Of a DNA stretch of 64,000 bases, positions 1 through 64,000 are shown piece after piece. This stretch comes from Gemmatimonadota bacterium (GTDB lineage Bacteria > Gemmatimonadota > Gemmatimonadetes > Palauibacterales > KS3-K002). The position numbers and the translations under genes were made by a program. The stretch lies in the NCBI GenBank assembly GCA_039586795.1, contig JBDHJS010000007.1, positions 32,001-96,000 of the forward strand, in the 5' to 3' direction. How positions within the stretch are numbered: position 1 is the first letter of the stretch; the number at the start of each line of letters is the position of its first letter. The notes beneath the pieces are model-generated. The model did not search any database and was not told where the DNA came from. It saw only the letters and a list, made by a program, of their open reading frames with translations.

Positions 1-1
1 C

Positions 2-592
2 ACATTTCTGCTTGTTACGGGCTCGAATATGTCGGGTAAGAGCACCTTGCTGAGAGCCATCGGAATCAACGTTGTCTTGGCGGGGGCGGGCGGCCCGGTA
101 TGCGCGTCCGCGATGAGGCTGCCGCGGGTGAGCCTGGAGACCAGCATGCGCATCCATGACTCGCTCCAGGCTGGATTGTCGCACTTCATGGCCGAGCTCG
201 AACGTTTGAAGCAGGTCGTCACGGCAGCCCGTTCCGCGGATGGAACGATCCTGCTCTATCTCCTGGATGACATCTTCCAGGGGACGAACACCGTGGAACG
301 TCAGATTGCGGCTCGGAAGGTGATCAACCACCTGGTGGGCACCGGCGCGATCGGCGCCGTAACATCACACGACCTTGCTCTGGCAGACACCGCTGAGCTT
401 TCGGTGGCGCGGGATCCCGTTCACTTTACCGAGAGCATCAGCGAGACGCCGGACGGACCACGAATCGATTTTGACTACAAGCTGAAGCCGGGCATCGCGA
501 CCTCGAAGAACGCGCTCAAGTTGCTGGAGATCGTTGGCCTCGATCTCGGCCTAAGGAAGACAGAAGAATCCGAGCCCGGCGAGTCATCGTAG
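2..592 (+). CDS. MutS-related ATPase (MutS domain V), 5'-truncated by window edge
   Basis: Frame open from base 2: LVTGSNMSGKST Walker A, SHFMAEL, LLDDIFQGTN, SHDL, FDYKLKPG. Confidence 0.85.
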   Translation, partial: TFLLVTGSNMSGKSTLLRAIGINVVLAGAGGPVCASAMRLPRVSLETSMRIHDSLQAGLSHFMAELERLKQVVTAARSADGTILLYLLDDIFQGTNTVERQIAARKVINHLVGTGAIGAVTSHDLALADTAELSVARDPVHFTESISETPDGPRIDFDYKLKPGIATSKNALKLLEIVGLDLGLRKTEESEPGESS

Positions 593-637
593 GGGAATTG
601 TGGGCGAAGCATCCTGACACTAGAAGAGACTGGAAAT

Positions 638-931
638 ATGGTTGACCCGATACTGATCCCGATCCTCGCCATCACCTTCACGCTTGGCGTTCCGGCCATC
701 GCCCTGGCGACGCATTTCGTGTTGCGGCCGCTGGTGCGAGATATCGTGGGAGCAATAAAGACGGACAAGGAGAAGGAGCGGGCGCTTCCCGCCGACGTGG
801 ATGCACGGCTGGAACGGCTCGAGGAAGCCTACGGCCGTCTCGAGAGCAACCTGAATCATCTATTGGAAGTGGAGCGTTTCCACCGCGAGCTAGAGTCCGG
901 AAACAAAGAAAGCGACTCGCGACAGTCTTAA
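638..931 (+). CDS. Small membrane-anchored coiled-coil hypothetical protein
   Basis: N-terminal hydrophobic helix then RLERLEE...LLEVERFHREL amphipathic helix. Confidence 0.7.
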   Translation: MVDPILIPILAITFTLGVPAIALATHFVLRPLVRDIVGAIKTDKEKERALPADVDARLERLEEAYGRLESNLNHLLEVERFHRELESGNKESDSRQS

Positions 932-942
932 CGTTACGTGAC

Positions 943-969
943 GGCGGCACCGCTGGCCGCGGTGCCGCC
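943..969. terminator. GC-rich hairpin between convergent genes
   Basis: GGCGGCACCGC-tggcc-GCGGTGCCGCC, perfect 11-bp stem; no clear U-tract. Confidence 0.5.
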
Positions 970-1008
970 CCTCGCCAGGCGATACCGCGGCCGAATCGTG
1001 CACACCAG

Positions 1009-1821
1009 TTAGTTGAGCCTGTAGCCTACGCTCAGGCTGAATACGAGGTTGATGAACTCGGTCAGATCGTCGTCGAGGGGAAGCCGGAGCTGGGCGCCCG
1101 GGTGCCAACGACCGAACTTGAGATTTGCAAACAGACCCAGCTGGTGTAGGGAACGCTCTCCCACGCTGCCATCTTCCGTCAGAATCGCGCGACCGCTGAA
1201 TCCGCCACCGGCGCCGATGATATCAGATTCGTACCAAGCCGTCAGACTGTACAACGCGAACAACTCCGGATCCCCACCGTTCTCGGTCGGGATATCGAGA
1301 ATGGGCGCCACGCGAACGCGCGTGCCAAAGCCCTTGCCGCTCCGGTATCGGTAGTTGAAGGCTGCGATGATCGAAAAAACATCGGGCGTGAAAGCCTCGA
1401 AACGATCCACCCAGTCGCTGAACAGGCCGATGAGCGTGCCGAAGTTATCCTCGGATGCCAGCGGAACGCGGACTCCGAATTCACCGAAGACCCCCGACTC
1501 CAGCCGCCCGTACTCCAAACCAGCGTACAAGTTACCAACCGTGAAGTCAGAATCGCCAAAGTTCTCGATCCCGCCGTTGGCGAACGGCAATTCACCGAAC
1601 AGTGCCAGCTTTTCGTTGAATGCGTAGCGGCCCGACAAGAAGAACGTCGCACTTAAAAACGTCAGGTCTGTGTCGTCGAAGCTCGGCTTGAGGATCTCGA
1701 GATAGAGAGCGCGGTTGGGCTGCCGTTCCAACCACAGTGACTGCGCCTCCAACTCACCGGCAAGCGGCACCAGGGCGAGCCAGAGCGCTGCCAAGCTCAG
1801 CGAACCACGTAGATACGCCAT
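1009..1821 (-). CDS. Putative outer-membrane beta-barrel protein
   Basis: Start reassigned to MAYLRG (GGGAGG upstream); signal peptide ending LEA-Q; alternating aromatic strands; ends SVGYRLN. Confidence 0.7.
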   Translation of the reverse strand: MAYLRGSLSLAALWLALVPLAGELEAQSLWLERQPNRALYLEILKPSFDDTDLTFLSATFFLSGRYAFNEKLALFGELPFANGGIENFGDSDFTVGNLYAGLEYGRLESGVFGEFGVRVPLASEDNFGTLIGLFSDWVDRFEAFTPDVFSIIAAFNYRYRSGKGFGTRVRVAPILDIPTENGGDPELFALYSLTAWYESDIIGAGGGFSGRAILTEDGSVGERSLHQLGLFANLKFGRWHPGAQLRLPLDDDLTEFINLVFSLSVGYRLN

Positions 1822-1977
1822 GATGGCCTCCCAGCCATGCTCGCCGGCCGGGCGCTCGCCTGTGGCCACGTCACCGGCTAGCGGGCACGCCTTTAGGAAA
1901 GGGGCATCAGCGCGAGGACTCGCTGCTGACAAGAACTGTAAGATATTTTACTCGAATTGTCAAGCCGGTTAAGCATT

Positions 1978-3399
1978 CTATCCCAGCAGACGGCTTGCGG
2001 TCTCGCGCCCGTCTTTGACACAGTCGGGAAGCCCAATACCGCGGAAGCCACTGCCCGTGACGTGGAGACCGGTGTGGCCGGCAAGCGCTTCATCGATCTC
2101 CCGACTGCGCTGAGCGTGGCCCACATCGTACTGCGGATTTGACTGCTTCCAACGGTAGACACGCGCGAAGAGAGGCTCCGTCGTGATGCCGGCGATCTTA
2201 CTCAGCTCCTCGCGGCACATCCGGATCACATCGTCGTCTTCCCTCTCCAACTGATCCGCGGTACGATCGCCACCCACAAAGCAGCGCACCAGGAAACCAT
2301 CCTCCGGCGAACGATGTTCGAACTTGTTGGTTATCCAGGTGGCGCCGTTGATCCGGCGGCCTTCGCAGCTGGGGATGAGAAAACCGTATCCCTTGAGTCG
2401 ATCGGCAACCTCGCTCCTTTTGTAGGCGAAGAAGACCGCGCCCGAACTCACGTAGCGGATCGAGCCCATCATCTCCTTTAGCTTCCGCAAATCGTCGCCC
2501 AGCATCCGTGCGGCGACCCAAGCGGGCACGGCTAGAATGACATCGGTATACCCGCCGAACGACCCGGTCTTCGTGTCCAGCGCGTAGCCATCGTCGGCTC
2601 TTCGTATTCGAGTGATGTCGGCACCCAAGTACACGCCAGCACCTCTGAGTCGATCTTCCAGGGCCGACACCAACTGGTCCAAGCCGCCGCGCAACGAGCA
2701 AAACGCAGGCAGGCTGCGGTTGCCTGCCCGACCGCCCTGCGGTGCCCTGAGCATGGTGAGCAACAGACTGCGGTTCTTCGCCACCATCTGCGGGAACCGG
2801 GGGAAAGTGCTGTAGATGCTCAGCTTGTGCGGGTCGCCCGAGTAGATTCCGGCGATCAGCGGATCGATGATTCGCTCGACGGCTTCCGCGCCCAAGCGTC
2901 GGCCGAAGAAGTCGGCCATGGACTCATCCTGTTTGGCCGGGCCGCGTGGCATTAGCAGGTCGCCGGCCATTCGCAGTTTCGAGCCCCAGGAAACGACGCC
3001 GCTGGAAGCGTAGGCGGCGATCTTCTTCGCCCAGCTGCTGCCGGTGCCGTACGGCAGCGACCGAAGCGCGCCACGCGAGTAGAGGGCAACGCCTCGGTGT
3101 TCGTCGCGGGTCGGAATGATCTCGTCTTCGAGGCCCAACTCCCGACATAGCTCGAGCGCCGCGGGCTTGAGCGTCAGCATCGCATCCGGTCCTGCGTCGA
3201 GGACGTAGCCATCCTCACGGTCGGTCAGGATCACGCCACCCAAACGGTCGCGGGCCTCGTAGATGTCGAGAGTAAGAGGTAGGTCTCGTTGGCTTGCCTG
3301 GAGGGTCAGCTCATACGCGGCCGCCAGGCCGGCTATTCCACCACCGACGACGGCGACCTTCCTTGCGCCCGCTTCAGGGCTCCGAGCCTGGTCGTCCAC
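1978..3399 (-). CDS. hemY: Coproporphyrinogen/protoporphyrinogen oxidase HemY (CgoX type)
   Basis: VVGGGIAGL FAD motif, EARDRLGG, AGPDAML, GIYSGDP, PQYDVGH, GIGLPDC; operon context. Confidence 0.92.
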   Translation of the reverse strand: MDDQARSPEAGARKVAVVGGGIAGLAAAYELTLQASQRDLPLTLDIYEARDRLGGVILTDREDGYVLDAGPDAMLTLKPAALELCRELGLEDEIIPTRDEHRGVALYSRGALRSLPYGTGSSWAKKIAAYASSGVVSWGSKLRMAGDLLMPRGPAKQDESMADFFGRRLGAEAVERIIDPLIAGIYSGDPHKLSIYSTFPRFPQMVAKNRSLLLTMLRAPQGGRAGNRSLPAFCSLRGGLDQLVSALEDRLRGAGVYLGADITRIRRADDGYALDTKTGSFGGYTDVILAVPAWVAARMLGDDLRKLKEMMGSIRYVSSGAVFFAYKRSEVADRLKGYGFLIPSCEGRRINGATWITNKFEHRSPEDGFLVRCFVGGDRTADQLEREDDDVIRMCREELSKIAGITTEPLFARVYRWKQSNPQYDVGHAQRSREIDEALAGHTGLHVTGSGFRGIGLPDCVKDGRETASRLLG

Positions 3400-4413
3400 T
3401 CAGGAGTAAGTTGGATACGTGGGGGATTGGAGCGAGTCGTCCGGCAGCGTGACGGTCTCGGCGTGCTCCCCCGCTTCCGCTTTTCTTACGACGGCGGCCA
3501 GTGCCTCGATGTAGGTCGCACTCGTCCCCAAAGCTTCGGCTCGATAGAAGGCGATCCCACGATCCTCGGCATCCTGCCTGCCTTCGATGTCGAAGTCAAA
3601 GAGGGTCTCCAGGTGCTCGGAGACGAAGCCGACGGTACAGCACATCACCGCCTCATGACCCTCCGCCGACAATTCATCCAGCGTCTCCGCCAATGTCGGA
3701 CCGAGCCACTTGTCCTGCGTCTCGCCCTGGCTTGTGAACGCGAATCGCCAGTTCATTCCTTCGACGCGGTCCGCCACAAGCTGTGATGTCTCCAACAGCT
3801 GCTCGCGATACGGGTCACCTTCCCTGAGAATCTTCTCAGGCAGACTGTGCGCCGTGAACACGACTGGCATATCAGCGCGCTGCGACTCGGGCACCCGGTC
3901 GATCGCCGCGCGCAGCTTCTCCTCGAGAGCATCGATGAACAACAGCTCGTCGTGGTAGGACTTGACGCACTGTATCTCGAGGGGTTGCTCGATGTCGTCC
4001 AATCCTTCCCGCACGTAGTTCAGATACTGTGCGATGCTCATCGTCGAGTAGTGGGGGGCCAGCGTGATAGCGACGACCCGTTCAATCCCATCGGCTGCCA
4101 TCTGTCTGACCGCTTCGGGGATGTAGGGGTGCCAATGCTTCATCCCCAGGTAGCCGCGATAGCCGCCGCTCTCTTTGTTGAGCAGCTCTTCCAGCGCCCG
4201 CATCTGCTCGACCGTCGTCTGGTAGAGCGGCGACGGTCCACCGATCAGTCCGTATCTGTGCTTGAGATCCTCGACCGCTTCGTCGGACGGGGGATGGCCA
4301 TGCCGTATGTGAGTAAGGTACGGCCGCACGTCGTCCATGCTCTCCGGCGTTCCGTACGCCATCACCAACAGTCCCGTGGTTTCACCCACTGCTGCAGCAC
4401 CCTTTCCTTGCAC
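3400..4413 (-). CDS. hemH: Ferrochelatase, Bacillus-like (coproporphyrin ferrochelatase CpfC)
   Basis: GLLVMAYGTP, YLTHIRHG, FTAHSLP, WLGP, GFVSEHLETLFDFD. Confidence 0.93.
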   Translation of the reverse strand: MQGKGAAAVGETTGLLVMAYGTPESMDDVRPYLTHIRHGHPPSDEAVEDLKHRYGLIGGPSPLYQTTVEQMRALEELLNKESGGYRGYLGMKHWHPYIPEAVRQMAADGIERVVAITLAPHYSTMSIAQYLNYVREGLDDIEQPLEIQCVKSYHDELLFIDALEEKLRAAIDRVPESQRADMPVVFTAHSLPEKILREGDPYREQLLETSQLVADRVEGMNWRFAFTSQGETQDKWLGPTLAETLDELSAEGHEAVMCCTVGFVSEHLETLFDFDIEGRQDAEDRGIAFYRAEALGTSATYIEALAAVVRKAEAGEHAETVTLPDDSLQSPTYPTYS

Positions 4414-4418
4414 GTTGT

Positions 4419-5462
4419 CTACGGCTTGCCGCCTATCGCAAATCCGTGCACGGTCTCGATCACGGCGTCGACGGACTCCATCGGTGTCGGCGGCAACACG
4501 CCGTGCCCGAGGTTGAAGATGTAGCCATTCCCAGGATCTGCCTGCTCGAGGATCGATTTCACTCTCTCGACCAGCTTTTTACGCGGAGCAAGCAGCATCA
4601 CCGGATCGAGGTTCCCCTGCACGGCGAAGTCGGGGCCGATAATCTGGCGAGCTTCTCGCATGGGAAGTCGCCAATCGACGCCGATCACGTCGCTGTTTGC
4701 CTCTTTCATTGCTTCAAGCAGCGTGGCGGTGTTAGTGCCAAAGTGGATCCGTGGCACGTCGTATGACGACAGGTTCTCTAACACCCAGGCCGAGTGAGGG
4801 AGTACGTACTCGCGATAGTCTTCGGGAGAAAGGCAACCGACCCAACTGTCGAACATCTGAATTGCCTGCGCGCCAGCCTCGATCTGAGCAGCCAGATAAT
4901 CGCGAGTCATCTCGCTGACGGTTCTCATCAACTTGTGCCACGCATCCGTGTGTCCGTACATGAACGACTTCATTTGGAGGTAGTTCCTCGACCCGCCGCC
5001 TTCGATCATGTAGCTGGCCAAAGTAAACGGCGCCGCTGCAAAGCCGATCAACGGCACGCGCCCATCCAGCTCGCCGCGCACGATCTTTATCGCCTCGAGC
5101 ACGTAACCCAAACCCACCGCTGGATCGAACGGTGTGAGCGCGTTCACGTCCTCAGGCGATCGCACCGGCTTCTCGATCACCGGGCCTTCGCCCTCGCTGA
5201 AGTAGAAGCCGACACCGAGCGGTTCCAGCGGCAGCAGGATATCGGCGAAGATGATGGCCGCATCCAGGTCGAAGCGGTCGATCGGCTGCAGCGTGACCTC
5301 GGCCGCCAGCTCCGGCGTGCGACAAAGCTCCAGAATCGGGTGCTTCTCGCGAAGCGCCCGGTAGACAGGCATGTAGCGACCGGCCTGGCGCATCAGCCAG
5401 ACGGGTACGCGGTCGACCGGCTGGCGCCGGCAGGCGTTGAGAAACGCATGATTCTGAGTCAT
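4419..5462 (-). CDS. hemE: Uroporphyrinogen decarboxylase
   Basis: PVWLMRQAGRYMP, AAIIFADIL, QGNLDP, IFNLGHG. Confidence 0.97.
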   Translation of the reverse strand: MTQNHAFLNACRRQPVDRVPVWLMRQAGRYMPVYRALREKHPILELCRTPELAAEVTLQPIDRFDLDAAIIFADILLPLEPLGVGFYFSEGEGPVIEKPVRSPEDVNALTPFDPAVGLGYVLEAIKIVRGELDGRVPLIGFAAAPFTLASYMIEGGGSRNYLQMKSFMYGHTDAWHKLMRTVSEMTRDYLAAQIEAGAQAIQMFDSWVGCLSPEDYREYVLPHSAWVLENLSSYDVPRIHFGTNTATLLEAMKEANSDVIGVDWRLPMREARQIIGPDFAVQGNLDPVMLLAPRKKLVERVKSILEQADPGNGYIFNLGHGVLPPTPMESVDAVIETVHGFAIGGKP

Positions 5463-5611
5463 AGTCCGCGGAAGTTATCCGAGGGGATAAGGGTCGGCTA
5501 GTCCTCGCGCAGCCCAATCCAGCCAGGCCTCGCCGGGTAGCATCCCGGGCTGTACCTTGTCCGCGTGTTCCAGGACCTTGGCAGGAGTGACCGTCTAGAT
5601 AAGGAGGACTC

Positions 5612-6166
5612 ATGAAGGGGATCAGTCGTTTGACCCTTGCGGCGCTGGCGCTGTGCATCGTGCTGCCGGCCGCGGCCCAGGCTCAGCGGCCAGCCAAACC
5701 CTGGCTGGTGGAGATATCGGGGGCGTACGTCATTCCGTCGGGAGATTTCGGCCGCCTGGTGAAGAACGGTTGGGGAACGGGCGCCTTCGTTGGCTACTCC
5801 GTCAACCCCCAGTTCGTGGTAGCCGGCAACTTCAACGTCGGTTGGCTGGAAGGCGATTGCGCACTCTGCGTTGACTTCACCAACTACGGCTACTTCGCGA
5901 TGGTTGGCTACAACGGCGCGGCCGGCGTTTCCAAGGGCGATGCGTACGTCCTGATCGGTGCCGGAGGGGTGACTTTCAGCCCCAAGGAAGGCGAGAGCCA
6001 GACCAACTTCGCGATGAACGGCGGAGTACGGACCTATTTCAATCTCTCTCCGTCAGTAGCTCTGGCGATCGATCTGATGGCGGTGGTCGCGTTCACGCCG
6101 GCGGACACATTTACCGGCACCACATGGTTCTTCCCGTTGGGAGTCGGTCTTGCCTTCAGGTTCTAA
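5612..6166 (+). CDS. Small outer-membrane beta-barrel (OmpA/OmpW-like membrane domain)
   Basis: AAGGAGG SD; signal peptide AQA-Q; amphipathic strands; C-terminal Phe (GLAFRF). Confidence 0.8.
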   Translation: MKGISRLTLAALALCIVLPAAAQAQRPAKPWLVEISGAYVIPSGDFGRLVKNGWGTGAFVGYSVNPQFVVAGNFNVGWLEGDCALCVDFTNYGYFAMVGYNGAAGVSKGDAYVLIGAGGVTFSPKEGESQTNFAMNGGVRTYFNLSPSVALAIDLMAVVAFTPADTFTGTTWFFPLGVGLAFRF

Positions 6167-6182
6167 CGCGGAAGGTGTGACG

Positions 6183-6215
6183 GGCCGATCGGGCAAACCG
6201 GTCGGCCTGTTGTCT
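6183..6215 (+). terminator. Probable intrinsic terminator
   Basis: GGCCGATCGG-gcaaa-CCGGTCGGCC stem (one G-U) followed by TGTTGTCT. Confidence 0.5.
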
Positions 6216-6267
6216 ACTCTTCTCCCAAGATGACCCAACGCACTTCTTGCACGGCATAGTTAGGATA

Positions 6268-6927
6268 ATGAAGCAGCTCATCATATGTATCGGCTTCCTC
6301 GCTTTGGCGAGCCCGCTCGCGGCTCAGGAGCCGCCGGTGGCCCAGGACATTCCGCTCATCCAGCGCGCCGACGCCGCGCGAGTGTTCGCCTCGGAATCGG
6401 CAACTCGCACGCTCGACGAGTTCATAGATTTCGCGTGCACCACTTGTCGCAGCTTCCAACAGATGCGTGCCGATTCGCTGAAAGCGTTCATCGCCGAACA
6501 CGACTTGCACTTCACGTTCAGAGTATATCCGATCCCGCGACTGATGAGAGGGTTCCAAGCAGCGGAGGCCGCTTTCTGTGCCGCCGCGTTCACCGGCCAG
6601 GAAGGATTCGTAGGCATGGTGGATCAGCTCTTCAGATATCATGACGTGTGGCGACACGAGCTCGACCCAACGCCGATCTTCGAACGGTTCGCCAGTGCGG
6701 TTGGGGCCCCGCTGGCTTCGTTCCGGGCTTGCGTGGCGCGTGACGCCATGGCCCCGCTCATCATCAACGACATTCGCATCGCGAAGGAAGCGGAGATCAC
6801 GGGCACGCCCTCCTTTGTGTTCAATGCAAAGGACGAGTTCAGCGGAGACGTGAAGTTCTACGGGAACCAACCGATGGAAGAGTTCCTCAGGGCGCTGAAT
6901 CAGCTTACAGGGGGCGGGCCGAACTAG
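6268..6927 (+). CDS. DsbA/BdbD-like thioredoxin-fold protein
   Basis: Signal peptide; DFACTTC CxxC; AAFCA and FRACV second Cys pair; GTPSF cis-Pro loop. Confidence 0.8.
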   Translation: MKQLIICIGFLALASPLAAQEPPVAQDIPLIQRADAARVFASESATRTLDEFIDFACTTCRSFQQMRADSLKAFIAEHDLHFTFRVYPIPRLMRGFQAAEAAFCAAAFTGQEGFVGMVDQLFRYHDVWRHELDPTPIFERFASAVGAPLASFRACVARDAMAPLIINDIRIAKEAEITGTPSFVFNAKDEFSGDVKFYGNQPMEEFLRALNQLTGGGPN

Positions 6928-6928
6928 C

Positions 6929-7819
6929 CTAGGGTTGGCCGTCCTCGGGCTGCCGGCCCGTTCGTATTGCCTCCTCGGCGGGAACGCCACGCTCCAGGGC
7001 CTCATAGTCCAGTTCGCTCCCCTGGACGGAGTGCGGGATGACGTAGACTACGACGGTGGCAAGCGCAGCGACCAGTACGGCATACCTGGGCAGCCGAACA
7101 TCCTCCCTAATCCTGTACCAGACGATCACGCCGGCGGCCACCCACAAGAGCCACATGATCAGGACCTTATTGTCTGTGAGGTCATAGCCGAACGGGAAGC
7201 CGGTCCAGAACGCGCCGAACGCGTACTTCTGGGCGATGGGGCCCAGGACCATTCCGCCGATCGTCATCCCGATCAGCGTGATCCAGGTCAGTGTTCGCAT
7301 CGGGCGTGGGGCGAAGAGTGCCGCCAGACCGGCGCGCAATCCAATCAACATCGAAAAGAACATCATCAGAACGTGCGGCAGCAGGAAGTAAAGCGGCACA
7401 TGATCCTTGAAGCGCATGACCACATTACCGCGAGCAGCGTCGGGGATCCTGGTGCCACCGTTCGGCAGCTGGAGAATGACGAAGTACTCTAGCTTTCCGG
7501 CCGGCGGCTGCGCCGGCAGCTCGGCGATCAAGCGTCCTTCGTCCGCGCGAAACGGCACCGACGCGAACTCGTCACTCTGGCGAAAGCGCTTGTAGTGCAG
7601 CACCGCCGTGACACCTTCAACCGGATCCGGGATCTCGACCTGCGCATCGTCGGTTGTGTACGCGCTGCGCACCAGTTCGTAATTGTACGTCTGTCCTGCC
7701 ACCTCGAAGCTGCCATGCACGGGGTAAGTCGGGCCGGTGCGCCGCTGGTATCCAGCAGCTGCCAGCATAAGCACCACGGCCGCCACCCACAGTACGACCT
7801 CGATTGTTCTGCTGTTCAT
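6929..7819 (-). CDS. Hypothetical membrane protein (N-terminal anchor, soluble domain, about 4 TM helices)
   Basis: Start reassigned to MNSRT; TGPTYP, PHVLMMF, FWTGFPFGYDLTDNK; hydrophobic segments. Confidence 0.7.
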   Translation of the reverse strand: MNSRTIEVVLWVAAVVLMLAAAGYQRRTGPTYPVHGSFEVAGQTYNYELVRSAYTTDDAQVEIPDPVEGVTAVLHYKRFRQSDEFASVPFRADEGRLIAELPAQPPAGKLEYFVILQLPNGGTRIPDAARGNVVMRFKDHVPLYFLLPHVLMMFFSMLIGLRAGLAALFAPRPMRTLTWITLIGMTIGGMVLGPIAQKYAFGAFWTGFPFGYDLTDNKVLIMWLLWVAAGVIVWYRIREDVRLPRYAVLVAALATVVVYVIPHSVQGSELDYEALERGVPAEEAIRTGRQPEDGQP

Positions 7820-7924
7820 TGTTTTTCGTTGCCGATCTGTATCGGCGAAGCACTGGGATTCTTCATCACGTGAGGCGCTTGACGGGCCAATGGTACACAC
7901 CATCTTCCCCTTCGGGAAGATCTA

Positions 7925-8584
7925 ATGAACAGAAAGAGCCAGGTACGTCACGGATCACGGCACGGTGTAGCCACACGCGCCCGAGTACTCGCTTTCATCC
8001 TTGCGGTGATCGGCCTAGCTTGCGAGCGACGCCCCCCGGAGGAGCCCGTCGAATACCACGGGAACGTGATGTCACAACCCGTGGAAAAGGCGGATTTCAC
8101 GCTCAACGACACCGACGGCCAGCCGTTTCATTTCGTCGAGCAGACCGAGGGTTACGTCGCCCTGGTGTTCTTCGGCTATACGTATTGCCCCGACGTGTGC
8201 CCCATCCACATGGCAAACATCGCCGCAGTGCTCCGGGATTTTCCCTACGATCTCCAGCAGCAGTTCAAGGTGATCTTCATCACGACCGATCCGGAGCGCG
8301 ACACGCCGGATCGGATGCGGGAGTGGCTCGACGCGTTCGACAGCTCGTTCATCGGGCTCCGCGGCACGGTAGATGAGGTAAACGAGATCGCGGCCAGCAT
8401 GTGGTTGCCGCCCGCCATCCGCGTGGATAACGAAAGCGGCGGTTACGAGGTCGGTCACTCGGCGAATGTTGTGGCGTTCACCAAAGACAACCGAGCGCAC
8501 GTACGCTACCCGTTCGGAACACGACAATCGGACTGGGCTCACGATTTGCCGAAGCTGGCTGTAGAGACGTGGGGGACCGAATGA
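7925..8584 (+). CDS. SCO1/SenC family copper chaperone lipoprotein
   Basis: Lipobox GLAC; FFGYTYCPDVCP; DPERDTP; conserved His in VGHS. Confidence 0.92.
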   Translation: MNRKSQVRHGSRHGVATRARVLAFILAVIGLACERRPPEEPVEYHGNVMSQPVEKADFTLNDTDGQPFHFVEQTEGYVALVFFGYTYCPDVCPIHMANIAAVLRDFPYDLQQQFKVIFITTDPERDTPDRMREWLDAFDSSFIGLRGTVDEVNEIAASMWLPPAIRVDNESGGYEVGHSANVVAFTKDNRAHVRYPFGTRQSDWAHDLPKLAVETWGTE

Positions 8585-9066
8585 AGCGATACAATTCACG
8601 TTGGGGCCTGTTGGCCGGGCTGGCAGTAGTGGTCCCTTCATTCGGCTGCGCGGGCGAGTCGGCGGAAGTTTCGGGGATTGAAGTCTCGCGGGTCTACGTC
8701 GCCGAGCCGACCACCGGCGAGCGGACCGCCATGTACTTCACGGTCACCAACAGCGGTGAAGCCGAAGAAGAACTGCTCAGGGTAACGACGCCCGCTGCCG
8801 GCGTAGCCGAGATCCACAGAACGGTCGAAGACGGTGGTATGATGCGTATGGAGCCCGTCTCATCCGTGACGATACCGGCGGGCGCCAGCGTTCGCCTGGA
8901 ACCCGGCGGCTATCATGTGATGCTGATGGAGTTGAAGGATCATCTATGGTCCGGCGACCACGTTGACGCGACTCTGCACTTCCGCCACATGGGCGAGGTG
9001 GCAGTAAGACCGAAAGTCGTCGCCTACTCCGAACTCGAGCGTTTGCTCGACGAGCCGGAAGGTTGA
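8581..9066 (+). CDS. Copper chaperone PCu(A)C
   Basis: EIHRT...MMRM...LEPGGYHVML motif; ATGA overlap with SCO. Confidence 0.92.
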   Translation: MKRYNSRWGLLAGLAVVVPSFGCAGESAEVSGIEVSRVYVAEPTTGERTAMYFTVTNSGEAEEELLRVTTPAAGVAEIHRTVEDGGMMRMEPVSSVTIPAGASVRLEPGGYHVMLMELKDHLWSGDHVDATLHFRHMGEVAVRPKVVAYSELERLLDEPEG

Positions 9067-9117
9067 CACGCACTTTCGTAACCCATAGAGTCAACTCGAC
9101 AATCGAGAAGTATTAGG

Positions 9118-9272
9118 CGGGCGGAACAAATCGGAAGCCGGTGAGAATCCGGCACGGCCCCGCCACTGTGTGAGGCCCGGCGTCAGCCGGAAGTAGCCAG
9201 CTCACCATGCCACTGGGAGTGTTCCTGGGAAGGCGAGCTGACCTGCCTCGAGTCAGGAGACCTGTTCCGCCG
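9118..9272 (+). ncRNA. Cobalamin (B12) riboswitch
   Basis: GGAAGCCGGTGAGAATCCGGCACGGCCCCGCCACTGT, GCCACTGGG...GGGAAGGC, GAGTCAGGAGACCTG; directly upstream of btu genes. Confidence 0.92.
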
Positions 9273-9304
9273 CGCATGGCCCGAGCACTCTTCCAGGGCG
9301 AGAC

Positions 9305-11527
9305 GTGCGGCCTTTATTATTGCCAGGACCGACTACTCACTCACGGCGCCGACCAAGCGTCGCCGGCGTCTCTGCCGTTTGTTCGCTTTTCCGCTCGAGA
9401 AGTCCGCTCACATTCTTTGCCTTTCTGCTACTCGCAACGACACAGCCGCTCATAGCCCAGTATCCCGGCGACCTGGCAGGACGCGTGACCGATGCGATCA
9501 CCGGCGAACCGGTGGAGAACGCGTTCGTCGAGGTCGTCGGCGCGGGGCTCAGCGCCTATACCGATGGACGCGGCGAGTTCCGGATTCGCGGGTTGGAGTC
9601 CGGCGAACAGACCCTGCGCGTCAGCCGCATGGGGTACGCGCCATCGGAACGCCGGGTCGAAGTTCGCAACGGCGCTTCGACGTGGGTGAACGTGAGCCTC
9701 GGCGTGCAGCCTGTCGAAATCGATGAAATCGCAGTGGAGGCAACGGCCGCGATCGATGCGACCCGCGATGTGATCACCCGGGCCGAAATCGAAAGCAGCG
9801 GTGAGTTGACAGCCGCCGGCTTGATCGAGGGCCGCGCCGGCGTCGTCGTACAGCGACGTGGACCGGGCGCACCACAGACGGTGAGCATCCGCGGAAGCTC
9901 GGCAGACGAAGTGCTGGTGCTACTGGACGGCGCACCGCTCAACGACCCAATCACCGGCGCGGCCGACCTTTCGACGGTGCCCACATCGCAGATTGAGACG
10001 CTGACCGTCCTCCGCGGCAGCCAGTCCGCCATCTATGGCCCGGGCGCCGCCGGTGGCGTCGTGCTCATCGAGTCGCGTATGACTGCACCGCCGTTGGGCC
10101 TGAGCGCCGAGACCGGATCGCTGGGTTACTGGTCAGGTCGAGCCGAAACAAGCGGCCCATTGCTGGGACTCGCCTGGTCGGCCGGTGGCCAGGTCCGACG
10201 AGCGGAAGGCAGTTTCGAGTTCGAGCGACCCCGTGAGTTAGGTGGCGGTCGCGCAACTCGACAGAACGCGGACTACTACGAGGCGGATGGGTTCGCCTCC
10301 GCCGTCGGCGGCCTGGCGAGTGGCGACCTTCGACTGCGCGGCGGTTTCACTCAGTTGGAGCGCGGCGTTCCCGGCCCCAGCTTCTTGCCCACGCCGTCGG
10401 CGCGAGAGGAGCTTACTCGCTGGCGCGGTCAGGTGACATGGGATCGGGTTGCCGGTCGCTTTCGTCATGCCGCTCGGTTGTTCGGCGTGTACCAGGACGT
10501 CCGCTTCGTCGACCCCGCCCCGCCGCAGGGCCTTCCCTATGACAGTCGGACCGAGGCACTGGCGTTGGGTGGCCGGCTGTCGTCGGAGCTCGATCTGCAG
10601 AGCGCCATGCGCTCGCTTTGGAGCGGTGTCGAAGTCCGTGACCAGCGGTACGAGAGTACGGTTCTTGACGCCGCGGCGCCCGGTGGACGGTTCGACTTCG
10701 GTGCCTTTGTCGGCGGCGAGCTCTCTCCGGGTTCTTCGTCGTCAACGCGCTTGGTCGCTGCGTTACGTGTAGATCGTGACGACCTGGCCAAGAGTTGGTA
10801 TCCGACCCACGAGCTGAGCCTGACCGCCGTTGCCGGCCCGGCAACGTTGCGCGCTCGTCACGCCAGCTCATTCAGTCCACCGACCTTTGGAGACCAATTC
10901 TTCAGGGAAGGCATCGCAGTGGAGCCGAATCCGAACCTGAAAGCCGAACGCATACCCAGTGACATCGGACTCGGCGTCTCCGTTGGTGGGAACTTGGGGA
11001 CTACAACCGCCTCGCTCTCTATCGACGGCTACATCGCAGATGTGAAGGACATGATCATCTGGGCTCCCGATTTTCGTTTCGTTTGGAGTCCGCGGAATTT
11101 CGATGTGAAGCGGCGCGGAGTCGATGTCCAGGCGCAACTTGGCTTGCCGGCCAGGAATCTCGAGCTCCACGGCACCTACAGCCTGGCGCGAGTCACATAC
11201 GACCGCCCCGGCGACGACGACGTTCAGGTCATCTATCGGCCACGCCACAGTGGCACGGTCGGATTATCGTGGCAGCCCGGTAGCTGGTTCTTCAGCGCCG
11301 ACGCCCGCTTCGTTGGCACGCGCTACCCGGTGCCGGCGCCGCTCAACGCCCTCGAACCCTTCTGGACATGGGACCTACGACTGCGGCGCAGCTTCGCAGC
11401 TGCCGGCTGGCAGATAACGCCGATGCTCGCGGTCGATCGAGTCTTCGACAACAGGAATTCGCTGATCTTCGGCTACCCCGAGCCCGGCCGCGTCATTCGC
11501 TTCGAGGTCGCGGCAGGACCGCGGTGA
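9305..11527 (+). CDS. btuB: TonB-dependent cobalamin receptor with N-terminal carboxypeptidase-regulatory-like domain
   Basis: GRVTDAITGEPV; plug SIRGSSADEVLVLLDG; LRGSQSAIYG; NPNLKAE; riboswitch upstream; exact start uncertain. Confidence 0.85.
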   Translation: MRPLLLPGPTTHSRRRPSVAGVSAVCSLFRSRSPLTFFAFLLLATTQPLIAQYPGDLAGRVTDAITGEPVENAFVEVVGAGLSAYTDGRGEFRIRGLESGEQTLRVSRMGYAPSERRVEVRNGASTWVNVSLGVQPVEIDEIAVEATAAIDATRDVITRAEIESSGELTAAGLIEGRAGVVVQRRGPGAPQTVSIRGSSADEVLVLLDGAPLNDPITGAADLSTVPTSQIETLTVLRGSQSAIYGPGAAGGVVLIESRMTAPPLGLSAETGSLGYWSGRAETSGPLLGLAWSAGGQVRRAEGSFEFERPRELGGGRATRQNADYYEADGFASAVGGLASGDLRLRGGFTQLERGVPGPSFLPTPSAREELTRWRGQVTWDRVAGRFRHAARLFGVYQDVRFVDPAPPQGLPYDSRTEALALGGRLSSELDLQSAMRSLWSGVEVRDQRYESTVLDAAAPGGRFDFGAFVGGELSPGSSSSTRLVAALRVDRDDLAKSWYPTHELSLTAVAGPATLRARHASSFSPPTFGDQFFREGIAVEPNPNLKAERIPSDIGLGVSVGGNLGTTTASLSIDGYIADVKDMIIWAPDFRFVWSPRNFDVKRRGVDVQAQLGLPARNLELHGTYSLARVTYDRPGDDDVQVIYRPRHSGTVGLSWQPGSWFFSADARFVGTRYPVPAPLNALEPFWTWDLRLRRSFAAAGWQITPMLAVDRVFDNRNSLIFGYPEPGRVIRFEVAAGPR

Positions 11528-11553
11528 AGCGCTATGAGAGAGAGGAGAACGCA

Positions 11554-12594
11554 GTGCACGTTCGGTTAACCCAAACACTGGCCTGGAGCGGGATTCTGCT
11601 ATTGGCCATCGCGTGCGATAACACGCAGCCCCCAGGCCCCGACCCACTTCCTTTGAGGGAGACAGCGGTCATCCTGAATAGTACGGACCTGTCGATCACC
11701 GTCTTTCCCAGCGGATCGGCGTCCGACATCCGCACGATGGGCCTGGCGCCCGCGGGCTCCCCGGTTACCCTAGCGGCGCGACACAATCTCGTCGTTGTAC
11801 CCATGGGCTTTCTTGCCACGGCGGTGGTCGTCGATCTTCTCGAAGACACGGCGTGGACCGTCCCACTGCCCGACAACTCCGGGGCCACCGGAGTCGGTTT
11901 TCGCAATGATTCGATCGTATACGTGGCCAATCCGAACCTGAACACGGTCAGCCGCATCAACGCGTTCGCCGGCGTGCACGAGAACGAAATCGACGTCGGC
12001 GTCTTTCCGCAGGCGGTAGCGGTGGAAGACAGCCTGATATTCGTCCTCAACGGCGAGCTCGAGAACTTCGTACCGGCGCGCCCGGGGTCGATCTCAGTCA
12101 TCGATCCGGCGACCGATTCGGTGGTGGCCACCATCTCTCTCAGCGGGACGAATCCGTCCGCCGCCATGTTCTGGTTTGGCATGCTGTACGTGGTCAACTC
12201 GGGATCATTCGGTCAGGGCGATGGCAGCCTTTCCGTTGTCGACCCGGTCACGCTTCGGGAAGTGGAGCACTATCCAGGCTTCGGCGAATTCCCGGGCGAC
12301 ATAGCGATCAGCATCGGGGGCATCGCGTTTATCAGTTCTTTTGGATACGGCGTCGCCGCTTGGGACGTCGTGGGCGATACATTCATCAATCCGCCGTCCG
12401 ATCCGCTGGTGATAGCAGGAGAGACCATCTCCAGCGGTGTCGGGATAGATGCAGCCGGACTGTTGTACACGTTGATTCCCGGCGACTGCATCGCGCCAAG
12501 CGTCCTGTATCGCGTAGGGGTCGACACGACTTCGGTGAGCACGGGTGCCTGCCCGATCGACATCGCTTTCACCCGGTTCGATGAAAGTGAATAG
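11554..12594 (+). CDS. YncE/BtuG-like beta-propeller lipoprotein
   Basis: GAGGAG SD + GTG; lipobox AIAC; repeats YVANPNLNTVS, SISVIDPATDSVVATI, LYVVNSG. Confidence 0.8.
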   Translation: MHVRLTQTLAWSGILLLAIACDNTQPPGPDPLPLRETAVILNSTDLSITVFPSGSASDIRTMGLAPAGSPVTLAARHNLVVVPMGFLATAVVVDLLEDTAWTVPLPDNSGATGVGFRNDSIVYVANPNLNTVSRINAFAGVHENEIDVGVFPQAVAVEDSLIFVLNGELENFVPARPGSISVIDPATDSVVATISLSGTNPSAAMFWFGMLYVVNSGSFGQGDGSLSVVDPVTLREVEHYPGFGEFPGDIAISIGGIAFISSFGYGVAAWDVVGDTFINPPSDPLVIAGETISSGVGIDAAGLLYTLIPGDCIAPSVLYRVGVDTTSVSTGACPIDIAFTRFDESE

Positions 12595-13471
12595 AATCTC
12601 GCGGTTGCCGCTCATTCTGGTGCTGACTCTCGCAGCCTGTTCGGGGGGCGGGGGAGACTCAGCTCCGGGTGATAGGAGCGCAGCCACGCCTCAGCGAATC
12701 GTCTCGCTCATCCCATCCGCAACCGAAACCATCGTCGCCCTGGGCGCTCTCGACCGGTTGGTGGCGCGCAGCGAGTTCGACGTCGACCCCGCGCTCGCCC
12801 ATCTGCCGTCGGTGGGTGAAGGGCTGACGCCCAGTCTGGAACAGTTGACAGCTTTGCGACCCGACCTGGTGATCGCCTGGCCCGACAACCCATCGCGCTC
12901 GGTTATCGGCAGGCTGGAAGGACTTGGTGTCATCATCTACTCACCCGAAGTGCAAACGCTGGCGGACATTCGCCGGGCAACGACGGATCTCGGCCACATG
13001 CTGGGGTTGGAGCGAGCGGCCGACTCGCTGATCGCATCGATCGATGCGGGACTGGAGGAAGTCCGACGGGCCGTGGCCGGACTGGATCCACCCAGTGTCT
13101 TCTACGTTGTGTGGTACCAACCAGCGACGACGACGGGGTCAGGGACGTACATCGATGAGCTGATCCGGATCGCCGGTGGTCGTAATGTGTTTGCCGACGC
13201 GCCCGGCCTTTGGCCGCAGGTGAGCATGGAGGAAGTGGTTCGACGTCAGCCCGATATCGTCTTGTTGTCGCACACCGAGGATACGCCCACAGATGTCGAT
13301 CGGCTGAGCGCGACGGTCGGCTGGCGCGAGCTTTCGGCTATACGCGAAGGCAATGTCTTCCAGGTGGACGCCAACCTCTACAACCGACCCGGCCCACGGG
13401 TGACGTTAGCGGCCCGCACGCTGGCCCGGCTTCTTCACCCCGAAGCGTTCGAAGGCGCGAGCGAGCGGTGA
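12581..13471 (+). CDS. btuF: Cobalamin ABC transporter substrate-binding lipoprotein
   Basis: Lipobox LAAC; PQRIVSLIPSATE; LRPDLVI; RPGPR. Confidence 0.88.
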   Translation: MKVNRISRLPLILVLTLAACSGGGGDSAPGDRSAATPQRIVSLIPSATETIVALGALDRLVARSEFDVDPALAHLPSVGEGLTPSLEQLTALRPDLVIAWPDNPSRSVIGRLEGLGVIIYSPEVQTLADIRRATTDLGHMLGLERAADSLIASIDAGLEEVRRAVAGLDPPSVFYVVWYQPATTTGSGTYIDELIRIAGGRNVFADAPGLWPQVSMEEVVRRQPDIVLLSHTEDTPTDVDRLSATVGWRELSAIREGNVFQVDANLYNRPGPRVTLAARTLARLLHPEAFEGASER

Positions 13472-14460
13472 GAGCGCTTAACGTCGCTCGTCTGGTCGGC
13501 CTGAGCGCCGCCGTGGCCCTCACAGCGGTGATCAGCATCGCATTCGGCGCCGCCGATCTGCCCCTTCGCGACGTGGTGGCGGCGCTGGCCGGTGGGGGCG
13601 ATGAGACAACGCGTACGATCGTGATTAACCTCCGATTGCCGCGTGCAGCGCTCGCCTTTCTGGTTGGCGGCGCCCTGGCGCTCGCCGGGGCGGTCTACCA
13701 GGCCCTGCTCCGGAACCCATTGGCAGAGCCTTTTCTGCTGGGCGTCTCCGGCGGCGCCGCGATCGGGGCGGTCACAGCAGTCATCCTCGGTTTGAACCTC
13801 ATCGCCACGTGGTCGTTGCCGCTCGCGTCCTTTCTCGGCGCGCTGCTCGCGATCGCGCTGGTCCTCTACATCGCCAGCCGCACGGGTCAGGGTCTCGACA
13901 CACGCGTCTTGTTGCTGACCGGCGTTGTCGTCGGAACGTTCTTCAACGCCGTGATCTTGCTGCTGCTCAGCTTCGCTCCGGCCGAGACGTTCCGCTCGGC
14001 CGTCTTCTGGATGATGGGAAGTCTGGCGGCCGCCGACTGGCCGGCGGTCGTCGTGCTTGCAACCTACCTGGCGCCGGCCGTCATCGCTCTTCTGTTCATG
14101 GCCCGCCCGCTCAACCTGTTGGCGATGGGCGAGGAGACAGCGTTGTACCTGGGCACGCAAGTGGAGCGGGTGAAGTTGGCCGCCTACGTGATCGCATCGC
14201 TTCTTGTTGCCGCCGCTGTGGCGGTGAGCGGTGTTATCGGCTTCGTCGGTCTGGTGATCCCCCACGCCATCCGACTGGTCTGGGGGAGCAATCACCAGTT
14301 TCTGTTACCCGCATCGCTGCTCGCTGGCGGTGCGTTCCTGTTGCTCGCCGATACGGTCGCCCGCACCGCCGCCGCACCGGCCGAGCTGCCGGTGGGCGTG
14401 ATTACGGCCTTGATCGGCGTACCGCTCTTCGTCGTGCTGCTGATCAGGAGGGCCGTATGA
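13468..14460 (+). CDS. btuC: Cobalamin ABC transporter permease (FecCD/BtuC)
   Basis: LRLPRAAL, RNPLAEPFLLGVSGGA, GVIGFVGLVIPH, ELPVG; GTGA overlap with btuF. Confidence 0.9.
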   Translation: MRALNVARLVGLSAAVALTAVISIAFGAADLPLRDVVAALAGGGDETTRTIVINLRLPRAALAFLVGGALALAGAVYQALLRNPLAEPFLLGVSGGAAIGAVTAVILGLNLIATWSLPLASFLGALLAIALVLYIASRTGQGLDTRVLLLTGVVVGTFFNAVILLLLSFAPAETFRSAVFWMMGSLAAADWPAVVVLATYLAPAVIALLFMARPLNLLAMGEETALYLGTQVERVKLAAYVIASLLVAAAVAVSGVIGFVGLVIPHAIRLVWGSNHQFLLPASLLAGGAFLLLADTVARTAAAPAELPVGVITALIGVPLFVVLLIRRAV

Positions 14461-15278
14461 CCGGGACGTCGGCCTTCGAAGTGAGGGGTCTGCGTTTCAG
14501 CTACCCGGGCGCTGCGCGACCGGCGTTGGAAGATGTACGCCTGAGCATCCAGCCCGGTGCACTCTACGCCGTGATCGGCCCGAACGGTTCCGGCAAGTCG
14601 ACGTTGCTGAAACTCCTGCTCGGCGCATTGAAGCCCGAGACGGGCGATGTCTTGTATTCGGGCCGGCCGGTGGAGGAGTGGAGTCGTCGTTCGCTGGCGC
14701 AACGGATCGGCGTGGTGCCGCAAGGCGAAGAGACGGCGTTCCCAGTCACGGTTCGAGAGATGGTGGAGATGGGGCGCTATCCTCACCTCGGGATCCTAGG
14801 TCGTCCAAGCGTGGACGATGTGCGAGCCATTGATGACGCGATGCAGCACTGCGATGTCGACGGTCTTAAAGACCGGCCCATCTCCAGATTGTCCGGCGGC
14901 GAGCGTCAGCGCGCTCTCATCGCTCGAGCGCTTGCTCAAGAGCCGACGACGCTTGTCCTCGACGAGCCTACGGTCTCGCTCGACATCCGTCACGAGATGG
15001 AGATCTTCGAGCTGCTCGCCGAGTTGACGAGCACGCATGGCAAGACCGTCGTCCTAGTCACCCACCACCTCAATCTGGCGGCCCGCTACGCGGATCGATT
15101 GCTGCTGCTCGACGCGGGCCGCCCGATCGCCGAAGGAACGCCGTCCGAGGTGCTCACGCGGGAAACGATCGAGCGGGTCTACCAATGGTCGGTGGCCGTC
15201 GGCGCGCATCCAGGCCCCGGCCGCGACGCGGGAGCGCCACAGGTAACCCCTTTGGCGGGCGAAGAGACCCGCGAATGA
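14457..15278 (+). CDS. btuD: Cobalamin ABC transporter ATP-binding protein
   Basis: GPNGSGKST, LSGGERQR, LDEPT; AGGAGG SD and ATGA overlap. Confidence 0.9.
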   Translation: MTGTSAFEVRGLRFSYPGAARPALEDVRLSIQPGALYAVIGPNGSGKSTLLKLLLGALKPETGDVLYSGRPVEEWSRRSLAQRIGVVPQGEETAFPVTVREMVEMGRYPHLGILGRPSVDDVRAIDDAMQHCDVDGLKDRPISRLSGGERQRALIARALAQEPTTLVLDEPTVSLDIRHEMEIFELLAELTSTHGKTVVLVTHHLNLAARYADRLLLLDAGRPIAEGTPSEVLTRETIERVYQWSVAVGAHPGPGRDAGAPQVTPLAGEETRE

Positions 15279-15296
15279 ACTCGTTATCGGGGAACT

Positions 15297-15887
15297 CTAG
15301 CGTGAGCCACCCGGCGTGAAAGGCGGTGGCACACGCTGGCTCTCGTACCAGAAGGCGCCGGGGAAGTCGGCTTCTTTCTGATTCTTCTTGCCGCTCCAGC
15401 TTTCGATCTCGATGCGGTGCACCGAAGTGCGATCCAGTTCTTCCTGATTGGCCGGTCGGTAGTCGCGGCCCGGCTTCAAGTGCGGGGCGTACTTGTCCAT
15501 GAGCATCTGCAAGGCGCGAGCTTTTTTGGCATCGTCTTCCACGACGCTGCCGCGTCCGAACACCGTCACGCTGGCGTATTCCACGCTGAACTCGAGAGCG
15601 ACCTTGTCTGGTAGAATCCGACCCATTTCGCTAACGCTGAAACAGACCTTCGCTCCGCTTTCCAAGTTCGACCGCGTGCGGCCAACGCGAGCGCCGTGCA
15701 CGTAGATGACGTTTGACTCCTCGTCATAGACGTAGTTCTGCGTGTTGATGAACGGCTGTCCGTCAGCTACCGTGGCCAGCGCTCCCCAGGCACCCGAGTG
15801 CAAGAAAGCGCGGATCCAGTCTTCGTCTTGGGCCCTATCGCGGCGTCGCATTTCATTGATCGATTGATCGCTTCGATTCCCGGGCAT
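15297..15887 (-). CDS. Pyridoxamine 5'-phosphate oxidase-like flavin-binding protein (NimA-related)
   Basis: MRRRDR, IYVHGA, VCFSV, YASVTVFG, WSGKKN. Confidence 0.85.
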   Translation of the reverse strand: MPGNRSDQSINEMRRRDRAQDEDWIRAFLHSGAWGALATVADGQPFINTQNYVYDEESNVIYVHGARVGRTRSNLESGAKVCFSVSEMGRILPDKVALEFSVEYASVTVFGRGSVVEDDAKKARALQMLMDKYAPHLKPGRDYRPANQEELDRTSVHRIEIESWSGKKNQKEADFPGAFWYESQRVPPPFTPGGSR

Positions 15888-15920
15888 TCCGTCCTCCTGT
15901 GGCTCGGCGATGTCTTATCT

Positions 15921-15951
15921 ATAGGCGTCCGATCGACCCCACAAGTTGGAA
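15921..15951 (-). promoter_or_regulatory. Candidate ECF sigma promoter (weaker copy)
   Basis: Minus strand TTCCAACT-N17-GCCT, same spacing as the sites at 49268 and 57212. Confidence 0.4.
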
Positions 15952-16061
15952 TCATTCCAGCGTTGTTATGCAAACGGTGGAGTGGTAGCTTCACAGCGTC
16001 GCAGCCACCCACCGCCCCGAGACGGAGGCATGCACTCCTTCTCAAAGAAGGGCTCGCAGCG

Positions 16062-18368
16062 GTGAAGACTTTCCTCACCGAACTGAAGCGACGCCGCGTC
16101 TACCGCGTTGCCGTCGTGTACGCTGCCGTCGCCTTCGTGATATGGCAGGCGGCTGAGATCGCCTTTCCCGCACTGCGTCTCCCGGACTGGACGCTCACCC
16201 TGGTTGTTGTGCTGACCCTCGTGGGCTTCCCCATCGCCTTGATCCTCGCCTGGGCGTTCGACATCACGCCGGAAGGTGTCCAACGTACAGGACCTGACGA
16301 GCCCGACGCGGCTGAGGCTCATCATCGTTGGCCCATGGCCCTGACACTTCTGGCAGTCGTGCTGCTCCTGGTCGGCGCGGCCTTCTGGTGGGTCCGCCCT
16401 CGTATCCTGGGCCCGGTGAACCCGGACGCTCAGGTGATCGCCGTGCTCCCCTTCAACACGTCCGGCCCCGGCGTCGAGCTGCTCGGCGAAGGGATGGTCG
16501 ACCTGTTTTCGACCAACCTCAACAACGTGGGCGGAATTCGTAGCGTCGACTCGCGAACCGTGATGAACCGCTGGCAGCAGCGTGCCACTGACGGGACACT
16601 CGACATGGAGGGCGCGCTCGACCTGGGACGCGACGTGCACGCGGGCTCCGTCCTATTGGGCAGCGTGGTATCCACCGGTCCCGAGGTCCGCCTGACGGCC
16701 GAGCTGTACTCGGTGCGCGGTGGCGAGCTAGCGCGCGCCCAAGTGGATGGCCCTGTAGACAGCGTCCTTGCGCTGGTGGACGAGCTTGGAATCGATCTGC
16801 TGAGAGAGATCTGGCTAGCACGCGAGCCGCTACCTCACCTACGGGTGAGCGCTATCACTACCGCGTCTGTTGAAGCGATTCGTGCTTACCTGGAGGGCAT
16901 GCAGCACTATCGCCGCTCCGAATGGGATTCGGCGATCGTCGCGCTTCAGGCTGCCGTCGAAGAGGACTCCGCTTTCGCGCTGGCTCATCACAAGCTTGCC
17001 ACTGCCTACGGATGGAGCACGCGGCACGGCATGTACTCCCCGGGTACTTACCGCCACAGCGCGGCGGCGCTCCGTAACATCGAACGCCTGCCGACCCGCG
17101 AACGCACTTTGCTGGTGGGCAACTACATGCACGAGCGGGGTGAGCCGGCAGCACTCGATACCTTTGAGACCTATGTCGCCTCCTACCCTGACGATCCGGA
17201 GGGCTGGTTCCAACTGGCCGACGTGCGATTCCACGCACAGCACATCTACGGCTTCGATCTCGAGACGCTCTATTCAGGTTTTGAGCGCGTGCTGAAACTC
17301 GACCCCTCGTATTCCCCGGCCGCGTTCCATCTTCTGCAATTGAGCCTCGCTTACAACGACAGCTCACGCTACTACCGGTATCTCGGCGAGTACGAAACGG
17401 CTGGGGCCGACGAATCGCTCGTCGAGCTCTTCGCTGTATCGACGGCGCTGTGGACTCGACCGGACTCTCTTCTGGAAGTCTTCTCCTTGGTATGGGAAGA
17501 CGGCCATGCCGGGAGCTTGCCCTTCTGGTTTGTCCAGGCGACCTACACATCGGATGCTATCGCTCCTGGCGACCTGATCGACTCTCTCGACCCTGCAGCT
17601 CCGCTGCCGGCGGTGCCTGACATGTATCTCGAGTACCGGTATTGGCTGGGATTCTGGTGCCTTGCCGGGCTTGGACAGCTCGACGACGCTAGACCGTGGC
17701 TTGACAGGCTGGCAGCCGCTTCGCAGGCCGGCCGGTATGCTAGCCTGTGGCCGGTTTTCGCAGGGCTCGCCGACTCCGCCTATGCTGCGGAAGCGCTGCG
17801 CCTCACCCGGGAGCCTCCTCGGCTACCAGCAGACCGCCCGATCCGTGCCTACTTCCGAATGCTGTTCGCCCTGAGCCAGGGGGACACTCCGACCGCCAGA
17901 CAGTGGGCGGAACAAGCGCTGGTCCCGGACTCAGTGATCGACCCCGACGTGATGGGCGGCCTTGTACGAGCTGGACTTGGTTGGGCCGACTTGCTCGACG
18001 GCGACACGCTTTCCGCTCTACGGAAGCTCGATGAAGGGATCGAGAATGCTGGATACGGCCCGATAGCTATGATGATGGGAACACAGCAGCGCTTCGTTCG
18101 GGGCGCCGCGCTCGCCGCTCGCGCGGATACACGCGACCGCGGCATCCGTTTGCTGCGCTATAGTCTCACGATGGATGTGATTCACTTGCCGCTGGTCTAC
18201 CTGGTCATCGGTCAAGCGCTGGAACAAGAGGGCGATATCGCCGGAGCGATCCAAGCCTACTCTCGTTTCGTTCGACTCTGGGAAGACGCCGATCCCGAAC
18301 TGCAGCCGCGAGTCGAGACCGCGCGACGTGCCCTCGCACGATTGACCGCCGAAGGCTCCTCGCCCTGA
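16062..18368 (+). CDS. Membrane-anchored TolB-N-like/TPR protein
   Basis: GTG start; ELKRRRVYRVAVVY plus 3 TM; IAVLPF; TTASVEAIRAYLEG; TPR-like helices; RFVRLWEDADPELQPRV. Confidence 0.8.
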   Translation: MKTFLTELKRRRVYRVAVVYAAVAFVIWQAAEIAFPALRLPDWTLTLVVVLTLVGFPIALILAWAFDITPEGVQRTGPDEPDAAEAHHRWPMALTLLAVVLLLVGAAFWWVRPRILGPVNPDAQVIAVLPFNTSGPGVELLGEGMVDLFSTNLNNVGGIRSVDSRTVMNRWQQRATDGTLDMEGALDLGRDVHAGSVLLGSVVSTGPEVRLTAELYSVRGGELARAQVDGPVDSVLALVDELGIDLLREIWLAREPLPHLRVSAITTASVEAIRAYLEGMQHYRRSEWDSAIVALQAAVEEDSAFALAHHKLATAYGWSTRHGMYSPGTYRHSAAALRNIERLPTRERTLLVGNYMHERGEPAALDTFETYVASYPDDPEGWFQLADVRFHAQHIYGFDLETLYSGFERVLKLDPSYSPAAFHLLQLSLAYNDSSRYYRYLGEYETAGADESLVELFAVSTALWTRPDSLLEVFSLVWEDGHAGSLPFWFVQATYTSDAIAPGDLIDSLDPAAPLPAVPDMYLEYRYWLGFWCLAGLGQLDDARPWLDRLAAASQAGRYASLWPVFAGLADSAYAAEALRLTREPPRLPADRPIRAYFRMLFALSQGDTPTARQWAEQALVPDSVIDPDVMGGLVRAGLGWADLLDGDTLSALRKLDEGIENAGYGPIAMMMGTQQRFVRGAALAARADTRDRGIRLLRYSLTMDVIHLPLVYLVIGQALEQEGDIAGAIQAYSRFVRLWEDADPELQPRVETARRALARLTAEGSSP

Positions 18369-18436
18369 ACAACAAGCCTTCCTGGGAATCAGTCGACATT
18401 GTCCTTCCGCGCTCTGCCCGGTAGCTTTGCCGTCCT

Positions 18437-19144
18437 ATGAATAGAGGCCAGATCTGCGCCGGGACTTCCGGCTTCTCGTATCCGGAATGGAAGGGCTCGT
18501 TCTATCCGGAGAAGCTGCCCCAAAAGAGGTTCCTCGAATACTACGCTGGCAAGTTCTCGACCGTCGAGATCAACAACACGTTCTATCGCTTCCCACGGTC
18601 AAGCCTGCTGGAAGGGTGGCGCGATGGAACGCCCGATGGCTTCACTTTCGCCGTGAAGGCGAACCAAGGGATCACTCACAAAGGTCGCTTGCGCGAAGTC
18701 GAGGAGCTGACTCGAGACTTCATCGAGCGATGCAAGTTGCTGGGGGGCAAACTCGGCCCGATCCTCTTTCAGTTGCCTCCCAATTTCAAACGCGATGACG
18801 AGCGCCTGGCGGATTTCCTGGACGCACTCGACCCACGCATGCGTTTCGCCTTCGAATTCCGTCACGCAAGCTGGTTCGATGACGCCGTGTTCGCGATGCT
18901 GTCCGACTCGGGAGCGGCGCTCTGTCTCTCGGAAGGCGATAAACTGGACACGCCACGTGTCGCCACCGGAGAGTTCGTGTACGCTCGGCTGCGCAAAGAG
19001 GAATACACGGACGCAGAGCTAGCCGACTGGCACGTCTGGATGAGCGAGCAGGCGGCGACGGGGCGAGATGTCTTCGCCTACCTGAAACACGACGAAGAGG
19101 GCGAATCGCCGGAATACGTCCTGCGGTTGCTGGCCGGGGGCTAG
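18437..19144 (+). CDS. DUF72 (YecE-like) protein
   Basis: GTSGFSYPEWKGSFYP, TVEINNTFY, LFQLPP, EFRHASW. Confidence 0.92.
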   Translation: MNRGQICAGTSGFSYPEWKGSFYPEKLPQKRFLEYYAGKFSTVEINNTFYRFPRSSLLEGWRDGTPDGFTFAVKANQGITHKGRLREVEELTRDFIERCKLLGGKLGPILFQLPPNFKRDDERLADFLDALDPRMRFAFEFRHASWFDDAVFAMLSDSGAALCLSEGDKLDTPRVATGEFVYARLRKEEYTDAELADWHVWMSEQAATGRDVFAYLKHDEEGESPEYVLRLLAGG

Positions 19145-19262
19145 ACAGGGCTAACGCTTGCCGGAGGGGAGCCCGGGCCTCACATTACCCGGCCTGTCGC
19201 CCATGCCGGCGCTGAGCCGGCGCCGAGCCGGGCGACTGCAAAGCCACAGGGAGGACAACAAT

Positions 19263-19457
19263 ATGGGCGGGATTTATCGTTCGCTCTACTACGCCGATGT
19301 GACGGTGGGCAGCGGCGGCAGACTCACCATTCCTCAGGAGATCCGCGAGGATCTCAGGATCGAGGACGGAAATACCCTGACGCTCAGGGTGGAAGAGAGC
19401 CCGGACGGCCAGCGCCAGATGGTGATCTGGAAGGCTGCCCAGCAACCCGACGAATAG
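19263..19457 (+). CDS. AbrB/MazE/SpoVT family DNA-binding protein
   Basis: GGAGG SD; VTVGSGGRLTIPQEIREDLRIEDG. Confidence 0.8.
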   Translation: MGGIYRSLYYADVTVGSGGRLTIPQEIREDLRIEDGNTLTLRVEESPDGQRQMVIWKAAQQPDE

Positions 19458-19560
19458 ACCCCACCTCCCGACCCGCCTGCGACGGCGAACAAAAAGCCGC
19501 CAGGCGCCGGATCACTGCCGCGCGCCGGGCGGCCGAATGAAGAGCCGCGCTCCTTGATGT

Positions 19561-20004
19561 CTACGTCGTCGCGCTAACTCCGTGGATGTAGTCCTTCAGC
19601 ATCCGGTTCTCGAATTCAGTCTTGCTGAGGTGGGAGTTCACAACGTCGCCGATCGATATGATCCCGACCAACCCTGACTCGTCAAGGATCGGGAGGTGTC
19701 GTATTCGATTCTTGGTCATGATCCCCATGACATAATTAAGATCGTCATCAGGAACTCCGATGATCACGTCCCGCGTCATCACTTCGCCTACCTCCGTCTC
19801 CTTCAATCGGTCACAGCGCTGTGAGCTCTCACGCAGGATATCTCGTTCCGAGATGATGCCGACCACGGTCCCGTTCGATGCCGTCACGACCAGGCTTCCG
19901 ATGTTGTGCTTCACCAGAGCCTCTATGGCCTCGAAAACGGTGTCTGTGGGGCTGACAGTGACGACTTCAGCGCCTTTGCCGCGCAGAATGTCTCTCACTC
20001 GCAT
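19561..20004 (-). CDS. CBS-domain pair protein
   Basis: GIISERD, VMTRDV, RIRHLPI, GIISIGDVV. Confidence 0.92.
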   Translation of the reverse strand: MRVRDILRGKGAEVVTVSPTDTVFEAIEALVKHNIGSLVVTASNGTVVGIISERDILRESSQRCDRLKETEVGEVMTRDVIIGVPDDDLNYVMGIMTKNRIRHLPILDESGLVGIISIGDVVNSHLSKTEFENRMLKDYIHGVSATT

Positions 20005-20202
20005 GGTTGGGGCTCCTTTCGCTAGGCGCCGCCAGCTAACCTACCAGCTGGCCACGGGCAATGACCGGCGGTTGTCATGGCAGGCGCACGAGGATTCTAC
20101 GAACGATAATTATCGCATCTATCAGGGTCGCGGCGCCAGAACCGCGTATTGTGATCGAAATTACGCTTCTGGCGCCACACCTGGTGTGTGATTTCCGGCC
20201 GC

Positions 20203-20943
20203 CTACAGCTTCTTCACCCAGATATTGCGGAAGTAGATTGGGCTGCGGCTGTCATGGTTCTGCAGGCCGATATATCCGCGTGGGGCGAAGTCGGCGATCT
20301 TGCCCCGAGGTTCGGCCTGCCAGTCGACAACGGTCTCTCCGTTGAGCTCCACCGTGATGCGGTCGCCGATGAAGCTGATGCGGTAGTGATTCCACTCGCC
20401 GGCTGGCCGGAATGCCGCGTGGGTGGGTGCCTCGGCGTCATAGACCGCGGCAGTCTGGTGGATGCCCTCGCCCACATCGTTGATCTGAACTTCGAAGCTG
20501 TGGTAGATGTAGTCGTCGCTGGTCGGTACCCCGGGCACGCGGATGAATATCCCGGAGTTGGTCACTTCGTCCGAACACCTGTACTCGAGGTCGAGGATGA
20601 AGTCGCCATATTCTTCCGCGGCGTACCACATGAGCCCCATCCCACCGTGCCCCTTTAGCACGCCCGTCTCGCGGTCGAGCTCGAAATGGCCCGGCCCGTA
20701 GTGGTTCCATCCGTGTTTGTTGAAGCGGCCGTTATGCTCCCTGAGGATCCGTTCGAAGCCGGGGCCCGGGCTCTCGTCCTGTCTGTCAGTCATGATCTCA
20801 TAGGATGCGTACAACCCGACGGGAAGCAACACGATCAAAGCAAGAGTGACCCACCTCATGCAAAACCAGCCTTTCCAGTCGTAAACCATCAACGCCACCA
20901 TTAGGTCCGTGATTCTTCTCACCTCGAGTTCCGGGGGTTCCAC
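20203..20943 (-). CDS. DUF1080 (3-keto-disaccharide hydrolase family) protein, exported or anchored
   Basis: YGDFILDLEY, NSGIFIR, EVQIND, GEWNHYRI, GYIGLQNH, IYFRNIWVK; true start may be MRWVTL at 20859. Confidence 0.9.
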   Translation of the reverse strand: MEPPELEVRRITDLMVALMVYDWKGWFCMRWVTLALIVLLPVGLYASYEIMTDRQDESPGPGFERILREHNGRFNKHGWNHYGPGHFELDRETGVLKGHGGMGLMWYAAEEYGDFILDLEYRCSDEVTNSGIFIRVPGVPTSDDYIYHSFEVQINDVGEGIHQTAAVYDAEAPTHAAFRPAGEWNHYRISFIGDRITVELNGETVVDWQAEPRGKIADFAPRGYIGLQNHDSRSPIYFRNIWVKKL

Positions 20944-22172
20944 TCGCCCTTCGCGACCGCGGGAACGAAGCTTTCGAGGTCCGGCGGTGGGAATGGGATC
21001 GTCTTGCCCTGCTCCGCGCTCATGTAAGCGGTCATGAGAAGCTCGGTCACATTGAGACCGTCGTCGAAGTTCTCGACCGGTCGCTTCCCGGCGAGGAACG
21101 ACCGAACCATGTGACGGTTTTCGCCGATGTAGCCGTACTCGCTCTCCTCATCGGCGACCACCGGCATCAATCCCACCTCGGCGTTTTGCTTCTCCACAAG
21201 GTCCTCACCAGAGTCACCTCGCACCTCTCGGCTGAAGAAGACGCGCGGTCCCGCATCCAGCGAGTTCACCGACAACGAATACTCCGGTCCCAGTAGCTCC
21301 ATGCTGAGGCGCAGGCCCGCACCGACGAAGCACCACGACGTGGTCGCCTCGACGATCCGCTCGTTCCCGTCCGCATCCCGATATTCGACCATGGCCCGGG
21401 CGAAGTCCTCGGCGGGCCGATTGAGGTAGTCGGTTGCGCCGTCACTGTTCTCCGACAGGATCTTCGCGTAATGCGGTTGCTGCCACTTCAGGCAGGAGGT
21501 GTGCGCCGTCACCTTGACCGGCGTCAAGACAGTTCGCTCGGCGCCCGGCGGCGTCAGCAAATGACGAGCGACCTCGACAGAGTGACACATCATGTCGTTG
21601 AGCACGCCGCCGCCCTGGAGCTCTCCCTCCCAGAACCAGGGCATATGAGGGCCGCTGTGCTCCTCCGCCGCGCGAGCCAGGTAGGGCGGTCCGGTCAACG
21701 CAGCGCCCCGAGCCCAGAGGATGTCCTTCCCGCGCACGACGGCGGGCGAAAAGAGCTGGTTTTCCAGATAGCCATCCAGGAGCCCCGCCCGCTGGACCAT
21801 CTCGAGCATCTGTCGCGCCTCGGCGGCGTTGCGGCCTAGCGGCTTCTCGCAAGCGACACCTACCAGTTCGCCTTTCCCGCTCTCGATGGCATGGACGATC
21901 TCTTCCATGATCTCGACGCGGGTGAAGTTGGGAGCACAAATCCAGAGCGCATCGATGGCGGGGTCCGCAACCATGTCGGTGACCGTATCGTAGGGCTTCG
22001 CATCACCGACACCCAGGCTATTCGCCAAGGCCACGGCTTCTTCGACTGTGCCATCGCTCCGGCCGGTGACACCCATGACATCCGCGTCGCGCACAGCTAC
22101 AAAAGATCGGACATGAAACTTTCCGACGAACCCACCGCCAACGAACCCAACGCCAAGTCTCTTATTAGCCAT
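20919..22172 (-). CDS. Gfo/Idh/MocA family NAD(P)-dependent oxidoreductase, no signal peptide
   Basis: GFVGGGFVG, ACEKPL, GGGVLNDMMCH. Confidence 0.9.
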   Translation of the reverse strand: MANKRLGVGFVGGGFVGKFHVRSFVAVRDADVMGVTGRSDGTVEEAVALANSLGVGDAKPYDTVTDMVADPAIDALWICAPNFTRVEIMEEIVHAIESGKGELVGVACEKPLGRNAAEARQMLEMVQRAGLLDGYLENQLFSPAVVRGKDILWARGAALTGPPYLARAAEEHSGPHMPWFWEGELQGGGVLNDMMCHSVEVARHLLTPPGAERTVLTPVKVTAHTSCLKWQQPHYAKILSENSDGATDYLNRPAEDFARAMVEYRDADGNERIVEATTSWCFVGAGLRLSMELLGPEYSLSVNSLDAGPRVFFSREVRGDSGEDLVEKQNAEVGLMPVVADEESEYGYIGENRHMVRSFLAGKRPVENFDDGLNVTELLMTAYMSAEQGKTIPFPPPDLESFVPAVAKGEWNPRNSR

Positions 22173-22194
22173 TCACACTCTCTCTTGTCTTCGA

Positions 22195-23412
22195 TCAAAC
22201 CGCAGCGGTTGCCGGCGCCTTTTCTTCTCTGAAGAACAGCAGGAATGCCACGGCACAGATGATCGTCAAAACGCAAGGTACCAGGAACACGTTGGTCCAG
22301 TTTGTTCCGGCATCCGTCGTGAATACATCTTTGATCCAGCCGGCGAACAGGCTGCCGAGGAATCGACCGAATCCGAGGGCGACGATCGCGATCAAGCTTT
22401 GCGCCGATGCCCGAATGTCCGGCGGTGCCACGCTGTCCACGTAGATGAACGCCGCGACGAAGAAGAACACGTAACAGAAGCCGTGCAGCGCCATGGACGC
22501 GATCACCAGCCAGGCCGGAGCACCGATGGCAAAGATCACGTAGCGGATCGGCCAGGCGATGACGCCGAACGCCAGCGTCTTCCGCATCCCGTACTTCTTG
22601 AGGAAATGGGAGAGCAGGAACGCCATGACGAAGATCTCCGCCACCTGCGCGATCGTCATGACCAGCGGCGTGTTGTTGGGCGAGACACCGATCTTGTCCG
22701 ACTCGAGGAACGGTGCCGTCAGGATGTAGTAGAACTCCAGCTCGGTAGCCACGACGAAGGTGATGCCGATGAAGATCGCGAAGTCCTTCGACTTGAGCAT
22801 CTTCAACGACTCAAGGAACGCCCAGGGGTTCACGCCTTCTTTTTGCGGCGGCGTATGCGGAAGCGTGAACGACTGAAGCCCCATGATGATCGAGAACAGA
22901 CCGGCGAGGAACAGCATGTCGCCCTGGATGCCAGGCAGCACGTCGCCTTCCACCAGCCAGCGGCCGCCGGTCAACAGCCAACCCGCGGCGATCCAACCCA
23001 ACGTGCCGCCCACTCGAATCCCGCCGAACTCTTCCTCGGAATCGGTGAGATTCATCATGGCGATGGAGTTCGTCAGGGCGAGAGTCGGCGCGTAGACGAG
23101 GCAATAGACGAGCATCAGAATCGCCATCAGGCTGAAGTCGGTCACCCTCGACAGCGCGATCAGCAGGATGCCGCCTGAAAACGCGAGGAACCCGATGACT
23201 TTCTCGGACGCGAAATAGCGGTCGGCGACCTGTCCTCCGACGAACGGAGCGATGATCGTCGCCAGTGGAAGCAAGGCGTAAATCGCTCCGATCTGGAAGC
23301 CGCTGAAGCCGAGTCCGCTATCGCCCAGATACGCCGAGAGCACGGGGGCCCATGAGCCCCAGATGGCGTACTGGAGGAACATCATGATCCAGAGGCGGGT
23401 CTTTGCGCTCAA
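22195..23412 (-). CDS. MFS transporter, NupG-like nucleoside/sugar:H+ symporter family
   Basis: MMFLQYAIWGSW, GQVADRYF, IRVGGTLGW, QVAEIF, LHGFCY, RASAQ. Confidence 0.9.
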   Translation of the reverse strand: MSAKTRLWIMMFLQYAIWGSWAPVLSAYLGDSGLGFSGFQIGAIYALLPLATIIAPFVGGQVADRYFASEKVIGFLAFSGGILLIALSRVTDFSLMAILMLVYCLVYAPTLALTNSIAMMNLTDSEEEFGGIRVGGTLGWIAAGWLLTGGRWLVEGDVLPGIQGDMLFLAGLFSIIMGLQSFTLPHTPPQKEGVNPWAFLESLKMLKSKDFAIFIGITFVVATELEFYYILTAPFLESDKIGVSPNNTPLVMTIAQVAEIFVMAFLLSHFLKKYGMRKTLAFGVIAWPIRYVIFAIGAPAWLVIASMALHGFCYVFFFVAAFIYVDSVAPPDIRASAQSLIAIVALGFGRFLGSLFAGWIKDVFTTDAGTNWTNVFLVPCVLTIICAVAFLLFFREEKAPATAAV

Positions 23413-23446
23413 GATTAGCTCCTATCGTTCATGGCGATCGATCATG

Positions 23447-25054
23447 TTACACGATCCTCCGATTCACGGGATCCCACGTGACTCGGCGACCTTCCATGAA
23501 CGAGCGTGTCGCCATGTGACAGGTGATCGCCTCCTCGAAGCCGCGTTCGATATCGCAGCTGACCTGGCCACCGTTGCGAATCACGTCTAACCACTCGGCG
23601 ATATGGAGGTGGTAGGCGCTGACGCGTCGGCCTCCCCGGTACGTGAAGAGCAGCCCACGGCTGGCGAAGTACTCCTCGGTCGCCGATGTCACCGCATCGA
23701 TCCCCCTGAAACCGGGGCGGTAGGTGAACATGGGCAGCGAGGGATCGATGATATCGTCATCGATCTTCTTCTCGTAACGCGTCGAGCTACGGTCGGCAGT
23801 GATCGTCAAGCCGCTGCCCACCTGCATGGTCGCATCGTGACCCATATACAGCTGGCCGCGGTACTTACCGTTAGCGAGAGTCGCGCTGTAGATCATCGTC
23901 AGGTCGCGATCGGGATACTCGAAGGCGGCCTGGAACACATCCGGCACATCGCGGCCATCCTTGAAGTAGTAGATGCCGCCAGTCGCGACGGCGCTGTGTG
24001 GGATACCGACTTCGAGAATCTGGTTCACCGCGTCGAACTCGTGGGACAGCAGGTCACCGGAGAGGCCGGTACCGTAGTCGTACCAGCAACGCCACCGGAA
24101 GAATCTCTCGAGGCTGAACGGTACCTTATTGGGCGCCGGACCCTGAAACAGATCCCAGTCGATGGTGTTCTCATTGCCCTCTTCGTGAATGTCGTACTGC
24201 CAGGCGCCCGTTGGACTGTTCCGGTTCGTTGTAGTCTCGACAAGCGTGATCGGGCCGAGGATGTCATGGTCCATTATCTCCCGGGCCTTTATGTGGGCCT
24301 CGGACTGGCGGTTCTGATGTCCCAACTGGAAGACGATGTCCGAGTTGGTCACGGCATCGTACATCGCGTGCGCCTCTTCCTCCGTGCGAGTCATGCACTT
24401 CTCGCAGTATACGTGCTTACCAGCCGCCGCCGCGTCGACTGTCATCTGGGAGTGCCAGTGGTCCGGCGTTGCGATGATCACGGCATCGACGTCGGGACTA
24501 TCGAGGAGATCCTGATAGTTGACGAAGCGTGTCGCGCCCGCGCCCGCCGGTGCGCCACCGGGCCGCACATCGTTTTTTGAGGCGGCGATGCCGCGCTCGG
24601 CTCTGACGTCGAACACGTCGCACACAGCCGTGAGTTCGACATTCAGATCATCCTGTGCGAGCCAGTTCTCCAGCCGTTTGTTCTTTGGATCCTCCTCAGC
24701 GGCCTTCCTCAGGTCCTCTACCCAATCGGGAGGAGCGAAACCAGCGTTCCTCAGCAGCGATTGGCCTTCTCCACCGTTGCCGATGATGCCCAGCCGGATT
24801 CGATCGCCTGGCGGACGCGAGATGGCCTCGGGAATGACGGCCGGCGCGCCCTCCGTGACACCCAGCTCGGACAGGATCTCGCTGCGCCTGAAATCGTCCT
24901 CGGCCTTCTTCTTCAGAAAACCGTAGAAGAACACGCCGAGGACGGGAATCGAGGCCAGCGCCTTGAGCACATCCCTGCGGTTTATGCCGCCAGTCGCACC
25001 GGATTCGGGCGTTCCGGAGTGGTTCATGCCTGTGTCTTTCTTCTCGGGTTCCAT
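23447..25054 (-). CDS. Tat-anchored Gfo/Idh/MocA oxidoreductase with candidate flavinylation motif
   Basis: NRRDVLK plus hydrophobic helix; IATPDHWH, HVYCEKC, FRWRCWYDYGTG; IDAVTSAT. Confidence 0.9.
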   Translation of the reverse strand: MEPEKKDTGMNHSGTPESGATGGINRRDVLKALASIPVLGVFFYGFLKKKAEDDFRRSEILSELGVTEGAPAVIPEAISRPPGDRIRLGIIGNGGEGQSLLRNAGFAPPDWVEDLRKAAEEDPKNKRLENWLAQDDLNVELTAVCDVFDVRAERGIAASKNDVRPGGAPAGAGATRFVNYQDLLDSPDVDAVIIATPDHWHSQMTVDAAAAGKHVYCEKCMTRTEEEAHAMYDAVTNSDIVFQLGHQNRQSEAHIKAREIMDHDILGPITLVETTTNRNSPTGAWQYDIHEEGNENTIDWDLFQGPAPNKVPFSLERFFRWRCWYDYGTGLSGDLLSHEFDAVNQILEVGIPHSAVATGGIYYFKDGRDVPDVFQAAFEYPDRDLTMIYSATLANGKYRGQLYMGHDATMQVGSGLTITADRSSTRYEKKIDDDIIDPSLPMFTYRPGFRGIDAVTSATEEYFASRGLLFTYRGGRRVSAYHLHIAEWLDVIRNGGQVSCDIERGFEEAITCHMATRSFMEGRRVTWDPVNRRIV

Positions 25055-25101
25055 CTTCTCAACTCCCGCGCTGTCGTTGCTTCATGCGAAGGCCACGCTC
25101 A

Positions 25102-25620
25102 CTACGCGGCCGCAGGCATGCTGGCGGCCTGCTCACCCGTTCGTTTCTTCCAGAAGATCAGCCGGTCCAGTCCGACGATCTGGCCGGTGGGGAACGCCAG
25201 CGTGACGAACAGGGCGGCAAGCTCAATGAGTGTCTTGTTGACGATGATGTAGTTGCCTTCCCTGGGCATGGAGTAGGTGTAGCCCGGGAACGGCGGGTTA
25301 GCTACGTAGTAGAGGCAAAGCAAGACGATCCCCGCGATGACCGCGGCACGGGTCAAGCAACCCAGCAGCAGCCCCAGTCCGATCGCGATCAATCCCCAGG
25401 TGTTCAGGAAATCGACGAAGCCAAGCATCCCCGGGCTGGCAGAAATCGATTGGAAGATACCTGAGAATAGCCATCTCGAGTCCGCCAAGAACTCGGCAGA
25501 TGTCCAGTAGGGGTTGATCGCCTTGGCAATTCCCTCGTAGAGGAAATGCCATCCGATCAGCATGCGCAGCGCTACAAGCGCCGTCGTTTGAAAGTTCGAG
25601 TAGTCCGTCGCCCGCTGCAT
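25102..25620 (-). CDS. DoxX/DoxD family membrane protein
   Basis: LRMLIGWHFLYEGIAK, GLGLLLGCLTR, VNKTLIE, GLDR. Confidence 0.88.
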   Translation of the reverse strand: MQRATDYSNFQTTALVALRMLIGWHFLYEGIAKAINPYWTSAEFLADSRWLFSGIFQSISASPGMLGFVDFLNTWGLIAIGLGLLLGCLTRAAVIAGIVLLCLYYVANPPFPGYTYSMPREGNYIIVNKTLIELAALFVTLAFPTGQIVGLDRLIFWKKRTGEQAASMPAAA

Positions 25621-25676
25621 CGCACACCTACCTTCCGTACTCTGTCTACGGTTACTGTCTGACGCCTATCGTCTTC

Positions 25677-26690
25677 TTATCCTCCCCATCCCCGCGACTT
25701 CCACTTTCCACCACGCGCGTCGACAACAAGGCACTCGCACTGAGGTATCGCGCTGACGAATCTGACACCCGCCTGCGGGTTCATGATGAAAATGCTCGTG
25801 GCTAGCGCGTCAGCTGCCATCGCCGTCGGCGCTATCACCGAGACGCTCTTGCTTAAGTCCGGAGACGCACCGGTTCTCGAGTTAACTATGTGGTGGTACA
25901 ACCGCTCGTGGTCGAAATAGATTTCATAGCTTCCGGAGGTCGCCACCGCACCGTCACCCATTTGAATGATGTCCGGGTAGTCACCTTCCTTCTCCGGGTC
26001 CTGCACCGCTACGGCCCACGGCTGCCCCCCTTCTTTGGCGCCCGCCGTACGCACATCACCGCCGGCGTTGATCAGGTAAGACTTTAGGCCGGACCGCGAG
26101 AGGCTTTCCGATACTCTGTCGACGATGAACCCCTTTGCGATACCGTCGAGCGTGATGCCCATGCCTTGTCTGCGGAAGCGTATCGCGTTGGGTGAGAGCT
26201 CTATGTGGCGTGAGCCAACCAGCTCCAGGATATCCGCAACTTCTCGTTCTTCCGGTCTTGCCGTATTCGTGCTGAAGAGGTCGACGAGCGGCTTCACCGT
26301 TACGTCGAACGCGCCACGGCTCAGCCGGTGGTAGTGCAAAGCGCGACCCACAACGCGGGTTACCTCGGGCGGTGAATCGAGCAGCCGACCCTGACGATTC
26401 AGGTCCGAGACGGCCGACGCACCATCGAACCGATTGAACAGCGCGATTCGGCGGTCCATCTCTCGAAAAGCCTTCCCGATCGCATCCTCCGCCAGATCAC
26501 GCGATCGATGAAGCGCGGTGATCGAGATGAACGTTCCCATCGCTGGGCGTGCGCATGTCACCTTAACGGTACGTCGATCGACCCGCGTCGCCGCCGTCCT
26601 GACCGGGGACACTTCGACGCGCTCGAGGCCCAGGTCGGCAAGCACCGAGAGCTTCCGGGCGATCCGAGCCGCGTCGTTCATGTCCTGCAT
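25677..26690 (-). CDS. apbE: FAD:protein FMN transferase
   Basis: AMGT, GAFDVTVKPL, LDGIAKGFIVD, INAGGD, ATSGSYE, HHIVNSRTG, ADALAT. Confidence 0.93.
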   Translation of the reverse strand: MQDMNDAARIARKLSVLADLGLERVEVSPVRTAATRVDRRTVKVTCARPAMGTFISITALHRSRDLAEDAIGKAFREMDRRIALFNRFDGASAVSDLNRQGRLLDSPPEVTRVVGRALHYHRLSRGAFDVTVKPLVDLFSTNTARPEEREVADILELVGSRHIELSPNAIRFRRQGMGITLDGIAKGFIVDRVSESLSRSGLKSYLINAGGDVRTAGAKEGGQPWAVAVQDPEKEGDYPDIIQMGDGAVATSGSYEIYFDHERLYHHIVNSRTGASPDLSKSVSVIAPTAMAADALATSIFIMNPQAGVRFVSAIPQCECLVVDARGGKWKSRGWGG

Positions 26691-27647
26691 CTAGCGGCGT
26701 TCCTCCGCGAGCTGATCGCGGGTCCGCTCCAGGAGCGTCTTCGTCGCGCGGATCCCATCCGGCTCGCTCAGGCGGCTACCCTCGTACTCGATCCCCACGT
26801 ACCCGTGATAGCCGGCATCCAGAACGATTCCCAACATGCGTTTGTAGTCGGTATGAATCTCGTTGCCTTGCTCGTCGAAATCGTGTGATTTTGCGCTTAC
26901 CGCCTTCGCGTAGGGCATCATCTCCTGGACACCCAGGTAGCGATCGTACCAGACATCCTCCGCGATTCGGAAGTTGCCGAAGTCCGGAAGCGTCCCACAG
27001 CGCGGACTGCCGACCGCCTCGATGACACTCGCTAGCCAGGCTCCATTCGACGACAATCCACCGTGGTTTTCGATGATGACGTTGATGTCGAAGGCCGAAG
27101 CCTCTTCCGTCAGCCGCCGTAACCCATCAACCGCTAGCTCCCGCTGCTCCTCCGGTGTCCCCTCCGAGCGCGCATTGACTCGAATCGAATGACAGCCGAG
27201 AAACTTGGCCGCGTGAATCCACCGGTGATGGTTCAGAACCGCTCGCAGGCGCTCGACCTGGTCCGGCGCTCCCAGCGCGCCCTCACCGTCAACCATGATG
27301 AGAAGGCTCTTCACGCCATTGTCGTCCGCCCGAAGTTTCAACTCGGACAGATAAGCCTCGTCCTCCGCCTTGTCCTTGAAGAAAGAGTTCACGTACTCGA
27401 CGGCGTCGAGTCCGTAGTCAACACGGGCGACGCGGGGAAATTCGAGCGCGTCGAGTTCGCCGGCGTTGAGCGTACGGTGCAGCGACCACTGGGCGAGGGA
27501 GACTTTGAACAACGGCTGGTTAGCCGGCGGTATATGACCGCAGCCCGTCAGAAACGAGGGGCCCGCCAGGTAGGTTGCCGGGGTAGCCATTGCGATGCCC
27601 GCCAAGAACCGGCGACGGCTCATAGAACCTCGCGACGGTAGAACCAT
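26691..27647 (-). CDS. Sugar phosphate isomerase/epimerase-type TIM barrel, Tat lipoprotein
   Basis: SRRRFL, lipobox [38 protein letters not shown]. Confidence 0.9.
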
Positions 27648-27830
27648 AAGCCTCTACCACCTTGTAGCTGTGGGGAGTCAGGCAAGTGAACGCCCGGATT
27701 GGGGCATGAACTGGACCCTGGACTCCAGTTCCGTTACCGGTCGCCGAGTTGTGATTGAACTGATTATGGGTACGGTTCTGTGCGGCCGCAAGCTGCCGGC
27801 GGTCTAGCCACCGGCAGCTCGAGGATCGGC

Positions 27831-28418
27831 TTAGCGTGTGGCCTGGTAGTAAGGATTGGAGCCCATCGAGTGGTCGGTGATATCGATCACTTCCGAGACC
27901 TCAGGGAACGCCTCGCGGATCAGCCTTTCGACCCCCTGCTTCAGCGTAACCGTGGCCATCCCACACCCCTGGCAGCCGCCGGATAGCTGGACGTAAACCA
28001 CGTTGTCCCTCACATCCACTAGAACGATCCGCCCACCATGCGCCGCAACTGCCGGGTTGATCTGAGCCTCCATAAACTGAGCGACCCTCTGGGCCAGCTC
28101 ACCGCTGGGCGGCTCCGAGCCGATCGGCTTGATGTTCGGGTTCTCGACCTGAAAGCCGCCACCACCCATCGACTCGACCCAATCTACCGAGGCGCCCTCC
28201 AGCTTTTCGACGCTCGCCTGGTCCACATAGACCTTGAACCCGTCCGCGTCGAAGATCGTGTCATCGGGCTGTTGGTCGGACTCGTCCACCAGCATGAGCT
28301 CGTACTGAGGCGCCAGCGGGCTGCCCGAGTGGACGGCGATGCGCAGCGCCACACCGCCCTCTTCTTCTTGAATGAACGACAGCACCCGCTCCCGGGCCTT
28401 GTCGGTGAACGTCAGCAT
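27831..28418 (-). CDS. nfuA: Fe-S biogenesis protein NfuA (degenerate A-type domain plus NifU-C)
   Basis: INPAVAAHGG, GGCQGCGMATVTLKQGVE, DITDH, NPYY. Confidence 0.88.
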   Translation of the reverse strand: MLTFTDKARERVLSFIQEEEGGVALRIAVHSGSPLAPQYELMLVDESDQQPDDTIFDADGFKVYVDQASVEKLEGASVDWVESMGGGGFQVENPNIKPIGSEPPSGELAQRVAQFMEAQINPAVAAHGGRIVLVDVRDNVVYVQLSGGCQGCGMATVTLKQGVERLIREAFPEVSEVIDITDHSMGSNPYYQATR

Positions 28419-28553
28419 CCGATACCTCACGAAGCTCTGGGTCCTCTGGGTGGCCACACTTCTGGCCTTTCGCTCTGAAACTACTGTAATATAGCAGCGT
28501 GGCCGAGGAGCGCAGCCGGTAGGAAATCCAGCCGGTCGACCCGGAGGTGGCGG

Positions 28554-29075
28554 ATGTCAGCAAAGACGAAGATCAGCGTGGTCAAGGGAGACATCACGGA
28601 ATTCGCAGGTGACGCGATCGTGAACGCGGCAAACAACCACTTGATCCTGGGCGCGGGCGTGGCCGGGGCGATTGATCGCAAAGGCGGGCCGACCATCCAG
28701 CAGGAGTGCCATAGACACGGCGCGATCCAGGTCGGCGAGGCGGCGATAACCGGCGCGGGCGAGCTGGTCGCCCGTTATGTCATTCATGCGGCCGCGATGG
28801 GCGACGAGCCGGCCAGCCGCACGACGATCGAGGCCGCCACACGGAATTCGCTACAACTCGCCGACGATCACGGAATCAAGACCATCGCCTTCCCGATACT
28901 GGCTTCGGGTGTCGCCGGATTTCGTCTCGATGAGGCGACGCGCATCATGCTGGCCTCGATTCGCGCCTATGTAAACGCAGGGACGACCCAGATCGAGGAG
29001 ATCACGCTGTACGGCTACTCCGATGCCGACGCGGGCACCGTTCGCGCTGTGGTCGAGGAGGATTCAGCCTCCTAG
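28554..29075 (+). CDS. Macro domain protein (MacroD/YmdB-like)
   Basis: GDIT, AIVNAAN, GAGVAGAI, VIHAA, IAFP..SGVAGF. Confidence 0.92.
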   Translation: MSAKTKISVVKGDITEFAGDAIVNAANNHLILGAGVAGAIDRKGGPTIQQECHRHGAIQVGEAAITGAGELVARYVIHAAAMGDEPASRTTIEAATRNSLQLADDHGIKTIAFPILASGVAGFRLDEATRIMLASIRAYVNAGTTQIEEITLYGYSDADAGTVRAVVEEDSAS

Positions 29076-29522
29076 AATTTGCAGAATCTGTTCGGCGTGA
29101 CCTTTGGGGCGCACCTTGAGAAAGACGTCCTGGATGACGCCTTCCTCGTCGACGATGAAGGTCGTTCGCAGTACGCCAATGAACGTCTTCCCGTACAGCT
29201 GCTTCTCTCCCCATGCGCCGTAGGCATCCGCCACCGCATGGTCCGGATCGCTGAGCAACGTAAAGGGGAGCTCGTACTTGGTTTTGAACTTCTGATGCGA
29301 CTTCACGCTGTCCGGGCTCACGCCCAGGATCACCGCGCCTTCTCGCTCGATCTCCCGGGTGTGATCACGAAACCCCACCGCCTCGGTAGTGCAACCCGGC
29401 GTATTGTCCTTGGGATAGAAGTAAAGAATGACCTTCTTTCCGCGCAGGTCGGACATCTTTAGCAGCTCGCCGGCGTCCGTCTGAAGCTCGAAATCAGGGG
29501 CTACGTCTCCACTCTTCAGCAC
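29064..29522 (-). CDS. bcp: Peroxiredoxin Bcp/PrxQ
   Basis: YFYPKDNTPGCTTEA, GVSPD, LLSDPD, RTTFIVD. Confidence 0.93.
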   Translation of the reverse strand: MLKSGDVAPDFELQTDAGELLKMSDLRGKKVILYFYPKDNTPGCTTEAVGFRDHTREIEREGAVILGVSPDSVKSHQKFKTKYELPFTLLSDPDHAVADAYGAWGEKQLYGKTFIGVLRTTFIVDEEGVIQDVFLKVRPKGHAEQILQILGG

Positions 29523-29653
29523 TCCGTCCTCCTTATGCAGACATGGGGGCTACATCTGTTCTAGCAAGTTCGAGAGGCCGCGGCAAGGTTCTTGCCTCTT
29601 TGATCGCTCGAGAAGCACTCACATGATGGGACTTCAAAGGCGAGCGGAAGACG

Positions 29654-30133
29654 ATGAGCAACGCGGAAAGAGAGAAGGCGCGCCTCCGGGAACGGCACGA
29701 GGCCCACGTCAGAGCCTGGAACGAGTACGATCTGGGGGCCCTGGGCGAGATCTACGATGCGAACTGCCTCATATTCGATGCTATCGCGCCACCTAAGTCC
29801 CACACTCTGAGTGACTTCCTGACTCACCTGACACCGTTGCTCCAGTCCAACAATGGCTTCCAGCTTCGCACCTTCGACCAAGTTCTGCGCATCGATGAAA
29901 AGGGCGACAGCAAGATTGGCTGGATTACCTCACGCTACGAGGTAGAGGTCCGCTACACCGATGGAATCTACCGCAGGTGTGGCCGCTGGACCGAGATCTA
30001 TGAGCGACAGCTGGAGAACTGGAAGCTGACGCATTTGCACTCGTCCGACGACAGCGCGAACGCTCTGACTAGAAGAGGTTCAGTTGTGGATCGAGCTCGT
30101 CGGGCTCGGTCACTGGCTGGCCGAGGCGTTTGA
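29654..30133 (+). CDS. SnoaL/NTF2-like protein
   Basis: AWNEYDL, GRWTEIY, WKLTHLHSS; 3' end overlaps the convergent DUF72 gene. Confidence 0.75.
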   Translation: MSNAEREKARLRERHEAHVRAWNEYDLGALGEIYDANCLIFDAIAPPKSHTLSDFLTHLTPLLQSNNGFQLRTFDQVLRIDEKGDSKIGWITSRYEVEVRYTDGIYRRCGRWTEIYERQLENWKLTHLHSSDDSANALTRRGSVVDRARRARSLAGRGV

Positions 30134-30878
30134 GCAGCCGCCGTGCACTGGCTGGCGAGTGGCCTTCGTAGTGGTTGTTGAAGAAGCCATAGACCTCCCG
30201 GACCTGACCTGAAAGCTCCTTCAGCACTTTCGCCCACCCGGCGATCTCGGTTGTCCGGTCGAATAGTGTTTCCGCATAGCTATCCAGATGAGGGCGATCA
30301 CCCAACCATCTGAAGTAGGCAATCTCAGAAGTCGGTTTCAATGCTTCCCGCATCACCTGATCCCTGGGAATCCACGGCCCGTCTGACAGCGCCAATCCGA
30401 CATCGGACGATCTGAGCAGATCGCCTACGTCAGCCGTGTGCCAGTCCCGCTGGCGGAATTCAACACAGAACCGGAAACCATCCGGAAGCCGCCGGAGGAA
30501 CGCCTCCAGCACCGCCCGGTCTGCCGGCGTGAAATCAGGTGGCAGCTGCACCAGTATGACGCCGAGCTTCTCCTCGAGGAGCTCTGCTCGCTTGCAGAAC
30601 GTCCTGACTACTTCGTCCCCGCCGCGCAGCCGCTTCTCATGGGTCACTTCGCCGGGAAGCTTGAGGGCGAAGCGGAAGGCATCCGGCGTGCGCTCGCGCC
30701 AGCCAATGAAATGCGAGGCCGGCGGCACTGCGTAGAACGAACTGTCCACCTCCACCGCCGTGAACGCCCTGGCGTAGACGCTCAGATACCGGGAGCTCGG
30801 CGTACCCTCGGGATAGAACGGCCCGGTCCAATCCGGATAGGACCAGCCCTGAGTGCCGATGAAGAATGAAGCCGTCAC
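30069..30878 (-). CDS. DUF72 protein, second paralog
   Basis: GTQGWSYPDW.GPFYP, VEVDSSFY, QLPP, FFNNHYEGHSP. Confidence 0.92.
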   Translation of the reverse strand: MTASFFIGTQGWSYPDWTGPFYPEGTPSSRYLSVYARAFTAVEVDSSFYAVPPASHFIGWRERTPDAFRFALKLPGEVTHEKRLRGGDEVVRTFCKRAELLEEKLGVILVQLPPDFTPADRAVLEAFLRRLPDGFRFCVEFRQRDWHTADVGDLLRSSDVGLALSDGPWIPRDQVMREALKPTSEIAYFRWLGDRPHLDSYAETLFDRTTEIAGWAKVLKELSGQVREVYGFFNNHYEGHSPASARRLLKRLGQPVTEPDELDPQLNLF

Positions 30879-30891
30879 AGGCTATGCAGGA

Positions 30892-31278
30892 TCAGCGACA
30901 TACGATGCGACCTGCCCGCTCGGGGTATGCGTCGAACCCCTCCTCCAGGTGGCACGTGCGGTAGTCGTCCTCGTTGGTGATATCGACCTCGTAGCTCTTA
31001 CCCGATGGGCTCACGCGATAACGGGTCTTATACGGCGCTGGCAGCTTCTTCACACGGTTCCCGCACGTCACTTCGCTGCAGTAGCGATTATGGATCAAAA
31101 ACTCGTCTCGCTGAACGACGCGGAATTCGGACAACCACATCGTCATGGCGTCGACTGTGCCGACATGCGGTTCCACGGTCGGCGACTCACCGGTCGGGAG
31201 GCCTTCTGTACTGATCGTGTGGCTGCACGCCACAGCACATAGCAAGAGCAGGTAATTACCTGCAGGCGCGCCTTTCAT
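30892..31278 (-). CDS. Small Cys-containing lipoprotein with pilin-head-like domain
   Basis: GGAGAGG SD before MKGAP; lipobox AVAC; C-terminal TC...GRIVCR. Confidence 0.55.
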   Translation of the reverse strand: MKGAPAGNYLLLLCAVACSHTISTEGLPTGESPTVEPHVGTVDAMTMWLSEFRVVQRDEFLIHNRYCSEVTCGNRVKKLPAPYKTRYRVSPSGKSYEVDITNEDDYRTCHLEEGFDAYPERAGRIVCR

Positions 31279-31325
31279 CCTCTCCTTACCACCGGAGGAG
31301 ACTCGTTGACCCGACCTAAGATCGC

Positions 31326-32048
31326 CTACGCGCGCCGCGGACGCGAGGGCCTGAGCTCCACCCGACTGGGGAGCGAGCGTTGTTCGTGATTGAGCAACTG
31401 AAGCACGGTTCTGGCCACGTCGTCGGATGTCAGCTTCCAGGACTCCCCCGACGGGTCCCGCTCGTTGAAGTGCGTATCCACTGTTCCCGGCATGACGCAG
31501 CTGACTCGAATGTCGTGTTCCCGCACATCGAGCATCAACGCCTCGGTGAAACCCAGCAACCCGAACTTCGACGCGTTGTAGGCCGTACCGCCGGCAAAAG
31601 CATAGCGTCCGGCCAGGCTTCCTATCGTTATGATCCAGCCGCCCCCACGCTTCTTCATCTCGGGGACGACCTCGTGACAGCAGTAGTAGACGCCGGTCAG
31701 GTTGGTGTCGATCACCTGGTGCCACGCCTCCGGCTCGATCTCGTCGACGGACCCGAAGCCACCGCCAACCCCGGCGTTGGCGATGAGGATGTCGACACCG
31801 CCGAACTCCTTCACCGCCGTCCGCACCAATTGCCGCACGTCTTCCATGCGCCGCACGTCTACGCCGAGCCCCACGACACGGCCACCGCCCGCCCCATCTA
31901 TCTCCTTCCCAGAGCGCTCGGCCTCTGCGGCGCTCCGGGCGCAAAGCGCTACATCGGCTCCGGCGGCGGCCAATGAGCTGGCGATTGCATGACCGATCCC
32001 TTTGCTGCCACCGGTCACCAACGCAGCCTTCCCTTTCAGATCCAGCAT
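31326..32048 (-). CDS. Short-chain dehydrogenase/reductase
   Basis: TGGSKGIG, ANAG, YNASK, PGTVDT. Confidence 0.93.
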   Translation of the reverse strand: MLDLKGKAALVTGGSKGIGHAIASSLAAAGADVALCARSAAEAERSGKEIDGAGGGRVVGLGVDVRRMEDVRQLVRTAVKEFGGVDILIANAGVGGGFGSVDEIEPEAWHQVIDTNLTGVYYCCHEVVPEMKKRGGGWIITIGSLAGRYAFAGGTAYNASKFGLLGFTEALMLDVREHDIRVSCVMPGTVDTHFNERDPSGESWKLTSDDVARTVLQLLNHEQRSLPSRVELRPSRPRRA

Positions 32049-32231
32049 TATCTCAAGGCTCCTGGCTCGATTCTCTAAACTCAAGTGTTCGTTGCCGGTT
32101 CAGACTGGTCCCGCTACCACGCTCGCGCAAGCTGATGGAAAGCTGAAGGCGCGTCAGCGTCAGAACCGCGAATCGTATTCCTTTCAGCTCAGGCATGTGA
32201 ATCCAATGACTATTAGATGGAATATGCTCCA

Positions 32232-32280
32232 TTACATGTAAATTGTATCACTTGCCAACGCCGGGCTGTCTGTCTATATT
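32232..32280 (+). promoter_or_regulatory. Sigma70-type promoter with upstream 10-bp palindrome
   Basis: TTGCCA(32252)-N17-TATATT(32275); TTACATGTAA at 32232-32241. Confidence 0.6.
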
Positions 32281-32469
32281 CTTCGCACGTAGGACCCCGC
32301 CTATCCCCCAGCCGTTCAACAGGTTGGGCCTCCCCAGGGTGATTCTAACTGGAAGTGCAGGCCCCCGTGTCATGCGAGTCGGATTACCGTTGCTGTCGGG
32401 GTACGCTCGTGACGGAGTCGAGCACGACTATGTAGCAGTACTTCAGGTCCACTTCACAAGAGAGGTACA

Positions 32470-33090
32470 ATGAAGAAAGCGCTGTTGGGAATGGCATTGG
32501 TTTTCGGCCTCGGTCTGGCCGGGATCAGCGACGCTCAGGCCCAGGGGATCACACTCGGTGCACAGGGTGGTTACAACTACTCTCAGATCTCCGATATCCC
32601 CACCGGTATCGACGAAATTGGCGACAAGGGCGGCCTGATCGTGGGAGCTTTCGTCGACATCCAGTTCCACAAGTTGATTTTCGTGAGCGTGGAAGGGAAC
32701 TACGTCGAGCGAAAGGCCGAGCTAACGGAAACGGGCGTGACCGGCGATTTCAAGCAGAACTACATCGACATCCCGGCGCTCTTGGGCGTGCGGCTCATGA
32801 GCGGCATGCTCCAGCCCGTGCTCTACGCGGGCGGGATGGTCTCATTCGAGACTAAGTGTACTTTGTCGACCGACCTGCTTTCTGAGAGTTGCGCAAATCT
32901 GGACTTTGGCACAGAGAGCAACGTCTGGAGCGCGGTCTTTGGCGGCGGCCTCGACATCGCACTATCGGTGGTAAGGCTCAATGCTGACATCCGGTACAAC
33001 CTCGGGCTGTCAGGGGTCGTCGAGGACGAAGACGCCAAGTGGAACAGCTGGATGGCGCTTGTTGGCATCGGTTTCGGACTCGGTGGCTGA
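32470..33090 (+). CDS. Outer-membrane beta-barrel (PorT/OMP_b-brl_2-like)
   Basis: AGAGG SD; signal AQA-Q; NYIDIPAL, DIRYNLGLS. Confidence 0.8.
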   Translation: MKKALLGMALVFGLGLAGISDAQAQGITLGAQGGYNYSQISDIPTGIDEIGDKGGLIVGAFVDIQFHKLIFVSVEGNYVERKAELTETGVTGDFKQNYIDIPALLGVRLMSGMLQPVLYAGGMVSFETKCTLSTDLLSESCANLDFGTESNVWSAVFGGGLDIALSVVRLNADIRYNLGLSGVVEDEDAKWNSWMALVGIGFGLGG

Positions 33091-33125
33091 TCTCAGGCTT
33101 CTAGCTGAATTACCTTGAGTGGCAT

Positions 33126-33161
33126 GCGGGCCCGCAGCTTCTGCGGGCCCGCTTTCTTGTT
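33126..33161 (+). terminator. Intrinsic terminator
   Basis: GCGGGCCCGCAG-ctt-CTGCGGGCCCGC perfect 12-bp stem plus TTTCTTGTT. Confidence 0.85.
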
Positions 33162-33176
33162 GCTGCCACACCGCTC

Positions 33177-33869
33177 CTACTCGTCGGAGATCTCTAGCCC
33201 GCGCAGCACGGGTTCCAATACGGCCCACACATTTGCTGCAACGATCGCCTGGCCCTCAGCGGTCGGGTGGTTCCCATCCGGCTGGTTCAACTCCGGTATG
33301 CCCGCCACGCCATCCAACAAGAAGGGGATAAGCTCGGCATCGTTCGCTTCCGCCAAATCCAAGAAGACCTCCGCAAAAGCGACTGCGTACCGCTCGCCCA
33401 GATTAGGCGCTGCCTGCATCCCCGCGATCACGAGGGCGGCTTCGGGATGCGCCGACCTGGTTCGATGGATGATCTCCTGCAGGTTAGCTCGCATCGCCGG
33501 GATATCTTGGCCCCGCAACATGTCGTTGGCCCCCAACTCCAGCACTAGCACCGCCAACGGCTGACGCAGCAGCCAATCGATCCGACGCAGACCGCCCGCG
33601 GATGTCTCTCCGCTGACGCCAGCGTTGACAGCCCTAAAGTTCAGGCCTGCGGAGTCGATCTTCGCCTGGATCAGCGCCGGATAGGCCTGTTCAGGCGATA
33701 GGCCCATGCCGGCGGTCAGGCTGGTGCCAAGGAACAGGACGGCGGGAGCGGTCGTTTCGCTTGCCGAATCGTCCGGAGATTGCGACCGTACAGCGGAATC
33801 CGAACTCTCACCTCCTCCACAGGCGAGGCCAAGCGCGGCGAATCCGCAGGCGAGTAACTTTCGAACCAT
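33177..33869 (-). CDS. tesA: Arylesterase/SGNH hydrolase, lipoprotein
   Basis: LFLGTSLTAG, NAGVSGETSAGG, ELGANDMLRG, DGNHP; lipobox GLAC; divergent from ybbAP. Confidence 0.85.
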   Translation of the reverse strand: MVRKLLACGFAALGLACGGGESSDSAVRSQSPDDSASETTAPAVLFLGTSLTAGMGLSPEQAYPALIQAKIDSAGLNFRAVNAGVSGETSAGGLRRIDWLLRQPLAVLVLELGANDMLRGQDIPAMRANLQEIIHRTRSAHPEAALVIAGMQAAPNLGERYAVAFAEVFLDLAEANDAELIPFLLDGVAGIPELNQPDGNHPTAEGQAIVAANVWAVLEPVLRGLEISDE

Positions 33870-34566
33870 GATGATCGTCACCAAAGGACTCGAGCAAACC
33901 TACATGAGCGGCGACCGACCGCTCACGGTGCTCAAGGATATCGACTTCGAGATCGAGGCCGGCGACGCCGTCGCCATCGTTGGGCCTTCCGGCTCGGGCA
34001 AGACTACCCTGCTCGGCCTTTTGGCCGGTCTCGATTTGCCGTCCGGCGGCACGGTCGCTCTCGACGGCCAGGATCTGAGCGAGCTCTCCGAGGACGAGCG
34101 CGCCACGCTACGAGCCGACAAGGTAGGGTTCGTCTTTCAGAGTTTCCAGCTCATCCCGACGCTCACGGCGTTGGAGAACGTTCTCGTGCCCATCGAGCTG
34201 CAGGCGGACGGTGCGGCTGATGCCGATGAGGCGGAGCGTCGAGCCACCGAGCTGCTGGAGCGAGTCGGCCTTGGCGATCGAACGCACCACTACCCTGCCC
34301 AGCTGTCCGGCGGCGAACAGCAGCGGGTCGGACTTGCGCGAGCGTTCGCCAACCGTCCGAAGATCCTGATGGCCGACGAACCCACCGGAAATCTGGACGC
34401 GGATACGGGCGCCCATGTGATCGATCTCATGGTCAAGCTCAACCGCGAGGAGGGCACGACGCTAGTGCTGGTCACGCACGACACGGAACTGGCCTCCCGG
34501 GCGCATCGGATCGTTCGGTTGAGCGGCGGTCAAGTGATCAGCGACCAGAGGACGAGTCCGTCGTGA
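33868..34566 (+). CDS. ybbA: ABC transporter ATP-binding protein (YbbA-like)
   Basis: GPSGSGKTT, LSGGEQQR, ADEPTGNLD; tesA-ybbA-ybbP synteny. Confidence 0.85.
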   Translation: MMIVTKGLEQTYMSGDRPLTVLKDIDFEIEAGDAVAIVGPSGSGKTTLLGLLAGLDLPSGGTVALDGQDLSELSEDERATLRADKVGFVFQSFQLIPTLTALENVLVPIELQADGAADADEAERRATELLERVGLGDRTHHYPAQLSGGEQQRVGLARAFANRPKILMADEPTGNLDADTGAHVIDLMVKLNREEGTTLVLVTHDTELASRAHRIVRLSGGQVISDQRTSPS

Positions 34567-37112
34567 GCGTTCGCTTCACGCTGCGGATGGCCAAGCGAGA
34601 GAGCCGCTCTACGCGTCGCCGTCTGGTCCTCTACATCATAGCCATAACCCTTGGCGTTGCGGCGCTGGTCGCGATCAACTCGTTCCGCGCCAATGTCACT
34701 TCCGCCGTGAGCAGTCAAGCGCGGGCGCTGCTGGGTGCCGACCTCGTGATGGGAAGTCGCTGGACGTTCCCCGACGACATTTTGGCGCTCATCGACTCGC
34801 TGGAGACGGAAGGCGCCGAGACTTCATGGGTGACTTCGTTCTCCTCCATGGCGTTGGCCACTCGGTCAGGACTCACGCGGCTCGTCGAGATACAGGCACC
34901 AAGCGGTGGCTACCCCTTCTATGGTGAACTGACCACCGATCCGCCCGGCATTTGGGAGTCGTTCCGTGATTCACGACAGGCGTTGGTCGATCCCGCAGTA
35001 CTGGTTCAGCTCGATACCGAACTGGGGGACACGCTGGCCATCGGCGAAGCGCGCTTCGTGATTGCCGGTACGGTAACCAGCGTGCCCGGCGACATCGGGT
35101 TGCGCTCGGTATTCGGGGCGCGTGTTTACATCCCCGAGCCCTTCGTAGAAGAAACTGGTCTGCTGCGTTTCGGGAGCGTCTCGTTCACGCAGGCCTTCCT
35201 GAGGATCGATGATACCCCGGAGAACATCGATGCCTTTGTAGAGGCGGAGGACTCACTCTTCGAGGCCAACAGAGTCTGGAACACAACCGTTATCGAGTAC
35301 GAGGAGGATCTGACGGAAGGCCTGGAGGATATGAGCAGCTTCCTCGCGCTCATCGGCCTCGTCGCCCTGCTGCTCGGTGGTGTTGGCGTGGCGAGCGGTG
35401 TTCATGTGTTCGTCAGCGAGAAGCTGGACACGGCCGCTGTGCTTCGCTGCCTGGGCGCTCGTCAGCGACAGACCTTCGCGATCTACCTACTACAGGCCGG
35501 CGCCATGGGCGCTATCGGCGCGATCGTGGGAGTCGCGCTAGGCCTCGGCGTGCAAGCCCTCGTTCCCAGCGTGCTCCGCGACTTCCTCCCGCTGGATGTA
35601 CCCTTCACGCTGGTCTGGCCGGCGATCGCCGCCGGCTTCGGTATCGGCCTCTGGATTTCGCTTTTGTTTGCTGTCTTGCCGCTGCTTCGGATCAAAGACG
35701 TGGCCCCGCTCCGCGCCCTGCGGAGAGATTACGAGCGATCGAAGGGTCGTCGCGATCCGTGGCGGATCGCCACCTACTGCACGTTCCTCCTCACGCTACT
35801 GGTTCTCACCGTGTGGCAGGCGCCGGAGCCCGCGGTCGGGATCGCCTTCGCGATCGCCGCCGTGGTTACCGCCTTCGCCCTCGGGCTTACGGCGTGGGGC
35901 TTGATGAAAGTGACCCGGCGCTTCTTCCCGAGGCGCGCTCGCTTCGCCGTACGCCAGGGTATGTCCAACCTGTTTCGCCCGCACAATCAGACGGTAGCGG
36001 TCACGCTGGCCATCGGCTCCGGCGTCTTCCTGATCGCGCTGGTGTACGTTGTGCAGCGCAACCTGCTCGATCAGGTAACCCTACAAACGAGACCGGACCG
36101 CCCGAATATCGTGTTGTTCGACATCCAGCCTGACCAGGAAGATGGTGTCGTCAACATCCTGAACGGACGCGACGCTCCCGTGCTGGAGCGTGCGCCTATC
36201 GTACCCGCACGCCTCGTACACCTGGGAGATCGGACCGTCGAGGAAGTCCTCGCCGATACCGTTGGACCACGTGTACCGCGTTGGGCCCTGCTGCGTGAGT
36301 ATCGTCACACCTACCGAGACTCCCTTGTCGGCTCGGAGGTTTCGGTGGAAGGCGCGTGGCCACCCCCCGAGTCGGGGACGGAAGACGCGATCGCCAGGGT
36401 GTCGATCGAAGCCGATATAGCCGAGGAGCTGAACGTTGAGATCGGCGACCGGATCAGCTGGGATATCCAAGGCGTGCCCGTGGAAACCGAGATCGTCAAC
36501 ATCCGTCGCGTAGACTGGGTTCGGTTCGAGCCGAACTTCTTCTTCGTGTTCGAGTCCGGTGTACTGGACGACGCTCCACAGAGCCTGCTCATGCTATCAC
36601 GCATCGACGACCCGATAGCGCGGGCGGAGCTCCAGAGAGATATCGTCAAGGACCACCCCAACGTCGCCACCATCGACATCACGGTCATCATTAACGCCAT
36701 TGATGCCATTCTCAGCAAAGTCGCGTTAGCGATTCGCTTCATGGCTCTATTCAGCATAGGCGCCGGCATCGTGATACTCATCGGCGCCATCGCGACATCG
36801 CGGTACCAGCGGGCCCGTGAGTCGGTGTTGTTAAAGACACTCGGCGCCCGATCGCGCATCATCGCCCGTATCCTTGCAACCGAATACTTCGCCCTCGGCT
36901 CGTTCGCGGGACTGGCGGGGGTTGCCCTGGCCGCCATCGGTGGCTGGGCCGCTATCGTGTTTCTGTTCAAGATGAGCTTCCACCTGCCAGCGTTACCGCT
37001 CATCGGTATCTGGATCGCGACGGCGGCACTGACCACAGCGATCGGGATGGCGAACAGCCGGGACGTGATGCGGAGGACGCCGTTGGCGGGCATGAGAGAC
37101 TTCGCGGAGTAA
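34563..37112 (+). CDS. ybbP: Duplicated FtsX/MacB-type ABC permease (YbbP-like)
   Basis: ARALLGADL, GYPFYG, PNIVLFDIQPDQ, RRVDW..FEPNFF, LLKTLGA. Confidence 0.85.
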   Translation: MSVRFTLRMAKRESRSTRRRLVLYIIAITLGVAALVAINSFRANVTSAVSSQARALLGADLVMGSRWTFPDDILALIDSLETEGAETSWVTSFSSMALATRSGLTRLVEIQAPSGGYPFYGELTTDPPGIWESFRDSRQALVDPAVLVQLDTELGDTLAIGEARFVIAGTVTSVPGDIGLRSVFGARVYIPEPFVEETGLLRFGSVSFTQAFLRIDDTPENIDAFVEAEDSLFEANRVWNTTVIEYEEDLTEGLEDMSSFLALIGLVALLLGGVGVASGVHVFVSEKLDTAAVLRCLGARQRQTFAIYLLQAGAMGAIGAIVGVALGLGVQALVPSVLRDFLPLDVPFTLVWPAIAAGFGIGLWISLLFAVLPLLRIKDVAPLRALRRDYERSKGRRDPWRIATYCTFLLTLLVLTVWQAPEPAVGIAFAIAAVVTAFALGLTAWGLMKVTRRFFPRRARFAVRQGMSNLFRPHNQTVAVTLAIGSGVFLIALVYVVQRNLLDQVTLQTRPDRPNIVLFDIQPDQEDGVVNILNGRDAPVLERAPIVPARLVHLGDRTVEEVLADTVGPRVPRWALLREYRHTYRDSLVGSEVSVEGAWPPPESGTEDAIARVSIEADIAEELNVEIGDRISWDIQGVPVETEIVNIRRVDWVRFEPNFFFVFESGVLDDAPQSLLMLSRIDDPIARAELQRDIVKDHPNVATIDITVIINAIDAILSKVALAIRFMALFSIGAGIVILIGAIATSRYQRARESVLLKTLGARSRIIARILATEYFALGSFAGLAGVALAAIGGWAAIVFLFKMSFHLPALPLIGIWIATAALTTAIGMANSRDVMRRTPLAGMRDFAE

Positions 37113-37121
37113 TAGAGTCCA

Positions 37122-38390
37122 GTGAGCCGATCGGAGCTGTCAGGGTCTGAGGCTACACTTGTTCGGGATGGCGAACTGTGGTGCGAAGACGTCCGGCTCG
37201 CAGAGATCGGTGACGCCGTCGGCACTCCGTGCTACGTCTACAGCGAACACATCATCAGGAGCCGCTTCACTTCCTTTGCGTCCACCTTCAAAGATGTTGA
37301 TCATCGCGTCTTCTACTCTGTGAAGGCCAACCACAACCTCGCGGTGCTCGAGACGCTACGCGGTCTCGGCGCTGGGGCGGATGTGGTTTCCGTCGGCGAG
37401 CTCCACCGAGCCAAGCTCGCCGGATTCGCAGGCAGCGACATTGTCTTTGGGGGCGTGGGAAAACGGAACGATGAGTTGGAAGCCGCATTGGCGGCCGAGA
37501 TCTTTTTGGTCAACGTGGAGTCCGAGAGCGAGCTATGCCGCCTCAGCGAAGCGGCCGCCCGCCAGGGGACCGTCGCCCGCGTTGGAATCCGAGTCAACCC
37601 CGGCGTCGAAGCGTCTACGCACAGCTACACCCAGACCGGACACTACGGAACGAAGTTCGGTGTCGCCCGGGAGGATGCGGTGGATGTCTATGCTCGCGCC
37701 GCCGAGTTGAGCGGCATCGAGCCGCGAGGTATCAACGCACATATTGGTTCGCAGATTCTCCAGCCCGAGCCCTACCAGCAAACTCTTCAGCTGCTGGTTG
37801 ATCTCGTTCGGGACATTCGAAGGCGCAGGCTGCAAGTCGACTACATCGACATCGGGGGCGGTTTCGGTATCCGGCACGACACGGGCGCGGGGATAGATCT
37901 AGACGCCGTAGCGCATATGGCCGTCGAAGCCTGCTCGGACATCGACGTCGTTTTGCTGTTCGAACCCGGACGCTGGCTGGTCGCGCCCGCCGGCATCCTC
38001 CTGACGAGGGTGCTCTATACGAAACAGCTCGGCGACCGCGTGTACTGTGTGACCGACACGGGTTCTAATGATTTCATGCGACCCAGCTACTACAGCGCGC
38101 ACCACCCTATCGAAGCGGTACGAGACGGGCCGCGCGAGGTGACGGCAGATGTCGTTGGACCGGTCTGCGAGACCGGGGACTTCCTGGGCCGTGACCGTAA
38201 ACTGCCGAAGCTTGGGGAGGGAGACCTGTTAGCTGTGATGTACGCGGGAGCCTACGGCCTCGTGATGAGCTCCAACTATAACTCGCGGCCCCGGGCTGCC
38301 GAAGTTCTGGTCGCCGGCAGCAGCTACCGCGTTGTGCGACGTCGAGAATCGCTCGATGATCTCGTCGCGCTGGAGCGCGACAACGCTTAG
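37122..38390 (+). CDS. lysA: Diaminopimelate decarboxylase
   Basis: GTPCYVYS, YSVKAN, HIGSQI, DIGGG, EPGR, GPVCETGD, MSSNYNSRPR. Confidence 0.95.
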   Translation: MSRSELSGSEATLVRDGELWCEDVRLAEIGDAVGTPCYVYSEHIIRSRFTSFASTFKDVDHRVFYSVKANHNLAVLETLRGLGAGADVVSVGELHRAKLAGFAGSDIVFGGVGKRNDELEAALAAEIFLVNVESESELCRLSEAAARQGTVARVGIRVNPGVEASTHSYTQTGHYGTKFGVAREDAVDVYARAAELSGIEPRGINAHIGSQILQPEPYQQTLQLLVDLVRDIRRRRLQVDYIDIGGGFGIRHDTGAGIDLDAVAHMAVEACSDIDVVLLFEPGRWLVAPAGILLTRVLYTKQLGDRVYCVTDTGSNDFMRPSYYSAHHPIEAVRDGPREVTADVVGPVCETGDFLGRDRKLPKLGEGDLLAVMYAGAYGLVMSSNYNSRPRAAEVLVAGSSYRVVRRRESLDDLVALERDNA

Positions 38391-38881
38391 CCGCGTCCCT
38401 CGCGCTTCCGCTGAGCCCGATGTTCCTGCCAGTGGCGCAGCAGCTCCTCGAGCTCGTGCTCCATGAATCGGTAGAAATCCAGCTTCTCTTCCAACCGCTT
38501 CGTCCGCCCCTCGCCTTCCGATTCCAGAGCATCGAGCCCCTGCTCGGTCAGCGCCCGGGCCTCAACCGCACCCGCGATCCGCTGGCGCAGCATCCCTTCC
38601 AGCCCGCCCGGCTTCAGGCGGTAATGGCTCGCCCGAGCACCACGCAAGCCGACACGCTCGACCAGGCCCATGCTCTCCAGCAGACGCGTGTTGGTGCTGA
38701 CCGATGCCTTGCTGACGTGCAGCGCCTCGACCAGTTCCTGGGCGGACTGTTCCGGTGGCTCGCAGACGTAAAGCCATCCCCAAATCCTACCGGCGGTGCG
38801 GGGCAGCCCCCAGCGAGCGAAGAGCAGCCCCCAGCTTTCGGCGTAGCCGGAAAGGGCTTCGAAAAGGTCGGGCTGGCTCAT
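38387..38881 (-). CDS. GbsR/MarR family transcriptional regulator
   Basis: WGLPRTAGRIWGWL, SKASVSTNTRLLE winged HTH. Confidence 0.88.
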   Translation of the reverse strand: MSQPDLFEALSGYAESWGLLFARWGLPRTAGRIWGWLYVCEPPEQSAQELVEALHVSKASVSTNTRLLESMGLVERVGLRGARASHYRLKPGGLEGMLRQRIAGAVEARALTEQGLDALESEGEGRTKRLEEKLDFYRFMEHELEELLRHWQEHRAQRKREGRG

Positions 38882-38892
38882 AGGCGAAATTC

Positions 38893-38942
38893 TTGACAGT
38901 TCGAATTGTTCAATTTATACTGAACAAAACGAACCGTGTCAA
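38893..38942. promoter_or_regulatory. Overlapping divergent sigma70 promoters with palindromic operator
   Basis: Plus: TTGACA-N17-TATACT; minus: TTGACA-N17-TATAAA; inverted repeat TTGTTCA-N8-TGAACAA. Confidence 0.85.
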
Positions 38943-39059
38943 CCACTGGGCAGGTGGGGTGGCTGGGGGCGTCTGGTCAACGACAGGGCGCCGGTCCTAC
39001 AATCCGGGGCCGGCGCCCGACGTTCTTGGAACCGCGAATCAGCAGAATTGGGGTAGACA

Positions 39060-39812
39060 ATGCGTACCCTTGCGATAATCACCGGTTTCTTCCTGCTCGC
39101 CACGAACGTCGCGAGCGGGCAGGAAACGGCGGAGGAGATCATCGACCGAGTTGACCGCATCATGCGCGGCGAGTCGAGTCGCGGCATCGCCACGATGGAG
39201 GTGGTGACCGAGAATTGGGAGCGGAACATGACGATGGAGGTCTGGTCGCTGGGCACCGATTACTCCCTGATCCTCATCACCGCGCCCAAGAAGGAAGAAG
39301 GAACGGCCACGCTCAAGGCGAACGAGGAGATATGGAACTATCTCCCTCGCGTCGACCGGACGATCAAGATCCCGGCCTCCATGATGATGGGCGCCTGGAT
39401 GGGATCCCACTTCACCAACGATGACCTGGTGAAAGAGAGCCGACTGATCGAGGACTACGACATCGAGATCGGCTTCGACGGCGATCGCGAAGGCGTCACC
39501 GTGTGGGAGTTCCATTTGACGCCGCGGCCCGACGCACCGGTGGTCTGGGGCCGCATCGAATACGAGGTGCGGCAGGACGACCTGATGCCCACGTGGGCCC
39601 GCTATTACGACGAAGATGGAGAGCTGATCCGCACGATGATGTGGAGCGACTATCGAGAGCTTGGGGGGCGACTTGTGCCAGCGGTGATGGATGTACGTCC
39701 CGAGGACAAACCAGGCGAACGGACGACCGTGCGCTATGAAGAGTTGGAGTTCGACATCGATATCGATGAGAGCTTCTTCTCGCTACGCGCCTTGAGAGCC
39801 GGGGGGAGGTAA
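39060..39812 (+). CDS. LolA-like outer-membrane lipoprotein-sorting family protein
   Basis: Signal peptide; EGTATLK, IWNYLPRV, WMGSHFTNDDL, FFSLRAL. Confidence 0.85.
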   Translation: MRTLAIITGFFLLATNVASGQETAEEIIDRVDRIMRGESSRGIATMEVVTENWERNMTMEVWSLGTDYSLILITAPKKEEGTATLKANEEIWNYLPRVDRTIKIPASMMMGAWMGSHFTNDDLVKESRLIEDYDIEIGFDGDREGVTVWEFHLTPRPDAPVVWGRIEYEVRQDDLMPTWARYYDEDGELIRTMMWSDYRELGGRLVPAVMDVRPEDKPGERTTVRYEELEFDIDIDESFFSLRALRAGGR

Positions 39813-39814
39813 CG

Positions 39815-41074
39815 ATGCTCGCAGGTCCATGGTGGCGGATCGGCTGGCGTAACCTCGGCCGAAATCGAAGGCGGACGTTAATCACAATGGCAGGGCTTGC
39901 CTTCGGGTATCTCGCCGTCGTTCTCCTGGTCGGCTGGATGGAGGGGCTCACCGCCGAAATGATCGAGAGCGCGACCAACACGATCACCGGCCAGGTGCAG
40001 GTCCATGACGTCGACTATCGCCCGGAGCGGAAGATCTTCGATACGATCGGCGGCCGCGACGGCGCCGACGTATACGCTTTGGTCCAGGAAGTTCAATCCG
40101 ATCCGGCCATCGAGGCGGCGGCCCCCCGCGTATTGGCAGGTGGCCTGGTAAGCTCCGGAGAGGCAACCACCGCCGGTCTCTTGATGGGCATCGACACCGA
40201 GCTCGAACCACGAGTCAGCGTGATCTTGAGCACCATCATCGATGGTGGAATACCCGCCGCCGGCACGAACGAGATCATCATTGGGGCCGAAATGGCCAGG
40301 CAGCTGGCGGTGGATCTCGGCGATGAGGTCGTCCTCATCGTACCCGCGGCGGACGGTTCGATGGGCTACGATCTCTACATCGTGGCCGCGATCTTCCGCA
40401 GCGGACTTGCCGAACTCGACGCGTCATACGCGATGATGCCGCTCGGTTCGCTCCAGCTTCTGATGGCGCTGGAGCCCAACCGGGTGCACGAGATCGCGGC
40501 ATCAACGGCCGATCCCTGGCTAGCGCCGGAGGCTGCGGGCCGAATCGCGGCGCAGTTGGAGCCGCTGGGCCTTGCTATCGAGGTTGAGCCGTGGAGCCGC
40601 CTGCGTCCTGAGATGATGGATTATGCGCAACTCGTGCAGGCCTGGAACGGAGTCATCATCTTCATCGTGTTCGCCATCGCGATCTTCGGCGTCGCCAACA
40701 CGATGCTGATGGCCACGTACGAGCGGCGACGCGAGTTCGCCGTCATGCTCGCCCTTGGCACCTCGCCGTTTGCCGTCGTGCGCTCCGTCCTCGCTGAGGC
40801 GTTGGGCCTGGGAGCGATCAGCCTTGTGTTCGGTGCCATCATCACATTCCCCATTGTCTTCTGGTTCCACAACGCCCCGCCGGACATGAGTTTTCTTTAC
40901 GGCGACTACACGATGTTCGGAGCGCTAATGCGGCCAAGGCTGCGCGTCGAGCTCAACCCCGAGATGTGGGTGTGGACCGGTGTCGCGTTGGTGTTCACCG
41001 CTTTAGTGGCATCGCTATATCCGGCGGCTCGCGCGGCGCGAGTGCCGCCAGCCGATACACTGTCAGGTCTATAA
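39815..41074 (+). CDS. MacB/FtsX (LolE-like) ABC permease
   Basis: WRNLGRNRRRT, NTMLMATYERRREF, YPAARAA. Confidence 0.9.
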   Translation: MLAGPWWRIGWRNLGRNRRRTLITMAGLAFGYLAVVLLVGWMEGLTAEMIESATNTITGQVQVHDVDYRPERKIFDTIGGRDGADVYALVQEVQSDPAIEAAAPRVLAGGLVSSGEATTAGLLMGIDTELEPRVSVILSTIIDGGIPAAGTNEIIIGAEMARQLAVDLGDEVVLIVPAADGSMGYDLYIVAAIFRSGLAELDASYAMMPLGSLQLLMALEPNRVHEIAASTADPWLAPEAAGRIAAQLEPLGLAIEVEPWSRLRPEMMDYAQLVQAWNGVIIFIVFAIAIFGVANTMLMATYERRREFAVMLALGTSPFAVVRSVLAEALGLGAISLVFGAIITFPIVFWFHNAPPDMSFLYGDYTMFGALMRPRLRVELNPEMWVWTGVALVFTALVASLYPAARAARVPPADTLSGL

Positions 41075-41075
41075 G

Positions 41076-42353
41076 ATGATATCTCGAACCACTACCCTCT
41101 TCCGCCTCGCTATGCGAAACCTGCGACGCTATGCGCGCCGCAGCGCGCTCACGGCAGCTGCGATGATCGTGGGCGGCGGTTTGATGATCTTTTCGCTGTC
41201 GCTGGGTGACGGAGGACACGAAGACTGGATCGAGTCCGGTGCGCGCCTTGGGAGCGGGCATCTGTCGATTCAGGCGCCCGGTTTCCGAACTACCCGCAAG
41301 ATCGAGGACCGACTCAGCGCTTCGGCACGCAACGCGGCCGAGGCGGCGCTCGAGCTTCCGGGGATCGGCGAGCACGTGGTCACCGTCGTGCCGCAGTTCG
41401 CTGTCGGTGGGCTGGCAAGCTCGCCGACGGGCGCCCGGCCGGTGCAGATCGTTGGCGTGGACCCGGCCGCCGAGGCAGAGTTTTCCATCATTGACGAGAA
41501 AGTGGTCGAGGGCAGGTACCTGCAACCTGACGATGCCGCGGCCGCCTATGTCGGCACCGTCCTGGTGGAGGCTCTCGATCTGCGTATCGGCTCGCGTCTG
41601 GTGCTAACGGCACAAGACGCCGAAGGGGAGATCTCCGGCGAGTTGGTTCGCGTGGTCGGCATCTTTCGCAGCGGTGTCCCGGAAATCGATCAATCGCTGA
41701 TCCACATTCCGATCACCACAGCGGGGTCGTGGCTTGGGTCGGGAGAAGATGTGACGACGATCGCGGTGTTGTTGGATCGGAGTCGGGCGGTAGATCCGAC
41801 GGTCAGAGGGCTCCAACGCGAACTGTTCGATGAGATCGAGACCGGTCAATTGGAGGTAGTCAGTTGGCGTGAATCTTCGCCCGAGCTCGAAGCCGCCGTT
41901 CGCATCGATGACATGGGCAACTACATCTGGCAGGGCATCATGTTTGGCATCATCGCACTGGGAATCGTGAATACGGTGCTGATGTCCGTGATGTACAGAA
42001 AGCGCGAGTTCGGTCTGCTTCAGGCGCTAGGATTCACGCCGCGCCAGACGGGAGGCCTGGTCGTCACGGAAGGGGTAGTGCTCACCGCGATCAGCGGCCT
42101 GTTCGGAATTGCGCTGGGCCTGTTCCTGACATGGTTCTTTTTCCGCGACGGACTCGATTTTTCCTTCACCTGGGATGAGAGCTTCACCTTCTCGGGCGTT
42201 GCGATGGACCCTGTTATCGTACCGATGTTCACTGTCAGGCGAGTCATTCAGTCCCTGATATTCATCCTGATCATCGGCACCATAGCATCACTCTACCCCG
42301 CTTACCGAGCGACACGTATTGACGTCGCTGAAGCGATGAAATTCGAGCGATGA
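41076..42353 (+). CDS. MacB/FtsX (LolE-like) ABC permease, second subunit
   Basis: AMRNLRRYARRS, NTVLMSVMYRKREFG, YPAYRA. Confidence 0.9.
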   Translation: MISRTTTLFRLAMRNLRRYARRSALTAAAMIVGGGLMIFSLSLGDGGHEDWIESGARLGSGHLSIQAPGFRTTRKIEDRLSASARNAAEAALELPGIGEHVVTVVPQFAVGGLASSPTGARPVQIVGVDPAAEAEFSIIDEKVVEGRYLQPDDAAAAYVGTVLVEALDLRIGSRLVLTAQDAEGEISGELVRVVGIFRSGVPEIDQSLIHIPITTAGSWLGSGEDVTTIAVLLDRSRAVDPTVRGLQRELFDEIETGQLEVVSWRESSPELEAAVRIDDMGNYIWQGIMFGIIALGIVNTVLMSVMYRKREFGLLQALGFTPRQTGGLVVTEGVVLTAISGLFGIALGLFLTWFFFRDGLDFSFTWDESFTFSGVAMDPVIVPMFTVRRVIQSLIFILIIGTIASLYPAYRATRIDVAEAMKFER

Positions 42354-43063
42354 ACGAGATAGACATGAATCCGACCAAGACAGCAGCGGTCCGAACCGAA
42401 GAAGTATGGAAGATCTTCGAGCAGGAAGCGGAAGAGGTTCAGGCCGTCCGCGGCGTCACCATGACCATCGAACCGGGCGAGTTCACGGCGATGGCTGGCC
42501 CGTCGGGCTCGGGCAAGACGACACTGCTGAATCTTATCGGTGGCCTGACGCGCCCGACGCGCGGCAACGTATGGGTTGCCGATCAGGACCTGACTGCGAT
42601 GTCTAATCGTCAGTTGGCCCGTGTTAGGCTCGAGCAGATCGGCTTTGTCTTCCAGGCCTACAACCTGCTACCGGTGCTCACCGCGGCGGAGAACGCCGAG
42701 TTCCCTCTGTTGCTGCAAGGAATAGATGGAGGCGACCGGGAGCGACGCGTCCAAACGTTGTTCGAGCGAACCGGACTGGAAGGTCTGGAGGATCGTCGAC
42801 CCGGTAAGTTGTCCGGTGGTCAGCAGCAACGTGTTGCGGTAATACGTGCCGTCGTTGGCGAGCCGGCGTTGGTGCTAGCCGATGAACCGACGGCCAATCT
42901 CGACTCGGCAGCGAGTGACAAGTTGCTAGAAATGATGCAGGAGCTGAACCGCGAGCTGGGCACGACTTTTGTGTTCGCCACGCACGACCCGCGGGTGATG
43001 GAACAAGCGCGACGGTTGATTCGGCTGGTCGATGGATCGATAGCTTCCGACGAACACCGCTAG
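42350..43063 (+). CDS. ABC ATP-binding protein (LolD-like)
   Basis: GPSGSGKTT, LSGGQQQR, ADEPTANLD. Confidence 0.92.
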   Translation: MNEIDMNPTKTAAVRTEEVWKIFEQEAEEVQAVRGVTMTIEPGEFTAMAGPSGSGKTTLLNLIGGLTRPTRGNVWVADQDLTAMSNRQLARVRLEQIGFVFQAYNLLPVLTAAENAEFPLLLQGIDGGDRERRVQTLFERTGLEGLEDRRPGKLSGGQQQRVAVIRAVVGEPALVLADEPTANLDSAASDKLLEMMQELNRELGTTFVFATHDPRVMEQARRLIRLVDGSIASDEHR

Positions 43064-43077
43064 CGCGAGCAAGAACA

Positions 43078-44262
43078 GTGAGGCGTGCGACTTACCTCGC
43101 GCTTTTGGCCACCTTGATCGCGGCTACAATCGCGAACGCACAGTTGCCCCGCGTTCGCGGCTACTATCTGAACGTCCCCACTTGGAGCGACTCGAACCTC
43201 GTTGCCGTCGGCGGCTTCGGCGACATCAATCGCTTGCGCCTGATGACCGAGCCGAGCTTCAGTGATTTCCGCTTCCAAGTCGCCTACGAGCAGCTACTCA
43301 GCTTGTCGCAGCGCGCCGGTGCCGACCCGTCCGGGATTTTTCTTGGCCTCGCTCCTGGCGGAGGAGAATGGCTCGACCTGCAGTGGGTGATCGCGGACGA
43401 CGATCACGTCAGCTGGGTCCATCGGTTCGATCGACTGAACGTTGACTGGGCTCCCAGCGACGCCATCGACATGGTGCTCGGACGGCAGACGATCTCCTGG
43501 GCGACTACGCTTTTTCTCACGCCGGCCGACCCTTTCATCCCGTTCGACCCTTCCGATCCCTTCCGCGTATATCGCGCGGGAGTTGATGCGTTCAGGTTTC
43601 AGTTCTTTCCCGGACCGCTCAGCGATCTCGATTTCGTCGTTAGACCGGCCGAGTTCTCGACCGGCACCAAGATGTCCATCCTGGGGCGTGGCAGAACCGT
43701 ATGGAAGAGTTGGGAGATCTCATCCTGGCTCGGTATGCTCTACGAGGAACCGGCTGTGGCGGTAGGTGCGGCAGGTGGCATTGGAGCAATCGCTGTCCGG
43801 GCGGAAGCCGTGGTTCAGGGCAGCGACGGCGAGGCGGTGCTTCGCGGCACCGTAGGGATCGACGGGCGTATCGACGCCTGGAGTCGCGATCTGTTCTATG
43901 TCCTGGAGTATCAGCGGGACGGCTTCGCCGCTGCCAGCTCGTCAGAGCTACTCCAGGTGGTGCAATCCGTCGCGTTCGCTCAGGGCCAGCTCCAGGTGCT
44001 GGGGCGCGATGAGGTCGTAGCCCAGGGCTCTTACCAGATACACCCTCTCTGGAGCCTCAACCTACTGCTAATGACGAACCTCAACGATCCCAGTTCCCTG
44101 CTCTCCCCTTCCGCTGCCTACTCGATCAGCAACGAGGTCACCGCAAGCGGCGGTGTCTTCTTCGGTCTGGGAGACGACACACCGAGTCCGCAGTCACCAA
44201 TTCCGTCTGAATACGGACTCGTCCCTGACTATCTCTATCTGTCGGTAGAGATCTTCTTCTAG
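43078..44262 (+). CDS. Putative outer-membrane beta-barrel protein
   Basis: Signal ANA-Q; HRFDRL, GRQTISW, GVDA; terminal YLSVEIFF. Confidence 0.75.
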   Translation: MRRATYLALLATLIAATIANAQLPRVRGYYLNVPTWSDSNLVAVGGFGDINRLRLMTEPSFSDFRFQVAYEQLLSLSQRAGADPSGIFLGLAPGGGEWLDLQWVIADDDHVSWVHRFDRLNVDWAPSDAIDMVLGRQTISWATTLFLTPADPFIPFDPSDPFRVYRAGVDAFRFQFFPGPLSDLDFVVRPAEFSTGTKMSILGRGRTVWKSWEISSWLGMLYEEPAVAVGAAGGIGAIAVRAEAVVQGSDGEAVLRGTVGIDGRIDAWSRDLFYVLEYQRDGFAAASSSELLQVVQSVAFAQGQLQVLGRDEVVAQGSYQIHPLWSLNLLLMTNLNDPSSLLSPSAAYSISNEVTASGGVFFGLGDDTPSPQSPIPSEYGLVPDYLYLSVEIFF

Positions 44263-44279
44263 AGGAAAGCGCTAGGATA

Positions 44280-44990
44280 TCAAACGCGAAATGCTTCGCC
44301 GTTGCGCGCCGGTTCGGCGCCTGCGCTTTGCAGTGCTTTCTTGAAGAGCCAGGCGGAGATCGCCAACGCTAATCCGATCCACAGAATACCCCAAAAGAGC
44401 GTCGGTATACCTGTCATCTCCGCTAGCATACGAGCGTCAGAGAGCACATCCGGTCGGTCGAGGATGTCGCTCTTGATGTCGAGGATGGCGTACAGGCAGC
44501 TCGTCAGGCCCAGCGCCGTGAGCAGCATCGAGTTGGCTTCGGGCTCCATCTCCTTTCCGGCCAGGATCAGCGCACCGCCAAACGCGACGCCGAACAGCAA
44601 ACCAAACCAGCTCCGCACGTACAGGACTGTTACAATAACAACCATCAAGCCGATAACTGCCGACGCGATCTGCGGAACGCGCCCCTTACCCCGCGCCGCC
44701 CAGAGTATCGCGGCACCGAATAGCAGGCTGCCCAGGTAGCCAGCCGACAGAGTGAGGAACGCGTTGCCTCCCGGGCATTGGCACACACCACCCTGGTCCG
44801 CGCTGATCAGGATCCGCTCGATGCTGCCGCCGGTAGCCACGGCTACAAAGCCATGGCTTATCTCGTGAAGGAGTACAACGAAGATCTTCAGAGGATAGAC
44901 AAAAGGCGTATTCCAGAGGAACCAGAGTATGCCGAAATAGACGGCGAACCCCGCCAGGAATCGAAGGCGTCGCTTGGTGATCTCTTCCAT
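44280..44990 (-). CDS. M50B-like intramembrane metallopeptidase
   Basis: VLLHEISHG HExxH, SAGYLG, SDARML; start reassigned to MEEIT. Confidence 0.88.
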   Translation of the reverse strand: MEEITKRRLRFLAGFAVYFGILWFLWNTPFVYPLKIFVVLLHEISHGFVAVATGGSIERILISADQGGVCQCPGGNAFLTLSAGYLGSLLFGAAILWAARGKGRVPQIASAVIGLMVVIVTVLYVRSWFGLLFGVAFGGALILAGKEMEPEANSMLLTALGLTSCLYAILDIKSDILDRPDVLSDARMLAEMTGIPTLFWGILWIGLALAISAWLFKKALQSAGAEPARNGEAFRV

Positions 44991-45113
44991 GGCCCGTCTG
45001 TTGTGACGTGCGGGGTCCGCCGTCCGCACCTGCCCACTGTTAATCGACCGCGACCCAACGTCCCGATCGCTGTCAACGGTCATTACGAATGTAGCATCGA
45101 ATATGTTTCGCGA

Positions 45114-45959
45114 TTAGAACCCATCTTCGGCTTCTACACTCTCTGCGACGACGCCAAGCCGACGGCATAACCCAACAGCCCACAGCGCTGACGCCATGAG
45201 AAGTATCGCGCCGAAGATCATCACACCAATTCCTTCATCCGAAGCAGGAGGCTCGGAGATATCCGTGGCGAATAGACCGACAAGCCCGACCACGTTGTTC
45301 ACCGCGTGGACGACAATCGCCGGTCGGATGCTCCCGGTGCGCCATGTGACCCAGCCAACCGGCAAGCTCCAGAAGAAAAAGAACAACGCGCCGTGACTTC
45401 CGTGCAACAGGGCGAAGGCCATCCCGGTCAACGCGATAGCATACCAGTGTCGAAGCCGCGTCTCCAACGCGCCCTGGAGCAGCCCGCGAAACAGTACTTC
45501 CTCGGCCACGGGCGCGATCAGCGCCACGCTGACCGCCAAGATGATTCGCTCGGCGAGACTCCCCGCGGATACCACAAACTCGACGTCCTGCATCGGAGGA
45601 CCGAGCAGCACCGTCGCGCCCATGTTGCCGAGCAGCAGTGCCGCACCAAGCCCTAGTGATGGCAGGAATGCGCTCCGCGGAAGTCGTCTCAGCCGCAGAA
45701 CGCGCCAGTTCGCGCGTCCAACGGCTGCGAGCCAGCCAAGCGAGCCGACGAGCAGGCCGAGCTCGAACGCCAGCGCCGCAAACGCCAGAGAGTCGTTGAA
45801 GTAGAAGACAACGCCGCCGAGGCCGAGCGCCAACAGCAGTCCGACCACCAGTGCCATGATGACGGTGCCCAGACCGGGGCCACGCGGCTCCAGCAGCGGA
45901 GCTCCGGATTCCCCTTCTGGTCGGGGAGGATCCCTGTTTTCGTGGTATCTCTCAGACAT
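45114..45959 (-). CDS. CPBP (Abi/Rce1-like) intramembrane protease
   Basis: PVAEEVLFRG, FALLH, HAVNN. Confidence 0.9.
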   Translation of the reverse strand: MSERYHENRDPPRPEGESGAPLLEPRGPGLGTVIMALVVGLLLALGLGGVVFYFNDSLAFAALAFELGLLVGSLGWLAAVGRANWRVLRLRRLPRSAFLPSLGLGAALLLGNMGATVLLGPPMQDVEFVVSAGSLAERIILAVSVALIAPVAEEVLFRGLLQGALETRLRHWYAIALTGMAFALLHGSHGALFFFFWSLPVGWVTWRTGSIRPAIVVHAVNNVVGLVGLFATDISEPPASDEGIGVMIFGAILLMASALWAVGLCRRLGVVAESVEAEDGF

Positions 45960-46059
45960 CGCTTAACATTCTCACGTGCGAGCGCATCTAGTACTTCAGA
46001 AGGTGCTACCGCTGCGACTCGTTGCAAGTCCCGAGCCCGCCGGAAAGAGGAGACACCGG

Positions 46060-47625
46060 ATGACGCGTAGGATCCTCACCGCAGTCGTTGCCCTCTCATT
46101 GGGGCTGCCGATGGCCGACAGCCAGACGGTGAACCCACAAGGCGACGACCGGCTCAACGGCCTCACCGAAGAGGAGAGGGCCGTGCACGTGCTCAACCGG
46201 TTGGGCTACGGCCCGCGGCCGGGCGATGTGGCGCGTGTGCTGCGGATGGGGGTGGGTGCGTACATCGAGGCTCAGCTTCAGCCCTGGGCGATTGATGACG
46301 ATCCGGCGCTCGAGCGTCAGCTGGCCAGCTACGATGTCCTCGCGCTCTCTACGGCCGAGCTGATGCGGGAGTACCCGCTGCCGAACTTCGTTCAGCGCGA
46401 GATGCGAGCGAGCGGTACGCTGGACACAGCGGCGATACGGATGGCGGCACGAAGATCGTTCGAGCCCGCCGGCGAGTTGAGTCAGGCGCGCATCGCACGA
46501 GCGATTCAGAGCGAGCGCCAGCTGCAGGAAGTGATGGTCGATTTCTGGCTCAATCACTTCAACGTGTACGCACGCAAGGGGCCGGTCAGGCTATTTCTCA
46601 TAGAGTACGAGCGCGACGCCGTCCGACCGCACGCGCTGGGTGACTTCAGGGAGTTGTTGGGCGCCGTCGCGCACAGTCCGGCGATGCTCTTCTACCTGGA
46701 CAACTGGATGAGCGCCGCGCCGGAGGGAGCGCCAAGAGCGGCGAGTTCGCAACGCGATAGTGGGCGTAGAGCTTTAGCTGGACGACGCGCGACCGGCCTC
46801 AACGAGAACTACGCTCGTGAACTGCTCGAGCTACACACCCTGGGTGTGGACGGGGGTTACACACAGGACGACGTAGTCGCGGTGGCTCGAGCGTTCACGG
46901 GTTGGACGATAAATCTACGATCGGGACGTTTCGCATTTAGACCTGAACTACATGATGCAAATCCGAAGGTAGTGCTGGGTTGGGAGATTAACTCTGAGGG
47001 GATTTCAGAAGGGGAGCAAGTGCTCGATCTTCTGGCCCAGCACCCTTCTACCGCGCAGCTCATTTCCGAGAAGCTGGTACGCCGCTTCGTCAGCGACCAG
47101 CCACCTGCGGCGCTCGTCGATCGCGCCGCAGCGGTGTTCCTCGAAACCCAGGGTGACATACAACAGGTCGTGAGGACGATCGTAACGTCACCTGAGTTCT
47201 TCAGCCGTGAAGCCTACCGCGCTAAGGTGAAGACACCCTTCGAATGGCTTACGAGTAGCATTCGCGGACTCGATCTGGATATTCGCGAGACACGTCTTCT
47301 TGTCGGCGCCCTGATTCGACTCGACCAACCGCTCTACGGAGCGCTCGAGCCCACCGGTTACCCCGACGTCGCCGAGTCATGGGTCAGTTCTGGCGCGTTG
47401 TTGACGCGCGCCCAGCTCGGGCAACGGCTTGCACGTCCAGCTGTGCGTTCGGCTGACCGCTCACTCAGTTCGAAGAAGGTCGTCGATCAACTGCTGCCAG
47501 CGATCGAAACCGACCGCCTACTCTCGGTCATCGAATCGAGCTACGCTGCGGCCGCTCGGCCACGCGACAAGACTGAGACAGCTGTGAGCCTGACACTCGC
47601 CTCGCCCGAGTTCCAGAGGAAATAG
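46060..47625 (+). CDS. DUF1800 protein
   Basis: HVLNRLGYGPRPG, DFWLNHFNV, PAMLFYLDN, NENYARELLELHTLG, SPEFQRK. Confidence 0.92.
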   Translation: MTRRILTAVVALSLGLPMADSQTVNPQGDDRLNGLTEEERAVHVLNRLGYGPRPGDVARVLRMGVGAYIEAQLQPWAIDDDPALERQLASYDVLALSTAELMREYPLPNFVQREMRASGTLDTAAIRMAARRSFEPAGELSQARIARAIQSERQLQEVMVDFWLNHFNVYARKGPVRLFLIEYERDAVRPHALGDFRELLGAVAHSPAMLFYLDNWMSAAPEGAPRAASSQRDSGRRALAGRRATGLNENYARELLELHTLGVDGGYTQDDVVAVARAFTGWTINLRSGRFAFRPELHDANPKVVLGWEINSEGISEGEQVLDLLAQHPSTAQLISEKLVRRFVSDQPPAALVDRAAAVFLETQGDIQQVVRTIVTSPEFFSREAYRAKVKTPFEWLTSSIRGLDLDIRETRLLVGALIRLDQPLYGALEPTGYPDVAESWVSSGALLTRAQLGQRLARPAVRSADRSLSSKKVVDQLLPAIETDRLLSVIESSYAAAARPRDKTETAVSLTLASPEFQRK

Positions 47626-47627
47626 CA

Positions 47628-48866
47628 ATGATCGATCGGCGCGTCTTCCTGAAATCAGGGGCGCTCTCGCTCCTCAGCCTTGGCCTCACACCAGGGTTCG
47701 TGTGGCGAACCGCTCATGCCAGGGCAACGCGCCAAAACAAGACCCTGGTCTGCATCTTTCAACGCGGCGCCGTAGATGGCCTGAGCATGTTGGTACCGTT
47801 CGGCGAGCCGGCGTACTACGGAATGCGTCCGCGGATCGCGATCGCGCAGCCCGGCGCCCGCGACGGAGCGGCACTCGATCTGGATGGACGCTTCGCCTTT
47901 CACCCGGCCCTAGCCCCGTTCAAGGGACTCTACGACCGGGGGTTGTTGGCCGCTGTACATGCGGTCGGGTCGCCCAGCGCGACGCGCTCCCACTTCGACG
48001 CGCAGTACTTCATGGAGACGGCGGTTCCCGACGTTAAGTCGACACGGGACGGCTGGCTCAACCGTGCGCTCGCCGTTTCCACCAAAACAGACCCGGAAGG
48101 TCATCGATTCCTGCGGGCGGTGGCGATGGGCGACCGGCTGCCCGTCGCGCTGAAGGGCGATGAACCGGCGCTGGCGATCTCCGACCTCGAATCTTTCATG
48201 GCGGGGCCGCCCGCTGGACTCGATGCCTTCACGGCTCTTTACGACGAGGACAGTGGCGATAGCGTGCTAGGTGCGTCAGGTCGCGAGGCGACGGAGGCAA
48301 TCAAGCTCCTGCGCGAGCACGACCCCCGCCGCTACGAACCAGAGAACGAGTACCCGCGTAGCCCGTTCGGTCGATCGCTGGCGGAGATCGCGCAACTGAT
48401 CAAAGCTGATATCGGCCTGCAGATCGCGTTTGCCGATGTTGGCGGCTGGGACACCCACGTAAACCAGGGCGCCGCTCAGGGCCAACTCGCTCAACGCTTG
48501 CGCGACTTCAGCGACAGCATCGCTGCGTTCTGCGCCGACCTGGGCGATCGAATGGAAGACGTTCTGGTCCTGACCATGTCGGAGTTCGGACGCACCGCCC
48601 GCGAGAACGGCAACGCGGGCACCGACCATGGTCATGCCAACTGCCTTTTCCTGATCGGCGGTAGCGTGAAGGGCGGAACTATCTACGGCAACTGGCCGGG
48701 CCTGGAGCCCGAGCAACTTTACGAGGGACGAGACCTGGCCCTGACAACTGACTTTCGAGACATCTTCGCCGAAGCGTTGGCCAGCCAGCTCGGTATTGAA
48801 GCATTAGACCGAGTGTTTCCTGGCTATCAGGTCGACCGCGCTAAGTTTCGTGGCCTGATAGGGTAA
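47628..48866 (+). CDS. DUF1501 protein with Tat signal
   Basis: DRRVFLK; RGAVDGLS, RSHFDAQ, GGWDTH, SEFGRT, GTDHG. Confidence 0.92.
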   Translation: MIDRRVFLKSGALSLLSLGLTPGFVWRTAHARATRQNKTLVCIFQRGAVDGLSMLVPFGEPAYYGMRPRIAIAQPGARDGAALDLDGRFAFHPALAPFKGLYDRGLLAAVHAVGSPSATRSHFDAQYFMETAVPDVKSTRDGWLNRALAVSTKTDPEGHRFLRAVAMGDRLPVALKGDEPALAISDLESFMAGPPAGLDAFTALYDEDSGDSVLGASGREATEAIKLLREHDPRRYEPENEYPRSPFGRSLAEIAQLIKADIGLQIAFADVGGWDTHVNQGAAQGQLAQRLRDFSDSIAAFCADLGDRMEDVLVLTMSEFGRTARENGNAGTDHGHANCLFLIGGSVKGGTIYGNWPGLEPEQLYEGRDLALTTDFRDIFAEALASQLGIEALDRVFPGYQVDRAKFRGLIG

Positions 48867-48909
48867 ACCATTCCTTCCATACTCCATCAAGTGGCTGGCC
48901 ACGCTTCGG

Positions 48910-48960
48910 TGGGATTCGGTGATTAGGAGATTCTGTGGTTCGGGGCCTTGGGGATTGGGT
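48910..48960. repeat. Degenerate about 8-mer array (GATTCGGT-like), left arm
   Basis: gggattcggtgattaggagattctgtggttcggggccttggggattggg; roughly inverse to 49138-49200. Confidence 0.55.
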
Positions 48961-48974
48961 AGCCGTGTGCCCTA

Positions 48975-49132
48975 TCCCTTATTGGTTTTCGTGGTTTGCG
49001 CGCGGTGGCTATGCTGACTACGAAGATGGCAGTGAGTTCGTCTGTCTCACCGATCGCTTTTTTCAGCGGCTAACGCTACCAGCCGATTCCAGCGCCTGCG
49101 CCATAATCTGCAACTTTCTTCTGAGAAATCAT
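48975..49132 (-). pseudogene. Remnant of a four-helix-bundle (23S rRNA IVS-protein-like) gene
   Basis: Reads ...W*R*PLKKAIGETDELTAIFVVSIATARK, resembling the family C-terminus; in-frame stops. Confidence 0.5.
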
Positions 49133-49137
49133 TGAAT

Positions 49138-49200
49138 AACCCAATCTCCGAATCTCGTAACCACCGAATCTCCGACCCCCCGAATCTACAACCCGCCCTC
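49138..49200. repeat. Degenerate about 8-mer array (CCGAATCT-like), right arm
   Basis: ccaatctccgaatctcgtaaccaccgaatctccgaccccccgaatct. Confidence 0.6.
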
Positions 49201-49267
49201 AACAATCCCTCAAACGAAACCCACTCCAACGCCGGACCGTAGGGCTAAAGGACAGTCCGAATATCGA

Positions 49268-49298
49268 TTCCAACCTTACGGCACCGAGCCATGTCTAA
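49268..49298 (+). promoter_or_regulatory. Candidate ECF sigma promoter
   Basis: TTCCAACC-N17-GTCT; TTCCAACCTT is shared with the site upstream of the sigma gene. Confidence 0.65.
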
Positions 49299-49374
49299 CG
49301 CAGTGGTAGTCCACCTACGCACGCCGCCCCTGCAGGCGCGGGGCCGGCATTCGTCCTTTTGCGGAGGCACAGTC

Positions 49375-50445
49375 ATGAAGGCATTACTGAGTGCCCTGCT
49401 GGCCGCGGGACTGGTAGCCCTGGCGGCGGAGCCGGTTTCGGCTCAGCAGGAGTGGTCGTTCGAGGGGGATCAGGTCCTGGTATCGAACCTGATCGGCAAT
49501 ATCACGGTCAGCGGGCATGACGGCTCGCGAATCGTCGTCCGCGTTCGCCCCGGCGGGGACGACTCCGATATCCTCGACTACCAGGTCAAAGAGGGCGGTC
49601 GAGCTGAATTCCACGTGGTATACCCCCTGGAGCAGGAGCTCGACTACAGCTATCCACGCCGCGGCGGCGGCAGCATGGAGACCCGTGTCGAGAGCTGGCG
49701 CAAGGCGAGCGGCTTCATGGAGGATCTCTACGGCGGGGTCTCGAGCCGCGACCGGATCCGGATCCGCGACGGCCGCGGTTCCGAGGCGTGGGCCGACCTC
49801 GAGGTTCTCGTCCCCAATGGCGTGAAGACGCACATCCGCCTCGCCGTCGGTGAACTGGAAGCCAAGAACGTGAACGGCGACATCTTCCTCGATACGTACA
49901 GCGGACCCGTTCGCGCTTCGAACATCACCGGAAATACTCTCATCGATACGGGCAGCGGCTCCGTGGTCGCCAGCATGATTCGAGGAGACCTCAATATCGA
50001 CACGGGATCGGGCCGTGTCGAAGCCGACGACGTCGAAGGCGATGAGATCCTAATCGACACGGGCAGCGGCAGAGTTACCCTGGAAAGGGCGAAAGGTCGC
50101 AGCGTAACCGTCGACACGGGCAGCGGTTCGGTCAGCGCCTCCGAGATCGATGCGGACGACACTCTCATCGATACCGGCTCAGGGTCTGTGACCCTCGACT
50201 TGGTACGTATGGGGAACGGCCGGCACGTGGTCGACACCGGCAGCGGCGGAGTGACTGTCTACCTGCCTTCAGACGCGTCTTGCCGAATCATCGCTGACAC
50301 CGGCAGCGGTGGAATCGAGCTGGATATACCCAACGCTACGCTCAGCAGGATGAGTCGCGATCACATCGAGCTTTCGGTTGGCGGAGGCGATGGCAGGCTC
50401 GAGATCGATACCGGTTCAGGTTCGATCAAGATTCGCACGCGCTAG
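49375..50445 (+). CDS. DUF4097 beta-strand repeat protein, exported
   Basis: GGAGG SD; signal VSA-Q; eight DTGSG repeats. Confidence 0.85.
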   Translation: MKALLSALLAAGLVALAAEPVSAQQEWSFEGDQVLVSNLIGNITVSGHDGSRIVVRVRPGGDDSDILDYQVKEGGRAEFHVVYPLEQELDYSYPRRGGGSMETRVESWRKASGFMEDLYGGVSSRDRIRIRDGRGSEAWADLEVLVPNGVKTHIRLAVGELEAKNVNGDIFLDTYSGPVRASNITGNTLIDTGSGSVVASMIRGDLNIDTGSGRVEADDVEGDEILIDTGSGRVTLERAKGRSVTVDTGSGSVSASEIDADDTLIDTGSGSVTLDLVRMGNGRHVVDTGSGGVTVYLPSDASCRIIADTGSGGIELDIPNATLSRMSRDHIELSVGGGDGRLEIDTGSGSIKIRTR

Positions 50446-50548
50446 TTCCTGAAGTCGGCCGCGCGGATATGTCCGCACCCAAAGGTCAGCTACTGACCGG
50501 GCGCCCGCCTGGGTGCGGACACCGCCGGCCAGTTCGTGCATTATCTCG

Positions 50549-50580
50549 AACGGTCCGCTACCTGGCGGGCCGTTGTTTTT
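50549..50580 (+). terminator. Intrinsic terminator
   Basis: AACGGTCCGC-tacctg-GCGGGCCGTT plus GTTTTT. Confidence 0.7.
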
Positions 50581-50637
50581 GCTGCGCCGTCGATCTACTC
50601 TCACCACCACACCTCGCTGATAACCGACGGAGACAAC

Positions 50638-51123
50638 ATGAGTCTGCCCAAGTCAGTCTTCACCGGTCTGACATTGACCCTGCTGGTCACCGCGTGCTCG
50701 CGCCAAACCGATCGCGCACAGACAACCCAGGCTGACATGGTGGCGGTTGCCCGTCTGATGGTCACACTGGATCGCGTAGTATCGGAGGAAGACCTTGACG
50801 GGTTCTTGGCCCTAGTTTCAGAGGATGCGGTCTACATGCTGCCCGACAAACCGGCCATCGTGGGAAAGCGAGCGATTGGCGAATTCTATCGCACGCTCTT
50901 CGCCGCGACCAACATCGAGATCGTACACCAAGTGCTGGAAATCGATGTTGCCGACGACCTGATCATCCATCGGGGGAACGCGACCGGCTCGACAACGCGA
51001 CGGACTGACGGCGAATCCGTCGACTTCGATGACAAGTATCTACTGGTCATCAAGCGGTCCGCGGATGGCTCGCTTCGTGTATGGCGTGCAATGATGAACG
51101 GAAACGCAGCCGCGACCCGTTGA
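50638..51123 (+). CDS. NTF2-like (DUF4440/SnoaL) lipoprotein
   Basis: GGAG SD; lipobox VTAC; EDAVYMLPD..AIVG, KYLLVIKRSADGSLRV. Confidence 0.78.
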   Translation: MSLPKSVFTGLTLTLLVTACSRQTDRAQTTQADMVAVARLMVTLDRVVSEEDLDGFLALVSEDAVYMLPDKPAIVGKRAIGEFYRTLFAATNIEIVHQVLEIDVADDLIIHRGNATGSTTRRTDGESVDFDDKYLLVIKRSADGSLRVWRAMMNGNAAATR

Positions 51124-51124
51124 C

Positions 51125-51892
51125 TTACGAAAGGTCCCCCTCATCCGCGAGAGGATCTCCGAGTATCCGCTTGTCCGGCGGCACCATCAGCTTCCATAGA
51201 CCAAGGCCGAGCAGCGCGTTCACGGCAGCGTGCGCAACGATCGCCGGCCACAGGCCAGCTCCCGCAATCACCGGAAGACAAAGCACGAATCCCATGGCGA
51301 ACGCGCGCACGGCTCCTGCTTGACCCTGGTATCCGTGCAACACGCCGAACGCCAGGTTCGCTATCACCGCGGCGTACCAGCCATTCTCCAACCAGCCGTT
51401 GAGTCCCGCCAGCAGAAAGCCGTGATACGTCAGCTCCTCGCCGAACCCAGCGCTCACCGACACACCCATGAACATCCTCAGGTCACGGCCGTCGCGTGGC
51501 ATCAGATGGTAGGTCAGGCGTGACTCGCGGAGGCCCAAACGCGCCGCCGTGCGACTGATCACGAAATTGCCAAACAAGGTGCCAAGAGTGATCGCGACGC
51601 TCCAACCCACAAAAGACACAAGGCTGGTAGAGTGCAATCCGATCGTGGAGAACGGTGCGCCTTCCAAAAGGAGCACCACAAAGGTCAATCCGGCGAGGAA
51701 CAGGATCCCGATGATGGCCGATGAGTAGAGGCTGGAACGTGGCGGAAGCCGCAAATCGCTATCGTCGGGCTGCAGAAGCGCGAGGAATGGTACGACGACC
51801 AGCAGAAAGAAGACGAAGATCCGCCCGGACCACCCGAAGGCCACGGCCGGTGCAGCATCCTGGAAGATTGAGGCGAGCATACTCACAAGCAT
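51125..51892 (-). CDS. CPBP family intramembrane protease
   Basis: AGFGEELTYHG, FGVLHGYQG, AHAAVN. Confidence 0.88.
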   Translation of the reverse strand: MLVSMLASIFQDAAPAVAFGWSGRIFVFFLLVVVPFLALLQPDDSDLRLPPRSSLYSSAIIGILFLAGLTFVVLLLEGAPFSTIGLHSTSLVSFVGWSVAITLGTLFGNFVISRTAARLGLRESRLTYHLMPRDGRDLRMFMGVSVSAGFGEELTYHGFLLAGLNGWLENGWYAAVIANLAFGVLHGYQGQAGAVRAFAMGFVLCLPVIAGAGLWPAIVAHAAVNALLGLGLWKLMVPPDKRILGDPLADEGDLS

Positions 51893-51979
51893 GCTCCGCT
51901 CACCTCACACTTGCCTCTGCCCGGTATTTCGGTCAGCATGGTCATATCTAGGCGTCCTTCACCACATTCACCTTCCACC

Positions 51980-52702
51980 ATGGCTAACAAGATCGAGCAT
52001 ACGGCCTCACACCTCAAGCGGCGATTGAAAGAGCTGGCCAGCCCCGAGCGGCGCCGCTCGACGGAACGCTTCTTCAAGGAGCCCGTCCGTTGCTTGGGAG
52101 TGTCCACACCCGACGTCCGCCGGCTATCAGGCGAGGCGGCGAAGGAATACCGCGGCGCGAAACTGGAGTTCCAGGCGATACTAAACTTCGCCGATCGCCT
52201 TTGGCGCGGCGGAATTCTCGAGGAGCGTGTCCTGGCCGTTGTTCTCCTGGCGCGGTTCAAGCACAGCTTCACCCGCGATCACTGGGACCACCTGGATTCA
52301 TGGGTCGATGGATTGACCAACTGGGGTGAGACCGACGGGCTGTGCTGCGAAGTACTCGCACCGTTGATCGTCCACGATCCTTCACTGGCTCGCCGCCTTC
52401 TCGCCTGGACCCACGCTCCCGGACGGTGGCGGCGACGAGCCGCGGCCGTCGCTCTCGTCAAAGCTGCCCGGGCAGGAGACCACCACGACCTCGCGTTCCA
52501 GATCTGCGACAGCATGGCGGAAGATCGGGATGACATGGTCGAGAAAGGTGTGGGTTGGCTCTTGAAGGAGATGTCACGCACCGAGCCCAACCGCGTCGCG
52601 GAGTACCTGCTCGCCAACATCAGCCGGCTCTCCCGAACGACCGTCCGTTACGCGTGCGAGAAGCTGCCTTCAGACCTGCGACAGACGGTGATGTCGGCTT
52701 GA
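51980..52702 (+). CDS. DNA alkylation repair protein (AlkD-like HEAT repeat)
   Basis: LGVSTPDVR, NWGETD, WRRRAA, VEKGVGWLLKE, RYACEKL. Confidence 0.85.
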   Translation: MANKIEHTASHLKRRLKELASPERRRSTERFFKEPVRCLGVSTPDVRRLSGEAAKEYRGAKLEFQAILNFADRLWRGGILEERVLAVVLLARFKHSFTRDHWDHLDSWVDGLTNWGETDGLCCEVLAPLIVHDPSLARRLLAWTHAPGRWRRRAAAVALVKAARAGDHHDLAFQICDSMAEDRDDMVEKGVGWLLKEMSRTEPNRVAEYLLANISRLSRTTVRYACEKLPSDLRQTVMSA

Positions 52703-52728
52703 CTCAAGTACTCGTTTCGAGCGCGGCC

Positions 52729-53697
52729 TCAAGCTCTGTGGCGTACGATCAAGTCTGACAGAACCTGCGCTTCCACGTTTCCACCGCTGACCACGACGGC
52801 AACGTTTTCGCCGCGCCCCGAGAACTTACCAGAGAGCAACGCGGCAATGCCCACGGCTCCGCCGCCCTCGACCAGACACCGGTGCTCGACGGCCGAGAAC
52901 GCCATCGCCTCACGGATCTCATCTTCATCGACGAGCAAATACTCGTCCACCAGCTCGTCGACCATGCGGTACGTGTAGCGGTTATCGAGACCGATTCCAC
53001 CGGCCAGCGCATTGGCTATCGTGTCTTCTTCGGGAAAGCTGATGGGCTTCCCCGCCAGCAGACTCTCGTGCATGACGCGCGCGTTCTTAGCCGAAACGCC
53101 AACCACTCGCATCATCGGCTCTTCCCGCTTCACCGCCAACGTGATCCCGGCAATCAATCCACCGCCGGATAGCGGGACAACGATGGTATCGAGCAGCCGG
53201 TTCTGCTCGAGGATTTCGAGACCAATCGTGCCCTGGCCCGCAATGACGTCCAGGTCATCGAAGGGATGGACAAAGACAAGGTTGCGCTCACGTTCGATTT
53301 CTCGAGACCGCGCCTCGGCTTCGTCGTAAGTACCACCGAACAGGACAGTTTCGGCCCGATGCCGGCGGATCGCCTCGAGTTTAGTGGGATCCACCCACTC
53401 CGGGACACAGACAACGGCGTGTATGTCCAACAGATCCGCCACGTAGGCCACCGCGCGGCCGTGGTTTCCGCTTGAACAACACACGACACCGCGCTCTTTC
53501 TCCGCCTTGGAGAGAGAGAGGATCTTGTTGGCAGCGCCGCGAACCTTGAACGAGCCCGTGACCTGGAGGTTTTCCAGTTTCAGCCACACGTGGGCGCCGG
53601 TGCGTTCGTCTAGCTCGGGCGAAGAGATCATCGGCGTGTCGACCGCGATGCGCGCTATTCGTTCACGTGCGGCTTCGGTATCGATCTCCTTCATCAA
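52729..53697 (-). CDS. PLP-dependent threonine/serine dehydratase (EutB-like, no ACT domain)
   Basis: KLENLQVTGSFKVRGA, SSGNHG, LSGGGLIAG, GGIGLDNRYT, SGGN. Confidence 0.85.
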   Translation of the reverse strand: MMKEIDTEAARERIARIAVDTPMISSPELDERTGAHVWLKLENLQVTGSFKVRGAANKILSLSKAEKERGVVCCSSGNHGRAVAYVADLLDIHAVVCVPEWVDPTKLEAIRRHRAETVLFGGTYDEAEARSREIERERNLVFVHPFDDLDVIAGQGTIGLEILEQNRLLDTIVVPLSGGGLIAGITLAVKREEPMMRVVGVSAKNARVMHESLLAGKPISFPEEDTIANALAGGIGLDNRYTYRMVDELVDEYLLVDEDEIREAMAFSAVEHRCLVEGGGAVGIAALLSGKFSGRGENVAVVVSGGNVEAQVLSDLIVRHRA

Positions 53698-53775
53698 GTC
53701 TCCTTGGGTCCACTAAGTGGTCGCAGACGAAGAAGCATGGCCAGAAATCTACGGCGTTGCCGCATCCAAGGAAAT

Positions 53776-53880
53776 CTCACTCAGACTCTTCTTCCTCGGT
53801 TCGCGCTCTTGCTGACAGCGGGATCGTTCGATTACGATCACGATAAAGAGCACGAGCACGAGTAGGAGCAGGAGTAAAGA
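53776..53880. repeat. Degenerate hexamer arrays in opposite orientation
   Basis: cgatta cgatca cgataa agagca cgagca cgagta ggagca ggagta; pyrimidine-rich counterpart ctcact cagact...cgcgct cttgct to the left. Confidence 0.55.
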
Positions 53881-53913
53881 AAAGAGGGGGGCGTTGATAG
53901 CGCCCCCCCTTTT
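53876..53913 (-). terminator. Intrinsic (possibly bidirectional) terminator of the ECF operon
   Basis: GGGGGGCG-ttgatag-CGCCCCCC flanked by A-rich and T tracts. Confidence 0.8.
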
Positions 53914-53937
53914 GCACTAGCGGTGGTTTTTCGTTGA

Positions 53938-54735
53938 CTAGGACCGGCGGATTTGGATGCTGCCGTTGACTGTCTTCACGACGAGCTTCCGTCCCCCGGA
54001 ACCGATCGTCCCTTTAATGTTCCGCGGTGAAAAGCGGCCTTCCACCGTGAGCGGAAAGTCGATGTTCATCTGACCGTTGACGGTGGACAGGCTGACATCG
54101 CAGTCCAGGTCGTCAGGCATTTCCAATGTCACGCTGCCGTTCACTGTGGTGAAGTCGAGCGCGCCATCCCAGTCGGCCCTGCCCATCGACACTGTGATCG
54201 ATCCGTTCACCGTGGTCGCTTCGGCGAGCCCGCCGGCGTAAATATCGACGCTCCCGTTGACCGTGTACGCGAACACATCACCCTCGATGCCTCGCGCATC
54301 GACTTCGCCATTAATGTTGCGGCCGATGAAGTTGACGCCCGCCGGTACGCTGACACGGAACTCAACACTAACGTTGTAGTCTTCTTTGATGTTTGTCCGA
54401 CCCCGCGATCCCGGCTCGCACTCGTTGGGCCGATCTTCATCCTTGCTGGGATACACGGCGCAGATCGTCACACCTTTGTCGTGTTCCAGCACGACCATTT
54501 CGATCTCGCGAGGGTCGTCATTGTCCCTGCTACGCATGCGGACGCTGACCTGCACCTCGTTACCCGAGCCGGCCTCTGCCACGATCTCGCCGCTGACTCC
54601 TTTGATTTCGATCGCGTCACCACGATCGACGCGCCCGCTCCAATCCCAGTCGCGTGTTTGGGCTGCGCTGCTGGCGGGCGTCCAGACCGCGAGGATCACT
54701 GCCAGTCCTGCTGCGCCGAGCTTATACATTTCCAT
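53938..54735 (-). CDS. DUF4097 beta-strand repeat protein, exported
   Basis: Signal peptide; repeated TVNGS/INGE; VTICAVYP. Confidence 0.85.
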   Translation of the reverse strand: MEMYKLGAAGLAVILAVWTPASSAAQTRDWDWSGRVDRGDAIEIKGVSGEIVAEAGSGNEVQVSVRMRSRDNDDPREIEMVVLEHDKGVTICAVYPSKDEDRPNECEPGSRGRTNIKEDYNVSVEFRVSVPAGVNFIGRNINGEVDARGIEGDVFAYTVNGSVDIYAGGLAEATTVNGSITVSMGRADWDGALDFTTVNGSVTLEMPDDLDCDVSLSTVNGQMNIDFPLTVEGRFSPRNIKGTIGSGGRKLVVKTVNGSIQIRRS

Positions 54736-54764
54736 TTCCTCCGTTTACCTGCCCGCTTTCACAT

Positions 54765-55862
54765 CTATCGTCGTAGAAGTTGGATATCACCATCAAACGT
54801 ACTGAGCTCCAACCGCGCCCCACCGTTACCGAGAACGAAACTGAACTTCCGACTTGCCTGGGCGCCGTGAAGCTGGACCGGGAAGTCCGCTTCGAATTCG
54901 CCATCGAACGTAGCCACCGAGATATCGGCGTTCGCATTCGCCGGTATCTTCACAACCACATCGCCATCGTGCGTCGTCAGCTTGTAGCGGCCGTCATCGA
55001 GGATCGTGCCTTCGTAGTAGACTTCGCCGTCGACGGTCTTGGCCTCCACGCTTGCGGAGTTGACTCCCTCCAGGGTGATGTCTCCGTCAACAGACTCAAT
55101 GAATATCCGGCCATCGAAACCAAGAACATCGATGTCGCCGTCCATGCTGTTCGCTTCCAGGCTGCCAGTCGAGCGTTGTACCACGACGTCACCCTCTACC
55201 GACTTGAGAGACAGCTCGCCCCCGGCGTTCCGAATCTCGATCTCGCCTTCCAGGGTCTCGACCTGCACACCGCCCTGGACACCCTCAACCGAGATGTCCG
55301 TATAGAATCCCCACAGGTCAACGGCCATCCAGCTTGGGACCGTGACCTCGAAGTCGACGGACTCGGGGTGACCGTGCCGTGCTTCGGTCTTGATATTCAC
55401 CGTCGATCCTGACTGGTACACCTTGATCCGATCGTCGCTCGAATAGCTAGCCTCGATGCGAACCTGATCTCGACTCCAGGATCTGATGATGATCTCGCCC
55501 GCATGGTTACGCAGCTCGAGCCGGGCGCCACGACTGACATCCAGCGTGGTGTCCATATCCAGATCCTGGTAATCCCAGTCGTGGTCGTCGTAGTACCAAT
55601 CGACGTACTCAGGGATCTCGATCGTGAACGCCGGAATCTCCACATCGACATAAGGCAGGTACAATTCGAACCCATCATAGTAGAACTCGACGGCCGAGGC
55701 CGAGAATTCCACCATTGGGATCTCGATGTCGATGTTGTACTCCGGTATCTCGATATCGATCGCGGGTATCTGGATATCGTGGACTCGAACTTCCGTCCGC
55801 TCCTGGGGTTCCTGTGGAGCCGCGATCGCGACCGCTGCTCCTAGCAATAGCTTGGCAAACAT
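54765..55862 (-). CDS. DUF4097 beta-strand repeat protein with acidic N-terminal repeats
   Basis: Signal peptide; IEIPEY repeats; SVEGD/SMDGD/TVDGE/TFDGD repeats. Confidence 0.82.
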   Translation of the reverse strand: MFAKLLLGAAVAIAAPQEPQERTEVRVHDIQIPAIDIEIPEYNIDIEIPMVEFSASAVEFYYDGFELYLPYVDVEIPAFTIEIPEYVDWYYDDHDWDYQDLDMDTTLDVSRGARLELRNHAGEIIIRSWSRDQVRIEASYSSDDRIKVYQSGSTVNIKTEARHGHPESVDFEVTVPSWMAVDLWGFYTDISVEGVQGGVQVETLEGEIEIRNAGGELSLKSVEGDVVVQRSTGSLEANSMDGDIDVLGFDGRIFIESVDGDITLEGVNSASVEAKTVDGEVYYEGTILDDGRYKLTTHDGDVVVKIPANANADISVATFDGEFEADFPVQLHGAQASRKFSFVLGNGGARLELSTFDGDIQLLRR

Positions 55863-55884
55863 CGCTCTTCCTCGTCCTGCGGGT

Positions 55885-56601
55885 TTAGCTGACCGCTCCA
55901 GCCATCTGAACTGCTTGTCTCAAGAACTCCAACTTCTGCCTCTTCGTCACAGCCAGATGCTCATGCAAGTATATGCTACCCGGGTCCTGGGTGAGCGCTT
56001 GTTGCGCCTGCGCGATGGCCCGGTCGATGATTCTCAGATTCTCCTCGATCACTCTTACCGTTGCTGTATCGAGACGATCTCGACTCTCCAATAGTACGCG
56101 ATCCAACTCAGCAACCGCGGCTTCATAAGGAGTCGCAACGAAGCTTGCTGCGCCCGATATATCCTGCGTGGGAGCTTCAATGACCACGGTTTCCTGCTCG
56201 GGTCCTGTCGCTCGGACCGCCAGCCAGGCGCTCCCACCGGAAAGCACCATCAGCGCGACGCTCGCCGCCGCCAGCTGCGGGACCGAGAACGTGAACCGCC
56301 GCTCTTTGAGTCCGGCGTGTTTCCGCTGCCGGTATTCATCGAGTCCCGTCACGTCCTCGTCCTCGGGCGTCGCGCCTATCCGCCCCGCGATGCCAGGCCA
56401 CAGGTTGGAGGCCGGCGAACGATCCGTCAGCGAACCTGCACGATCAACCACGCGCCGCAGCTGTTCCAGCGTCTCGGAGCACTCCTGGCACTCAGCCAGG
56501 TGCGCCTCGAACTCGTGACGCTCTTCAGCGGTCAGCTCGCCGTCCAAGTACTCTGACAGTCTGTCGATCCACCGATCGTTCATCTCAATCAACTCCATCA
56601 C
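55885..56601 (-). CDS. Zinc-finger (zf-HC2) transmembrane anti-sigma factor
   Basis: LSEYLDGEL...HLAECQEC; TM LAAASVALMVLSGG; helical C-terminal domain. Confidence 0.9.
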   Translation of the reverse strand: MMELIEMNDRWIDRLSEYLDGELTAEERHEFEAHLAECQECSETLEQLRRVVDRAGSLTDRSPASNLWPGIAGRIGATPEDEDVTGLDEYRQRKHAGLKERRFTFSVPQLAAASVALMVLSGGSAWLAVRATGPEQETVVIEAPTQDISGAASFVATPYEAAVAELDRVLLESRDRLDTATVRVIEENLRIIDRAIAQAQQALTQDPGSIYLHEHLAVTKRQKLEFLRQAVQMAGAVS

Positions 56602-57161
56602 CGATCTAAATGCTCGCGAAGTATCATCCGGGCTCTGTGCAGCTGGGACTTCGATGTCCCCGTACTAATGCCCAGCATCTTCGCTATCTCGTCGTGCTTG
56701 TATCCCTCAACATCGTGCAAAACGAACACCTCTTGCGCTCCGTCCGGGAGCATCCCCATCGCAGCCTCGAAATCGATCGCCGTCTCTGGCCCCTTCGGTC
56801 GCTCCGAGAGCAAATCCAGCACCTTCTCTCCATCCACGAATCGCTCTCTCGATATCCCCAGCTTCTTCCGCCTCCCCAGAATCACGTTTATCGCCAACCT
56901 ATGAAGCCAGGTCCCGAACGCCGCCTCCCCACGAAAACTGCCCAACTTCTCCCAGGCTCTCACGAAGACGTCCTGGGTCACCTCATCCGCCAGATCCGGC
57001 CCGATCATCCGGCGGGCCAAGCTGTGGATTCTGGCCACATGCTTGTTGTAGAGGTTTTCAAATGCCCGCGTATCTCCAGCGGCGGCGAGCGCCGCATCGT
57101 CGGCGTCTGCAGGCCGTAAGTCCCTGTCGTGCTTCAGGTTAGCAACTCTCCAGGGCCCCAG
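56598..57161 (-). CDS. ECF RNA polymerase sigma factor (probable CTG start)
   Basis: AAAGDTRAFENLY, VTQDVFVRAW, FGTWLHRLAIN, HDVEGYKHDEIA, SKSQLHRAR; 5' end inferred. Confidence 0.9.
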   Translation of the reverse strand: MGPWRVANLKHDRDLRPADADDAALAAAGDTRAFENLYNKHVARIHSLARRMIGPDLADEVTQDVFVRAWEKLGSFRGEAAFGTWLHRLAINVILGRRKKLGISRERFVDGEKVLDLLSERPKGPETAIDFEAAMGMLPDGAQEVFVLHDVEGYKHDEIAKMLGISTGTSKSQLHRARMILREHLDR

Positions 57162-57181
57162 ACGCCCCTCCTTTCACCCAC

Positions 57182-57212
57182 TGAGATACCCCGGGGGGCA
57201 GGAAGGTTGGAA
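57182..57212 (-). promoter_or_regulatory. Candidate autoregulatory ECF promoter
   Basis: Minus strand TTCCAACC-N17-ATCT just upstream of AAGGAGG. Confidence 0.65.
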
Positions 57213-57246
57213 CCCATCGTTACCCTGCGGCTACGGACCGGCGACG

Positions 57247-57684
57247 TCACGCCGCGCCTTCCAGGGCGCCTGGCCGGCTGACAAAGAGGAGAGCGAGTGC
57301 GGCGCCCGCGCCCAGCGCCATGAGAGTGGTGTTGGCGGTGAGCCAGCCGACAACGATGGCCAGCAATCCGCCGCTCTCGGCGATGGCCCAAGAGACCACG
57401 GCCTTGGGCTGATTTGCCTTCCACCACTGATCGAGATCCGTACCAGAAGGCGGGACAGGAATACGACCGCGCACCCCGTAGGAAGCGACCAAAGATGCCG
57501 CCAATCCGACATAGGCGACCCACTTGAGTATACCGGCCACCTGGCCCGAAAGATCAGTGCTTCCGCCGGTTCGCAAAAAGAGGAACACGCCGAACAGGGT
57601 AGCGATCCCGACACTGATCGCGGCGTGGATGATGCGCACTGTCTTCGCGGCGCTCAGCGTGCTGGAAGGGTTTTGCTCGGTCAT
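57247..57684 (-). CDS. Hypothetical 4-TM membrane protein
   Basis: GGAG SD before MTEQN; four hydrophobic segments; WAIAESGGL. Confidence 0.7.
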   Translation of the reverse strand: MTEQNPSSTLSAAKTVRIIHAAISVGIATLFGVFLFLRTGGSTDLSGQVAGILKWVAYVGLAASLVASYGVRGRIPVPPSGTDLDQWWKANQPKAVVSWAIAESGGLLAIVVGWLTANTTLMALGAGAALALLFVSRPGALEGAA

Positions 57685-57754
57685 GGAATCTCCAAGTCTC
57701 TGGGATATCGGCGCCGGCGCACCATTATCAACGAACAATCTTAGAATTCCAAGA

Positions 57755-57844
57755 CCTAATCACAATCCTCAACACCCCGCCCCTCAACACCGAGGTCCTT
57801 TTCACTTGGGTATTGAGAGCTAGGTGTTGAGGATTGTCATTAGG
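57755..57844. repeat. Long inverted repeat (MITE/REP-like)
   Basis: CCTAATCACAATCCTCAACACC vs GGTGTTGAGGATTGTCATTAGG: 22 bp with one mismatch. Confidence 0.8.
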
Positions 57845-57911
57845 GACCAATAATCGAACATTGGACATGGACAACCGGTCCACGAGCGGACACCGTAGCG
57901 AGGACTTCGCC

Positions 57912-59042
57912 ATGCGCAAACCCCTGATCGCCGCAACAGCCCTGGTCCTCACATCCACATCAGCCTTCGCCCAAGACGACCGACCCGCATTCTCAATACC
58001 CATCATCGATCTAGCAGACGAAACGGACCGGCAGGTCATTGTCGATAGAGAGCCCGGCCAATACCTGGGTCATCCGACCACCGTGCTGCTGGAGGATGGC
58101 AGCACCATGATCGCAGTTTATCCCAAGGGTCACGGACGCGGCGCCATAGTCATGAAGAGTAGCTACGATGGCGGTTCAACGTGGAGCGAGCGCTTGCCGG
58201 TCCCAGAGAACTGGGCGACGTCGCGGGAGGTCCCAACGATCTACCGGGTCATCGACAAGCAAGGCACAAAACGACTTGTCGTATTCTCCGGCCTCTATCC
58301 GATCCGGTCGGCCGTTTCTGATGACGACGGCCTGACCTGGACACCCCTCGCCCCGATCGGAGACTTTGGCGGTATAGTAGCCATGGCATCCCTCGCACGC
58401 CTGACAAGCGGCGAGTACATGGCTTTCTTTCACGACGACGGGCGCTTCTTGAGAGGCTCCGGGGAGCGGTCTTTGTTTCAAGTATTCAAGACACTGTCAG
58501 AAGACGGCGGTCTCACCTGGAGCGAGCCCTCAGTAGTTGCGGAGCATCCCGAGGCTCACCTTTGCGAGCCTGGACTGGTTCGGTCACCAGATGGAAAGCA
58601 GATCGCACTCCTCCTCCGCGAGAACAGCCGCAAATTCAACTCGTTTGTCGTGTTCTCCGACGATGACGGAAAGACCTGGTCGACTCCCGTCGAGTTGCCA
58701 GGCGCCCTCACCGGCGACAGACACACGGCCCGCTACGCGCCTGACGGCCGGCTGTTCGTGACCTTCCGCGACATGGCACGTGGAAGCCCGACCTGGGGCG
58801 ATTGGGTCGGCTGGGTCGGCACGTACGAGGACATCGTGGCCGGGCGTGAAGGGCAGTACCGGGTCCGGTTGATGGACAACACGTATAGATCTGACACCGC
58901 GTACCCGGGACTCGAGCTACTGCCGGATGGCACGTTCGTGACGACAACCTATGGGCACTGGGATGAGGGAGAGGAACCGTATATCGTCAGCGTGAGGTTT
59001 CGGATAGAGGAGCTTGATGTCCGGGCTGAGCAAATGCGTTAA
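57912..59042 (+). CDS. BNR/Asp-box sialidase-family protein, exported
   Basis: GAGG SD; signal AFA-Q; SYDGGSTWS, SDDDGLTWT, SEDGGLTWS, SDDDGKTWS. Confidence 0.88.
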   Translation: MRKPLIAATALVLTSTSAFAQDDRPAFSIPIIDLADETDRQVIVDREPGQYLGHPTTVLLEDGSTMIAVYPKGHGRGAIVMKSSYDGGSTWSERLPVPENWATSREVPTIYRVIDKQGTKRLVVFSGLYPIRSAVSDDDGLTWTPLAPIGDFGGIVAMASLARLTSGEYMAFFHDDGRFLRGSGERSLFQVFKTLSEDGGLTWSEPSVVAEHPEAHLCEPGLVRSPDGKQIALLLRENSRKFNSFVVFSDDDGKTWSTPVELPGALTGDRHTARYAPDGRLFVTFRDMARGSPTWGDWVGWVGTYEDIVAGREGQYRVRLMDNTYRSDTAYPGLELLPDGTFVTTTYGHWDEGEEPYIVSVRFRIEELDVRAEQMR

Positions 59043-59069
59043 TGATCGATCCTCAACACTCAGCCCTGA

Positions 59070-60983
59070 TCATTGCGACTTCTCAACAACATAAGCCTCC
59101 ATAGCATAATACTCCGCCAACCCCAATCGATCCGCCCGCGCCGCCGTATCCAGATTCCGCGCCTCAACACGCTGCCAGAACTCGCGGTCGTCATAACCAC
59201 CCGGGAACGGAGCGACATCCTTCTGCGACTGATGCTTGAAGATCGAAAGGATCTTCCTACGGAGTTCCCCTTGTGACAACGGCACGAGGACGTCGGCTGC
59301 GGTCAACGACCATTCCTCCCACGCGCCTCTGTACAGCCACACCTCCGGGCTTGTGGCGTCGTAGCGCTCCAGCGCAGCGTCGATAGCAGCCTTGCACAGC
59401 CGGTGCGTGCCATGTGGATCGGAGAGATCGCCTGCCACGAACAACAAGTCCGGCTTGTGCTCGTTGAGCAGCGCGAGCACGATCTCCACGTCAGCCCTGT
59501 CGATCGGTCGCTTGCGGACCTCCCCCGTTCGGTAGAAAGGCAGGTTGAGGAAACGAGCCGCCGAGCGTGGCAGACCGACGGCCGCTATCGCAGCAACCGC
59601 TTCCGACTCACGCACAAAACGCTTGAGGTTTTGCACTCGCTCCGAGTCGACGTCACCCGGCCGCTTGCTGTTAAAGCGTTCCTCAATCTCGCGTCGCAAC
59701 TCGCGGATCAGTTCCGCGTCCATCCCAAGCGTCGGCGCCGACCGTTCGATGAAATCGAGGTGGCGCCGAACATCGTGATCGAACACCGCAATGTTTCCGC
59801 TGGTCATGTATGCGACGACTATATCGTTATCGTTCTCCCATAGCTTCCTCAGGATTCCGCCCATAGAAATCACGTCATCGTCCGGATGCGGTGAAAAGAC
59901 GATGATCCGCTTACCTGCGAAGAGCTTCGAGCGACCCCTGATTTTGTCCACCAGGCGGTTGAAGACTTCACCGTTTATCTCGCCCGATGCGGCATAGAGG
60001 TTGAGCAGCGGGCTCAAGTAGTTTTCTCGATAATCGCGCGCTGTCAACTTGAGTATCGCCTTGTCAGTTCGTTCGGCCAACCAGACAACGGCCTGCTCCC
60101 TCATCGGCGGTGACCAATCTACGCTCTCCAGCAGCCACGGTGTCTTTACGCGCGTTAGCTCGCCCGCCGCAGGAAGATCGAGATAGAACGTCGCGCTCGC
60201 GTGCTCCTGCAGGTACGTGGCCGTCACATCCTGCGACACGGGGCTTTCGACGGCGCGCCGTACAACGGGCGCTTTGTGTTCACCGGTCGCGATAATCGCT
60301 ATCTCACGCGCATCCAGGATCGAGGCGATTCCCATGGTTATCGCCTCGAGTGGCACGTTGTCCTCACCAAAGAAGTCGGCAGCTGCGTCCTTGCGCGTGA
60401 TCGTATCCAAGGTGATCAATCGTGTTCGTGACTCGGGCGGCGAGCCGGGCTCGTTGAATCCGATGTGTCCACTTCGCCCGATTCCGAGGACCTGCAAGTC
60501 GATTCCACCCGCTGCTCTGATCGCCTCCTCATAGGCTTGGCAGTGACCAAAGAGATCATCGCGCGGAACACCGCCATCCGGAATGTGAATATTGCGCGGG
60601 TCCAGATTCACGTGAGAGAAGAAGTTCTCCATCATGAAGAGCCGATAGCTGTGTATGCTATACGGCGACATCGGGTAGTACTCGTCCAGATTGAATGTCA
60701 CGACCTTCGAGAAGTCCACCTCGCCGGCCTCGTACTTTCGGATCAGCTCCCGATATACACCGATCGGCGTGCTTCCCGTCGCCAATCCGAGCACACAGCG
60801 ATCCTTCTCCTCGGTTTCACGATCGATGATTTCGACGATCCGCTCCGCGACCAGGACAGCCAGGTCATGGGGATCTTCAACAACAACTGTGTGGATGCGC
60901 TCTCGCTCGCGGGAACTCGAGATCGAGGCGATCGCCCCCGCCGTGGCGGGGTGACTGGGGGCGTGGGTCTCCACTCGCGGCAC
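59070..60983 (-). CDS. nagB: Glucosamine-6-phosphate deaminase fused to a PIG-L/LmbE-like domain
   Basis: LGLATGSTP, FNLDEY, GHIGFNEPGS; C-terminal FSPHPDDD, DPHGTH, FKHQSQ. Confidence 0.93.
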   Translation of the reverse strand: MPRVETHAPSHPATAGAIASISSSRERERIHTVVVEDPHDLAVLVAERIVEIIDRETEEKDRCVLGLATGSTPIGVYRELIRKYEAGEVDFSKVVTFNLDEYYPMSPYSIHSYRLFMMENFFSHVNLDPRNIHIPDGGVPRDDLFGHCQAYEEAIRAAGGIDLQVLGIGRSGHIGFNEPGSPPESRTRLITLDTITRKDAAADFFGEDNVPLEAITMGIASILDAREIAIIATGEHKAPVVRRAVESPVSQDVTATYLQEHASATFYLDLPAAGELTRVKTPWLLESVDWSPPMREQAVVWLAERTDKAILKLTARDYRENYLSPLLNLYAASGEINGEVFNRLVDKIRGRSKLFAGKRIIVFSPHPDDDVISMGGILRKLWENDNDIVVAYMTSGNIAVFDHDVRRHLDFIERSAPTLGMDAELIRELRREIEERFNSKRPGDVDSERVQNLKRFVRESEAVAAIAAVGLPRSAARFLNLPFYRTGEVRKRPIDRADVEIVLALLNEHKPDLLFVAGDLSDPHGTHRLCKAAIDAALERYDATSPEVWLYRGAWEEWSLTAADVLVPLSQGELRRKILSIFKHQSQKDVAPFPGGYDDREFWQRVEARNLDTAARADRLGLAEYYAMEAYVVEKSQ

Positions 60984-61188
60984 CTCTCCGAGTTTGACTG
61001 CGGTCCTGTGGTCGAATTCGACCGGTTTTGGCTCGTGCTCTGAGTCGTTGGGGCGGCTAATGTTACAATATAGCAGCCACCAACAAGACTGTGACCCGGC
61101 AGTGCTCTGATCCCCAAGCGCCGCATGCGACCTCGAAGCCCGGCGTTATATTGACAGCTCCGCTCAGCATGACACGTCTGAACGAGGC

Positions 61189-63051
61189 ATGATCGGCTCA
61201 ACCATGATCGATATTGCAGGCCTGACAGAGGCCATTCGCCGAGTGAGATCGGAGTTCTGGCTTCTGCTCGAGTTCGACGTCTTCTTCACGATTTTGGCGC
61301 TCGTGCTTCTACAGCCCTCGATTGCCGGGCTGACGAGTGTGACGATTTCCTCTACGGGGTACCCAACCGTCAGCAACGAGCAGCTGCTCACGTTTTTCTT
61401 CTCGCCGGTGGGTTTGCTGACCGCACTCGTATCTGGCAGTGGTGTCTTCGCCATTATCTTTGCTCAGCAGGCTGGGGTTCAGATCATCGACATGGCATCC
61501 GGGGACGACCAGCGCGTCACCGGCATGGAAGCGATCTGGCTGGCGGTAAAACAATTCGGTTCCCTGGCTAGACTTGGCGGTACGATGATAATCCTGTCCG
61601 CGCTGGCCGTACTGCCAATCCTCATTGCATTGAGAATGACGTACTCCACCTTGTTGTCCGGGGCCGACATCAACTTCTACCTGGCCGAGAAGCCCCCTGC
61701 GTTCCTGACGGCCGTAGCCGTTGGGTGCCTTCTTGTCGTGACTGCAATCGTGGTCGCTCTGATCCTTCTGGGACGCTGGATGCTCGCCGTACCTGTTGTG
61801 CTATTCGAGGGAGCGGGCGCGCGGGCCGCCTTGCGCCGCAGCGTCCAGCTTGGAAGCGGTCGTCGTGCGAAGTGGGTAGCCACGATACTGGCATGGACAG
61901 CACTTCCCGCTCTATTGACGGTCGTCGCTACGATAGTCTTCGGACAGCTCGGTTCGCTCGCGACGAGGATGGTGGGAGACCAGTTGAACACTCTGCTCAC
62001 TGCATTAGGATCAATCGCCATCGGTTACCTGATAGTCTTGACACTGATCGGTTACTTGGGCTCCACAATCGGCAGCGTCTACATAAACCTACAGTACAGG
62101 AATGCAACGCCCGATTGGGTGGCCGGTTCGCATTATGCTCCCAGGCGCGTAGCCCCTGAGCGATCGGCGAAGGCTGTGGCTCGCCTAAGAAAGATCAACA
62201 CCATTGCGTGGTTGGCGGCTATCACCTTGCTGGTCACCTCCGCAGTCACGACAACGCTTGTCGTGCGCGGTCTAGGCATTGCCGAATCGCCGGAAATAAC
62301 CGCGCATCGCGGAAGCTCCGCTCGCGCACCCGAGAACACGATCGCAGCTCTCGAAGCGGCCATCGAGGATGGCGCCGACTACGCCGAGATAGACGTTCAG
62401 GAGACCGCGGACGGTATAGTTGTGATGCTTCACGACGCCGACCTCAACAGATTGGCCGGAGTGAACTGGAAGATCTGGGAGACAAACTACGCTGATCTAG
62501 CATCCCTTGATGTGGGAAGTTGGTTCGCGCCCGAGTTCGCCGGACAGGGTATCGCAACGCTGAAGGATGCAATCGAAGTAGCCCGAGGGAGAATCGGCCT
62601 CAACATCGAGCTGAAGTACAATGGCCATGACGTTCACCTGGCGGAACGAGTCGTGGACGTTCTACGCGAAACCGACTTTATCGATCAGGTGTTGGTCAGC
62701 TCTCTGGAGCTCAGAGGCTTAAGGGAGGTAGAGTCGCTGAACAACCGCATCGAGACAGGTTTCATTGTCGCCAGCGCCATCGGTAATCTCAATCGAATCA
62801 ACGTTGATTTTTTCGCAGCGAGCACCAGCTTTGCGAGCTCGGGGCGCGTAGCGAGCTGGCAGCGTAATGGCAAAGATGTTCACGTGTGGACGGTCAACAG
62901 TCGCTCCGAGATGTCGAGGTTCATCGAAATGGGCGTCGACAATATCCTGACGGACTATCCCGCCGTGTTGAGGGCAATGCTGGACGAGCGGGAGCAACTG
63001 GACCGACCAGAGCGGATCCTGATCGCCTTTCGGAACTGGCTGCGGAACTGA
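61189..63051 (+). CDS. Glycerophosphodiester phosphodiesterase with N-terminal membrane domain
   Basis: Multiple TM segments; TAHRGSS, PENT, EIDVQET, IELK, VWTVN, ILTDYP. Confidence 0.9.
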   Translation: MIGSTMIDIAGLTEAIRRVRSEFWLLLEFDVFFTILALVLLQPSIAGLTSVTISSTGYPTVSNEQLLTFFFSPVGLLTALVSGSGVFAIIFAQQAGVQIIDMASGDDQRVTGMEAIWLAVKQFGSLARLGGTMIILSALAVLPILIALRMTYSTLLSGADINFYLAEKPPAFLTAVAVGCLLVVTAIVVALILLGRWMLAVPVVLFEGAGARAALRRSVQLGSGRRAKWVATILAWTALPALLTVVATIVFGQLGSLATRMVGDQLNTLLTALGSIAIGYLIVLTLIGYLGSTIGSVYINLQYRNATPDWVAGSHYAPRRVAPERSAKAVARLRKINTIAWLAAITLLVTSAVTTTLVVRGLGIAESPEITAHRGSSARAPENTIAALEAAIEDGADYAEIDVQETADGIVVMLHDADLNRLAGVNWKIWETNYADLASLDVGSWFAPEFAGQGIATLKDAIEVARGRIGLNIELKYNGHDVHLAERVVDVLRETDFIDQVLVSSLELRGLREVESLNNRIETGFIVASAIGNLNRINVDFFAASTSFASSGRVASWQRNGKDVHVWTVNSRSEMSRFIEMGVDNILTDYPAVLRAMLDEREQLDRPERILIAFRNWLRN

Positions 63052-63059
63052 GACACTAG

Positions 63060-64000
<941 letters not shown>

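Follow-up and report, generated by a model that had tools for sequence, protein, structure and literature searches.

Three consecutive genes of a Gemmatimonadota genome, apbE, doxX and gfoA, likely encode a hitherto undescribed route into the respiratory chain for electrons released by sugar oxidation outside the cytoplasm. In the reading favoured here, to which we assign a probability of a little under 0.6, the dehydrogenase GfoA would receive a covalent FMN on Thr459 from ApbE, would be exported by the Tat system and would pass sugar electrons via bound NAD, the FMN and DoxX to an acceptor that is likely the quinone pool. Its starting points, observed directly, are gene order, family assignments, motif conservation, gene fusions and co-occurrence. 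The genes are located in the stretch of 64,000 nucleotides that was analysed (the window; contig JBDHJS010000007.1, positions 32,001 to 96,000), together with the following features, given in positions of the window.

20203..20943, minus strand: DUF1080 (3-keto-disaccharide hydrolase family) protein (PF06439, 135 bits)
20919..22172, minus strand: GfoB, second Gfo/Idh/MocA protein (417 aa, PF01408), likely a cytoplasmic keto-sugar reductase
22195..23412, minus strand: NupG-like MFS transporter (PF03825, 337.7 bits), likely the importer of the sugar product
23447..25054, minus strand: gfoA, Gfo/Idh/MocA dehydrogenase (535 aa, PF01408), whose C-terminal insert (residues 424-478) carries the motif
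23678..23698, minus strand: DAVTSAT motif of GfoA (residues 453-459); Thr459 is the predicted FMN acceptor
25102..25620, minus strand: doxX, predicted four-helix membrane protein (172 aa; PF07681, 25.6 bits)
25677..26690, minus strand: apbE, FAD:protein FMN transferase (337 aa; Pfam PF02424, 243.9 bits)
26691..27647, minus strand: Tat-signal (SRRRFL) sugar-isomerase-fold protein (AP_endonuc_2, PF01261), likely a 3-keto-glycoside lyase

According to the original prediction, apbE, doxX and the gene of the 535-aa Gfo/Idh/MocA protein are consecutive and co-oriented, and three such ORFs were confirmed on the minus strand. With a TIM-barrel lyase family member, a DUF1080 protein and two Gfo genes, the set of a 3-keto-glycoside cluster is complete at the level of Pfam families, the orthology of the TIM-barrel protein to AL1/BT1 being putative. 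Among the loci compared, the AP_endonuc_2 gene is often, not always, part of the cluster, while genes for a NupG-like MFS transporter and a signal-less GfoB follow gfoA in most of them. The window's GfoB has no signal and its sequence opens directly on a Rossmann strand. The DUF1080 protein has an N-terminal hydrophobic stretch as judged by hydropathy, and its real start is probably downstream of the listed GTG. A scan for promoters and terminators gave nothing above chance. In one RNA run, parts of gfoA, nupG and nfuA are covered by five short contigs with full identity to the window; such contigs cannot prove transcription.

GfoA matches PF01408, PF22725 and PF02894 above the cut-offs (a Rossmann NAD(P) domain and a C-terminal alpha/beta domain), and the fold matches agree. 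Its closest PDB matches are 8tdf and 8tdh, the glucoside 3-dehydrogenase AL3 (E 5e-24). Four of six active-site residues of AL3 are identical in GfoA (Gln161, Arg192, Asp248 and His252 align with Q247, R278, D334 and H338); Trp195 is not directly aligned and Tyr349 is outside the alignment. The cut-off of the BT2158 equivalog model (NF058561) was missed (119 vs 750 bits). The N-terminus has a twin-arginine pair followed by a hydrophobic helix that looks like an uncleaved anchor, the consensus Phe being absent from the Tat motif; R26-R27 are present in 118 of 120 homologs, with gaps in the other two. With tatC also found in the genome, the prediction is that GfoA leaves by Tat and remains anchored in the membrane. 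Gemmatimonadota, Acidobacteriota, Marinimicrobia and Bacteroidota all have close homologs, among them that of the culturable Parabacteroides distasonis, which has the motif DSVTSPT with doxX directly upstream. A plasmid search returned only two full-length orthologs (approx. 49% identity).

The DAVTSAT motif was located exactly at the residues and nucleotides claimed for it. It does not fit the strict ApbE motif D-x-x-[S/T]-G-A-[S/T] (PMC12052999), having Ser and not Gly at position 5; exchange of this Gly for Ala reportedly halves flavinylation without abolishing it. The relaxed pattern of the original prediction, D-x-x-[ST]-[GS]-A-[ST], arises in 0.68% of GfoA shuffles and has 38 matches among 9,709 ORFs from a six-frame translation of the genome, and taken alone the match is weak. 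The motif is more than chance because it is conserved among homologs. All 120 close homologs retain the motif, including its terminal Ser/Thr acceptor, in an alignment where conservation reaches 95% or more in 42% of the columns and is as high in the flanks (YFASRGLLxTYR) as in the motif itself. The form [DN]-x-x-T-[ST]-[AP]-[ST] was present in all 80 GTDB loci, with terminal Ser/Thr in each; 20 of the 80 stray further from the canonical motif (TTPT, TTAT or N for D). The motif is retained in homologs down to approx. 38% identity, canonical DAVSGAT or DGISGAT being found at the same site in P0137, P0140, L106 and L114, and motif-bearing sequences group together in a quick-version tree. In the GfoA model, residues 454-467 form the sole low-confidence C-terminal segment (pLDDT <50). 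The claim that the window holds no other ApbE substrate stood, as the pattern had no further hit among ORFs of at least 150 aa on the contig, and the eight operon proteins examined showed no conserved motif besides DAVTSAT. GfoB was considered as an ApbE client and rejected, since homologs do not preserve its SDGAT stretch (243-247).

The strongest evidence comes from fusions of DoxX to a second, unrelated domain. Fifteen DoxX-Gfo fusions were found, not counting one apparent case (L068, 766 aa), which contains a segment resembling an internal start and lies next to a frameshifted gene. This DoxX subfamily also occurs fused to a C-terminal domain unrelated to Gfo, for which no Pfam, PDB-sequence or Atlas family was found and which shares with the Gfo family only a 29-column RR anchor in hhalign comparisons. 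Just after this anchor, the motif is present in 48 of 48 such fusions (7 strictly canonical, 35 fitting the relaxed pattern) and in all 22 genomic copies (6 canonical); it is absent from nine of nine intact relatives of the domain that lack DoxX. One divergent DoxX fusion (L275) has no motif. The layout of the fusions agrees with that of Sec/Tat dual-targeted proteins (even-TMD, RR, single-TMD).

DoxX itself exceeds its Pfam cut-off marginally (25.6 vs 23.6 bits). Of 97 homologs, 96 match DoxX and 15 match DoxD (PF04173), a related small membrane fold. DoxD is part of thiosulfate:quinone oxidoreductase; unlike it, the window protein matches the DoxX family only and is located in a sugar operon. 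Invariant residues are G23, H25, G30, K33, W39, G81, G87, G150 and D152, and DoxX also retains polar residues within the membrane or close to it (H25, E29, K33, D70, E121, N128, E133). The AF2 model (pLDDT 91) has the assembly factor NACHO/TMEM35A as structural best match (Z 12.2, rmsd 3.1, 121 aligned), a level of similarity that can reflect just a shared helical bundle; no solved redox protein is among the fold matches. A predicted GfoA-DoxX complex was a weak pass, with a score of 0.52 against 0.00 for the best control; in calibration, no more than 18 of the 157 solved complexes had scores of 0.60 or lower, as had both mismatches that passed. The runs agreed in at least 63% of contacts, with a partner pLDDT of at least 82.

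PF02424 covers ApbE almost at full length (profile positions 1-265 of 266), and the protein carries conserved DGIAKG, NAGGD, ATSG, YHHI and ADALAT stretches, which we take to be ApbE-type motifs. Neither a lipoprotein nor an export signal was seen by hydropathy and inspection in this ApbE or its co-oriented homologs, so it likely acts in the cytoplasm before Tat export. With it the genome has three apbE genes, and the other two adjoin FMN_bind genes of their own. A role as Rnf maturase was rejected, since separate apbE copies accompany the rnf operon and the second FMN_bind gene. The comparisons support a dedicated copy for the gfoA locus. In a 100% complete genome (G044), the single apbE is found beside doxX-gfoA. 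No FMN_bind gene was found there in searches that were loose at first look and can miss genes; an RnfD-like hit was weak and lacked the motif, a DUF2271 hit was below cut-off, and the DUF3570 search was uninformative, as no control genome gave a match.

Across genomes, doxX is upstream in 14 of 14 Acidobacteriota loci and in every one of the 75 GTDB loci for which 300 nt or more of upstream sequence exist. Of the 51 GTDB loci whose upstream sequence extends for 3.5 kb or more, 44 have an apbE gene in the flank, as do 8/9 loci of the own phylum and 11/14 Acidobacteriota loci; these 11 genomes carry it as an extra copy. All ortholog-bearing genomes searched have at least one apbE somewhere; within the own phylum it occurs in 21 of 21 of them vs 93 of 180 others, kin not being independent. 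No flanking apbE was detected in 20/20 loci in the phylum of G201 (where 111 of 113 genomes carry apbE, rendering the genome level uninformative), in 13/13 loci of family f10 (whose DoxX-adjacent copies have E for D), in both named Bacteroidota loci, beside 20/20 DoxX-fusion loci and in 4/4 marine metagenome loci with the motif, which also lack doxX nearby. In genes beside other stand-alone doxX copies, the predicted seven-residue motif was missing in 20/20 cases; their Gfo partners, which form a more distant DoxX-linked clade, show only a divergent version, with L-D-V-R-E-[T/S] invariant at the corresponding position. Motif-less Gfo genes were flanked by apbE in 11 of 79 metagenome loci; a metagenome scan aimed at an Asp-less sister clade gave only three members among 79 loci, all next to apbE, a number too small to carry weight. 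The motif is not confined to loci with an adjacent apbE. The interpretation as a whole was upheld in part, the comparative evidence favouring a flavinylation site, a DoxX partner and a dedicated apbE, in part independently of the Gfo fold.

For the proposed system, a sequence of steps can be drawn up. Very probably, the signal-less ApbE would flavinylate Thr459 in the cytoplasm, and folded GfoA loaded with NAD and FMN would leave by Tat, tethered by its uncleaved signal helix. It would then, rather probably, oxidise a glycoside hydroxyl, most likely at C3 like AL3 and BT2158, with tightly bound NAD. With somewhat less assurance, the FMN on a mobile arm would accept the hydride of NADH and dock on DoxX; that DoxX reduces quinone, by analogy with DoxD, appears slightly better than an even bet. 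Outside, the 3-keto-glycoside would be split by the lyase and the DUF1080 protein; the keto-sugar would be taken up through the MFS transporter, to be reduced by GfoB once inside the cytoplasm.

Other readings share some of these steps. GfoA might be flavinylated and bound to DoxX while the chain only occasionally resets the bound NAD or runs in reverse for keto-sugar reduction, the pathway being redox-neutral and not respiratory. This is unlikely, since electron transfer from NADH via FMN to quinone runs downhill, and since GfoB and importer genes after gfoA fit net oxidation outside and reduction inside. It is favoured by AL3/BT3, thought to recycle NAD by reducing 3-ketoglucose and to stall in the reduced state without a re-oxidant (10.1101/2024.03.25.586180), and by the outward electron transfer of most known ApbE clients (PMC8238504).

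Less probable again is a motif serving as unflavinylated DoxX-docking or structural peptide, with ApbE acting on another client or on DoxX itself. The motif does follow DoxX more tightly than adjacent apbE, is non-canonical and has equally conserved flanks; against this, it swaps with canonical SGAT or TGAT in two unrelated folds with Ser/Thr always last, the eight operon proteins offer no other conserved motif, no classical client was found for the only apbE of G044, and marine homologs keep the motif without doxX nearby. Motif-bearing homologs without doxX nearby, and the NACHO/TMEM35A match, would suit a flavinylated GfoA that DoxX serves as scaffold or as chaperone for insertion, the FMN being re-oxidised by another carrier or oxygen, or the substrate not being a glycoside. 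This is marginally less probable still, as the retained polar residues of DoxX suggest a site for chemistry and DoxX is fused to two different motif-bearing domains.

The ApbE-flavinylated extracytosolic electron-transfer proteins named in PMC8238504, PMC11334425 and PMC12052999 are NqrC/RnfG FMN_bind, NqrB/RnfD, DUF2271, DUF3570, Flavodoxin_4 and FMN_red proteins. As in these systems, apbE is located beside the genes for a membrane protein and for a protein in which a D-x-x-[ST]-x-A-[ST] site is conserved, and as in Flavodoxin_4 and FMN_red clients the GfoA motif is on an insertion. Unlike in the systems described there, the client is a NAD-fold Gfo/Idh/MocA protein, the membrane partner is DoxX, and the electron flow proposed is inward, to quinone. 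Neither such a client nor a DoxX partner is named in the accessible text of the ApbE-flavinylation literature searched, and searches including ApbE, flavinylation and DoxX returned no paper describing the system. Cytoplasmic ApbEs are already known; the signal-less ApbE of the window differs from those surveyed in 2021, where this class was filtered out (PMC8238504).

GfoA resembles AL3/BT2158 (10.1101/2024.03.25.586180; PMC8121099) in being a Tat-signal Gfo/Idh/MocA protein with four aligned active-site residues, encoded alongside a TIM-barrel isomerase, a DUF1080 protein and a second, signal-less Gfo. It differs in being no equivalog and in the addition of membrane anchor, motif insert, DoxX and ApbE; for NAD recycling in AL3, no electron chain is known, unlike the proposal for GfoA. 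In its proposed role it is also like proteobacterial LacABC (PMC8121099), in which periplasmic C3 oxidation is tied to the electron-transport chain and whose clusters have the same downstream genes. LacABC, however, is described as cytochrome c-dependent and of an unrelated enzyme type, whereas a NAD-fold enzyme with covalent FMN and DoxX is proposed here.

The paper that defined the 3-keto-glycoside pathway left open by what means the NAD trapped in exported Gfo/Idh/MocA enzymes is re-oxidised, suggesting cytochromes or small acceptors as possibilities (10.1101/2024.03.25.586180). If the proposal is true, covalent FMN and DoxX would be a concrete answer, GfoA would represent a new class of ApbE clients with a new membrane partner, and flavinylation in the cytoplasm before export would be a mode that the published survey left out by design (PMC8238504). 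A role would also be assigned to a widespread DoxX subfamily. More tentatively, and at somewhat less than even odds, the combination of DoxX with a twin-arginine anchor and a short flavin tag of the ApbE type might act as a portable adaptor wiring otherwise soluble periplasmic enzymes to the quinone pool, used by at least two unrelated folds (Gfo/Idh/MocA and the unnamed domain) and probably by further Gfo clades via divergent tags such as LDVRE[T/S]. With such an adaptor, DoxX would have a redox function of general kind, and the turnover of NAD-dependent enzymes outside the cytoplasm would be explained.

The core genes apbE, doxX and gfoA, the latter encoding a Gfo/Idh/MocA dehydrogenase, are consecutive and co-oriented as originally predicted. 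They belong to a cluster located on the minus strand:

27831-28457, minus strand, nfuA-like Fe-S carrier gene (upstream end of the cluster)
26691-27647, minus strand, Tat-signal TIM-barrel isomerase
25677-26690, minus strand, apbE
25102-25620, minus strand, doxX
23447-25054, minus strand, gfoA (535 aa)
23678-23698, DAVTSAT in GfoA, residues 453-459
Remaining members, minus strand: NupG-like transporter gene, gfoB (second Gfo/Idh/MocA gene) and DUF1080 gene

The nfuA-like gene was found in the flank of close relatives only (7/80 loci) and is probably not part of the apbE-doxX-gfoA system. DUF72-like genes lie a few kb away on both sides of the cluster (18437-19144, Pfam; 30069-30878, by eye). 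Going by its closest named relatives, the host most probably belongs to the Gemmatimonadota. DAVTSAT, the candidate flavinylation site with Thr459 as predicted FMN acceptor, was located exactly at the predicted residues. The predicted pattern, D-x-x-[ST]-[GS]-A-[ST], arises in 0.68% of GfoA shuffles and has 38 matches among 9,709 six-frame ORFs of the genome, so that this single match is weak by itself.

A set of 120 sequences including the query (69-100% identity) keeps D453, A454, S457 and A458 without exception and has only Thr or Ser at positions 456 and 459; since 42% of all columns are equally conserved, this set says little alone. Across 80 GTDB loci, DAVTSAT is the commonest form of the site (31), followed by DTVTSAT (17), DAVTTPT (14), DAITSAT (5) and seven rarer forms; the predicted pattern is present in 60, while the final residue is Thr or Ser in all 80. 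Further motifs at the same site were detected in 14 of 97 more distant representatives (at least 370 aa), down to approximately 38% identity, two of them with the canonical DAVSGAT. These 14 cluster together in a quick tree, and the insert is absent from most other relatives. A sister group kept the insert and the final Ser/Thr and lost the Asp; apbE adjoins all three members recovered with DNA. The AF2 model of GfoA (pLDDT 87.6) has residues 454-467 as the sole poorly predicted stretch of its C-terminal half, which fits, as one reading, a mobile, ligand-ordered arm.

The strongest reason for calling the heptapeptide an ApbE site comes from a second protein family. A fusion search identified 48 proteins, each roughly 500 aa long, that join the same DoxX and twin-arginine (RR) anchor to an unrelated domain. 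No family name was found for this domain, and the only match to the Gfo family in a profile comparison is the anchor. All 48 carry an ApbE-type motif about 15 residues past the anchor, seven of them strictly canonical (e.g. DATSGAS, DAVTGAT). The same applies to each of the 22 copies present in the 20 genomic loci (six canonical), whereas none of nine intact DoxX-less relatives, which have Tat signals, contains it (one truncated copy was left out); one divergent DoxX fusion (locus L275) also lacks it. These fusions (P0307, P0330 and relatives; L231-L250) often occur in several copies per genome. Both folds show an identical substitution set (position 5, Gly/Ser/Thr; position 6, Ala/Pro; position 7, Thr/Ser). 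The heptapeptide therefore tracks DoxX rather than the Gfo fold, and its different placement in two folds with the same substitutions argues for an ApbE site.

The original prediction tied the motif to loci with both apbE and doxX adjacent. The doxX part holds for all 75 GTDB loci whose sequence extends 300 nt or more upstream of gfoA, but apbE is absent from the flank in several lineages. A doxX gene was also found upstream in 14/14 Acidobacteriota loci, 16/20 loci from the phylum of genome G201 (not that of the host), 10/13 regions of family f10 and at the Parabacteroides distasonis homolog; some genomes are shared between locus samples, and doxX and apbE counts are not additive. At the Fulvitalea homolog, the sole DoxX-family gene nearby is short, of a different kind and located downstream. 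Four marine homologs (L105, L106, L108, L114) with DGISSAT, DGISGAT or DAVSGAT have neither doxX nor apbE in their flanks and may use a different membrane partner. Two f10 loci (L088, L089) encode two tandem GfoA paralogs behind doxX, both with Glu replacing the motif Asp. Fifteen DoxX-GfoA fusion proteins retain the RR anchor after DoxX, with the motif in all 14 inspected. Modelling of the GfoA-DoxX complex, suggested along with the prediction, gave a weak pass (0.52 vs 0.00 for the best control), although such a pass is more often wrong unless the interaction is likely beforehand. DoxX matches its family only marginally, and no redox relative of the DoxX model was found among solved structures.

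Three apbE genes are encoded in the genome. The first accompanies the rnf operon, the second adjoins a different FMN_bind gene and the third is the copy in this cluster, near which no classical ApbE client was found. The rnf operon (own genome, C79; L101:13401-18449 to 9103) is preceded by a gene for a 1,683-aa protein that by eye resembles pyruvate:ferredoxin oxidoreductase, and its last gene is an apbE with Tat signal. Upstream sequence reaches at least 3.5 kb at 51 GTDB loci, and an apbE flanks 44 of these, co-oriented at 35 and divergent at 9. It also flanks 8 of the 9 loci of the own phylum, the remaining one lying at a contig edge, and 11 of 14 Acidobacteriota loci, where it is always an extra copy. 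The 100% complete genome G044 has a single apbE, located in this operon; a search of this genome gave neither an FMN_bind gene nor a convincing client of the RnfD or DUF2271 type. In the own phylum, apbE is present in 21/21 ortholog-bearing genomes vs 93/180 others, counts in which kin are not independent. Co-oriented ApbE proteins showed no signal peptide by inspection, while divergent Aminicenantes copies are lipoprotein-like. A cytoplasmic ApbE, for which PMC12052999 describes precedent, suits a Tat-exported client. A 2021 ApbE survey, according to its filter description, dropped genes without signal peptide or lipidation site, and would thus have hidden signal-less cases like the present one (PMC8238504).

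A flanking apbE was found at none of the 20 G201-phylum loci, 13 f10 regions, 20 DoxX-fusion loci and two named Bacteroidota loci examined. In f10, the DoxX-adjacent copies have E-A-x-T-[SA]-A-T at the motif site. The expectation that other stand-alone doxX copies would also have a motif-bearing neighbor failed for all 20 examined. Each of these copies adjoins a Gfo that has an RR anchor but is only distantly related (24-28% identity), in which L-D-V-R-E-[T/S] is invariant at the place aligned with the motif, and eight have apbE in the flank; L-D-V-R-E-[T/S] may be a divergent tag, a reading made only after that expectation had failed. Genes that often cluster with this clade (L211-L230) encode a divergent ApbE, a PMT_2 glycosyltransferase and a small protein of carbohydrate-binding-like type. 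One locus (L224:6563-8143) encodes, two genes downstream of doxX and directly before a Tat Gfo gene, a fusion of a NapC/NirT cytochrome c with a DAITGPT-bearing FGE-sulfatase-fold domain. In 11 of 79 metagenome loci, apbE adjoins motif-less Gfo genes. At nine loci (L130, L139, L141, L152, L154, L156, L168, L180, L181), a motif-less Tat Gfo is followed by apbE directly or within one or two genes; in several, a second Gfo with a C-terminal insert LDAGAT, LDADVT or LDPEAS follows, possibly another divergent client.

By sequence, the closest solved structure is that of AL3, described as a Tat-exported glucoside 3-dehydrogenase that binds NAD tightly (bioRxiv 2024.03.25.586180); of the six active-site residues named for AL3, four aligned identically in GfoA. 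Operons for 3-keto-glycosides, as far as described in bioRxiv 2024.03.25.586180 and PMC8121099, share the same four protein families with the cluster. Based on this match and the shared families, the following chain was adopted, even though GfoA is not an equivalog of BT2158. ApbE would flavinylate Thr459 in the cytoplasm, Tat would export GfoA and anchor it in the membrane, and GfoA would oxidize a glycoside at C3; NADH would reduce the tethered FMN, and electrons would pass via DoxX to quinone. The lyase and the DUF1080 protein would cleave the product, the transporter would import the keto-sugar and GfoB would reduce it. Flavinylation of GfoA, taken alone, is quite likely; the full chain is given a probability of roughly 0.6.

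No published description of an ApbE-DoxX-GfoA system was found in a search mostly outside subscription journals, and the large tables of PMC8238504 could hold such clusters; the comparison covered parts of PMC8238504, PMC11334425, PMC12052999, bioRxiv 2024.03.25.586180, PMC8121099 and PMC5449189. Judged from sequence, the system appears real and well conserved, and is best filed with ApbE-based extracytosolic electron transfer as a candidate system.
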